A DNA stretch of 63,941 nucleotides, the filler included, from Craspedostauros australis (Eukaryota): the NCBI GenBank assembly GCA_030167865.1. It is 17 parts of 17 records of this genome, joined end to end, with 100 filler letters (N's around TTAATTAATTAA, not from the genome) between each part and the next. Parts side by side here need not be neighbours in the genome. Positions count along the whole stretch, not along the records: positions 1,737 to 14,557 come from JALAGF010002622.1; 16 more parts are not named here. One strand, given 5' to 3'. Numbering within the stretch: the first letter of the stretch is position 1; every line of letters starts with the position of its first letter. Below the pieces are notes generated by a model. That model had not been told where the DNA came from, did no database searches, and was given only the letters and a program-made list of their open reading frames with translations. This document shows positions 1 to 63,941 of this stretch, piece by piece. Position numbers and translations under genes: made by a program.

Positions 1-444
1 ACTGACGTCGACAAGATGTCAACATGTCACCACGTCGACAGCTGTCTCCAAGTCAGAGCAGGAGGCGAAGATACGATGACCCATAAAGATCATGGATACT
101 GAAGGTGAACTTCAAAAGGTAAGTACTCATGGAGTAGAAGCCAGTACTGAATGAACAGAGTGTCGAATGCAGAGTACGCATCAAACACGGAGGATCGTGT
201 AGCACGAACACATGATGTAGAGAGAGAGAGAGAATACAGAGAGGAGCGAGAGAGGATCTCGCGTACCGACTCATAGTCGGAGACCGAATCTACGAAACAG
301 ATTGAAGCGCCGAGAACATCGGGCAAGAGAACGAACGGACACCGAGAGTATCGGAGTGCCAACGTAATGAAATAGCAAACGAACGACTATCAACCAACAC
401 CATCTTCCACGATCGTAGGTTACCGTGAGCGGAACTTGCCAACA
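1..444. mobile_element. Partial LTR-like repeat, same family as 24311-25112 in opposite orientation
   Basis: Its reverse complement aligns with 24311-24757. Similarity stops exactly at ...GGAACTTGCCAACA (444), an LTR-type CA terminus, and the flanks differ. Confidence 0.75.
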
Positions 445-1636
445 AACTTGGCTGATCATTCCTTGGGCCATGCACATTGTCCACGCATCATGAAATGCAA
501 CACACATCATACATGACAACTGATACGCTATTCTATACAGTTTGAGTGCGCTGTGTACTCATACGATACGCAGAATATGCGCGGTAGGGGACATGCCGTG
601 ACATGGAGATGCGTTCCGACTTTCGGATTTCCAGGTGTGGGACCATGACGTTGTGTGGCATCGCATGGCAGGAGCTCATGGTACTATAAGCAGAATGCCC
701 AATTGAATGATGAATGGTGGGATGGTGTTGAGCGATGCAGTTTGATTGGACTGAAGTGAAGTGAACTGAACTTTCGGATTGTCTGACTTCATGCGCAGAT
801 CAAGGTGATATGACCGACACAGCTAACGCAGTCCCATTGGTGCGGATCCTTCGGCTGCTGATTCTTCCGAATGCGTGACGCTATGGCACTATACTGTGCC
901 CAACCCTTGCAGATGGCGTTGCAGAAAAAGCACTATCAGCGGCACGGCGCAATGATTGCGCCACGCTGTTCGATTGTACTGCGGATCTCGACTCCGTCAA
1001 TGCCACCATACGGCTACTTCTTGCTTGAGTGAACAGGTGTGCCATCCTCCTTCATCATGTATCGATTGTGTAATACTGATCAACATGGACCTGAAGACCT
1101 TCGATGTTGATTGAGTGCGCGGGCGATCCCATTCACAAGAACCTGGATGATTGTGTGCACCAAAAAGGGGTAGCCTCGCACAAACCGGCTGGTTGGTTCA
1201 TGCAATACACGTCCATCGAACACAGTCGCCGCTCGTCGCTACGGCTTGAGGAGGACACGGAAGTGTGGAGTGGAGTGGTTATATTACAAGTATTCTATAT
1301 GATACCAATACTGTTATGCTATTCTGATACAAGCTATTGTGAGCATGGAGGTGTTGATTGGTCCGCGCCGCACACGATGAACATCTATCCATGCAGCCAT
1401 CGATCCATCAACCCAGCCAAACATCCGAACGCCGGCCATAATGGTCTCACGTGCCACGACAAGTGCTGTCGCTTCGTGGAGATCAGCATATGTTTTGCGT
1501 TCGAATGATTGGCTTGCTTCCGACGGTTGTCGATGTTGTGGGATGCTGTGAAATGTGGAAGGAGCAACCGCGTGCGCGTCGTTGGTCTTTGATCATGCAA
1601 GATTGCGGTTCACAATCACTGTGCGGAGCCCGCCTT

Positions 1637-1736
1637 NNNNNNNNNNNNNNNNNNNNNNNNNNNNNNNNNNNNNNNNNNNNTTAATTAATTAANNNNNNNN
1701 NNNNNNNNNNNNNNNNNNNNNNNNNNNNNNNNNNNN
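1637..1736. other. Artificial contig spacer (N44-TTAATTAATTAA-N44); 16 such spacers occur in the window
   Basis: The same 100-nt linker with stops in all frames recurs at 14558, 17469, 21647, 26243, 31477, 45211, 47276, 48589, 49839, 51691, 54692, 57472, 59818, 61307 and 62734. Confidence 0.98.
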
Positions 1737-2339
1737 CGTGCGCGTGTTGGGACCTGCGGTGGCAAAGACCACGGTTCCTCGTGCGTTGGTGACCTTGACC
1801 GGATCATCGGGAAGGCTGGCGGATCGCCACTTGGCTTGCACGTTGGGATCGCCGTTGATGCCGAACTGGGCGATGAAGCCTGGCAGGACGCGGAAGAATC
1901 GGCATCCGTCCCAGAAGCCTTGATCCGTCAGATCGGTGAATCGCTGCACGCCGCGTGGTGCCCAGTCGGGTCGCATTTGGATCTTGACGCTTCCCGTCTT
2001 GCCGACTTCGCCATCCAGGTTGGCGATTTGGAACTCGATGATGCGGGCGCCCTCGATGCCTTCATCTGCTGCCAGCGTGGGTGACGCCAACGTCGTGGCA
2101 GCAGCGGCTCCGAACACAACGCGTCTGAGGCCACGGAAGAATTCGCGACGTCGCGATCCTCTTGCTGCCAACAGTGCTGTTGACGATGATGGATTGTGCG
2201 TGATCTGAATTGGCCGTATTCTTGTTGCTGATGTGCTGGTGGCTGTGAATGCAGTTGCGCTGTGCGATGCGAGGATGATGAATGCCACGCACAGCAGGCA
2301 TGCAGCGATGAAGCGGTTCGATCGGGATGCAGAGGTCAT
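1737..2339 (-). CDS. Cyclophilin-type peptidyl-prolyl isomerase, plastid/thylakoid-lumen targeted, 3'-truncated
   Basis: Cyclophilin core [44 protein letters not shown]. The N-terminus has a signal peptide ending ATA-F, an S/T/R-rich transit peptide, then SRRREFF plus a hydrophobic stretch ending TLA-A. Confidence 0.9.
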
Positions 2340-5300
2340 GTTGATTGAGTGGGTTGATGTAGTGTTCAATGTGATGGTTTCGGGTTGTGGGTTGTGCTTG
2401 GTTTCTGTGTCGAATGCGGATGGAGCGGAGCGGAGCAAGGAATAGTACGTAGTGTGTATGCCAACAAGAACAACAAGATTCGGAATGAGATTGTGAGTAC
2501 AGTTTCTCGACGAGAAACGTGTGCTCGTTGGCTGCTGATCTTCGCACGACAGATCGTCCCAACGTTCCTCTTTTTCTCAACTGCGTCTTCCTCCCTGTTG
2601 GATGCAACCTCAGAAGATCCGACGCATCATCAACAGCATCGGTGGTTGCGGTGACACCTCGTTCGGGTGGAACCAAAGTGGCCGTTGGGCAGAGTATGGC
2701 ATTGGCACACGCTTCTGACACCAGATTTCGTGTGACACGGTTCTGATTCTTCGCATTCTCGAAACGAGGAAGAGGCAGAGAAAGACGAGTGGCTCAGCAA
2801 CATCCGTCAGCTTCTGCGGCTGACACCATTCCGAAGATTCACTCACCTTCTCTTGTTGGCGTGGTCTGCTCATTTGTGTGCGTTGTGGCCATTTTGTTGG
2901 CAGCGCGGTTACGCGTCATTCGTTCGCGAAACAGTTCATCGCAATCACTCGCGAAGAAGCTCGAATCGCCGTCTCTGCGTCAGCGTGATCGCCATCTTGG
3001 CGTGTTGCTTCGTGATGTTCGTAGTTGTCGCACGCTGTTCGTCGAACTGGGGTCGAATGGCGATCTTCGTTTTCTGGCGATGTTCGCTGAATGGAACGAG
3101 ATGATTGGCTGAGATCGAAGCGAAGTGCAACGGACAAAAAGACGATGTCAGTCACACAAACCAAGTCATACATGGATACGATCACCTTGACCTAGCTTCG
3201 AAATGCACGACTTGACATTTTTCAATTATTGACGTTATAATACAGTTACATTGATAGTGGTAAGAGACAGTTGAATAATTATGTATTTGACCTCAACTCC
3301 CATGTGATGTGACGACCCAACGACCAGTAAGTCCTCGAACTGGCACAACGTCAACAACAACATCAACAGCAACATCAACAACGTCAACAACAACAACAAC
3401 AACGATGCGCCTCTTGCGTTAGCTCCAACATGCCAAAGATCTTGTGGACGCTGCTCTGTGGCAGAACTTCTGTGGCCTTTTACATTGGGTCATCGCCGAG
3501 AGGAGCACAAGTGCCGGTTGCGAGGCGGTGCAGAACACAGACCCGTTCGGATCGTTGGCATGAAGTGAACTGATAGCGACGCCAAACCCAGCCGCAATGC
3601 AGAAGCGCCAGGGCCTCTGTCTTTGAGGGAGTGAACGTTGTCGTTCAAAGTGTCACTCCATGTCTGCGTTTGTCCTTTTCGAGAAGGCAGTTGGAATTGA
3701 TTTTGGTCCCATGTTGTTGGTTGCGCATTGCTCGTTTTGAGCAGTCCGGATACTGTCGGTGGACGGTGGCAGTGTTCTGAGGGAATAGCATCACGCTTTG
3801 CCGCTGGCCCGGAATTACACGGCTGAGGACGAGTAGAAAGGTGCAGGCATAGCCTGTGGCGTGGGACTTTGATACATAGCGCGTATAATCGTAGTCCACG
3901 CGAGCTGTGGCCTGATTGTGGAAGTAGTAGTACTCTGCTCTACTCCACTCTCTGTTCTACGAGCCACGGGCTGCTCGCAACAAGCTACAGGGGTGCTCCC
4001 GACGGCGCTTCACACTTTGCTTCGCGACAAGTTGCTTCACGAGACAGGAAGTGAGGTCGACCGTGGATGTCTGTGGATACAAATCTTCCCTTGCTTCTCA
4101 TCGCCGATGGTCTCAGCAAGAACAAAAGAGCGCAGCTGCGGAACACCAAATCAGGAAGTCAGCGAACGAGGGCACCAACCTACTTGTGCCAATAAATCAG
4201 GGTAGGTCAGAACATGAGATTTATGTTTCCGGAATCAGAGTGAATCAGACTTGGAGCCAAAATGCGGAACTGACGAAGTCAAGAGATACGATGCTTGTCG
4301 AAAAGCCGGTAAGAGGTGACAACATGGCACACCTCGCACTCTACGCAGAGTAGCCATGCACAGCATGCGATTGTAAGGGGGAAATATAGTATTTTATGGC
4401 AGAGTACGAATACGAATACGAATGCGAGTAGAGCAAATCGAACCTGGAGCAGCAAGGAGGTACCCCCTGCAGTGTTGGCGACGTTTGCCAATGTTGCTTC
4501 CTTCGGCTGGAGGGCCGAACATGGCGTTCTTCGCGGAAGCGATCCCAAACCTAGTCGAAGCGGAGTGTCCGGAACCTTTCTGCCCACATCGCCATCTGCA
4601 TTTCCTGTCAATTTCTAACCTTGATCCGTTCTCCTCCTCCACTCTCTGGCCGCCATGGCAGAGAACATGGCTGTCTCAGTGAGGATGGCGCACATTGGCA
4701 AGTATGAGTACGACCTATTATATTATATATAATACCTGCACGCACGCACCAGTGCTGCTGCAGCGTCTGTCGGCGGAACTGCAACCGATGAATTCTTCTT
4801 CCTTGTGTCCGACCACCACGATCAGCACTCTTGACTTTATCCATCGATCAACAAGTGCTTTCCTTTTCTTGTCTGTGGCGAGCATCTGCGATGTTTGCGC
4901 TGTGAACATCACAGATGCGTTTTGAGGGGCTTTTTGTGTCCGAACACGTGATCGTGATCGGTTGGCGGTGGCGTATGTGGAAAAGTGAGAACATCGAGAC
5001 CGTGGCAACGGGAAGGATGGAAATTGTTATGGCCCCTAGTCCGTATGTTGGTTGAAGAACAATAGGAGGCATTTATTCGCCGTTGGCACATGTCGTTTTC
5101 ACTGAAACAAAGAGTGTTGAGCAATGACCGATACATAAATATGGAGGTGTGTCCGAGAGTCACTCCAAAGTGTCCTTGCGCGAACGCCTCCCTGTCTTTG
5201 CACGTCTCATCGTGTGTCCATATTTTCGTCCACTTCGTGATTGTCATCGGGGGACACAACAAGCCCGAGGCGGACTGCGAATGATCGAGTACTGATTTGT

Positions 5301-6623
5301 ACCAGCGGGCACTGTTGCTGCGAATGTCCACCTGGATGCTTGCTGCGCACTAGTCCCCAAAGAGAGAGAGAGAGAAAGAGTGGCTGCGGTCACGACAACA
5401 CAACCGCCACATCTCCTGTTGTCGCCACCAACGGTAGCAACAGCGGCTTTGCTTCGCTGTTGTCACGCACGAGGTTCCCGCACGGCAACGTCCGTTTTGT
5501 TCGCGACTTTTCTGTCATCCTGTTCGTTCGCTGCATCGTCACGAGTGCATGTGTCTCCTCGTACGACATGGTACTTGTGGTTTTTGTTATTGCCATCGTT
5601 TGCCGTAACGATGTGTCCCGCCTTTGTGTGTGGACACGCTTCTACTACCAAGCATGGTGCTCCCTTGCGATCCTTGTGGCATGTCTGTTGCTTTTATTTG
5701 TGCGGCAAGTATTTCCTGCAACACAACAACACAACTGGACGACAGCACAACAACACAACAACACACTGGACGACAACACAACAACACCGGCAACGACAAC
5801 GACAAAGGTGACGACACCAGGTGCCAATAACACCAGCGGCAGGGCCCGTTCGCTGAAGTGTTATCGTTCCCGTCCGCTTCGTTTCGGTCTTCGTGATCGA
5901 TCGTGTTGTGCCAGACGATCTGATAACTCCCACTTCACTCCCCCTCGCTGCGGTTTTCCATAAAAAAGGCCACACAACGACCAGCCCTGAGGTGCGAACG
6001 AATTGAACGACAGCAGGAACAGGAACATCGACAACAGCAACAAGAGGATGTCGCTGCTAGTGGGGGTTGTGCCAACAAATCATATCATGTTCCCATCCAG
6101 GCTCATCAGTTCTCAGAACGAGCCATCCAGCGACGGCGCGGAGCCCGCCAACGACAGCGCAAACAAGAGTAAGCAAATGCAGATCCTCATCGACGCACCA
6201 TCGTGGCGGATTCGTCACATCATGCGTGCTTTGCTTCATGCCGAATGCGCCAAGCAGACTGCTCTACTCCACCATGTCGGAATCGTCTCGGTGTGTTTGT
6301 GTCCAACATTATCCAACTGCGCTCCTCCTGAGGTTCGTTTCATGGCCGATGCCAACTCGCCAACACCAAACTTGAGGCATCGGATTAACCAACACCTCAT
6401 GTGGTTGAGACAATCATCCTGCGAGGCAGTTGCGGCGGCGGGAGCAGCAGCAGCAGCAGCAGTATGAATACAAGTACGACACCGCTACTGCTATCTATTG
6501 TATTATACAGCACACGCATGATCTCATGAGCATCGTTCCCATTATGGGCCATTGCAGCATTGACCGACCAAGGGCAGCATTTATTGGAACTGTTGTGAAG
6601 GCTTCAAGCAAGCACTGCGCGCG

Positions 6624-8891
6624 ATGCATGTCGACGGCTCTTCGTCTCCGCATACTTCACGCTGCTCTACTCTGCTCTGGTCACTCTCCGACCATCTCAC
6701 ACGTTCTTTCTCCAACATTACTTTCGCCAACGTTGCTTTCACCAATACCGCCGTGGCAGCATCAAACAAGGTGGGCAAACAGGCTCCAGCAACTTCCGAT
6801 CGTCACCGGCGGTCGCTTCCACCGAAGCAGATATCCGTGCATAGCGTAAATCCTGAAACCGAGGACAGCGCCAACAAGAAAGGCTCGGAGGCTGGGTCGC
6901 GACCCATCCGTTCCGAACGTGATGGCGCAGTGTCAGTTCTGAGCACAAAAGCGGAAAGAGACAGCGAGGGGCGCCAAGGCAAGGCAAAGCGTGGGTTGAT
7001 TGCTGCCAAGGACCCGACAGAAGTATTGGACGCTGCCGGTCCCGAGTCAAAGCGCCCAAAAACAAATCCGACCCGAGGCGACCGAGATCGAGACAAGGAC
7101 AGCGCTCACCATGGCAGCAACGACAAAGAAGACGATGAAGAAGAAGACGACGACGCTGAACGCCGGTTCACATTCCCCGAGCGTCTGATGGAGCTGCTGG
7201 ACAGTGAACAGGCCCACGAGACCATCTGGTGGTTGCCAGATGGCAAGTCATTCGCCATGGCCCCGGCCAAGTTCACGAAGACCATCCTGAGGCGACACTT
7301 TCAAGGAACGAAGCTCGAGAGCTTGACTCGCAAGCTCAATCGATGGTACGTGCAGATGGCTTTGTCCATGTTGTGCATTGTCGCGTACTGACCAATGCAG
7401 CCGTCAACATGGCTTCATGTCCACGGCTCATGTCACAGTCAGTGCAGGCAAGAGCTTCATCTTGAGCCTGCACAACGAGCAAGCAGCATATCTTCAGCAT
7501 TGGGCCTCAAGCCTTGCCGATTCCGCAGCATTTCAACCATACTGATTTCGTTGCTACCTTCCATGATACTGTGGATTACTCTACTGTATGGCAGTGCATT
7601 TGCTCACGTGTTGCCATTCTTCACAACCGTCTCTTTGTTGAATTTCGATGCCTGACCAATGTACTGAACACACAGGGGGTTCAAACGCGTTTCTGAGTTC
7701 AGCGCTCTCCCTGGCACAGTGGCATACTTCCACCCTCTCTTCCAGAAAGAGGAACCGGCACTGCTCAAGGGCATGAACGGCGGCAAGAAGAAGCGAACAG
7801 ATCACACCGAGCAGCTCATCCGAGCCCACTTGGCTGGATATTCCAACGTAGCAGAATCCCCAACCAGGACGGCAAATCCTGGGCTATCACCATTCCTTTC
7901 AGCGCCGCTCAACTCCCTCCACAACCTTGCTCCCTCCACGCAGATGGTCGATCCATACACAGGTCTCATGGCAACAATGCCGCCACCGTCTGCTGCTGCT
8001 ACTGCTGCCACCGCCTCGGTTCTGGCTCATAGGCAGATTCCGCCAATGTCTTCGCTGGCATCGCCGTCGTCGCATTTGCTTTCATTGCAAATGCCAGCCG
8101 CGCAGAATCTACTCCCAGAGTATCCGTTTCCCGCCACTCCTGCGCTGGCTGGCGCACTGCACCACCATCTCGCAGCCAGGACATTTGGGCAGTCTTCGAT
8201 GATGGCCCCATCAGCAGCGCCAACTCCGGCTGGTATGGTGTTTGATACGGTTGGTTCGACTCTACGTACGACGTCGATTGCGGGCCGGGCTGGCAAGCCT
8301 GCCGATCCTTCCGATGTGCACAGTCCCTCGCACTCAGCGTTTGCGCGCATGGCCGCAGAAGCGGCTGCTACTGATGCTGCTGGGGTTATGCATGCGCATG
8401 GGGGCGTAGCATCGCCCAGCCTACTTGCATCAACAGCTGCAACAATGCCACCGGCACTCTTGCCAGCCGCTCATCTTCACCAGGATCTGCAACGGCAGCA
8501 GCAACAGCACTATTACCGTTCTCTCCACCCTTTGCTGCGGGCCCCAATGCAGTACGGTGCAGCAGCTGATCCCACCGCACTGCGGATCGCGCAGATCCGT
8601 GCAACATCAAGCATTTTCGGTCAAGACAGCAGCAGCCTACGAAACTCTTCACTGACGTCGTCGATGCCTACTCAACCGACTTCACGATTGCTTGATGCAC
8701 GGTCGTCTCTCAGCTTGATCGAAGCTGAGAGGATCCTGGCGGAGCAGCAGCGGGCACAACAGGGCCACCAAGATCAAATCTTGCTCATGCAGCATCAGCT
8801 GGACTTGGAGAAAGAGCAGTCGACCGCTGCAGCGGCTGCAGCAGTGGATCGGTCTCTCCGTAGGAGAAGAGAGGAAGGCCAACAAGAATAG
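6624..8891 (+). CDS. Heat-shock transcription factor (HSF DNA-binding domain); exons 6624-7345 and 7676-8891
   Basis: FTFPERLMELLDSEQAHETIWWLPDGKSF..HFQGTKLESLTRKLNRW continues as GFKRV..YFHPLFQK once the GT..AG intron 7346-7675 is removed. The C-terminus is A/P/S/Q-rich. Confidence 0.88.
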
Positions 8892-9360
8892 GGCTTGCGC
8901 ATTGGGTCATTTCGTTGACGGGCATTTGCCACGGCGATGATGCTGGTCTTCAGCAACTCGCGTGTATATCCATCACCGTCACCAGTATCGGCAACATGCA
9001 CAACGGCAGCCGGAGAGGTGACAGAAACAGGAGTGAAAGTGGGAAAACTCGCACGTGCAACTCGTATCCGTTTGGCAATATTATATTCTATAGTACGATG
9101 TTTAAGAATCTGGCAATTGCTTCTGGATCTTTCCACCACGAAGGTTCATGCCGTTCGATCTGCAATTTTGCGAGGCAGAACACGAGGAAGAGTGATGATC
9201 TCCACGTATTCGGCGAGTATGGATGGCATCACACAAAAGAACCAGGAGAGCTACGTCAGAACATGGGATAGTAGCAATGGGGTTACTCTATTGTATTATA
9301 CACGTGCAATAGTAGAGCACACGTCTCATTCATAGCTCGTTGTGCATCATGTATTGCAGC

Positions 9361-9615
9361 TGTTGATACAACAGTTCAGTGTCGGTCCCCTACCCAGCTA
9401 TAAGCTGAAGGGTGGAACCAGAGCTGATGCTGTGTGATGTCAATGCTGTGTAATTCGATCGGATACTGTTTGTTTGATTTTATGAGTGGTCTGTGTTGGT
9501 TTTGGTTTGGCTGTTTTCTGCGTTCGTTGTGTTTTTCTCTGGCTCTGCGTCGTTTTGCGCCTTTGGGTCATTACGTGCGACGGACGGATGCTGACGATTG
9601 GCCAGTGCACCAACA
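9361..9615 (-). repeat. 3' LTR (255 bp)
   Basis: TG..CA termini, preceded on the sense strand by the PPT, and matching the 5' LTR remnant. Confidence 0.9.
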
Positions 9616-12600
9616 CACTCCTGTGATGCCAATAGAGCTTCCTTGTATGTCTTTGGCCTGTTGGCATCATATGCGTTTCGATTTAGGATGGCGTCCCTGA
9701 ATGCCCTGAATTTGGATCCCTGGAGCGGCTTCGTGAAGAAGTCGCCGATCATATCATCGGTAGGGCAGTATTTGACTCTGATCTCATTTCTGCTGATGCG
9801 GTCGTGAACGAAGAAGTATCGCATGCTGATGTGTCTGGTCCTTTTTCCGCTTGACTTGCGCCCGTTGTTTTCCAGCAGCATTGCGCTCTGGTTGTCTTGG
9901 TGAAGGGTGGATGGCTCGGTCTTGATCCCCTGTTCCTGTAGGAAATACCTTGTCCACAGCACCTGTGGCATCACATCATCGACAGCGACAAGCTCCGCTT
10001 CTGTCGAACTTTTGGTGTTGAGCTTTTGCTTGGATGATGTGGAGTAGATGGCGCCTGCTCCGGTGGACATGTGCGCCCCCGTGTGGCTCCGCATGTCGTT
10101 GTGGACGCCGAACGCACCGTCTACCCACCACTGTGTGTCCTCCAGGCTGGATCCACCAAGGGTGAGTGTCATGTCTTGCGTCGCTCGTAGGTATTTGATC
10201 GTGCGAGCAAGCTTCTTGTAGTCGTCTTCATCTGGGCTTTTGACCCTGGTACAGAGGAAGGACACAGCAGTTTGGATATCTGGTCTTGCGCGCTTGCTCA
10301 GGAAGAGGAGTTTGGCAACGATGTGGTGGAAGAGGTCCTTGGTGTCTTCGTCGAGTGCCTTTGGGTTTTCGTGGTTGATGTCGAAGAGATGGTTGGCTGC
10401 AGGCGTGACTGCATGTCCTCCCATGTTTGCTGGCACTCCTGCAAGAATACCACTGATGTATTCTGACATGTCGATTCTCACATGTCCTGGTTGTGTGTAG
10501 TCAAGCAACATGCCAAGGTAGTCATGCTGCTTGCCGCACTTGACGGTGAGCGGAGTTCGTTTTCCGTACGCCACATTCAGCATCTTGATTACATCGTCAA
10601 CCACCGATGGGTCCACATGTGAGATTTTCAAATCGTCAACATGCCATACGATGGTGCATTGTTTCCCTTTCACTGACTTGTTGGCCACACACCAGTCATA
10701 CGGATTGATGGTGAAGCCGTCAGCAACAAGGGTGGCGGTGAGATCCTTCCACCACTGTAGTGCCGCCTTCAACGTTCCATACAGCGCGCGCGTGAGTTTC
10801 ACGTATATTGCCGATTGTCCCCTCTTCTTGTGCACATATTCTTCGTACACTTCGGGTGCCACCTTGGCGAGCAGCTCAGCCATCCTTCCTTCAATCAGCA
10901 CGTGCACGATGTCTCCGTCGTCGAACTTGGTTTGCAGAAATGCGCCTGGCACATCCACTGTTGCAACGTCACGGTTCTCATGGGCATCGGTGACGCAAGT
11001 GAGCATGAGCCCAAGGAGAGACACAGTGGGAGAGCTGGTCTCTTCCTTGGTCATGTATAGTCGTTGTTTCCTGCCATCAGCGCAACCACGACCCTTGATG
11101 ACGCCGTTGCGTTTCTCTTTCAGGTACATCAGGTAGCGCAGAGCCTTGCAACGTTCATCATGAGAGAGCTCGTGCCAGTGTTTGGGTTCGAACCCTTCCA
11201 TTTCGTGGACCTGCTGCAATTCCTTGCTGATGGCGTCTTCGCCGCGTTCATGAAATTGTCGGAGCCCTTGCTTCCAGTTCATCTGTTCAGTGACGAACGT
11301 GCATGCTTCAATGTGGTTGTGTGTTTCATTGTTTGCATCTTCGGATAGGATTGTGATGGTAGCATGTGTGTCTCCACGACCGGTGTGATGCAGTTCGCTG
11401 TAGTCAATGCGTGGTCCCCGTCTCGTGGTCATGGGGTGTGTTGATGTCTGTTCTGGCGGCTGATGCGCATCGGGTTGTCCATTTCCAGCCTCGATATTCT
11501 CCTCGTCTGCCAGTTGTGGTGCATCATCAATGATTAGTGGCAGGTCCGCAATGATCGGTGGCAGGACATTTGCATCCTCAACACCATTATTGCTGTCGCC
11601 ATCATCATCATCATTGCCGTCGCTGTCATCTGAGCTGCCATCCGATTCGGTTCCGTTGGATGCCTCCGATTCGCTGTCGCTGCTCCCATCATCGCCGTCC
11701 TCGTCGTCGAGGCTGTCTTCGTCCGTGTCCTCGCTTGATTCTGATTCGCTGTCGGATTCACTGTCACTATCGCTGTCACTGTCACTGTCGTCATCATCAT
11801 CATCTTCATCATGGACAGGGTACAGCTCCACACCGCGCTGATAGGAGAACTTCAGGGTTTGATTCGTTTTTGCACGTTTCGCCATGCCATGGACATGGTC
11901 GATGACGGATTGGGGCATGGGTACTTCCGTCCACGATCTGCGGTGTAGTCGCATGCCAGTCTCCAGACTGATGAAGAGATAACCACCTTGGTCGTTTCCT
12001 GACGGCCTGACTGCGATAGCACCGACGGTTCGTGGCTGCATTGTGTTGTCATGCTGCTCGTGCGTTTGCACATAGCTGCCGAATTCAAGACGACAGTGTG
12101 CATTGTAATTCAGCTTGCGGCCCACGACTATTTCCGATGGGCTCATTCGCTTGCTGACCCCGTTCTGATGAGGGAACATGTTGAGCCAATACACAGCATG
12201 ATGTACCATCTCGATGATGAGGATGGGCGGGTAGTGTTTGAATGGAAGTGCGTGATACGTAGATCGCACGCGTTCCTTGATGGTTCGGATGTACCGTTCC
12301 ACTTCTGGTACGTGTTCGTCCCGCGATGTCACATTCACTCCAACACCTCGCTCGGCCAGTTCGCCACGTAGGGATTCGAATTGGTTGTCTGCCATGATGA
12401 TTGTGACACGGAACCCTCGCTGCTTGTAGAGTTGGATGATGTTGTGGAATTGTTTGGTGAGGACTGTGTTTGATGCAGAATCGAGTTTTGCGACTGTGCC
12501 GAACTTGATGTGCTTGGCGATGGAGACCAGGAACTTGATGCCATTGACAACCATGATGTCGACTGACAATTGTACGTTGCGATATTGCTGCATGATGTTC

Positions 12601-14441
12601 GCAGGAATCTGTGCGATCTCCGCTCGTACGGCTGGAGACACGTGTCTCACTGTTTTCCCTTTCATGGAAGCCACGTCTGGACCAAAAATGAGGTCAGCAG
12701 TTCGAATGTCCTTGGCGGTGATAGGACAGTCAGGGATCATGCCGTTGCGAACATATCTGATGAAAGTACGCGACGTGGGGCGACCAATACGCTGTTGTAG
12801 GGACCTGGCCAGTTTGGCCTGCGAATAGTCAAAAGACGAGAAGCTATTGCGGTTATCAGCTACTGTGTTGACCATGGTTGTTTCGTGGAGGTTGTTGGTG
12901 CTGCTGGTATCAAGGTAGAAAAGACCACCTGGGGATTCCTGGAAGGATTGCATGGACCCATCTTGTTTGTGCACTGTGAAGCGGTTGGTTCCAGTGCTGT
13001 CGTAGGTGACACGGAATCGACCCTTCACCTTGCTGAGGGAGAGGATGTTGGCGACCCCGTCTGGGTGATACCAGACATCCCCGTATCCTGGAAGAGTGCC
13101 GCGTTGATTGGTGGTGGCAGTCCCTGCATTGCAGTGGATGGTGAGACTGTTCTCAAGGGTGTGGATGTCCTTGAGGAGACGTCCGTTGCTGAAGACATCA
13201 ACTGTCGACTGGTTGTCGAGGAGGATCCAGTTCCTTGGGATGATGTTGGTTGCCTGGTTGAGTGTGTGGCTTGTGTGTTCATCCAGGTGCGCATGTAGGA
13301 ACACGAAGTCGTCATCGTTGTATCCATCATCAGCGTGCACAAGGACAGTGCCGTCACTGTGATACTTCGCATGACATTGATCCAGTGTGTGGTTGGTGCG
13401 GCCACATCGAGTGCATGCCTCTTTTCCACCTGGGTTGTTCGCGTTCACAAACGCCATGCCTGTGTCTTTTGGTGTGCTGATGCCCGGTACATTCCTTGGG
13501 TCCTTCGACCAGTGGCTGAGCATGGTGAGTGCTGCCACAAGTGTCTTGGGATACTGGTCATTGCCTTTGACCTGTTCATTGTGGAGGTCCTCGATGAGGG
13601 AACCAAACCTGCGGCGGTCGGAGCCCAGGATGAAGAGTACAGAAAGGAATCGCTGTCTGCCGTCGGCCTTGAGCACCTTCTTTTGCGCTGTGTTTGGGTT
13701 GTCGATGCCACGCTCCTTGGCGATGGCATTAATGATGCATTCCACGTGTGTGATGGAGGTTTCGACCGTGTCGTTCACATCGGCGAGGTTGACAAACGAT
13801 TCGTAGTAGTCTTGGACGGTCTGTCGGTGCTTCTGACGAAGTCCCATAAGCTCCTGCATGATCATGCATGCGGCCACTGTTCCTTGTTCGTGTGTCTGGT
13901 AGTTGAAGACGACGCCTTTGATGATCTTGATGAGTGCGGCGGTGTCTCGTGTGGTGGATGTTGTGGTGTAGTTGTCGGATTCCTGGATACGTGTCCGCAT
14001 GATGTCGGAACACTGTCCCCAGATGACCGCGTACATCTTCTGATAGTCGGTCTCGGCGTTGGTGAGGCGCGTGGTATAGAGTGCATAGCGTCTCTTCCAC
14101 TTGTCCTTCTCGATCTCAGATGCTCCTTCTGCATAGTCCTCAGGCTCTGTGATGGAGGGTGCTTCCATGTTCTCCACTGCCATGCTCACAACCGGTCCGT
14201 ACTGTGTTCCAGCATAGTTGGTGATGGCTTCGATGGTCTTTGTGAATTCGTCCACCTGCTTGGCACGTACGGCAGCACAGTCAAAGACATAGCCCTTGAG
14301 CTCGGGGCACACCCCTTCGAACTTGGCTGGCTTGACGAACGGATGGTTGCGATGTCCACGGTTGGGTTTGTTGTTGTTGTTGTTGGCGACGCCTTCTGCC
14401 TTCGGCTTCGTTGGCGCTGCCGGCTTCTTGTCGGTGCTCAT
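9480..14441 (-). CDS. Copia gag-pol polyprotein, 1653 aa, uninterrupted
   Basis: Zinc knuckle CTRCGRTNHTLDQC, protease WILLDNQSTVDVF, integrase LSVDIM..ADNQF..HVPEVER, RT DVPGAFL..LYGTLKAA..WHVDDL, RNase H WWVDGAF..SSTEAEL..HQDNQSA..GDFFTKPL. The order PR-IN-RT-RH is Copia. Confidence 0.96.
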   Translation of the reverse strand: MSTDKKPAAPTKPKAEGVANNNNNKPNRGHRNHPFVKPAKFEGVCPELKGYVFDCAAVRAKQVDEFTKTIEAITNYAGTQYGPVVSMAVENMEAPSITEPEDYAEGASEIEKDKWKRRYALYTTRLTNAETDYQKMYAVIWGQCSDIMRTRIQESDNYTTTSTTRDTAALIKIIKGVVFNYQTHEQGTVAACMIMQELMGLRQKHRQTVQDYYESFVNLADVNDTVETSITHVECIINAIAKERGIDNPNTAQKKVLKADGRQRFLSVLFILGSDRRRFGSLIEDLHNEQVKGNDQYPKTLVAALTMLSHWSKDPRNVPGISTPKDTGMAFVNANNPGGKEACTRCGRTNHTLDQCHAKYHSDGTVLVHADDGYNDDDFVFLHAHLDEHTSHTLNQATNIIPRNWILLDNQSTVDVFSNGRLLKDIHTLENSLTIHCNAGTATTNQRGTLPGYGDVWYHPDGVANILSLSKVKGRFRVTYDSTGTNRFTVHKQDGSMQSFQESPGGLFYLDTSSTNNLHETTMVNTVADNRNSFSSFDYSQAKLARSLQQRIGRPTSRTFIRYVRNGMIPDCPITAKDIRTADLIFGPDVASMKGKTVRHVSPAVRAEIAQIPANIMQQYRNVQLSVDIMVVNGIKFLVSIAKHIKFGTVAKLDSASNTVLTKQFHNIIQLYKQRGFRVTIIMADNQFESLRGELAERGVGVNVTSRDEHVPEVERYIRTIKERVRSTYHALPFKHYPPILIIEMVHHAVYWLNMFPHQNGVSKRMSPSEIVVGRKLNYNAHCRLEFGSYVQTHEQHDNTMQPRTVGAIAVRPSGNDQGGYLFISLETGMRLHRRSWTEVPMPQSVIDHVHGMAKRAKTNQTLKFSYQRGVELYPVHDEDDDDDDSDSDSDSDSESDSESESSEDTDEDSLDDEDGDDGSSDSESEASNGTESDGSSDDSDGNDDDDGDSNNGVEDANVLPPIIADLPLIIDDAPQLADEENIEAGNGQPDAHQPPEQTSTHPMTTRRGPRIDYSELHHTGRGDTHATITILSEDANNETHNHIEACTFVTEQMNWKQGLRQFHERGEDAISKELQQVHEMEGFEPKHWHELSHDERCKALRYLMYLKEKRNGVIKGRGCADGRKQRLYMTKEETSSPTVSLLGLMLTCVTDAHENRDVATVDVPGAFLQTKFDDGDIVHVLIEGRMAELLAKVAPEVYEEYVHKKRGQSAIYVKLTRALYGTLKAALQWWKDLTATLVADGFTINPYDWCVANKSVKGKQCTIVWHVDDLKISHVDPSVVDDVIKMLNVAYGKRTPLTVKCGKQHDYLGMLLDYTQPGHVRIDMSEYISGILAGVPANMGGHAVTPAANHLFDINHENPKALDEDTKDLFHHIVAKLLFLSKRARPDIQTAVSFLCTRVKSPDEDDYKKLARTIKYLRATQDMTLTLGGSSLEDTQWWVDGAFGVHNDMRSHTGAHMSTGAGAIYSTSSKQKLNTKSSTEAELVAVDDVMPQVLWTRYFLQEQGIKTEPSTLHQDNQSAMLLENNGRKSSGKRTRHISMRYFFVHDRISRNEIRVKYCPTDDMIGDFFTKPLQGSKFRAFRDAILNRNAYDANRPKTYKEALLASQECVGALANRQHPSVARNDPKAQNDAEPEKNTTNAENSQTKTNTDHS

Positions 14442-14457
14442 CGTTGTGATAGAGCTG

Positions 14458-14473
14458 AATCAAACAAACAGTA
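14458..14473 (-). promoter_or_regulatory. Primer-binding-site position, complementary to the element's own LTR rather than to a tRNA 3' end
   Basis: Sense sequence TACTGTTTGTTTGATT directly follows the 5' LTR and has no TGG start. Its complement lies in the LTR at 9464-9479. Confidence 0.8.
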
Positions 14474-14657
14474 TGTTGATACAACAGTTCAGTGTCGGTC
14501 CCCTACCCAGCTATAAGCTGAAGGGTGGAACCAGAGCTGATGCTGTGTGATGTCAATNNNNNNNNNNNNNNNNNNNNNNNNNNNNNNNNNNNNNNNNNNN
14601 NTTAATTAATTAANNNNNNNNNNNNNNNNNNNNNNNNNNNNNNNNNNNNNNNNNNNN

Positions 14658-17360
14658 ACCATCACGGCGATCTTGCTCGCCGAATGCAAGACGATCGATG
14701 CCATCCTTCGCGGCCGTAGATTGGTTGACCCAACCGACGAACTTCATGTCGCGATGCAGGCAACCAGACTGCTGAAGGGCGACGGCGGTTTCACCCCAAA
14801 GAACTTCAAGGGCAACAAACAGACGGGAGCACCCTCCACCAATCCGAGCAGCAATCCCAGCGTGGCACCAACCAGTTCGCCTACCAGCTCTCCCACATCG
14901 GCACCAACTGCGTCGACCGGAATCCCGACGAGCACACCGACTTCTGCACCAACCTCGCCACCAACTGGGGCACCAACTTCGAGGCCAACCGGGCAGCCAG
15001 TTGCCTCGGCGACCAGCAATCCAACCTCGTCACCGACCAACAAGCCAACAAGCAGACCAACCAGCAGACCAACTTCCATGCCGACCTCGGGGCCTACATC
15101 TGCACCAACGACCATCTCGTTTGCATTTGATTCCAGCATCTCCGTGGCCTGCGAGCCAGATGTTGTGCCGCCATGCTTTCCGCCGGAGGCATTCGAGCCG
15201 AAGACCATCATCTGCAATCCATCCAAGACATCGTGCCGCGAGGCCGTCGCTGCTGTTCGAAGCACACCAGGATTGCAGAATTACTTCGCATGCGCTGGCC
15301 TCTTGACCGAGGGGGATGCGCGCAAGCTATTCAATCGCTATGCGTCCAACCCTATGCTAGCTGAGGAGCTGACGCTATTGTCCGCCGCCGGCACCACTCT
15401 GCTCACAGCTCTCAGTGGTTATGACATCTACGACGCGTGCCAGAACGCCGGGGCTCCATGCTGTGCAGAGGATTATCACTGTACCAGCGCCGACGGTTAC
15501 GGTTTCATGACCATTGCCACCACTGCCTGCGTTGGGCCTGGAGCTTGCGCCGAGATGGGACTAAACCCATTGGTCCTGGATTCATCCTGTACCAGCGCAG
15601 GGGCATGCGCCGGCGTGAACTCTCTTTATGTTTCCTATTGCTATGGTCCTCACCCAACGTACGGCGTCACCTTCATTGGTCAACTGGCCTGCACTGATCC
15701 TATTTCCTGCACCCTCGTTGGCGATTATTCCTACGGAGACGTCATCATACAAAGCGGCGCCTGCGTTGGACCCTACGCCTGTTCGGGCGTTGGCTACCGC
15801 GGTGAACAGTACGGGCCCAGTCGTTCCCAGAGCCACGTCAGAATTGGGTCCAACGCATGCCGTGGTGAATATGCATGCACCGCAGCACATGCAAGCGGTT
15901 ACTACGACTGCACATGCACATCGTTGCCATCACCTGCGAAGATTCAGGGCAGCTTGAGCATCGGCGACAATGCCTGCACCGCAGACTACGCTTGCGCAGG
16001 ATTGGGATTCGGTGACTCAGTGACAACTGACATCATTGTGCCAGACTATGGCTGTGACAGCGACTACTCGTGCGAAGAATGCATGACGGAGACCAACTGC
16101 AACAGCAACGAAGTCTTCATTATCTACGATGCTGCTGCCGCCTGCCCCAAAGACAGCTGTGGTTATGCAACCGGCGAACTGGTCGATCAATTCTGCATCA
16201 ACAAAGACCAACTCCCAACAGATTGCCCAACTTTCGCCCCTACTCCGCTGGCAAGCGATACCCCAACGACGATTCCGACAGAGCAGCCTTCCGATCTGCC
16301 GACTTCTGTCCCAACAAGCCCCCCGACCATCAACAAGACCATCCTGCGGACCCTTTGCCTGAATGAGGCTGGGGAGGTTGCTGCGGGCTTCACCTCTGGA
16401 CCAGTCGTCCTCTGCGATGACGATGTGGGCACATGCACACAATTCGTCCAAGACATCGAGTCTCTCCCAAGCAACAAGGACAGGTTCGTGAAAAGCATCT
16501 TCGGATGCGATGACGACCAAGGCAGCCAGGCATCGCAGCAACAGGCGCAGGTGCGATTCGATCGCATTAAGAATGACCCCCAAGCAATCGCAGCCATCTT
16601 TACTGCTCTCGAAGGTGACGGCATCCTTCTCACAGCAAACGCTGCGAGCCTATCCACGCAATGCAGTGCTGTGGGTGGGACCTGCTGCCAAGGAACTCTC
16701 GGTTGCACTCTCGGGAGTGACATCATCACCATCACCCCAGACTCATGTGCAACCGATAATTCCTGTGAAGGGGTTTCAAAGGATACCATCATCCTTGGCA
16801 GTTGTCTGGGACCGAGTTCCTGCAAGAATCTTCGATCTTTTTCCAACCCTCCTGGCGCCACAGCCATCATTGGCTACCAGATCATCGGGCCAGCCGCATG
16901 CACCAGCACAAACAGCTGCGAGAACCTTGGGCAGAACATCTACGGCAACATCCGGATCCAAGGCGGAGGATGCAACGGTGTGGACGGCTGCAAAGACCTT
17001 GGAATCCGTGCTGCCCAGTCTACCAGTATCGCCACACCGACGCTTGCCAACATCGACGTGGGGAAAAACGCTTGTCAGGGACAACGCTCGTGTCAGAATG
17101 TCCACGCTGGCCTGGGCAAGACTATTGGCAGTATCACCATCGGCAGTGGTGCATGCTTGTCACGAGACAGCTGCAATGGTGTTGCCAACGCCAACTCGGC
17201 GGTTGATGATCTGGTCATCACGGCCAACACCTGCGCGCCTGCAAACAGCTGCAAGGATTGCGTGGCAACAGACATGTGCAGTGGCCCTTCTGGCCAGACC
17301 TACACCATCGACAGCCCATCCAACGACTGCCCTGGACGAAATGACGATGCATGCTCTTGA
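14658..17360 (+). CDS. Large extracellular protein with PTxxPT mucin-like repeats and Cys-rich GxxAC repeats, 5'-truncated
   Basis: Open frame of about 895 aa with RRL/RLL motifs near the N-terminus, PTS tracts and repeated I-G-x-x-A-C-x-G-x-x-A/S-C units in two homologous modules. Confidence 0.8.
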   Translation, partial: TITAILLAECKTIDAILRGRRLVDPTDELHVAMQATRLLKGDGGFTPKNFKGNKQTGAPSTNPSSNPSVAPTSSPTSSPTSAPTASTGIPTSTPTSAPTSPPTGAPTSRPTGQPVASATSNPTSSPTNKPTSRPTSRPTSMPTSGPTSAPTTISFAFDSSISVACEPDVVPPCFPPEAFEPKTIICNPSKTSCREAVAAVRSTPGLQNYFACAGLLTEGDARKLFNRYASNPMLAEELTLLSAAGTTLLTALSGYDIYDACQNAGAPCCAEDYHCTSADGYGFMTIATTACVGPGACAEMGLNPLVLDSSCTSAGACAGVNSLYVSYCYGPHPTYGVTFIGQLACTDPISCTLVGDYSYGDVIIQSGACVGPYACSGVGYRGEQYGPSRSQSHVRIGSNACRGEYACTAAHASGYYDCTCTSLPSPAKIQGSLSIGDNACTADYACAGLGFGDSVTTDIIVPDYGCDSDYSCEECMTETNCNSNEVFIIYDAAAACPKDSCGYATGELVDQFCINKDQLPTDCPTFAPTPLASDTPTTIPTEQPSDLPTSVPTSPPTINKTILRTLCLNEAGEVAAGFTSGPVVLCDDDVGTCTQFVQDIESLPSNKDRFVKSIFGCDDDQGSQASQQQAQVRFDRIKNDPQAIAAIFTALEGDGILLTANAASLSTQCSAVGGTCCQGTLGCTLGSDIITITPDSCATDNSCEGVSKDTIILGSCLGPSSCKNLRSFSNPPGATAIIGYQIIGPAACTSTNSCENLGQNIYGNIRIQGGGCNGVDGCKDLGIRAAQSTSIATPTLANIDVGKNACQGQRSCQNVHAGLGKTIGSITIGSGACLSRDSCNGVANANSAVDDLVITANTCAPANSCKDCVATDMCSGPSGQTYTIDSPSNDCPGRNDDACS

Positions 17361-19301
17361 AAAATGAAATGGCAGACTGCAATCTCAGGGTGTGAACAGG
17401 AGTGGGAGTACGAATATCAGCATGTGTCCACATCTACGCGCATGATCAGACGGTCGCATCTTCCGCAGNNNNNNNNNNNNNNNNNNNNNNNNNNNNNNNN
17501 NNNNNNNNNNNNTTAATTAATTAANNNNNNNNNNNNNNNNNNNNNNNNNNNNNNNNNNNNNNNNNNNNCACCTTTGAAGAATCTATTGTGGATGTAGTGT
17601 GCTCATGATAGTCGGAACAAACGAGGAAGTACTGAATGGTTGATTTGTACCATAAGAAGAATGACATTGTGTGGGTAGTGGGAGAGTAGAAGGAAGCACA
17701 AGTTGGCCATNACAATGAGGAATGTCCGGACAACACACACGATCAGGCNACAGGGTGTAAAAGTCAAAAATGGAGCCACGAATCTGGGTTTTGCATAAAT
17801 CAGGATGATTGTGCAAACAACTGACAGGAAGAAGGCTGAAAGATGGCAAATTTTCAGTTTGGTTTTTGACTTTTGGACTGCTGATTATGGAAGAAACTGT
17901 TGCTGCCTTATCATGGGAAATGAAAAATTACCGTCTTTCCCCCCCCCCCTGGCCTGAGCAAGCGGAGTTAACTATTGATGGCAAAGTCACCACCACAAAA
18001 CGGAAGAGTTGACGTTGAGCGTGACAACCGTTCCAAGAACGAACGCGAATGAAGGGATCGTGTGGGGAACATTGTACATTTGTGTCACATCCGATCAACC
18101 ATCGCACCTGTGAACATCGCCCTTTCCTTTGCAAAAGCCACCTCAGAGATGGTTCAGTGATGATTGGGCTCGTCTCGCTCGGTCCGGGCAATGGAGTGAG
18201 CCGGCGATCACATACCGACCTTATTGTTATTCTTACGAACTTGAACGTTGGGCTTTCGCCATTTTGAATGTTGCTCTGCACGCAGTTATTTGCGGAAGTT
18301 GGACTCCAACAATGACAACCAGTGGACCCCCACGACAGCACCACAAGTCTTCACAAGAGTGTGTGCGACAGAGAGGGAAAGAGAGAGAGAGAGATCGCTG
18401 ATTGTCCTCCGGAGTACTCTCCTTGACTCGGGCCTTGTTTGCGATCCCGCTTTTTGCTCATGGTGCAGAAGTGTTCGCATCTTCCAAGGAGCCGTCCATT
18501 CCCTTGGTTCCATCATCAGATGGACTTGACAGTTCCGACAGGCTGCATGTTGGTACGCCAAAAGAATCTTCCTACACACCTTCGGCACATGATAGCGTTA
18601 TCCCAGGAAATCCCCAAGAGGGACATCTGGGTGCGCTTGGGTGTCGGCCATAGACTGCGGTAATAATTTAATTATATTTAGTTTAGTACATTGTTTGCGC
18701 CATTGAAACACATTTAATGGTTGAAATTATATTTATAAGGTTTATACAAACATACCGCAACATCCAATTTCACGTTTCAGTGATGCGGAAACCATTTCGC
18801 TTGCTGGCGAAGACGTGTCAAGTGACGTCAATTCTTCCAGAAGTAGACATTTTGGTCTTTGATGATCCCCTCACAAAATACGGAAGAATTTTTTGTCCTG
18901 GTTGCTCTCGTGCGTGTCGTTGTTGAAGCAAAAGCGATGCCGTGCAGGGACGGAAGAGGCGCGAACTTCCCATGCATCTCGGCTCCTCAATGACAGCACC
19001 ATCCCTGACATTCAGTTTCGCGAACAGGAAGGAGCGCTGCCTCGCTCACCCAGATTCGTCAACAATGACCAGAGCCACACAAAGACACACGCACACACAC
19101 ACTGTACGAGCAACCAACCAAACCAACAATCAACGACAATCAACGCTCACCAACCAAGAAACGCAGAAGCAAACGTAGACACAAAACGCATTTTGACTTC
19201 ACACTTGTCATAAATTCAACTCAGCACACCAAGACGCAACTCAAATCAACTCAAATCAACTCAACCCATCCAAACAAACAACACACACACCATCGATCAC
19301 C

Positions 19302-19793
19302 ATGAAAGAGCATTCCCGAACCAACACACGACCCATCGCCCTCGTTGAGGCCGAGCAGGATGAACAGCCAAGACCGAAGCGAAGGAAGATCACACTCTCC
19401 CCATCCTCACCGGACTTGGGTGCGTGCCTCCTGCTGAGCCTGTCCCGTCGGCCCAACACCGTCACCAACCAAACACAGGCCCTCCAAGGCGAAGATCACA
19501 ATGAGGAATCACAGACTTCGCAGCCGCCAAGCCAGGCACCCATCCTCAACCCGCTGCATCAGCCTAACCGATTGGTGACAGAGGAAGTGGCCGCCATCTC
19601 GGACGACGACGATGATCACAACTACGCATACCGTCGTACGCCGCAGACTGTCCGAAAGACGCGCAACGCAGGCATCGTGCGCCACACGATCTACATGAAG
19701 AATGGTCCCAACAAGATCGTTGGCCCCATGCCACCGGCGCCGTCGCTTCCCATGGTCGCCGCGGGTGTCATCATTCCATCCATGCGCAGATAA
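19302..19793 (+). CDS. Hypothetical 163-aa protein, probably disordered, with a basic NLS-like motif and Pro-rich C-terminus
   Basis: ATG in ACC-ATG context after an A/C-rich leader like those of other genes in this window; PRPKRRK and a C-terminal GPMPPAPSLP. Confidence 0.5.
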   Translation: MKEHSRTNTRPIALVEAEQDEQPRPKRRKITLSPSSPDLGACLLLSLSRRPNTVTNQTQALQGEDHNEESQTSQPPSQAPILNPLHQPNRLVTEEVAAISDDDDDHNYAYRRTPQTVRKTRNAGIVRHTIYMKNGPNKIVGPMPPAPSLPMVAAGVIIPSMRR

Positions 19794-20800
19794 CGTGGCC
19801 CGGATCCCATCCGTTGCTGCCCGTCTCGCGCGGGGATGGAGAGATACGAGCAGCATCTGCAAAGGTAACAAGAGGTTCCGAGACCGTAGTAACAAGCTAA
19901 TGCGCTGCGATACTCTATCGGAGTTGTAAATAACAGCCAGCATTACATGAACACACAAGTACTTGCCTCTTCGGAGCAAAGCATTGGTTAGCAGAGTGCG
20001 CAGAAGTACGAATGAAGCGTTGCCGTTTGAAACGTTGATACCGCGCTGATGACTGCATCCACAATGACCCCTCCATCACGGAATGCAAATTCCCTCTAAA
20101 ACCAGACGCGATACAAAGGAGATTCTGGTGCTTCTCTTTTCGTCCCAAGAGGAAAATAGAACAAGAGAGCTTCCTTCGCGCCAAGAATGAAAAAGAGTTC
20201 CATCGACGCCCAGGCAGCAAAATGCAGCCTCTCTCAGGCGACGCCTCGACCAAGATGCTCCTTCCTCTCCTGGCGTTCATCTCGTCACTCCACTTTGATC
20301 CTGATACTGACCATGCCAACAGGTGTTCCACAAATGCCACGAAAAGCGTAGTCTCGCACAAGCCGGTTGCAACGATGAATTGGCGCCCGCGTTTTCATTT
20401 CTCTCCCTCCCTCCCTCTTGAATCCTCTTGAATCGTCTCTTGGTTGTTCTGCTGAGCTTGAATTTAAAAAGATGCGGAGGCGTGATGCATGCATTCCACC
20501 GTTGATCAATGCAATGATCCATTACATATAGTGCGCACCAGTGATGAACGCCTGGCGATACTCCTGACAAGTCCGCATCCCAAAAATGGTGCTCAAAACA
20601 ATGACGGCAGCCAACGCGCTCATCCCAATCCACCATCGTTCTTCCGTCAGGGGCTTCCGGTAAACTGCCGGACATGGGAAGTCGGACATACTGTTCGCGA
20701 ACTGAAGAACAATACTAGTCGTGTATGCGATTTTATTAGTCATGGTTGTCATGTCCTTCAGACATTCTCGTCGCGACTCGCGACTCGTATCTGTATGGTG

Positions 20801-21000
20801 TCAAAAGATGCCCTATTTAGGGCACCTTTTTCAAAACGTGCTCTAAATAGGGCACCTTTTCAAAACGTGCCCTATTTAGGGCATCTTTTCAAAACGTGCT
20901 CTAAATAGGGCACCTTTTCAAAACGTGCTCTAAATAGGGCATCTTTTCAAAACGTGCTCTAAATAGGGCACCTTTTCAAAACGTGCCCTATTTAGGGCAC
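20801..21000. repeat. Seven-unit tandem array (~29-bp period) of an 18-bp near-palindrome; probable subterminal repeats of a DNA transposon
   Basis: Units GTGC(C/T)CTA(TT/AA)TAGGGCA(C/T) are separated by a near-constant CTTTTCAAAAC linker, about 190-260 bp upstream of a transposase-like ORF. Confidence 0.85.
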
Positions 21001-21264
21001 GTTGCCCTCGCACCCACGTGTCGCTGTTCGGAGACAGCCAGATGACAGACGGAGCAGCAGCAACCCCGCACGCAGCGACACGACAGTGGAGGATTATCAA
21101 CGTCGCGTCAATTCAACGTGACAGCAACTGCACAGGACTGTGCAACACTCTGCTTGCGCTGGGACTGCCAAAGTCAATGCTGAAACATGAGGGAGGTGGC
21201 TCCACATGAACCAAACACATTGCCACAAACCAAGCAACCAACACCCATCTGCAACCGTGCAGTC

Positions 21265-21646
21265 ATGAACCCAACAATACAGTTCACCCATCATGAAGCC
21301 ATGATGCTTGGCTTGCGCCTGCTGTACACCGACAAGCAGATCAATCGAGTCAAGGCTGGGAGCAACACCAACGCCAACCGGTTTCGAGCTCACTTTGGTG
21401 TATCCCCGGCAGTATGCTGCCAAGTCTTCGAGGATCTCCAGACAACAAAAGTGGCTGCTGCCAGAATGGATCCATCAACCATCAAAGTAGAGCGATTGCT
21501 GATGGCCCTTCACTTCATCAAGACATATCAGACAGAGGATGGACGAGAGGCAACATTCGCCTTGAGCTCAAAGACTCTTCGAGCACACACATGGCACTAT
21601 CTTGAGAAGGTGCAAGCTCTGAAAGCCCAAAAGATCATTTGGCCAG
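21265..21646 (+). mobile_element. N-terminus of a PIF/Harbinger-ISL2EU-like (DDE_Tnp_4) transposase, truncated by the contig end
   Basis: RFRAHFGVSP..C..+EDL..LLMALHFIKTYQTE..F..S.KTLR..W..LEKVQAL..IIWP resembles the HTH region that precedes DDE_Tnp_4 domains. The catalytic part is not visible. Confidence 0.65.
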
Positions 21647-21747
21647 NNNNNNNNNNNNNNNNNNNNNNNNNNNNNNNNNNNNNNNNNNNNTTAATTAATT
21701 AANNNNNNNNNNNNNNNNNNNNNNNNNNNNNNNNNNNNNNNNNNNNC

Positions 21748-22515
21748 TTCTACGGACAAGCTGGCGTAGTTGCATCCGATAGCCAGAACAACTCTTTTGA
21801 TTTTGCCGGATATCCTTTCGTCGGAGCCATCTTATTCCAAAACATCGTGATGGTCGCACCTACCAGTGCACCGACCAGCGCTCCTACTTCGGCGCCCACA
21901 TCGGCCCCGACAAGCAATCCGACGTCTGTCCCCACATCGGCGCCCACATCCGCACCAACATCGGCCCCGACAAGCAATCCAACGGCGTCGCCTACTGCGC
22001 CTGCACCAACCAGCGCACCAACGTCGGCTCCAACCAGTGCACCGACTTCCTCACCGACGTCGGCGCCCACATCTCAGCCAAATGCCAATCCAACATCGGC
22101 GCCGACAAGTGCTCCGACCAGCGCACCGACATCAGCCCCGACCAGCGCACCGACGTCTGCCCCAACATCGGCACCCACCGCTGCGGTTCCAGTACCAACC
22201 AGCGCTCCGACATCAGCCCCGACAAGCTCACCGACGTCTGCCCCAACATCGGCTCCGACCAGCGCCCCGACTTCCTCACCGACGTCAGCACCGACAGCTC
22301 AGCCAAACAACAATCCAACCGCGGCGCCGACCAGCGCCCCGACGTGGATGCCAACACGATCCCCGACTTCGTCACCGACATTCGCACCAAGCGAGACCGT
22401 GGTGATGAAGAAGACGAAGAGCTTCGTCGATCCTGACGAGAAGAAATCGAAGAATAACATGATGACTTCCGACGACAGCGATACCAAGAAAACCAAGAAC
22501 ATGCTGAGAGTCTAA
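21748..22515 (+). CDS. 3' part of a PTSAPT-repeat mucin-like protein with a Lys-rich tail
   Basis: The frame is open from the contig start (FYGQAGVVASDSQNNSFDFAGYPFVGAIL), continues through dozens of PTSA units and ends KKTKS..KKSK..KKTKNMLRV. Confidence 0.8.
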   Translation, partial: FYGQAGVVASDSQNNSFDFAGYPFVGAILFQNIVMVAPTSAPTSAPTSAPTSAPTSNPTSVPTSAPTSAPTSAPTSNPTASPTAPAPTSAPTSAPTSAPTSSPTSAPTSQPNANPTSAPTSAPTSAPTSAPTSAPTSAPTSAPTAAVPVPTSAPTSAPTSSPTSAPTSAPTSAPTSSPTSAPTAQPNNNPTAAPTSAPTWMPTRSPTSSPTFAPSETVVMKKTKSFVDPDEKKSKNNMMTSDDSDTKKTKNMLRV

Positions 22516-24310
22516 ACGACTCGCGGACGCATGTGCTTGTGCCACATTCGTTTGCATGTACGTGGATGTCCAAGTGCGAGGATGCTTGCATGGTGCATCG
22601 TGCCACCTGCAATCCCGTACCCACACCCTCAGATCGAGTCTCTCAATGCCACAAGTGCGGCGAGAGACCTCAATGCTTGGACATACAGGTACCAGAAAGG
22701 CCATCAATACTAAGGATGCCATGTTTACATATTTGTGAAAGCATCCTCGTGCACTGCAACAGCAGCGTCGCTGATCGTTTCATCTCTGTGCATACTGTTG
22801 AATCGTATGATATATAATATGCTGCACGTTTGTTGTGTGGTAGTTGTCGAACGAATGTGCAGAAGAGAGAGAGAGAGAGAGAGAGAACAGTTATCGACAG
22901 GCAGCAGCCGAGTGCTGCGAACGACAAGAGACATGACATGGCCACAACGACCACCGTTCGCTCCCCAACCACAAAAGAGCCACGAAGATCCAAGCATGCG
23001 GCAGCGAGCAGAGGCGAGGCAGAGCACAAGATGGTGCAGCAAAGTGTGAGATGACACCGCACGTCAACGTGTTCATCCACGTTCGGCGTGAATGAGAGAG
23101 ACAGGAGAGTAACCCAATCATTCAAGAGCCACGATCCTGGCTGCGAAGTTGTCACTGTCGGAAGCATCACCGCAGCATCAACCAAGGCACGACACCCATG
23201 TACGTACCATGGTGCTTCTTTTGAAGTCCGTCCATGATGTCCGCTCGTCGCACAGTGCTGTTCCATCTCTCTCCAGACAAGAATCCGTCACGTAGATCGC
23301 ACCCCAAAGATATCACCGAAAAGAAGCTGATCTCGCAGTCACCATGGTGGTCTCGGATGGTTGCTCGTTCGGGTTCGACAGCGCGCAGATCCTCAGCAAG
23401 GGGATGGCACTCTCTCGGGCGTTTCGCTTCAACGCATCCGGAGCTAGCAAGGACATCTACCTCGAAACAATGGTCGGTTGTGGCAAGCACAGGACTGCGG
23501 CCTGTCAACAACGAGATGGACACGGAGATACATGTAGCATCGAACACATACCCAAGATAAGCTGCAGAAAGGCCTGTTCATGCTATTTCGAGTAAGTGTC
23601 ATGGCGTCACTCCTACCATGCACATCGATGAATCCTCACCAGCGATTGCTCTCGCCGGAACTTGGTTGCCACAGACACGATGTTGGCGCGCCTGTGGCCT
23701 ATCTCCCTGGTTGTGAATGGCCGAACTCCTGCGCAATTCAGGCCTGGCCGATAGAGGCCGATAAAGGCCGGAAACATTGCCACACCAACCAAACAACCAA
23801 CCCAAGTGAGAAGCCTGTGCCACAAAGTAGACCATGTGTGAGATTATAGGAGATTAGATGATATGCTTGGTACTCACACTACTTAAGTAGGCAATTACTC
23901 CGTTTCATCAACGGAGTGGGCTAGGGCTACCGGTTTCGGGTGCAATCCCCGGGCATTCCAGATTTCGTCGTCTGGGGTTCGATTCCTTTCTCTTTGCCAT
24001 TTTCTGTTTATCCTAACACCATGATGCCCACGATGCATTACGATCTACGAGTCAGCTCGCACATCGAGTAAGAGAAGAGCGCCCACACCCCTCGCACACT
24101 TGCAACATCCACAGCAACTCCCATGCCCCTCGTCTCTGATCGAGGAAGGAAGAACCGCCCGGCTCTCCACCAATTCCGATGGTTAGGCGGCTTTGGCACT
24201 GATTCCAATGTCACCAGCTTCCACTTCAACAACAGACATCCAGCAAGACTACTCGGAGGGCTGATTGCATCTCCGAAAACGCGAGAGCCGATGATGTGAT
24301 GGGCAGTATC

Positions 24311-25112
24311 TGTTGGCAAGTTCCGTACATGGAAGCCTATGATCGTGGAAGACAGTGGTGGTTGATAGTTGTTTCGTTTACTATTTCATTACGTTGGCAC
24401 TCCAATCCTCTCAGTGTCTCCATTCTCTTGCCCGATGCTCTCGGCACGTTTGTCAGTTTTGTAGATTGAGTCTCCAACTATGAGTTGGTATGTGAGATCC
24501 TCTCTCGTTCCTCTCTGTATTCTCTCTCTCTCTCTCTCAACATCGTGTGCTCGTGCCATACGATACTCCGTGTTCGATGCGTACTCCGCATTCAACACTC
24601 CGTTCGTTCACTACTGGTTCCTACTCCATGAGCACTTACCATTTGAAGTTCACCTTCAGTATCCATGATCTTCATGGGTCATTGCATCTTCGCCTCCTGC
24701 TCTGACTTGGAGACAGCTGTCGACGTGGTGACATGATGACATCCTGTCAACGTCAGTAGGCGTCCTTCTGCTCTCCAGATGTCACGTTCCATTGGTGATG
24801 CAGTGGTCTGTCAGATGATATCGTCATCTGAGGTTTAGTTGGGAGGTACCTCAAGATTCGCTTGGTACCATACGTCTCCATTGATGGATGGACGGACGAT
24901 CTTCCAATTCTCTCAGAAATCGTCGATTGCAAATTTCCTCCAGAAATCTTGCTCTTTTTCGTGTGTTCCATTTCCGCTGTAATTCTGACGAATCACAGCA
25001 TACTATTGACACGAGTGTAGTTATACCGTCCAAGTGCGTATGAGAGAATAATGGGTGAACGATGCACATATACACGTACATCTCGACATATACTCACATG
25101 TACATCTCGACA
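24311..25112. mobile_element. Putative solo LTR (~802 bp) truncating a transposase ORF
   Basis: Starts TGTTGGCA and ends TCTCGACA (imperfect inverted termini). The left end is fixed by the copy at 1-444. The right end is inferred from where similarity to the transposase at 47376-48588 is lost. Confidence 0.65.
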
Positions 25113-26242
25113 ATCCTCCATAAGCAACGTGACGAAAGGGACATATTGGTCATCCACAAAACGCATCACCCCTGCACAACGGATACATACTCCAGTGTGT
25201 TGTTTGTCTGTGGTGGCGCAAGGCTGTTCGTTGTTGGCAGTGGTGGTGTCATTGGCAGCAGTATCTGTCACAAAAGTGAGGTCTGGAATATCAATTGTGA
25301 CGGTTGGAGTGTCATTGGTGGAAAAAGCCACGTCGTTTGTTCCAGTGATCTTCTTCCTGAGCTTGTGCTTGTTCGTACGTGTTCTGGTTGGTTGGGATTG
25401 TTTTGTCGTTGTCTTCTTCTCCTCATTGGGTGTGAGCGCGAATTGAGCCAAGTGCAGTGGGTCATCACACTCCATCTGCATGTGTGATGCTGTGAATTCC
25501 CATTTGACGAAGACCACAAGAAGTTCCAATGAGTACAAAAGAGACTTGGCCGTGCGCAGATGCCGGGAAATCACGTCATTCTCGTCCTCAGCGCCATTTG
25601 TTGTGGGATACTTAGCCTTCAAAAGTGTGACGAGGCGCGAGATCGTGCGTTTGAGAGTAAGCATCGCCAGCAAGAAGTGACTCTCGAAAGACGACAGCCC
25701 TGTGTTGACTTTGCCACGTCGTGTTAGTAGCTGCGTCATCTCTTTGAATGCTGGTTCGCCCACTGGGTTGGTAGTCGTTGTCTTGTACATGTCGAATAGC
25801 GCCATGATGTTTTTGCCTCCACGATCGAAGACTGGAACGTTGCCGAATACCACGCCTTCCCACTCCATTGCGTGGCACAAGCCAGCCTTTTACGTGGTCG
25901 TAGTGCAGAGAAACGACACCACACCAGACAAAGCACATGCAGTCACACGGTATTGAAGAACTTTGGGAGGAATGGTTTCCCCATCGCTCAACATGTCATG
26001 GTAACGATGCAATGTGTTATTTTGGCTTTTTGTGACAGTTAATCGATTACCATGTACACGCATGCGTTCTTCCTCCGGCAATCCATTGACATATCCAGTG
26101 AGAATGTCTGTGCATGTTGTTGGAGACGCAGACTGCGCGAGAACAGCTCTCGCGCAGGGGTGCATGAGCTTGCTCCCTCCAACACATATGCGGTACAGAT
26201 TTGGTGCAAGTGTCGTTGGTGGCAGTGGTTGACCAGCTCGGA
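25113..26242 (-). pseudogene. Disrupted transposase-like ORF, paralog of 47376-48588
   Basis: Shares F.NVPVFDRG..NPVG.PAF..LLTR..TGLSSFES..LELLVVFVKWEFTASHMQ..CDDP.H..C.RC..MRFVDD. In-frame TAA at 25890-25892 where the paralog has Tyr, and it is cut by the LTR at 25112. Confidence 0.75.
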
Positions 26243-26342
26243 NNNNNNNNNNNNNNNNNNNNNNNNNNNNNNNNNNNNNNNNNNNNTTAATTAATTAANN
26301 NNNNNNNNNNNNNNNNNNNNNNNNNNNNNNNNNNNNNNNNNN

Positions 26343-29007
<2,665 letters not shown>

Positions 29008-30078
29008 GGTGGCGATGGATTTGGTCGTTTCTGTTGTGTGTGAGCGGTCCGAAAGATTTTATGATCTTGTGTGGTTGTGCTGCGCAGTGTGGTGCGATGG
29101 ACTCCCGCATTTTTGTTGTTGTTGCGGCAACGGTGGTGCCAGTGGTGGTGGTGCGGCTGAGGAAGTCCCCGCCAAAGGACTGAGTGGCATTGGCCGTGTC
29201 GGAGAACCTTCCCTCAACACCTGCACCTCAAAACTTCTCTTCGCCATTAAGGCCTTGCGCGCCTGTCGAGTGTCTGTGCGCTGATGACGAGGGAGTGCAA
29301 AGTTCCGGCTTCTCGCTCCAAAACCTCATCAAAAACCAACGGTCGAGCGCATTGCTTCCCGAAACAGACGCGACGGTTGTTGCCTCGCCCGCTCGGCGAT
29401 CTTGATGGGTTCGGCTTGGGTTCCTGAAGTCCGACTTTGAGATTTTCCAGTTGGATCCACACAGGCTTCGCAGCCATCCAAATCTGCGAAGCTGACGTGT
29501 CTATTGACGTCATGACTTATGGCAAGCACATTGTGATGATGGATGACTCATCTGTTTCCGCGTCGCATGCTCCAATCGATTGGTGCAGAGCTGCTGAATT
29601 GGCGATACGACATCCATCCCTTTGTGTCGTCACTGAGATTCGCCTGCCTTGTGATCGATCTGGTCGAAGATTCCACAATTCGAGAATTTTGATTGGCCAG
29701 CAGAGGAATCGCAGGTCGACGAAATAACGAGAACCACATCACAACCTCCAAACACGAACGATCTTTCTTTCCGTCGAAATGGGTCTTTTTGTTGCGGCTT
29801 CGTCACAGGTTTCTCCTCCTTTCGTTTCCCCTTTCCGCATACGCGTGTCATTGCGCAGCGTCATTTGTTTCTGCATTGGTGTTGTGTCCTTGTGTTCTCG
29901 TGTTGTTGCGGCGTCTGTGATTTGGTTGTCGGGTCCCCGTTGTCGTTGCTGTGTCTGAGATGAGATGAGACGAGACATCCCCCGGATCTCCCTTCCGCCC
30001 ACTCCCCGACGGCACAAAAACCAACAGAGGATCTTCAGCAACCCACCATCAGCTCCAACCGCCTCCAATCTCCTCACC
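29008..30078. promoter_or_regulatory. Shared divergent promoter region of the two GAPDH genes
   Basis: About 1.07 kb between outward-facing ATGs. TGACGT (29493), TGACGTCA (29505), TGACTCA (29544) and CCAATCGATTGG (29572) cluster at the midpoint. Confidence 0.6.
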
Positions 30079-31476
<1,398 letters not shown>

Positions 31477-31576
31477 NNNNNNNNNNNNNNNNNNNNNNNN
31501 NNNNNNNNNNNNNNNNNNNNTTAATTAATTAANNNNNNNNNNNNNNNNNNNNNNNNNNNNNNNNNNNNNNNNNNNN

Positions 31577-32341
<765 letters not shown>

Positions 32342-32576
32342 GCACCGACACCATCTGCACACCCCATGTTAATGGGACGACGAAACCAAACCTTCGGCAC
32401 ACTGTACCATAATGACTAAGACAAATATCTGTTTGGTTACGTGGTCCTCTTTGCCCTGCGCAGTCCTTGTTTGTGGAGGCATCTAATAGGATACGGTTGA
32501 GTAGAGTGACGCAGTGGCACAAGATCGTCTCAACTACATACGTGCGTTATTTCTGATTTATCTGTGGTGCAATCAA

Positions 32577-35500
32577 TCAAATATCCTCGCTCCTATCCGA
32601 ATCTTCTGACATGTTGGCGATGCTCATGCTGTCGTCATTGTTGTCTCTGTATCCCCCGCTGCTGTTGTTGGGACTGTGATCAGCGCCATCCACCCCAGCT
32701 TTCGCTGTGCTCGTATGAATGGTCCGATCGGTTTCCATCTCTTTCGATTGTTCCGTCTTTTCTGAATCGACTCCCTTGTTGCCGCCGCTGTTGTCGTCGC
32801 CATCGCCATCGCCAATATCGTCGCCGGTATCCTCACGAAGTTCAGCTTCGTTCGTCTTTGCGCTGGGGTCGCTGTCTGATGTACTCGTAGGAGCTACCCC
32901 AGGAGCAACTGCAGGGGTGCTTTTATCCACGGCGCCAGTTTCAGCCCCTGCCGGTGGTGAATCCGATTCGTTCGGAAACGACGGTTCGTCTTGGCGCTTG
33001 TCCAAGCGGCTGCGAGAACTTTCGTCTTCATGTCCCTCCAACTTCTTGCTCTTCCCCTTCTCATTGTCTGCTTTCGTAACATCATCAATCGCCGTGCTCG
33101 CACGCACCTCCGCCTTCTCATCCTTCTCCTGCGAAGGCACGCTCTTCTGGGCCGGTTTTTCCTGCGTTGGATGTTCCGCCTCCTCCCCAAAACGATTCTC
33201 CTTGCGCCATTTCTTGGCTTTCACCCACACCATGCCATCCACCGGTTTGCCGCCATCCAGATATTCTGAGACAAATAGACCTCGGGTGGCTTGTTCGTTG
33301 GACAAAGACACTGTGAAGGAAGCCTTGCAGCAGCTTCCCCAGTCGCCAAACGCGGACTCAAAGCTCGAAAAACCAACCAACAGCTTTTGCAGCAGCACAT
33401 CTATTCGGATGATCTGGGACTCTTGCTCCACGTACGACAATTGCGCATCATACGCCTCCTTCGGCACCCGTGCCAACCTGTGCACTCCGTTGTTCTGGAT
33501 GGCTGACATTTCTACACCATCTTCATTCTGCCCCAAATCCTTCTCCTCACTTCCTTCCTCGTCCTTATGTTTGACACTGCCGTTGCCGTCATCGTTGTCA
33601 ATATCTTCGCCATCCGTCTTGCTCTCGTCCTTGCATCGTTTCTGGTCTTCTGCGCGTTTTTCTGGCGTTGCTGACTCCTTCTCGCTGTCCTTCTCATTGA
33701 TGGTCATCGAATCTTCTTCAGGAGCTTGCTTTTTCCCCTTCGTTCGTCCTTTGCTGCGATTGTCGCAATCATCACTGGTCTCCATGTCGTGACTTGAACT
33801 TTCGTTCTGTTCCATCTGTCGCCGTTGCTCCTGCTGATTCAATGACTTCTTTTGTCGCTCCTGGCCACTGTTTGGCTTCATTGGCATCCACAACGCTCGC
33901 AGAGGGCGGCGAACTTCAAAACCGGCGATCTTAGTCCATTGCTCGCTCGGCTCCTTGACTTTGATCATGGCTTCTCGCATTTCGGATCTCAGCTTCCTGC
34001 TTCTACCAGCAAAATACGTCGATGCTTCGTCGACGGAAGGGAAGATGTATATCCCGCTGCCTATCTTCACTTCCACCAGATCTAACTCCACTATGGGTAT
34101 GACCACCGCCCCCTGCTGAAGTCCCTGCAACGACACCCAGCGGTGCCCGAAGAGGCGCGACCTCGGATCTTTCGCGCCGCGATGGATCAGATTTTTCATC
34201 GCTGATTCGCTCAGTGTTTCAAATTCACATCTGTGGCCCAACCCCATCAAGAACAGCGCAGCCTGCAATGCGCTCTTTTGTGTCGAATATGCCTTGATTA
34301 TCCGGCACGTATCCGGATCGAGCACCGCCACCGGCCTCGCGAGGCTTGTCTTTGTCAGCTTGATGGTGATCTTGTGTTTACTTTTGGGCCGCCTCAGCGA
34401 TCCAATCGGCCTTGGTTTGACACCGGAGATCGACACCGTTGACGGCGGCGGTTTCACTTCGGTTGCTCTCGTCGATGGCGACGACGGCGGAGTTTCCGGT
34501 GAAGACGTGTCGCAGGACTGCTCCTGCTCCTGCTCCTGGGCATCCGAACAGTTGTTGCGCTCCATTTCGCAACCCCTGACAAAACTGGCAACGGCTGCTT
34601 TCACCTCGTCAGACAAAACATCAGCAATGCTGCATATTACCATCTTGAGCATCCGCTTTCGATGCACGGCAGCCATCCGAAAAATTGCGCTACCTTCCAA
34701 ATTGAAGGTGAAGCAGTTGTGCCAAACAAGTTCAATGTCTTTGAAGATATCGATGAGGATATCGTTCTTATGGCGGACCTTGCCAGTCTCAGTCTCAGCA
34801 CCAGCGCCAGCATCAATACTACCGGCACCAATGGTGGAGCTTTCGGCTGAATCGTTGTTGTTGATGCTATTGGCGACGTCAATATCCATGTTGCTCGTTC
34901 CATCTCCGATCCTGGCATCTCTGTTTGTGCCCCTGGCCACATTGAAGTAGTAGCCCGAGCCGATGCGCTTGTGGATCGTCCCAAGGTCGATGGGGGTCTT
35001 GACAATGTTGGCATATTCGGGTATGGCCTTGACGTTCACAGGATCGCGGAACATGTAACCAAAGTCGTAATCGATAAGCCTTGACAGGAGCTCGCGGATC
35101 ATGCTGTAGAGTCTCATTTCGTCTACCGTTGGCAAATCAACCTGATGTTCCTTGAATTCTTTCAGCAGAGTGGGGAACTCCTTGTGGCCAGTCACTTTGT
35201 CGTCTTTCAATATGGTATTCTCTTTCTGGCATACCACGCATTCCCACGGCAAGTCATTGGCCTGCACGCTTGGTTTGATGCACCCGGGATGGAAAGCACG
35301 AGGGCAAAAATCGCAACACAGCAAGTTGCCATGCTTCTCGCAGAAGTGGCAGTAATCGACGTTGCCATCCTCCAGAGCTTCGTTGGCCTCAGCGGTGGCC
35401 GCAGATTGCGCAGCCGATGACGCGGCTCTATTGCTTGATGTCAAATGCGCCATGCTCTGAGCCACCTCATCTGGATTGTCGCAAACAAAAGGCCCCGTGG

Positions 35501-37640
35501 CTGCAAATACCGTGGAGTAATCAGATACTGTTCCGACTTCAACTTCGCGCATTCCGGAGACTTCGCGTGGGAAATCATAACTCGGAAGTTTGGGAACCCA
35601 ATCTCTGAACCTCCCACGGGATGCAGTCGATCGTTTCGGCTTTGTCGACTTGTCAGGATCCGGCGTGGATGCGGCAGCAGCGGCGGTCGCTGCGGCGCTG
35701 CTTCCTCGCTTCTTTTTCAACCTTGCGACGAGCTCGTCCATCGTCACGTCTGCAACATCCAGACAATCCTCGTTGCAGACTCTCCGAAGTTCGTTGGCGA
35801 GCGAATCCAATCTCCGTTCGCACTTGCCACAAGGGCAGGTGAGGGAACAAACGGGACAGTACGGTGCCTTCCAAACCCCATCTTCGCCCCTCGAGATTCC
35901 GTGAGCTATCTGTACACAAAATCAGGCGGATAGGACGGCAATTGCCGCATGGAAAAAAAGCGTAGAGTAGAATAGAGTACGTACACATCATGGATGATTG
36001 TGAGGGCATTGCACTGGAAGCGTAGCATGGCGATGATGACCATGGCGATGAACATGATACTGCCCTGCGAGATCCGTGCAGTTCGCTGATCGGAGACGCA
36101 TTTTAGCGTCGACAGATCGGCCACGTTGCTGCAAATTGCAATGGTTGCGACTTACTTCGAGGTGATCATCGCAAAAGGCATGCGAGTCGACCCCGCAGCC
36201 AAAAGCATAGGCCTTGGGCACCTGCTTTTGACAGCCATGGCACGAATGATTTTCCAGGGCCACCAGCGCAACGCCATCATCGTCGCATTGCTGCAAGTTT
36301 GCAATTTCATGGTACGAAACCGTCTGTGCCTTTCGCTGCACTTCGGATATGTACTTCGGATCGATGGTCCCATGCGATATCGTGTTCATTCGTGATGATG
36401 ACATTCGGTGGCAACTGTTGCTGTTGTTTGTGCTGGACATGGATTGCCGTGACCCACCCCGCAGCGCATGCTGCCGTTCTTGCATCTCTTTGCGAGATAG
36501 CTGCTTGCCTCCACTTTCTGGGTTGAAGAGATTGTCGTACAGCCGTTTGAAGGATGGCGCAGCGGCAACCCGGCGGACATTCCCATGCGGATCCCGGATA
36601 GGATACGGAAGAGTGTACGCTGCGTGTTGCAGAATGTGGCTCTCTAGCTGCTGTTCAATGGATGTCGCCAAGTCCATCGTTTGTCCGAACGTCAACCCGT
36701 ACTCAGTCGCGACGTCTTGAGCAAAAAGCATGGGCGATTGAGTCGACGGAGATGAAAGATCCCAGACAACCGTCTCACGAAAGTATGCCTCATCTTGCGG
36801 ACTATCGTCGCTGTTCTCGTCATGGAGAGGGAATGCCACAACGATGTTGGCTTTCAGCTTTGGCTCTTCTTCGACGTGGTTGGTGTCTGAGGGTTCTAAA
36901 TCGCAAAGCAACGCTCCTGAAACTCTGTCTCTTGGTTCCGACCCCTCCCTACCCCGATGGTACGCAAAGGCATCCAATCCTTTCTTTTCGCACATGGACG
37001 TAACGCACACGTGGATCGCTTCTGGGTCGTTCGGATTCGCCCCGTCCTCATTTTGTGCATCGTCCGATTTGTCTTTGTCTTCATCCTTGCCCTTGCTCGA
37101 CTTTTCGACGGGCTCTTTCGCTATCCGGACGAAGCATGAATCCAGCACAACATCATCAATCTTGGATTCTCCTTTTTCCTCGTCGCCGGTGTTCGTCGCT
37201 GGAATTTGTTGCTTTGGTCTTTGCTCAGGTCCGCTGGTGTCCATCATTTTGATGTCTTCAGTCATTTCTCCATCAGCCTTTGTTGCAGGCGTTTCAATCG
37301 CCGCGTCGCCACCATCGCCAGCGATGTTTGAGCCAGTTGTGGTCTCGGTCTCGGTCTGCGTTTTCGTTGCATTTATTGCTTTTGTGGCTGCCTCAGCCTT
37401 CGCAGTATCCTTCTTCGTCGTGTCGGATGCACTCGTCTGTTTGGCGTCGCCACCGTCGGTTTGCAACAGCGACGCTTCTGTGTTTTGTACATCGTCTGCG
37501 CCTTCACCTGCCTGGGACGACATGCGTTGCCGCTTTGCATTTGGGACGCCATCACTGCGACCGTTGCCCGCACCAACACCAGGTATGCCCTCTGGCTCTC
37601 TTTGTCGGAATGCTACCTGTTGCGCCTTGCGTCGTGCTCT
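32577..37640 (-). CDS. Chromatin protein: SNF5-like repeat, Cys-rich zinc finger, PHD finger and bromodomain; exons 37640-36156 and 35909-32577, with further 5' exons to about 38025 uncertain
   Basis: FRETVVWDLS..SPMLFA..SIEQQL (SNF5-like); CHGC..C..FC..H|..CPVC..CPCGKC across the intron 36155-35910; CHFCEKHGNLLCCDFCPRAFHPGC..WECVVC (PHD); FRDPV..IPEYANIVKTPIDLGTI..DIELVWHNCFTFN (bromodomain). Confidence 0.82.
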
Positions 37641-39158
37641 CTGCAGATGTCCGCATCGGAGGGAACAAAACGACGTGAAACAAAACACCGTATTGGACGT
37701 TAGCAATCACGCAGACGACGGCATTGATGGTGCGTGTTCGACAGCCCCTGACAAGAGCATCATACGGATTAATACTGGGACGTATTATGTCAGAGAATAC
37801 AACAACTCTGGCATATGAAATTTTAGTGGCAATCCCAACCTTCAATTTCCAAACATCACCCGAACAAAGCAAAAAACGCACCAAGTGAGGACTCTGGACA
37901 TCGGCAACTCCCCCTGTTGCCGTCCATCCCCATCGCGACGGATCCAGCAGGGCCGCGTTCAGGGAAGCGTGCGGATTTGTCTTGGACAGCGAGTCTATCA
38001 TCCTTAAGCTTGTGGTCATCGACACAAATCAGGGATGGCCTTGCTCGACTGGTCGTTGTTTGCATCTGCAAACTCGTATGTTTGTGTTTGTACTCGTCTT
38101 CACGAAACCAGAGAGAGTGGCGGAGAACGTCAACATCAACATCGACAGTGGTGGACAGCGCTCGACGGCAGGTTACAGCTTCGCTGTGGTCGTGAGATGG
38201 TGGTGATGAATTTGTCGTTCTTGTTTCTGGTGTGGAAACTTGGATGGGTCGACTGAGAGGACTGCAATGCCGCCAACGAGACTTCTTCTTCTCCCTTCTG
38301 TTTCAATCGTGTCTACGACCACGTCTACACTCGCGCTTGCCCTATCTCTCTCCGGAGAGAGGCTTCCATGCTGACTTGATCCCAAGAGAAGACAGGAGCG
38401 ATTGCGACGGAGTGCTTGAATCCGTTTCATCCGGGCGCAGAACTGCAGATGATGATGTACTGGCACTCGCAAGAGGGCCCCTTCCATCACCTCTGGCCAT
38501 ACTATCGGTGCTTCTGACTGGTAGTCGTATCTCGCCGAACTGGTTGCTGACTTTGCCATGGCTGCTGTGATTTCCATCTCACGAAGTCTCGTCTTCTCCA
38601 CCTTTTGGAGGGTTCGTTCTCTTGAGCCTACCCAAAGGACATGCAGACATGTGCCAGAAACGATGTTGAAATGGGTACTTCGATATGTCGATCGAATACT
38701 TCGATGATACAGCGTGCCGTCATAGGAGCGTTGGATTAGACTCGCTATTGCAAAATGATCGAGCTATCATCCTTTCCTCATCCCACAGAGCAACAGAGTT
38801 GGTTAGTCTCGATGCAGTATCATGCTGTTGCACACTGCTGTGAGCGCATTATCGGGTGTAGGCGTCTACGACCAGTGTGAATAAATCGAGTTTGTTCTCG
38901 ATCAGCTTGACTACTGCAGATGTCTTCGCGCCAATTTCAGCGAACTTCGTTCCATGTTGCGTGGATCAACAACTTTTTGGGATCCGCCAAAAACAACAGG
39001 AACGACCACAACAGCCCAACAACAACACAAATACCAAGCCAACCAAGAAGCAACACCAAGAAGCAACACCAACACAACACCAAGGAGGAAATATTATAAA
39101 TCGATCGCCATCTCTGGTGCCATCACCATCATCATCATCACTATCACCAGGAACAACC

Positions 39159-42100
39159 ATGCACATCAAGCAGATCACGATATCGAACTTCCGGTCGTTC
39201 AAGCGACAACTGGAGCTGCAGGAACCTTTCTCTCCAACGACCAACATCGTGATCGGATCCAATGGCCATGGCAAATCGAACCTCTTCGCCGCAGTCCAGT
39301 TCGTTTTGCTCAGTCCGCGATTCTACACCTTGGGTGCTGTAAGTCCCTCTCTCTATCCCTCTCTCTGTCTCTAGAGAAAGCATAGTGCTTCGTTCCTTCG
39401 TTGCTTTTGCTGCATTGCATGGATTGGACCGCGATGGTGCCACGAAGATGGAACGGGATATAAAACGCCCGCATCTGTGGTTCCACTCGCTGTACACTCC
39501 CGCACGCCTCTAACACATGCACCATACACCATACAACACCCGTACATTGCACTACTCTGCCACATTTTGATGCCTTGGACGGACAATCACAGAGAGAACG
39601 CAGAGCGCTGCTGCACGAAGGAACCGGATCGGCAGCCGTCAACGCCTTCGTGGAGATCGTCTTTGACAACTCCGACAACCGATTTGCGTTGGAGCATTCC
39701 GATGAAGTCGTGCTGCGACGCACCATCGGAAGCAAGAAGGATGAATTCTTCCTGCAACGCAAGCGCGCCACGAAGCAAGAGATCGCCAGCCTGCTGGAGG
39801 GAGCCGGCTTCTCCAAGTCCAACCCCTACTTCATGGTGGAGCAAGGTAAGATCCAGGACCTCTGCACGATGACCGATGCGGAACGACTCAATCTCCTCCA
39901 GCAGGTGGCGGGAACCACGGTGTACGACGAGAAGAAGAAGGAATCGCAAATCAAGATGAAGGAGAACGAGCAATCTATCGAGAAGATGGATGAGATCCTG
40001 TCCGATATCGACAAGCGCCTTCAGGAGCTTCAAGGAGAGACGGAGGAACTCCGGACCTACCAGCAGCTTGATCGCCAACGCAAGTCGCTGGAGTACACCC
40101 TGTACGAGAAGGAGCTGCGCAAGGCCCGGCACGCGTTGCTGCAGTTGGAGACGCAGCGGGAGGAACATGCCGGGCAGTACCAGGCTATGCACGAGGACCA
40201 TCGCCGCACGCAGGACCAAATCCAGGATGCCGAGAGCACGCTGCGGACGCAGGCGCAGCACCTCCGCCGCAATCGGTTGCAGCTTGGGCGCCTGGAGCAG
40301 GACAAGAAGGATGCAGTGAAGCATCGTGAACAGTGCAAATGGGACATGGAGGAGTACAGGGAGCGCGCCAAGGTCGGGGCGGAGGAGCTGGTCAAGTCCA
40401 AGGCCCAGCTCAAGGAGCTGAACGGTCAGATCGCAAAAGCGGAAGCCGATCAGGAGGAGCTGCTGCCAAGGTTCCGCGACGAGCGCAGCAAGCTGGACGG
40501 TTTGTTGCGTGAGATCGAGCAAGTGCAGCATCAGATGGATGCGATGTACGCCAAGCAAGGTCGCGTGAAGCAGTATTCCACCATCGAGGAACGCGATGCT
40601 GTCCTGCGACAGCAGATGTCGGAGATCGAAGGTCTCAAGGCCAACACCGCACAGATGGTGGATGAACAACGGACGGCGTTGGCCAACGTCCGTCGTGCTA
40701 TCCAGTCACAGCCTGCACAAGTCCAGATGCGCCAGGCTCAGATCAAGGACAGGCAGGATCAGCTGCACTCGCTGGGGAAGCAACTCAACGACAAGAAGAA
40801 AGAGCATGGCGGGCTCTTCGAACGACGCAAGACGCTGTGGCATGATTTGGAGAACGTGAAGGAGCAGATGAGCGACGCCAAGGAACAGCTCAACAGCGCA
40901 CGCGGCGATTTCTGGAAGACGATGCCCCGCAACACCGCGATGGGCATCAGCAACCTCGATCAGCTGGTGCGACGCGAAGGGCTGACTGTCGGCGTGCAGT
41001 ACTTCGGCATGCTCATGGACAACTTCGAGCTGAAGGACGACGAGTACCGCACGGCGGTAGAGGTGGCCGCGCAGAATGCGCTGTTCCACGTCATCGTGGA
41101 TACGGACGAGACCGCCGCTCGGTTGATGAGACGCCTCGAGGAGCACAAGCTGGGTCGCGTCACCTTCCTTCCTCTCAACCGTCTCCACACGGACACGCGC
41201 GGCACGACGCAGTACCCGCCTGAAGAGAACTGCCGCATCCTGCACGCCTGCATCACCTTCGACAACCGAGTGGAGCGGGCCATGCGGCACGTGTTTGACA
41301 AGAAGCTCCTGGCACGGACTTCCGAGGTTGCATCCGAATGGTCATCACGGTACCGCATGGATGCCATCACGATCGAGGGTGATCTGTGCAGTCGCAAGGG
41401 TGCGTTGACGGGCGGATACGTCGATGCGAACAAGAGCCGGTTGCGTGCTCACGATCGTCTGCGTCAGGAACGCAACGCGCATGATGGGTTGTTGCGACGC
41501 TTCCACAGCTTGAAGCAGGACAGCGAGAAGGTGGACCACGACGTGGCGAGGACGGCGGCAGAGGTGTCTCAGGTCGAACGTGAGCAGCTGAAGCTAGAAC
41601 GAGAACTGGCATCCATGCAGTCCTTGTTGGATCGTGCCCAAAGCCAGATGAATGAGAACGAGCGGGAGGCGGAGCGGCTGGAAACGGAGATCATTCCTCC
41701 GCTGGAACGTGACATGGCATCGTTTGAGGGTGACTTGGAACGTCTGCGCAAGGAGATTGGCACGGAGCTGGTCCGTGCACTGTCGGATGAGGAACGTACC
41801 ACCCTGCAACGTCTGAAGCAGGAATTCGCGGCCAAGACAAAGGCTGCGGAAAGTCAGAGCGGCGTCGTGGATGACATCACAGCCCGACGCCAGCAGCTCA
41901 GCAGTTTGCTGCAGGACAACCTGCTGAAAGCACGTCGCGAGCTCACAGAAACGCGTGTGGAGTCCGGAAACGGCCCAGGCGACCGCATCGAACGCATCGC
42001 ATCCGACGCAGCGCAAGAGCAGCTGGAATTTGATCTGCAGCTTCGAGAGGGACGGTACGACGATGCGGTGAAGCACGCGGATGAGTTGGAGAGCCAAATG

Positions 42101-43534
42101 AAGCAGATCCGTCAAACGGGCAGAGATATCCAGGCCAATCTTGATGCAACTCACCAGACGGTGGAGGATCTGAAGACCGCGGAGATGGATGTGGCGAAGA
42201 GAATCGAGGAGAAGTCGACGGAAGCCGAGGATCTGCTGAACAAGGTGTGTGATTTGGATATGCATGTGTGCATGTGCTTGTGCATGTGCGTGAGATTGTT
42301 CTTTGAGGTTGAATGGGAGTGATCACATTGCGCCTGCCATCACGGCCATCAGGCATGCTGGAGCATTCACCTGTGCATTTCCTTCCCTCACCATCTTCGT
42401 TCCGTTCTGTTCCTTTTCTTGCCGATCTGTCACATTCCAATCTGCTCTACTCTGCGCTACTCTACTCTACTCTGTTCTACCCTACTTGATTGCATTCCGG
42501 TGTATCGCTCTGCGCAGAAATCCATGAACGTCTCCAAGCGTGACACGTACGTGCGCAAGATCCAGGAGCTGGGGTCTCTGCCACCAACCAGCGAGCTGAA
42601 GGAGCACAAGAAGCAGTCCATTCCCAACCTCACCAAGGCCATCGAAGGTGTCAACAAGAACCTCAAGAAGTACTCACACGTCAACAAGAAGGCATTCGAC
42701 CAGTACGTCAACTTCAATGATAAGCGCAGCGAGCTGCTGAGACGCAAGCGCGAGCTGGATGAAGGTGCCACGAAGGTGGAGGAGCTGATCAGCAGCCTTG
42801 ACGACAAGAAGGATGCGGCGATCAACCGTATCTTCCGCAAGGTGAGCAAGAACTTCAGACAGGTCTTCAAGGAACTCGTGCCGTTGGGTGGTGGCAAGCT
42901 CATCATCAAGGCTGCCGCTATGGATGACGACGACGACGACAACGACGATGACGACAACGATGAGGATGAGGATGAGACCGACAAGGAAGCCCAGTCTGAT
43001 GTGTCTGACGAGGGTGCCGTCGCAAAACCACCAGCAGGCTCTCGAAATATCCCTGCAGACTCGTACAGAGGCATCGGCATCAAGGTGTGGTTCAGCGACT
43101 CGGGAGAGAACTTCATGATGTCACAATTGAGCGGCGGGCAGAAGGCGTTGGTGGCATTGGCTCTCATCTTTGCCATCCAGCGATGCGATCCTGCCCCTTT
43201 CTACATCTTCGACGAGCTTGATCAGGCATTGGATTCCACGTACCGACAGGCCGTCGCCAACCTCATCCACCGTCAGAGCGTGGACGAGGACAATCCAGCC
43301 CAGTTCATCATGAGCACGTTCCGTCCCGAGCTCGTCGCCGTGTCAGACAACTTTTACCGCATCGCTTTCCGCAACCGTGAGAGCAGAGTGGAGTCCACGA
43401 ACAAACCAGCCGCGTTGAAGTTCATCGCTGACGAGGAGAAGAAGCTGAGCAGTGGCGGTTCGGCTGCCGCGGAAGCCGTTGGGAGAGGTAGCGCAAGAGA
43501 CTCTCGCAAGCGCAAGTCGGTTGCTGTGGAGTGA
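39159..43534 (+). CDS. SMC3: Cohesin subunit SMC3 (~1282 aa); exons 39159-39338, 39593-42244 and 42518-43534
   Basis: MHIKQITISNFRSFK, Walker A GSNGHGKSN, RRTIGSKKDE acetylation site, hinge GRVTFLPLN..GALTGG, LSGGQKALVALALIFAIQRCDPAPFYIFDELDQALD. Confidence 0.95.
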
Positions 43535-44094
43535 ATACAGCAACACTGTTAGCTCATAGGAGCGCAAGTCGAGCATGATGAGTGATGCAGCAACTGCGGA
43601 AGCACAATCGGCCACCGCATAACCGGCTGCTCGGCTCATGCTGCGTATGGTAGTATCATTGGGAGCGTTGCCGGGGTGTCATCCGCAAATCCAGGATGTT
43701 CAAACGGAGTGGCAACTACAAGGACGTGCGCGCAGCAAGATTCGTCACAGCATGGATTGCTCTGCTCTATGCCCCAAAGAGAGTGATGGGATCTCTCAGT
43801 CATCGTTTCTCAAGCGTATTATATAGTAACATAATTCTATCATAATATATAATGTGATGTAATACATTGCCAAGTATTGCGCGACTCTCCAGAGTACTCC
43901 CTATGCACGACCTATTGAGTACTCCACTTGCGTGTCTCAAGTTTGTCACATTTTTGACATCAGGGTGAAACACTCCGACGGTGACCACAAGTAGAGTACA
44001 CGTACTCGAGTGTGGATGATGATACGGCACTCCATGGTACTTCGACACAAACCTCTTCATCCAGTTTCTGATGGCACGGAAACGAGTGGGTGCC

Positions 44095-45210
44095 TCAGGC
44101 GCCATCACTCTTGTTCATGCTCTTGCTATTCCTCTTGGCGGATCTGCGCAAGGCCTTTTCGATTCGCTGCCGCTCCTTGCGATCTCGGACCTTGCGTTCC
44201 TTGAACTTCTTCGCGAGATCATCAAATCCAATATCCATCAGGTGCATCTTTGCCAATCGTGCAGCCTTCGTGACAGGTCCGAGCATCTTGATGGCAGCGT
44301 CGTCAGGGATCTCCGTGCACTTCTCCAACGGACGACCCGTGATACGCTCTGCGGCATGCACGAGGTTGACGTCCGTCTCCGCAACCAAGCTGATGGCCCT
44401 GCCGCGCCGACCGGCTCGGGCTGTGCGTCCGACACGGTGCACGTAAGAGACAGTGTTCCTTGGGAGCTCGGAATTGATGACAAGATCAACGCACGGGATG
44501 TCCAGTCCACGAGATGCCACGTCCGTCGCGACGAGCACTCGGGCTTGCTGGGATTTGAACTTCCCCAGCGCTGCCAACCTGCGGTTCTGCGACAGAAGAG
44601 AATGCAACGCCACATTCTCCACCCCAACTTGAGACAGTATGCCCGATACCAACGCAGCTCGCTCGCACGTGGACACGAAGATGATCGCAGACCTTGATTT
44701 GCTTGGTCCTTGATCACCATCGCCATCGCTATCGCCGTTGTCGTCGTTGTCATTGCCACGATTATTGCTGGTTCTCGATCGTTTGCCAGACCACGCATTC
44801 TTTCCATTCGATGCCTTGGCACGTCCACCGTGAGACATCAATGCACGGATCGTGGCAAGAAGGTACGCATCGCGGACACGTGATGGCATGAACAGGTACT
44901 CCTGTTTGAGTCCAGCTGGGATCCTGGGAGTCGTCGCTGCCTCCATCGCGGTCTTGTCGTTGTTGTCCTTGTTGGTCTTGCTGTCTGTCTCGCTACCACC
45001 GTCACTGCTATTCTGCAGTTGACCTGCCTCCATCCCCTTTCCCTGCAAGGCCGATGGATCCGGATCCGAATCCGTGACCAGGAACTTGTGCAACGGCAAT
45101 CGACCTTGGCCTGTGCCCGCGATGGATTCCAGCATTTCCAGACTGCCCGTCATGGTGGCACTGAACAGCAAGGTTTGACACACGGTTCGCTTCTTGCGGT
45201 TGCAATGCAG
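44095..45210 (-). CDS. DEAD-box RNA helicase, C-terminal half, DBP8/DDX49-like, 5'-truncated
   Basis: QTLLFSAT, AIIFV, LHSLLSQNRRLAALGKFKS, ATDVASRGLDIP, YVHRVGRTARAGRRG. Confidence 0.9.
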   Translation of the reverse strand: MHCNRKKRTVCQTLLFSATMTGSLEMLESIAGTGQGRLPLHKFLVTDSDPDPSALQGKGMEAGQLQNSSDGGSETDSKTNKDNNDKTAMEAATTPRIPAGLKQEYLFMPSRVRDAYLLATIRALMSHGGRAKASNGKNAWSGKRSRTSNNRGNDNDDNGDSDGDGDQGPSKSRSAIIFVSTCERAALVSGILSQVGVENVALHSLLSQNRRLAALGKFKSQQARVLVATDVASRGLDIPCVDLVINSELPRNTVSYVHRVGRTARAGRRGRAISLVAETDVNLVHAAERITGRPLEKCTEIPDDAAIKMLGPVTKAARLAKMHLMDIGFDDLAKKFKERKVRDRKERQRIEKALRRSAKRNSKSMNKSDGA

Positions 45211-45310
45211 NNNNNNNNNNNNNNNNNNNNNNNNNNNNNNNNNNNNNNNNNNNNTTAATTAATTAANNNNNNNNNNNNNNNNNNNNNNNNNNNNNNNNNN
45301 NNNNNNNNNN

Positions 45311-47275
45311 TGCTGTTCGAGAGATGGTGTACGCGTCAACGTGACCTAACTTTTTATGAATTGTGTTGATGTCGACTGGTGCGTCGGTCGACACGCCAAC
45401 ATGAGCTTGGTCGTCGGCCTTGGCGTTGCTCACCATGTTCACTCCGCACACGAAACCGCTCTGGGTTGCCATGATGCGGTCGAAGCTGATGCGCACGCTG
45501 CCTTTCTTCAGACTGATCACGATGCCGCGGTTGCTAATGTCGAAACCATTCTCGAGAGCTTTGTTAATGCTCAGTAGGTTCACCCACAGCTTCGGCACGT
45601 ACTTCACTGACTTGAGCACAACAATGGATGTCTTTCCATTCTTCTGCATGACGGTCATGCGCTTGTCCCCGACCTTGGTTGCCTTGAGGAAGCGCCCGCT
45701 TCCGATCTTCACGTCCTGATCGGAGACGCGAACGTTGGTCATTCCTTCGTCGCTGTTGGTGAGATGGCACGATGCGCCCGAATCGCCCAACCAGGTGTTA
45801 CTCTCGTAGTTGTCCGGTGCGATGGAGGAGCGCCTTGCGCTCACGTTGTCCGTGTTGCCGATCATCATGGCTACTTTGTGTTGTTCATCATGCTCAGAGT
45901 AGAGCGGCAGCACCCAGAGCTCTGGCTTTGGATCTCGGACTCCGTTGTTGCTAGGATGATAGGTCCAAAGGATGGAGTTCATAGCATGAAGGGTCATGCA
46001 CGAAATTAGGTCGTTGGGGAAAGGTTGAAAGTGACGAGATTCCAAACTGTTGTTGATGTTGCACGGGTTGCGACACACACTCACTGTGGTCATCATCCCG
46101 ATCTCGTGCAGCTTGAAGTACACTGTCCGCGGATCGATCTGTAGAGTGCGGTCCCCAGTGTGGGTATCCACAGCATCGTAGCATAATAAGGCGAGCTCAC
46201 CTCGCACATTGTCAGCTGGGAGCACGTTGCTCAGCGATGCTCGAATCGCATTACGGAGAGAGCCAGCTCTTTCGAGTCTGGTACGGCGTTCTGCACGTTC
46301 TACTTCGTTGATTGGTACGTTGCCGCGTGGCTCGGTCGCGAGCTGGATGAAGAAGGGGACTTGGGGGCATTCCACGCACCAGGCGTAGAGTGGTCCTCGC
46401 TTGAGGCACAGAGGGCACCAGGCCGTGTTGGTGACGAGTCCTGTCGAGTTCCCGATCATGCGATCCACACGAGAGAGCTCTGGAGCGAAGTTGAATACTG
46501 GACGACGTGCCGTTCCTTCTCGGTTGGCATCGCCCATATCATCATCGGCATCTTCGGTGTCGGTGGCCCCTTCATTGGTGAGGCTTGCGTCGTAGTAGGA
46601 CTCATGTCCTGGGTTGGAATTGCTCATCTTGTTGTTGACGTTGTGTGGTCTCAAGGAAAGAATGGGAGATGTGTCAGTCTGTTCGACGATGGCTGCAAAG
46701 GCGACGTCCTCCATTACCTTGGAGTTGGCTTGGTAATTGCTGTCGTTGTCACGGATTTTCGCCTCGCCTGTGTTCGCAGACAACTTGGTCACATTTTCCG
46801 ATTCGTTTGTGTTTCCCGAGGTCGGCACACAAATTAATTCGTCTGTCATCACAAGAGCTACGTCGTTGTTTCCCTCCATCCCATCAGTCGCCACATTGGC
46901 CGAGTCTGCCTCTTTCATGGCTGCCTTCAGCTTGAAACACTGTAGGATCTTGTGTCCCTTCTTACCGCAGTACTTACACTCCCCATTGAACTTGGGCTTG
47001 CTGTTGTTGTCTCCTTGGCCACTCTTCTTGTTCTTGCCGTTGCCTTTCTTGGGGGCGGAGCGNCAGTCTGCCTTCTTGTGGCCGTAGGCGCCACAGTTGC
47101 GGCAGTGACCTTTGAAGCCTCCTACTGCAGCGAATGCAGTCTCTTCCCTGTTACTGTTGTTCTCACGTCTGTTGCCGCCGAGTTTGAGGTATCGGCCGTC
47201 GTAGGTGGCACTGACAGCCTCGCGGATGTCTTCGAGGGTCATGGTATCCTCCATACCGTCGAACTTGAGCTCCAA
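45311..47275 (-). mobile_element. Copia gag-protease fragment with two zinc knuckles and an extra domain
   Basis: CRNCGAYGHKKADx, CKYCGKKGHKILQC, WLGDSGASCH, VKYVPKLWVNLLSI, HKKLGH. Confidence 0.9.
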
Positions 47276-47375
47276 NNNNNNNNNNNNNNNNNNNNNNNNN
47301 NNNNNNNNNNNNNNNNNNNTTAATTAATTAANNNNNNNNNNNNNNNNNNNNNNNNNNNNNNNNNNNNNNNNNNNN

Positions 47376-48588
47376 GCGAGTTCTCCAGTATCGCGTGCCT
47401 GCCTGTGACCTGTCTGGCGTCACGTCATTCCTCATGAGCACTGCAACATACAAGGCAGGTCTAAGTCACATGGTACAGTATGGAGGTGTCAAATTTGACA
47501 ATGTCCCGGTGTTCGATCGCGGAAGCACAACCATCAAACAATTATTCGATATGTACTCCTCCACGACCAGCAACCCAGTGGGAAGGCCCGCGTTCACCCT
47601 CATGACGAACCTCCTCACACGCAAAAGCAAGATCAAGACGGGTCTTTCTTCCTTCGAGAGTTACTTCTGGATGGCAACACAGAAACTAAAACAGGCGATT
47701 TCGCGCCTAGTAGACCTGCTGAAGGCTAAGTATGATGCGGACGCGGAGGAGAAAAACGATGCCAATGACGAGAGCCACAATGACGACGAGCCGGATGACG
47801 TCATTGCGCAGCATGTGCGCACTGCTGATTCTCTCTTGCATGCACTCGAACTGCTTGTGGTGTTCGTTAAATGGGAATTCACCGCGTCGCACATGCAGCT
47901 TAAGTGCGACGATCCCATGCATTCGGCCGCGTTCGCTCTCACCACCGAAAAGGAGAAGAAGACAACAACCACATCAACCAACCAACGCAAACCACGCACC
48001 AACAAGCACAAGCGCAAGAAGAACACTCTCACAAATGACAATCCAACCATCACAATTGACATTCCTCCCACCACCTCAACCGAACAACCACGTAGAGTAT
48101 GCAACAGATGTGGCGCAGCAATGCGATTTGTGGATGATCGTTTTGTTCCTTTTGTCACAATGCTTAAGGACAACGAACTCAAAGAACACAAAGATGAATT
48201 GCAATCAATGCTTGCGGCGGCCCCGGGATTCGCCAATGAAATTGTTAACTACATGGCTCACAAAGTGCGTGCCAAAGTGCAATTCAGACAAATTGCCTTT
48301 TATCAATCCACGACGAACAACAATCCACAAAGAGCCCATGTGGTACTCGACCATAAGCAAAAAATTCTACCAACCGGCCAAGGCGAAGCCCAACAAGAAT
48401 ATTGGGGGAAGAAGGGGATGTCACTGCTTGGGGCGATGGTCATCACGTGCGAAAACGACATTTTTACTTATCGATTCATTGACATTGTGGTTGGTGGAAG
48501 ACCCACACAAGACACACTTCAAGTTGGTGGACTACTTGACATTGTGCAAAAAAAGGTCAAAGAAATTCTCCCATCCGTGACTGAAATT
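47376..48588 (+). mobile_element. Transposase-like ORF fragment, Sola3-like DDD family (tentative)
   Basis: VVLDHKQKILP..GEAQQEYWGKKGMSLLG..QD..V resembles the D-x-x-x-K-x-LP..E-x-Q..GKRG-x-S first-Asp block I associate with Sola3 transposases. A second copy lies at 25113-26242. Confidence 0.55.
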
Positions 48589-48688
48589 NNNNNNNNNNNN
48601 NNNNNNNNNNNNNNNNNNNNNNNNNNNNNNNNTTAATTAATTAANNNNNNNNNNNNNNNNNNNNNNNNNNNNNNNNNNNNNNNNNNNN

Positions 48689-49838
48689 ACGAATGCATCA
48701 TTGCAGCCCCGTGTGACATGCAACTGTGTATTGGATGATTGCATTACCCTTCACAGTCATCATCATCCGATCTACACTTGTCATTCGCCACTTGTCTCAT
48801 GGTACCATTCGCCCTGTCATGTACCTCACATTTTGGTGTTCACAATGTCATTGTGGGAGGTGCGGTAATACGGTGTTTCATGGCACTTGTCTTCTCACTC
48901 TTGGGAGGTGCGGCAATCATGCGTTTCATAACACCCGATTCCTGACACCCTTCCATTGCCGTTCCGACCATATCATCCACCATGTTCAGTCCAATGCCGA
49001 TCTGGGCTGAATGATACTCCCCTTGTGCCGATCGTAGATCTCCTTCTTTGTGTTCTTTGTGAACCCGTCAGAGATGTTGTCTTCTGACTTCACGAAACGA
49101 GCCCTTGCCTCTTTGTTCGCAATCAATTCTCTGATGAAGTGGTTGCGCACGTCAATGTGTCTTGTCCTCGCTGATGTCGATGGATTGGTTGCGATGAAGA
49201 TCGCTCCCACGTTATCGACCATCACGTCTGCAGGCCTCTGCATGTTTAATCCGATGTCCTCCATCAGTTGCGTCAGAAAGCGGATCTCCTTTCCGGCTTC
49301 TGACAATGCGACATACTCGGCCTCGGTCGAGCTCAATGTCACGCTGCGTTGTGCCTTCGATCTCTAGATGATAGGCACCCCTTGCAGTAGGACCAAATGT
49401 CCTCCAACGCTGATGCGGTTGTCCTTGTCCCCGGCAAATTCACTGTCGGTGTACACCACAATCTTCCATTCGTTGTTCCTCAGTGGATTGGGTTCCATCT
49501 TCAATCCGTAATCTCTCGTGTCCGACACGAACTTCATTACTCTCAGCATCTCCTTGTATGCTGCGGCCGTTGGTCCATCCAACACCTTCGTAAGCTCTCG
49601 GACTGCATTCGCGATGTCTGGTCTCGAATGCTTCACCAGGTATAGCAGCATACCCACTCCGCTGCGGTATCTGCTGTGTCGATCCTTATCGACTTTGGGT
49701 GCTTCACTGTTTCTTTGGATCCCTTGACCTGGTGTCCCTGGGGTTCCATATTTTTGAAGCTTCATCACGTCGCTCTTGAATGTGTCCGTGATATTCTTGA
49801 TGATGTGTGGCTGGTTCACCCAGCAGTTGGTTTCGTTC
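48689..49838 (-). mobile_element. Copia RT end, RNase H, PPT and start of the 3' LTR; decayed
   Basis: YRSGVGMLLYLVKHSRPDI, YTDSEFAGD, LSSTEAEY, VDNVGA, SDGFTKN. TAG at 49364-49366 replaces a conserved Trp. GGAAGGG|TGTCAG junction at about 48947. Confidence 0.9.
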
Positions 49839-49938
49839 NNNNNNNNNNNNNNNNNNNNNNNNNNNNNNNNNNNNNNNNNNNNTTAATTAATTAANNNNNN
49901 NNNNNNNNNNNNNNNNNNNNNNNNNNNNNNNNNNNNNN

Positions 49939-51690
49939 TGGGTCCACGATGGGGTGTATACCCGGGATCGTGTTGCCCGTGTGGGGTGTTCGGGCCCATG
50001 TTGCGTGGGTCATGTCTTCCGAAATCTCCATTGGGATCGGTTGGGCGGTACCCATACGCGGGTGGTCGTGGTGGATACCCGGGGTGAGGGTGTCCAACGG
50101 GGGTGAAGGCTCCTTGTGGCATTGGAAAACCTCCGGCTCCATGGGGAAAATGTCCCATGGGGATAGGGATTCCGATGGGCGGGAATCCTCCTGGGTGGGT
50201 TCCGTGGTACATCGGAAGCGGTGGACCATGGGGAAATTGGTTTCCCATGGTAGGGGGATGTCCATACGGGTTGCCGCCGTGGTGTCCATGGTTAATTGGA
50301 GGTCCATGGTTGTCACGATGCGGACGGTTTGTCCCATGGCTCGCGGGTTGGTTGCCGGCAGGGTTTCGGTTCACGGGTTCGTGCCCGTTGTTGCCTCGGT
50401 AGTTACCCACGCCGTGTGAGGCTGGTGTATCCGCAGTACCGTGGTAGGGATGCGGGTTCCGATTGTGGGGTGGACGGTTCCCATCGTTCTCTGGGTAGTT
50501 CGTTCGAGGTGCATTGGTACCTCCTGGGTCTCTGGCGGTCGTTTCGGGGGCGAAGGTTACTACCTTGGCGCCGGTTGGGTTGCGGTTGTAATCACCGATC
50601 GTCGCGGGGTCTACGTTGGGGAAGAGTCGGTTCCGTCCTGTGGGACCGCGGTTGTCGGGTACGTCTACGGTTTCGTCATTACCAGGGTGTTGGTCGTCGT
50701 CAGTGCCTGGTTCGGTGTCTTCGTTGGGTGGGGTGGTACCACGGGTATCGATGACTACTGGCGATGTGTTTGGTGATCCTTGCTTGGCGATGCTGGAAAG
50801 TTGGGTATCGTTCCGGAAGTCGGGTGGAGTACGGTTCGGGGTGTTCCCTCCAAGCATGAAGGAGAGCCCAGAAGGGGTTCCTCCTGGATGGCTGTCGTTG
50901 TCGCGTCCGGTTCTACGGGTAGATGTTTCTGATCCGGATGAGACGCTGGTCGCGGATGCATTGGAAAGTGCCTTCTTGTGTTCTCCGATGGCATCCAACC
51001 ACGCTTTGTGGTGGTGGCGTTTGCCGCATCGTTCGGAACGGCAGAAGTCTGCCATGGCTTTGGCGGTGGTGGCCGTGTCGACGAACATCGCGTCAAGGGT
51101 GGATTCGAGGGTGGATTCCTCTTCAACTTCGATGGATCTGACCCATTCTCCGATGTGGTAGATGAGGAGTCCTGTCTCGTAGTTCCTTGCTATGTCGTCC
51201 GGGTGCTTGAGGTTGAACATGACTAATGCCGGGTCCATGTCGGTGGCCTCTTCGTGGATGGTGATCAACAGTTGAGAGATGGTCTTCTCTTCTGCGAGGG
51301 TCTTGGGTGGGAAGAGATCAAAGATCATGGCGGTTTCGATGCTGATCCGAAACTCCTGTCCAAGTTCCGTGAACGCGTTCCAGGTAGTCTTGTGGACGTG
51401 GCGCACGATTTCGGTTTCGTTGGTTCTTTCCTTTCGGTTCCATGCGTCCACGATGATGGGGTGTCGGAAGGTGACTTCGATGAAGCTATCTCCGATGTCC
51501 TCGAAGGAGAGCGAAGATGGCCCGGCCGTTGGGTAGCCTGGCGTGCCATCAAGGATGGCAGAGAGGCTTGGGTCCTTCGGGTCCGCGGGAAGGGTCTCGA
51601 AGGCTTCGGTCCTGTCTCCTGGGCTCCTCTTGGGAGGTGGCCGGTTGGAGGCTTGGAGGCGTTGGGTGACGGTCATCTTGCAGAGGTCTA
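49939..51690 (-). CDS. Uncharacterised ORF with a P/G/H/N-rich tail, possibly the N-terminus of a retroelement gag
   Basis: Open for about 580 codons across the whole contig. I recognise no catalytic motif. Confidence 0.45.
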
Positions 51691-51790
51691 NNNNNNNNNN
51701 NNNNNNNNNNNNNNNNNNNNNNNNNNNNNNNNNNTTAATTAATTAANNNNNNNNNNNNNNNNNNNNNNNNNNNNNNNNNNNNNNNNNNNN

Positions 51791-54691
51791 GGGACAGTTC
51801 ATGTAGATCTCCTCGTCAAGGTCTCCATGTAGGAATGCTGTTACGACATCGACGAGTGCGCAGTCCATCTTCTTAATCAGCATGATCACCATCATGACCC
51901 GATAGGTCACGTCATGAATGACGGGTGAGTAATGCTCTTGGAAGTCTACTCCTGCGACTTGTGAATAGCCACATGCAACGAGCTGTGCTCGATGTGTGCC
52001 GTCACGCTTCAGCTTGAAGACCCATTTGCATTTGCAGCATCTGCGACCGCGTGGGATGGCGTCTTGTTTGATCTTGCTGTACACCTTGCGTGTATCCATG
52101 GAGTCGAACTCCTTCTTGATGGCTGCTCGATATCCCTTTCGATGGATGGGATCTGGGTGATGGAAGGCTCCGTCGAACGTTGTAGGTTCGATGTGCTTCC
52201 CTGGCTCCTTGTTCTCGTCCTGCATCGATAATCCGATATCGATCGCTGATGTCTCGGTACTGATTGCGTTCATTCCGTATATTCCTGTTGTACTATGGTG
52301 AGTGATCTCGATTTCTCCTTCATCCATAACTTCTTCATCATCTGTGGTTTCGTTGTTGGAATCATCGATCATCTTGTCGCTGAGTTCGTCACTCGCCTCG
52401 GCGGATGATGGATCGCTCTCATAGCCTTCTTCCTTTCGACCTCGTTCGTTGAAGTCTGCGAGCTCGCGCAGAGCTCTGGGAATACTCTTCCCTGCAGTTG
52501 GCTTGGGATTAGCTTCTCCCTTCCTGCCTCGTGATTCGTGACGTCGGATCCTCTCCTTTCTAGCTATGTCACGCTTGCTTGGTTTGCTCGGTGGAGGTCT
52601 GGATGGTGTGTCATGTGTAGACCTCGCTGGTGTGTTCGGAGGAGTGACGCTTGTGTCATCGACGGCTTCGTCGCCGGATGGTAGGATCTCGTCATCCTCA
52701 TGATTGGATTCGCTCCGATCTTCCTCGTTATTGTGGACTAGTTGAGTCACTGCTCCGTCGTCCTCATTATCCTCATCATCGCTGTCTGATAGGATGTAGT
52801 ACCTGTTGCTGTTAGCGAAAGATACTCTCTTCGCTTCCGATGTTTGACACGTTGCCGTCCTTGGCGTTGCTCCCTTCCGTCCAATGGTTGTGAAGCCGTC
52901 TGCATCCGTTGTTCCTGTTTCGTTGGATATGTTCGGTGCTGGTGCCCAGTCACGGAACTGTCCGTATGATTGGTTGAGCCACTTGATATCACGTGAACAG
53001 ATGAGTGACTTGGTTGATGGTCTGTACATGTTGTAGACCCCTGATGCGTGTTAGTGTGCATATCCAATGAACACCATCTCTTCTCCTCTGTTCTTGAGTT
53101 TGGCGGTGATCCCGCCGTAGGTAGTCTTCACAACACCCACCTCTCCGAAAGTGCGGAGTGCATCCGCATATGGTGGATCGTTGCCGAAGAATTGGCGATG
53201 TGGCAATTCCTTCTGATTCTTCGCTACAGTGATGTTGGCGATGGCCGTGGCAGTGCTAGCAGCTGCTGCCCACAGGCCATGCCTATACTCTTCGTCGAGT
53301 TGTGCTCCGTTGAGCATGGAGCGGATCTTGGTGTAGAGGTACGCGAACTTGCGTTCNNNNNNNNNNNNNNNNNNNNNNNNNNNNNNNNNNNNNNNNNNNN
53401 NNNNNNNNNNNNNNNNNNNNNNNNNNNNNNNATCCTCCGTGGATTTGTTCTCTCCGCTGTTGTCACCTCGGAAGATGATCTGTTGGTCACCAGTCTGTGA
53501 CTTGATCGTCTGGACGAACCGTTTGATGTATCCTGGTTGATCACTCTTGTTCTTGAGAAAGAAACTCCAGCAGTAATCCGTGCAGTCGTCCACGATCAGG
53601 GTCCAATAGCGTTTATCTCCGAAGCTTATGTGTTTAGTGTAACTAATGTCAATGAAGAGCCGTTCGCCACGGCGAGTTGCTCTCGGAATGGTTGNNNNNN
53701 NNNNNNNNNNNNNNNNNNNNNNNNNNNNNNNNNNNNNNNNNNNNNNNNNNNNNNNNNNNNNNNNNTTCCATCCGTATTGAGCGGCCGTCCGCTTCATGGT
53801 CTCGAGTGGCGCGTGGCCGAGCATTCGGTGCAAGTTCACCGCGCTGATCTCCTTGGATGAATTCTTGATGATGGCTGTGGAAGCCTTGTCGTCGTCCGAT
53901 GGCATGATGGGATGCATCTGCACTCCCGTGATGAACCCGTAGGATGTGGGGAAGACTTGATCGAACACGATCTTCGTTCCGGATCCGTTGATGATGTCCA
54001 TCAGAATGCCGTTGTTACCAAGCTGGTAACCGTTGTACAGAGCCTTGTTCGTGGAGAAAAGGTTCACCGCCATNTTNGGTGTGTACTTCACATCATCGAG
54101 NCGGATGATGTGGCCAGTGTTGTCTCGTTGCTTGACCTTCAAGCAAATGGATCCCATCTTGGGAGAGTCCAGCTTCGTGCTGTCTCCCACTTGGACGAAG
54201 GACTTGATATGCCGTACGTTGAAGCGAGCGGCGTCTGAGTTGACAATGTGACACGAAGCTCCGCTGTCGGCGAGCCAGGTGTCCTTGTTGACTTTGTCCT
54301 TGTGCTTAGTGCTCAGCTCGTGGAGCTGCTCTACGGCTGCTGTAGCCATCTCGTCCATGAGGCCGTCTGCCTCTTCGTCTTCATGCACTCCATCTTCGTT
54401 GTATGGATTATGATCCTCGTCAGCTTCGTCGTCGCTTGGTAGTTCAGCGAAGTTCGCTGGGACGGTGCTGTTACGATGAAATCCGGTGACCGTGTCATAC
54501 GGTGTGACGCGTGGTCGCTCGCGCAGGAGCACCTGCATGCATCCTCCGAGCACGTAGTGTAAGTCCAGTTCAGAGAGTTCCTCCTCTTCGTTTGCTTGCA
54601 GTAGTCAGTTGAGGATGGCTGCGTTTGCGAGGATCTCTTCAATTGATTTGAAGTTATCGGATAGGATGGTGCTTACCATGTTCACCCAAAT
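51791..54691 (-). mobile_element. Decayed Copia pol (protease, integrase, RT start)
   Basis: WLADSGASCH, LHRMLGH, RLFIDIS..IVDDCTD..RGDNSGEN, CKWVFKLK..LVACGYSQ, DVVTAFLHG. Stops at 54605-54607 and 53051-53053. Confidence 0.92.
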
Positions 54692-54791
54692 NNNNNNNNN
54701 NNNNNNNNNNNNNNNNNNNNNNNNNNNNNNNNNNNTTAATTAATTAANNNNNNNNNNNNNNNNNNNNNNNNNNNNNNNNNNNNNNNNNNNN

Positions 54792-55349
54792 CGCCATGTT
54801 GGTCACGAATCCCAAGCCAACCACGTTGACATTGCCAGGAGTGGCGACGGCGGCGACCAACGGACTTGTCTTGTTCGTTCTGCGGCGGTTTCTCCTTCGT
54901 CGTCGTCGTCGTCGTCCGGTGGACTGCTCCGCACCGTCCTCGTTTTCTTCCCTGATGATGGTGTCCCAATCACGAGCCTCCAGATCAGTCTTCAGCTTTT
55001 CGTTTCGGCCGCACACGATGCAGATTGTGGCATCGACACTGCGGTTGACCAAGTCGATGTACATTTGGTCGACGATCTCCGACAATCCTCCAACACCTTC
55101 TCCGCCACCCATGATGAGGACCATCTTTTTGGATGGGTCATAGGCCTCATCGCCCTCATCGCCAAGGACCTGCTGGCAGACCTGCACGCAGACCTGCACA
55201 TGGATCTGATGCTGATACTGCTTGCCGGTTTCGGAAGTGCGGCTGCCGAGCTTGTCGGCCTGGACGGCAAAGTCATGACAGATGGGCAGCCATGACGGAT
55301 GGGTAGTCCTGTGAGGACGATGATCTCGTTGGGCGTCTTGCTTTGTTTC
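54792..55349 (-). pseudogene. MGD: Monogalactosyldiacylglycerol synthase exon fragment with a frameshift
   Basis: IVLTGLPIRH/LPICHDFAVQA, VLIMGGGEGVG, IVCGRNEKLK, GLGFVTNMA. A 17-nt tandem duplication at 55274-55307 shifts the frame, and I see no upstream MGD exon in the contig. Confidence 0.75.
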
Positions 55350-55999
55350 CTGGCGGTGACACAGACACAGAGACGCGGAGACGTTGGAATGCAACGTAGA
55401 GTTTATCAACGTGGTTCGAGAACCACATCCTGTGAGCGGATCCGAGATCCGTAACGACGGTGAAGGATGGGATGTGCTTGCCTTGGTTCTTGGAGATGTG
55501 GATAGTCTTCTTGAGGGTGTGTGAAGTTCATGGCTGGATGAACGGAGATGACGACGTCTGGCTGGAGAGATTGGAGAGATTGGAGGCGGCGTCAGATTCT
55601 GCCTCCGCACATTTTCTGCGAGTGGAATTCTGAGGAGACGCGGTTGAGGCGGATGTTGGAGAGGTGGTTGAAGTTCCTCCACTGCCACGGTTTGAACGAC
55701 ACTCTCTTGTGGCTGTTCTTGATGGTGCGGTATGGCAGAACGCCATGATCAGTCCAAACGTCGACCAAATCTTAGAGGGGTTCGCATCCGCTCCCGTGTT
55801 TTGGTCCACACTGGTGCATCACAACGAATTCGGAGCGCGAGAGGAGGAGGAGGGGTCCATGGCTCAGGACGCACAGACCCACCACGGAGGCCATCTCATT
55901 GGGGATATCAGACTGTGAGGAGTCATAGTATTGTATTATATTATATAATATAATAGTATTATACAATATCAGATTGACGACATGAGCAGCCACAGCCAC

Positions 56000-57471
56000 A
56001 GCCAACCGAAGCGACGATGAACTTGCGCTGCCGCACGATGGCAGCCCCAGCACCCACAGCCAGAACCACCATTCCTTTCCGAAGCAGCCGCAGCCGCCGA
56101 CGACGCCGTCCTCCGTTTCCAGCGATGCCAAGATCGACATCCTGGCGCAGATGGTGCAGACGCAGGCCTCTCTGGTTGCCAATCTGCAGAAGCAGCAGTA
56201 TCAGATACAGCATCAGCAGACGCAGACGCAACAGCAACAGACGCATCAGCAGCAGACTCAACATCAGCAACAGCATCAAGTGCAACAGGCGCATGCGGCA
56301 ACCGTGGCTCTTCATCATCAGCAGCAGCAGCAACAGCAACATCAGCATCAGCAAGTGCAGCAGCTGAATCAAACAGGCTTCCACTCAGACTATTGGAGCG
56401 AAACCAGTCACGAGGGCTCAGAGGAGTCACGAGCAGCAGCAGACAACAAAAAGGCACAGAAGGTGCACCGCAGAAGAAAGAAACAGATCACAATCCGCAA
56501 ATCAACACTTTTAGACACGATCTTATACCCAACTACCGTCTCCGTTTCAATACAGACAGCAATCTCAACAGCAGCAGCAGCAGCACCCTCAACAACAGCA
56601 GCACCCTCCATCTCAACAACAACAGCGCATCCAATCATGATACGTTGCTGTTGCTGTCGCAGCAGAACCAGGCCCTCATGGAGCAGTTGCACGTCTTGCA
56701 GATGATGAAGAGTTCCAACACGAGCGCCACGGCTCTGGTGCAGCCACCCCTTCCGGATCCAACCATCTCGCATGCGCATCTGCTTCCCCAAGCGCCGCTG
56801 CCACCGTCGGCGTTGCCGCATCGCGAGCATTCTTCCAGGTCGCTCGTGTCCTCCCATCTCATACTGCAGCCCTCGCATTCGTCTTCCTCATCCATATTGC
56901 TGCAATCGCAGCCACAGCTGCAGCATGCACAATTGCAGCAGCAACAGCATCAGTTTCAGCAGCATCCCCATCATCAGCTTCCGCATCAGCAACATCAGCA
57001 ACTGCAACATCAGCAACAACTGCACATCAATCAGCCAGTCGACGTGCATCATCTGTATGCGCAACAGCATTCCAATAAGCAGCAGCAACAGCAACAGCAT
57101 ACGCATGACAATGCCAACGACCCGCCCGGCAAGTTCTCAAAGCTGCGCCAGCAGAGTCTTCAGCGCGCCGATCAACAGAGCTCGTCATCGTCCTCCTCTT
57201 CGTCGTCGTCGTCGTCATCATCATCGTCTTCTTCTTCTTCGGACAGCAGCAGCGCAGCCTCGGTGCCCATGACGATCCATTGCGTCTTGCATGAGAATGC
57301 CAGCTGGGATCAGGAATCGCTCGATGACTCCGAAACGGACAGCAGCGGCAGCGAGGAATCCAGTTCGAGCAGCAGCAGCAGTAGTAGTAGCAGTGAGGAA
57401 TCGGATGAAGACGATGGCGATGAAGACTTCCGCGACGAACTGCGAGACGAGAAAGACCGTCCGGCCTTGCG
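56000..57471 (+). CDS. Low-complexity Q/H/S-rich coding fragment, exon structure unresolved
   Basis: Overlapping ORFs 56151-56705 and 56393-57471 with poly-Q, poly-S and acidic tracts; no domain recognised. Confidence 0.4.
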
Positions 57472-57914
57472 NNNNNNNNNNNNNNNNNNNNNNNNNNNNN
57501 NNNNNNNNNNNNNNNTTAATTAATTAANNNNNNNNNNNNNNNNNNNNNNNNNNNNNNNNNNNNNNNNNNNNTGTTGGATGCTCTGATCGGAACGCCTGAA
57601 AAAGAGACTAAACAATTCAAAATGGGAACAACCTTGCTGAAACAAAGAACAGCAAAGGGTTAAGTTGGATCGATGTAGTCGTAGCCAAACAGCTGAAACC
57701 CGAAAGAGATCGAAAAATGCGCACATCCATCGGTCCATAAAACTTAAAATACGGCCAACCTCAGATCTGGAATGGATTGGTATATGTTTTAGATCTACGA
57801 GGATTGGGAATATGTACTTAGTTTTGAAATCGCAGGAATAAAGTTGCGAGGTCTATTTCAAAGTCTTGATCGACTCACTCGGGGGGCTCTTAAATCTCCA
57901 CGATAAAATTCATT

Positions 57915-57987
57915 TTGCGTCCTGACGCAAACTTATTTCGGGGTTGCGTCAGGACGCAAGAAAAGCCGTTTTTGCGTCCTGACGCAA
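57915..57987. repeat. Three copies of the 16-bp near-palindrome TTGCGTC-(CT/AG)-GACGCAA
   Basis: Copies start at 57915, 57944 and 57972; the middle copy is inverted. Confidence 0.85.
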
Positions 57988-58612
57988 GGGTTTTCTCCTT
58001 GTGGATATCGGCTTCTAAGCCAATCAGATCACTCCATTATGAACACAAGAGATGGGACACACTATCCCCACAACCATGTTAAAGCCTTGAGTCCAATCAA
58101 GTGAGTCCTCATGAGAGCAAAACAAATTTTCTCACTTGACACCAGGACCCACTGACATGCACAAAACGTGCAACAAGGACACAGTGGATAACGAAGCAAG
58201 ACAGGGCGCAAAATCAGACACTTGCAAAGCTCCCACAACGATCTGATCTCGCATCCTGTCCATCGCCATCTGCTCTGACACAAGCAACCCTTCATCTGCA
58301 AGTGAATTGCTTCCTTCTGTCATCTGTTGCTGCAACCAATCAGATTGTAGATCTCAACAAGACCGGATTAGCTCTTCCTTGTTTTGGATCAGAAGATTTG
58401 GGTCAGATCTCCAAAGAAAGGATATGCATCAACTGCTCTACAGGAGTAGGTGCTGTCCTGTCTGGTTCTACCAAAGGATGGCTTATCCCATGGCTTTGCA
58501 TGTTTGACTTTTCCATGACTCCTCAAGTTGGACAACCTTTCATCATAATCCACTTCGATTGAAATTCACAACCTATTGCAATTACTCTTCAGTTCACATT
58601 GATCAACTAATT

Positions 58613-59817
58613 TAATAATAATAATAATAACGCACAGATTATCCCCTCATACAAGGGTCGCCTCGAAAGCTTTAACGTCGCCGGCGTACAGCGAGCCCAT
58701 ACGGGCCGACTGCGCTCGAACGACCTACCTAGATCTCTCACTCCTTGGTCTACCGCGGGTTGCCAATTCCACGGGCCATCAAACATACCGCACTGGGCAC
58801 GCAACCGTTGTTGTCGTGCACTTCACATTCTTTTTCTGTCATGTTGGAAGACGCCACTGCCATACCTGCCTACCTACTATACGCTGTCGCGCCGCATACG
58901 TCTTCCGTTTTCGCCGCCTCCTAAGCGGACCTCTTGTTCGTCGCTGCAACCCTGCCTGTCGAGCTGCCCTGACATGCCGGACCCACCGCATCTGGTTCTG
59001 CGCAGACTGTGCCCGAACCGCCGCCTCTGTCGTATGAGTCAGCAGCCTGGCGTCGTCGCCACTAATGTCCTGTGTGCCTTTGCGCCACTCGCCCTGTACC
59101 GCCTGCTCCGCTTCCCGGGAGATTTGGGCAGCCTCGGCCGCGACTTCGCTGTCATGCAGCACTTTGTTGCGTGCCATCCATGCTTTCCACCTGACGTCCC
59201 AGAGCCCTGCCATAGCTTTCGCAATCCAGTTCGCCGGCCGTCCGGGGCTATCGTTGACCAGCATAGTGGACTCCTGAATCTTCTGCCACTGTGCTGACCA
59301 TCGTCCTCGCACTAGCATGCCCCAACCCATCTCCGCTTGTTCCTCGACTGCCTTCCTCAGCTGTGGGCCGCCGTCGACAGAAACTGTCCTACCCTCGCTC
59401 CATGCACGCACCTGTCGCACAAGCTCTCTCACCATCGTTCCATCGCCTCTCGCCGCCATCATCTGAGTTTCCCACTGCTTCAAGGCCTTGAGCCGCACCG
59501 CTACTGCCAGTGGGTGTGCGCATTGCAACACATGTTCCGTTGTCTCCTCTTGATCTTTGCATATGGGGCACTTGTCATGGCTCCAAAACTTCCACTTGCG
59601 CATGTTACGCCCGACCGGCCCAAAGCTGCACGCGTGTTTCGCCACCCATTTCCGTCTCGACGGCTTCAGGGTTGCCATTGCCAGCCGAGCTGCATGAACG
59701 TCGACCTTTCCTGCTTCCGCCTTTTGGAGCCTGCCTACTTTGCATTGCCAGTGGACCGTCCGTCGCCCTTGAATGTATCTGCGCAACATCGGCGCCGCAT
59801 CAGTGCACACCTTTCTC
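58613..59817 (-). mobile_element. 3' end of a non-LTR retrotransposon (LINE) with a (TTA)n tail
   Basis: ORF 59810-58839 carries CPICKDQEETTEHVLQC, Q..MGW..+.GRWS..W and LWDVRWKAW.ARN..LH, typical of LINE ORF2 C-termini. A ~200-nt 3' UTR follows, then (TAA)6 on the + strand at 58613-58630. Confidence 0.85.
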
Positions 59818-60699
59818 NNNNNNNNNNNNNNNNNNNNNNNNNNNNNNNNNNNNNNNNNNNNTTAATTAATTAANNNNNNNNNNNNNNNNNNNNNNNNNNN
59901 NNNNNNNNNNNNNNNNNGTCCCGCCAAATGAGAACTCCACGCGGAAGTAAAGTGAATTGACAATTTGTTACCCAATCATAGTCGCACACTTCTGGTCTAT
60001 TCGCATCTTCATTGTTCTCGAGTTTGCCTTGTTTCTTTTTTAGATTAGCGTCAATGTGAACGGTTCGACCCAATTTTCGTGGTCGAAGGGATCGTGTTTC
60101 TCCGCACGTCCTTCGTTGCGTCTGTTGGTGCAGCCGCCACAAAAGCGCGGGCAGATGGCGCGAAAACAAACAAAACAACAACAAGCCGGTTGCAACGTCT
60201 TCTCTGCCCATGTTCAGCCTGAACATCCAATCGCATCCTTCGTGCACACATACGATGGTATCTGCGGCGCGAACTGCTCGTGTGCAATTCTAATTCATCG
60301 TCGTCATCCTCATCGTCCTCGCCGCCATGCCTGCGAACGTCCGGTTCATGCTTTCCAAGATGCACTGAGGAGGGCACGCGCATTCCTCCAACCAGTCTGT
60401 GGTACTCCCCATCGTCACTAGCAGCATCATCCGCGCGCGACACACCGACTTATTCTCTTGATGGCCATGGTCACGGCCACCACCACTGCCACCACTGCCA
60501 TCAACATCATCACAACATTGGCTGCTTGTGCAATCGATGGCTGGCGAAATGCAAAAATTATGCGCGGAGTTGACGCTGGAGTCCTCTGTCCTTTGCTATC
60601 CATGCAATCATCATCATCCCCGTTGCAACACAAAATGACAGCCTGCGCCGATCAAGTGCGGATTGAAACACGCGCGCCCATCTTCGCATACCATCATCA

Positions 60700-61306
60700 T
60701 AATTTGCGACGCTATCATCAGCGACGCCATCATCAGCAACGCCATCATTTGCGACGCCATCATTTGCCACTCCATCATCAGCGACGCCACCATCAGCAAC
60801 GTTGTTATCATCAGCAACGCCATCATCAGCAACGCCATCATCAGCAACACCATCATCAGCAACGCCATCATCAGTGACACCATCATCAGCGACGCCATCA
60901 TCAGCAACGCCATCATTTGCAATGCCATCATCAACAATGCCATCATCAGCAACTCCATCATTTGCGACGCCATCATTTGCCACTCCATCATCAGCGACGC
61001 CACCATCAGCAACGCCATCATCAGCGACTCCATCATTTGCGACGTCGTTATCATCAGCAACGCCATCATCAGTGATGCCATCATCAGCAACGCCATCATC
61101 AGCGACGCCATCATCAGCAACGCCATCATCGGCGATGCCATCATCAGCAACGCCATCATCAGCGACGATATCATCAGCGACTCCATCATTTGCAACGCCA
61201 TCATTTGCGACGCCATCATCAGCAACGCCATCATCAGCGACTCCATCATTTGCGACGCCATCATCAGCAACGCCATAATTTGCGACGCCATCATCAGCAA
61301 CGCCAT
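60700..61306. repeat. 15-bp minisatellite, consensus GC(A/G)ACGCCATCATCA, about 40 copies, running into the gap
   Basis: Direct tandem repeat that generates (D/N)AII(S/C), ATPSS, HHQQR, DDGVA and MMALL reading frames. Confidence 0.92.
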
Positions 61307-62589
61307 NNNNNNNNNNNNNNNNNNNNNNNNNNNNNNNNNNNNNNNNNNNNTTAATTAATTAANNNNNNNNNNNNNNNNNNNNNNNNNNNNNNNNNNNNNN
61401 NNNNNNGTTGGTCTCACTGTTGATGGCAGCGTTCATCATGTCAAGGTCAGGGTTGCAGAGCTGGTAGATGGACATCATCGTTGTGTGTTGTTGCGTTGTT
61501 GCGTTGTGGTTGCTGTGGTTGTTGTGGTTGCTGTGTTTGGAAGGTGATTGATTGATTGGTTGGTCGGTGGATGAATTTATGAGACTGGGAGAGGATGATG
61601 TCGTTTGCCGGATTTCTTGTTGTTGCTGTTGTTGTTGTGTGATTTGTTGTCGGTCGCGGTTCCCGTTTTGAAAGACGTGTGTGCGTTGTTGTGGTGGAAA
61701 TGGGTTCGGAGAGGCACAGGAACAGTTCCAGGGCATTCGCAAGACGTTGCTGTTTACAGAAAGTGACCTCTGCGACATGGCAGTAATATCACAGCTCCGG
61801 AAAGCAGTCCGACGGCAACACGATATTTAACGTTGGATCATCTGGGACGTGCACATGATGTGCTGTGTTTGTCTTGTTGTGACCAACATGCTATATGTCT
61901 GTTCGCGTGTTTGTGTGTGTCTGGGATGATCGCTTCGCCGTTGTGTCTTTCCTTGTGACCTGTGAGCTGGTTAGTTGTTGTTGTGATTTATCACACTCTT
62001 GGTGAAGCAGGTGGAGTGGGCGGAGTATCATCCAATACCGTATTCGAATTCTCGTTGTTGGAATTTTGCTGTTGTTGTTGTGCGTTGTGCGCAGGGTCGA
62101 TGGCGGAAGGCAAAGGCAGAATACTACCACTCACAGAGCATCGGCGCCTGCGTGGACACCATCCAAGCTACTACGAGCACGAATACAAGTAGTCTACGTT
62201 TGTCATGGTCGTGATGAAAGAATGTCTGGAGGGGAAGGGATGGGGACTGTGAGCTGTCGTCATCCGTACGAGTAGATGGGAGACAAGCACAAACAGGCTG
62301 CGGCCTCATGCAGAGGGCAACAGATCGCTGTTCTTTCGGAAATGATCTCGACGAAGATCGCCGACCGAGCCGAACGAAGTGAATACATACGCTACTCGTG
62401 TATTGAAGAATGAATGTGCAGGTTTTTCACGTGACCGGAGGTGTTGGGGGGTGAAACCTGTCTGTTCTGAAAAATTATGACTGTGCGGAGCGGTCATTTG
62501 CTCAACAAGGATCCTACTCGTTGTTTGTGCGGTATCGTCTGTCCATCGACACTCTTCGTTCGGATTCGGCCAGATTCGTGAATTGGCAC

Positions 62590-62733
62590 TTAATCTGCAC
62601 ACTCCCTCTTGTCGGTGGCACGGGCGGACCGCGCTTACCATCCCAATAGTCGCAATCGCAGAGATTCAAATAGTGGGTGTGCCAAGGGCTTGGTGAATAT
62701 GTCAGCCATCTGGTCCAACGTGTCGACCTTTTT
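62590..62733 (-). mobile_element. Copia RNase H C-terminus, PPT and start of the 3' LTR
   Basis: Minus frame KKVDTLDQMADIFTKPLAHPLFESLRLRLLGW* (stop 62635-62637), then AAGAGGGAG|TGTGCAG at about 62601. The distal LTR end was not determined. Confidence 0.8.
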
Positions 62734-62833
62734 NNNNNNNNNNNNNNNNNNNNNNNNNNNNNNNNNNNNNNNNNNNNTTAATTAATTAANNNNNNNNNNN
62801 NNNNNNNNNNNNNNNNNNNNNNNNNNNNNNNNN

Positions 62834-63941
62834 GAAGCAGGAGTGAGCCTATTCCCAGGAATCGAACGAGGAGTACTCAGACCGATATGGGTCAACATGA
62901 TGGGATCCATCCTATCCAAGAACTTCAGATCGATTGAAGAGATTCTCGCCAATTCGGTTGTGATCAATCGCATACTAGAAGCAGCCGAGACAGAGACGAT
63001 CCCAGAGACGGATCTTCATTACATCCTTGGAGGATGTATGCGCGTACTCTTACGCGAACGACCACGGGTCCATCCATACGATCCAGCCACAGGATCTCAT
63101 CGGAACAGTACGATTCCATCAGACTACGCGCAATTACCCAATGACATGGATGACGGAGATCATCATCCTCCATACAACGAAGATGGAGTCCACGAAGACG
63201 ATGATGACGGCAGCTTCAACGACGAGATAGCTGCGGCAGCTATGGAGCAACTCCACGAGCTGAGCACCAAGTACAAGGACAAGGTCAACAAGGACACCTG
63301 GCTCGCCGACAGCGGAGCTTCGTGTCACATCGTCAACTCGGACGCCGCTCTCTTCAACGTGTGGCATATCAAGTCCTTCGTCCAAGTGGGAGACAGCACG
63401 AAGCTGGACTCTCCCAAGATGGGATCCATTCGCTTGAAAGTCAAGCAGCGAGATAACACTGGTCACGTCATCCGACTCGATGATGTGAAGTACACACCCA
63501 AGATGGCGGTGAACCCTTTTCTCCACGAACAAGGCTCTGTACAACGGTTACCAGCTTGGTAACAACGGCATTCTGATGGACATCATCAACGGATCCGGAA
63601 CGAAGATCGTGTTCGATCGAGTCTTCCCCACATCCAACGGATTTATCACGGGAGTGCAGATGCATCCCATCATGCCAACAGACGACGACAAGGCTTGCAC
63701 AGCCATCGTCAAGAATCCATCCAAGGAGATCAGCGCAGTGAACCTGCACCGAATGCTCGGGCACGCGCCACTCGAAACCATGAAGCGGACGGCCGCTCAG
63801 TATGGATGGAAGATTATCGGCGAGATGCCGGTATGTCGTGACTGCGCGGTTGCGAATGCAAGAGTGAAGAATATTCCGAAGGCAACCATTCCGAGAGCAA
63901 CTCGCCGTGGCGAACGGCTCTTCATTGACATTAGTTACACT
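62834..63941 (+). mobile_element. Copia protease/integrase fragment, same family as 51791-54691, frameshifted
   Basis: WLADSGASCH, LHRMLGH..CRDCAVA, RLFIDIS. An extra C at about 63515 relative to the other copy shifts the frame. Confidence 0.9.

Follow-up and report, generated by a model that had tools for sequence, protein, structure and literature searches.

To our knowledge, priming of reverse transcription by an LTR retrotransposon's own RNA has been demonstrated experimentally only in Tf1-type Gypsy elements. The Tf1 RNA pairs with the primer-binding site (PBS) through its first 11 bases, and RNase H cleaves it between base 11 and base 12 (PMC7175516). Self-priming among Copia elements is not new as a kind, having been predicted earlier, in silico, for the plant Ty1/copia TAR lineage (Houba, Osr-1), which has no tRNA PBS (PMC6317226, citing Capy 2005). 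A "conserved hairpin site" replaces the PBS in the fungal GalEa Copia elements; this site is a local palindrome and hairpin, and its authors saw nothing complementary to it in either the LTR or U5 (PMC5445492). The diatom CoDi Copia elements have been described as having short LTRs (163 bp in Blackbeard) and the order PR-IN-RT-RH, and the main text of that paper has no mention of a PBS (in the primer-binding sense), tRNA, PPT or priming (Maumus et al., 2009; PMC2806351). Our literature search gave no report of self-priming in diatom Copia elements; a preliminary description of the present locus had guessed that it might already have been proposed for them, and this guess was not borne out.

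Here we analyzed an element within a stretch of DNA of 63,941 nucleotides (the window), which is made up of short contigs chained by N44 + 12-nt linker + N44. Comparison with related sequences suggests that this Copia-type element, whose lineage points to diatoms, most likely primes its minus strand in a Tf1-like manner, by means of its own RNA 5' end. Its features, read in the sense direction, are the following:

14558..14657, no strand: assembly joint (N44 + 12-nt linker + N44), with the N run starting at 14558 and an unrelated contig beyond
14474..14557, minus strand: final 84 nt of the 5' LTR (U5 side), a 100% repeat of 9361-9444
14458..14474, minus strand: putative PBS, 17 nt, for RNA of the element itself, without TGG; it starts on the final LTR base (14474)
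9480..14441, minus strand: gag-pol polyprotein ORF of 1653 aa, from the ORF list, with no internal stop and a TAA stop at 9482-9480
11802..12824, minus strand: integrase region, preceding the RT and covering residues 540-880, assigned by AF2 model and Foldseek
10440..11159, minus strand: Copia-type reverse transcriptase (RVT_2), Pfam match
9616..9625, minus strand: polypurine-tract region CACAGGAGTG, directly upstream of the 3' LTR, with AGGAGTG conserved before TGTTGR
9361..9615, minus strand: 3' LTR, 255 nt, its end set by the repeat and its start placed by the AGGAGTG/TGTTGR junction of relatives
9483..9485, minus strand: initiator-like TCA, with the self-primer motif starting 3 nt further downstream
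9463..9479, minus strand: putative self-primer motif (3' LTR copy), the exact complement of the PBS, directly following the pol stop codon

On the sense (minus) strand the 5' LTR ends in ..ATCAACA and is followed by TACTGTTTGTTTGATT (14473-14458), with the gag ATG at 14441 after a further 16 nt. The two observations from which the preliminary description had started hold in the sequence: there is no TGG after the LTR end, and 9463-9479 and 14458-14474 form an inverted pair of 17 nt, 100% complementary when the last LTR base is counted. A 17-mer search of the window allowing <=2 mismatches returned these two sites only, with 0 in 100 dinucleotide shuffles. The duplex between the PBS and 9479-9463 has a predicted energy of -21.3 kcal/mol, and the R-U5 of the element folded alone gives a weak structure (z -1.8). 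The pairing arms are A+T-rich. A tRNA scan of the window gave 0 genes.

The contig of the element stops at 14557, within the 5' LTR, and because of this the LTR is seen twice over 84 nt only (9361-9444 = 14474-14557, 100% identity). The assembly lacks about 171 nt of the 5' LTR, and with them the motif copy of this LTR, as well as the 5' flank, so that neither the start of this LTR nor a target-site duplication is in view. Of the earlier claim that the element is intact, the part concerning the open ORF of 1653 aa stands, but with the 5' LTR cut by the contig end at 14557 intact status cannot be established. Neither further copies nor solo LTRs of the element were found within the window. The 3' LTR has the termini TGTTGG..CAACA; its start, and hence its extent, is placed by homology, giving a U3 of about 9615-9480 (136 nt, versus 90-393 nt in relatives among the best 80 of 533 matches) and an R-U5 of about 9479-9361. 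The junction in which AGGAGTG precedes the LTR start TGTTGR was seen in 32 relatives among the best 80 of 533 matches, as well as in the element. Its presence at 9616/9615 and across the family rules out an LTR of 82-84 nt starting from the TG at 9442. The self-primer motif (9479-9463) thus lies 136 nt into the 3' LTR and 119 nt before the LTR end. Given that 19 nt separate it from the repeated 84 nt downstream, homology is what places it in the LTR; the earlier statement that the LTR contains the complement is supported for the 3' LTR (9615-9361) as delimited against relatives, and is not visible from the 84-nt repeat in the window.

The element is of the Ty1/copia type, by virtue of its RVT_2 reverse transcriptase and of an integrase which, according to a structural model, is encoded upstream of RT-RNase H. 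The RVT_2 match (PF07727) covers residues 1095-1334 with E 1.3e-10 and 41.7 bits against a cut-off of 31.6 (Pfam), and a weak Pfam match to a zinc knuckle spans polyprotein residues 342-367. Searches of the PR-IN region against Pfam and PDB, by single sequence and by profile, gave chance-level matches and the weak zinc knuckle only, and the identity of the integrase was therefore settled by structure. The AF2 model of residues 540-880 (pLDDT 77.7) had the PFV, RSV and HIV integrases as its top Foldseek matches (E 7e-9 to 1e-7, prob 1.00). The protease and integrase regions of the family are very divergent in sequence. The ORF ends ~70 aa past the RNase H region.

The conservation of the complementarity was analyzed in a set of 78 sequences, composed of this element and 77 metagenome loci (35-62% protein identity) drawn from the best 80 of 533 matches in one scan; among the 77 loci, many are metagenome assemblies that have been permuted or collapsed. 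The preliminary description had put forward covariation of the LTR motif with the PBS as a check, and its outcome was strongly positive. Within this selection from the best 80 of 533 matches both sites were present in 46 of the 78 sequences, and all 46 showed perfect pairing over 14-17 nt, in which the LTR motif that follows a YCA initiator-like site is matched by the bases downstream of the LTR end (..CAACA); relatives lacking the complementarity were absent from these 46. The arms comprise 39 distinct sequences, and the PBS is variable at every position. An unedited MAFFT alignment of 30 relatives from the same best 80 of 533 had 93.3% of cells paired, with 14 of the 15 pairs varying on both sides and 0 one-sided; 0 of 500 shuffles matched the observed pairing or covariation score, slid controls reached 38-51%, and as 6 of the 30 rows are gapped or out of register these fixed-column counts are imperfect. 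The rows fall out of register because the arms are of unequal length (14-17 nt), and pairs were for this reason also counted anchored at the LTR end. Counted in this way, again among the best 80 of 533 matches, pairing is Watson-Crick in 546/546 cells over 14 positions with 0 G-U, and a register shift by 1-2 nt drops it to 181-233 of 546 cells. A minimum spanning tree of the 37 distinct 14-mers contains 157 substitutions, each of them mirrored in the partner arm, and across the loci there are 55 inverted pairs that are perfect over at least 13 nt, versus 0-5 in 10 block shuffles (both for the best 80 of 533). The distance from motif to LTR end is 49-165 nt in the family, mostly 101-132 nt, and 119 nt in the element (best 80 of 533).

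Such pairing could also be that of a structural RNA element, such as a 5' hairpin, a 5'-3' cyclisation, dimerisation or packaging signal, with something else as the primer; the CYC sequences of yeast Ty1, which are cyclisation sequences, are a model for this. RNA folding of 10 relatives had the 5' arm paired with the PBS in the minimum-energy structure in 10/10 (z -2.5 to -6.3), in agreement with self-priming; that the predicted fold closed a multibranch R-U5 domain in 10/10 would also suit a structural signal, and the motif is moreover present in the 3' LTR as well, so that pairing in trans or across the RNA is possible. Selected stems normally show G-U intermediates and occasional mismatches, whereas here G-U pairs and one-sided changes both number 0. 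The paired site is also exactly at the position required of a PBS, overlapping the last LTR base, and neither a TGG nor a second candidate site fits before gag: among the best 80 of 533 matches TGG is found in the 6 nt that follow the LTR end in 0/46, gag often begins at a distance of 1-20 nt, and the gag ATG is 1-34 nt past the arm in 31 of the 42 elements with a recognisable ATG, which leaves no space for another PBS. We consider a purely structural role unlikely. Still less probable is that the inverted repeat acts in DNA or in transcription, as a promoter, terminator or integrase/transfer aid, and not in priming: one arm does adjoin the putative initiator and the other the LTR end, but what is kept is complementarity alone, whereas a protein-binding or promoter element would conserve its sequence. 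Internal tRNA-Met priming is used by Drosophila copia and Ty5. That the primer is a host tRNA, half-tRNA or tRNA fragment and the LTR match incidental is hardly credible despite the half-tRNA PBSs known in Copia lineages (PMC6317226), since tRNAs are conserved and cannot track a PBS which among the best 80 of 533 matches differs at every position (39 arm sequences), always fits its own LTR and has TGG in 0/46, and since chance complementarity of 14-17 nt is excluded.

Priming by the element's own RNA would place the transcript start at the edge of the LTR arm. In 45 elements scored from the best 80 of 533 matches (44 relatives and this element), 36 have the arm immediately next to CA (0 nt) and in a further 8 the arm takes in the A; in 44/45 the first duplex base is the one following CA or lies 1 nt upstream of it, and the triplet before the arm is TCA in 37, CCA in 7 and GCA in 1. 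The position of the arm edge in the family matches the Inr-like motif TCAH(+1)W proposed for diatoms (PMC4686930), which hints indirectly at a transcript start there. Taken as a proxy for RNA ends, poly(A) tails and contig ends yielded nothing informative across the 77 loci. As to the element itself, the initiator-like TCA described earlier is found at 9485-9483, but its A (9483) lies 3-4 nt before the duplex, unlike in 44 of the 45 scored elements; if its RNA began at the usual family position, it would carry 3 unpaired 5' bases with no mirror in the PBS.

Under self-priming, transcription would begin in the LTR at or just past the YCA initiator-like site, and the first 14-17 nt of the RNA are predicted to fold back over ~100-120 nt of R-U5, bringing the RNA 5' end onto the sequence starting at the last 5' LTR base, to which it is complementary. 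By analogy to Tf1, the RNase H of the element may then cleave the transcript where the duplex ends on its inner side, and the 3' OH so released may be extended through U5-R. Cleavage of an RNA-RNA duplex by RNase H is a special activity, known for Tf1. In this family both that cut and a primer-linked cDNA are expected by the same analogy. Plus-strand synthesis would copy the PBS back from the primer, so that PBS and LTR motif would be re-matched in each cycle; such re-matching would yield pairing that is always perfect, devoid of G-U and with its edge exactly at the YCA site. The Tf1-like self-priming suggested in the preliminary description is thus supported by the covariation, with 46/46 perfect pairings and 39 arm sequences among the best 80 of 533 matches.

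As in Tf1/Tf2 of Schizosaccharomyces pombe (Tf1/sushi), the PBS beside the 5' LTR complements the element's own transcript start, which is putative here, and as in Tf1 a fold-back of R-U5 is predicted. Unlike the Tf1/sushi elements, which are Ty3/gypsy chromoviruses with the order RT-RH-IN, the family has an RVT_2 RT and an integrase upstream of it; the element would thus work like Tf1 while lying, by sequence and structural model, outside the Tf1/sushi clade. The duplex also differs from that of Tf1 (11) in being 14-17 nt long, A+T-rich and inclusive of the last LTR base, and is predicted from sequence. With the plant TAR lineage the family shares its Copia type, the lack of a tRNA PBS and a predicted self-priming, but TAR is a land-plant lineage and one relative here bears a diatom name; TAR was compared by description only. 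Like GalEa it is a Copia without a tRNA-type PBS and shows conserved pairing where the PBS would be, whereas its pairing partner, unlike that of GalEa, sits within the LTR at the presumed start of the transcript, ~110 nt upstream. It resembles CoDi, likewise compared by description only, as a diatom-linked Copia with short LTRs and an integrase placed before the RT.

The single named relative among the matches listed comes from Fragilaria crotonensis and the Atlas leads point to Bacillariophyta, so that the known relatives of the family apparently point to diatoms; the family alignment had no relative among viral contigs. It seems on balance probable that tRNA priming has been abandoned throughout a diverse Copia lineage, apparently a diatom one, in favour of its own 14-17 nt RNA primer and a PBS rewritten every cycle. 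Pipelines which retain only elements with a tRNA PBS, for example through an LTRdigest filter requiring a tRNA-matching PBS (PMC7466962), would drop this family and undercount diatom Copia elements. If the proposed mechanism is true, self-priming would be present in two Copia lineages from different eukaryotic supergroups, a sign that the strategy repeatedly arose or persisted, and its origin here would be independent of Tf1/sushi and of plant TAR. The lineage would also be freed from host tRNAs and from defences aimed at tRNA-type PBSs. Small RNAs target the PBS in other organisms, and an escape of this family from them is speculation. The edge of the complementarity would record the start of transcription to the nucleotide and, if the arm edge is the RNA 5' end, the family would offer dozens of independent readouts of initiator use. 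The 39 co-varying primer/PBS pairs are a natural mutational series for recognition by RT and RNase H.

The Copia element, on the minus strand of the contig spanning 1737-14557, carries an 84-nt direct repeat of 100% identity (9361-9444 and 14474-14557) which ends in ..ATCAACA and whose 5' copy is followed in turn by TACTGTTTGTTTGATT, 16 nt, and the gag ATG. Counting the last LTR base, the primer-binding site (PBS) behind the 5' copy and an exact complement at 9479-9463 form an inverted pair of 17 nt with a duplex energy of -21.3 kcal/mol. Searching the 63.9 kb for the 17-mer with at most two mismatches gave two matches only, versus none in 100 shuffles, so that the complementarity reported in the preliminary description is real. 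The same description called the element intact, which it cannot be called because the contig ends at 14557 inside the 5' LTR copy; the 5' repeat copy stops there for this reason alone, and the motif copy of the 5' LTR is absent from the assembly of this element. From the window alone the motif cannot be placed inside the LTR either, and this part of the claim stands only through the LTR start seen in relatives. In 32 of these AGGAGTG directly precedes TGTTGR, and where both LTRs are complete (metagenome loci L057 and L002) the repeat begins at the junction of the two. The features of the element are as follows.

9625-9616 then 9615, minus strand: upstream sequence CACAGGAGTG followed by the LTR start TGTTGG, matching the family junction
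14441-9480, minus strand: gag-pol ORF, single frame, 1653 aa, no internal stops
within the 1653-aa ORF, minus strand: Copia-type reverse transcriptase (RVT_2, E 1.3e-10)
within the 1653-aa ORF, minus strand: gag zinc knuckle, weak match

The match of CACAGGAGTG and TGTTGG to the family junction makes the 3' LTR 9615-9361 (255 nt); the motif is 136 nt from the start of this LTR and 119 nt from its end. The pol C-terminal tail, about 45 non-conserved codons, extends across U3. The roughly 500 aa from gag to the acidic linker (residues 380-880, window 11802-13304, minus strand) gave no sequence match in Pfam or the PDB. The AlphaFold prediction for residues 540-880, based on 19 family sequences (pLDDT 77.7), resembles the retroviral integrases of PFV, RSV and HIV (Foldseek, E 7e-9 and up), and this predicted fold puts the integrase upstream of the reverse transcriptase, giving the element the Copia gene order. 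The protease-integrase part of the family is highly divergent, its integrase fold being visible in the predicted structure only, and the motif conserved at the protease position in the family consensus is LLDNQST, not D[ST]G.

The window itself strings about 20 short contigs together into a pseudo-molecule. Its joints consist of N44, a 12-nt all-frame stop linker and N44 (N runs 1637-62833), and features are not readable across them; no further copies of the element occur in it. Over 540 nt, one contig begins with a sequence whose exact reverse complement forms the end of one contig and the start of the next (26343-26882, 30937-31476 and 31577-32116), indicating redundant or overlapping contig ends; judging by a motif, the peptide encoded there may be GAPDH-like. 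The adjacent unrelated contig holds an 895-aa ORF (14673-17360, plus strand) with Pro/Thr/Ser-rich repeats of 12-nt period followed by Cys-rich repeats, a pattern suggestive of a protein that is secreted or surface-exposed. Clusters of short palindromic or inverted repeats, recurring two to four times, lie at 20803-20995 (arms of 13-18 nt) and 57915-57987 (16 nt).

Relatives identified by protein search number in the hundreds, with identities of about 40-60%; a single one is named, from the diatom Fragilaria crotonensis. Metagenome contigs were scanned with a 20-sequence alignment, giving 77 loci from the best 80 of 533 confirmed matches, and each locus was searched for perfect inverted pairs before its context was inspected. 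A common arrangement was found in 46 of the 78 sequences (these best-match loci plus the window element). An LTR arm of 14-17 nt lies 3' of a YCA triplet (TCA in 37, CCA in seven and GCA in one of the 45 scored), and its perfect complement starts at the LTR end (..CAACA) or 1 nt inside, 49-165 nt downstream and mostly 101-132. The remaining 32 loci are fragments, each of which lacks the region upstream of gag, the R part of an LTR, or both; L054, the only one to reach the gag start, extends 75 nt beyond it on the upstream side and lacks a 3' LTR. Since the fragments hold no complete site pair, the arrangement is present in 46 of 46 testable sequences, and no relative lacking the complementarity was found among them. 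The window element is the sole scored case in which the duplex begins 3 nt after TCA (9479-9485, minus strand), the gap being the pol stop codon TAA; either a displaced start site or an alteration of the copy itself may account for it. Collapsed or circularly permuted assemblies are common among the loci. An origin of the arms as assembly artefacts is unlikely because they lie about 110 nt apart on the same contig.

The preliminary description had proposed looking for covariation between PBS and LTR motif in the family, and this proved positive. Among the 46 sequences there are 39 distinct arms, with two to four pair types at every arm position. Anchored at the LTR end, the 14 positions comprise 546 cells, every one of them Watson-Crick and none G-U, and a register shift of 1-2 nt lowers the paired cells to 181-233. 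The lack of mismatches is partly by construction, as the arms were found by searching for exact complements, but that every testable locus carries a pair in precisely this position is not. An independent count was made on an unedited MAFFT alignment covering 30 relatives; variable arm length puts six of its rows out of register or leaves them gapped. The count gave 93.3% paired cells, with both-sided changes in 14 of 15 pairs and no one-sided ones. Doubly changed cells numbered 146 versus 47 in shuffles, none of 500 shuffles reached the observed values, and slid controls gave 38-51%. Single mirrored substitutions separate close relatives (L056 from L057, L031 from L032, L035 from L002), and a spanning tree of the 37 distinct 14-mers contains 157 substitutions. 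Perfect pairs of at least 13 nt number 55 in 345 kb of loci, versus 0-5 in block shuffles.

A tRNA-type PBS is kept among relatives because tRNAs are conserved. The site described here varies at every position and follows only its own LTR, which points to a primer site rather than a tRNA site. The absence of TGG noted for the window element extends to the family (none of the 46 carries it in the 6 nt that follow the LTR end). The gag ATG can be recognised in 42 sequences. In 31 of these it follows the arm at a distance of 1-34 nt, and in L007, L013, L038 and L056 it is as near as 1-3 nt, leaving no room for another PBS. Predicted RNA folds pair the 5' arm to the PBS in ten of ten relatives and thereby close a multibranch domain formed by R-U5 (z -2.5 to -6.3). 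The sequence CTGGTTT.. recurs just downstream of the 5' arm in many of the relatives (L005, L029, L060, L072 and others); it folds into a small hairpin adjoining the primer duplex and may correspond to the U5-IR-type stem on which Tf1 depends.

The element shares its layout with Tf1. In retroviral and Tf1 replication the primer is copied back into the PBS each cycle. The lack of G-U pairs and one-sided changes, together with the fixed outer edge of the complementarity (in 36 of 45 the base that follows CA, in eight the A itself), fits a primer that would likewise be copied back every cycle in this family. The edge coincides with +1 of TCAH(+1)W, an initiator-like motif proposed for diatoms (PMC4686930), and so probably marks the RNA 5' end. 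Transcript start, cleavage and primer-linked cDNA are steps that we infer. The Tf1-like self-priming put forward for the window element is, at the level of sequence, strongly supported for the Copia family by its covariation.

Among known systems, in silico work predicts self-priming in the TAR lineage of plant Copia elements (Houba, Osr-1; PMC6317226). Fungal GalEa Copia elements have no PBS and carry a local hairpin site with no complement in the LTR (PMC5445492). The main text of the founding paper on diatom CoDi elements (PMC2806351) makes no mention of PBS, tRNA or priming, and the further papers examined on diatom or algal transposable elements likewise held no such terms. Full-text searches outside subscription journals and Repbase notes found no report of self-priming in diatom or stramenopile Copia; an earlier one may exist in those sources. 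Judged from its paired sites, the Copia family described here extends a known type of mechanism to a new lineage.
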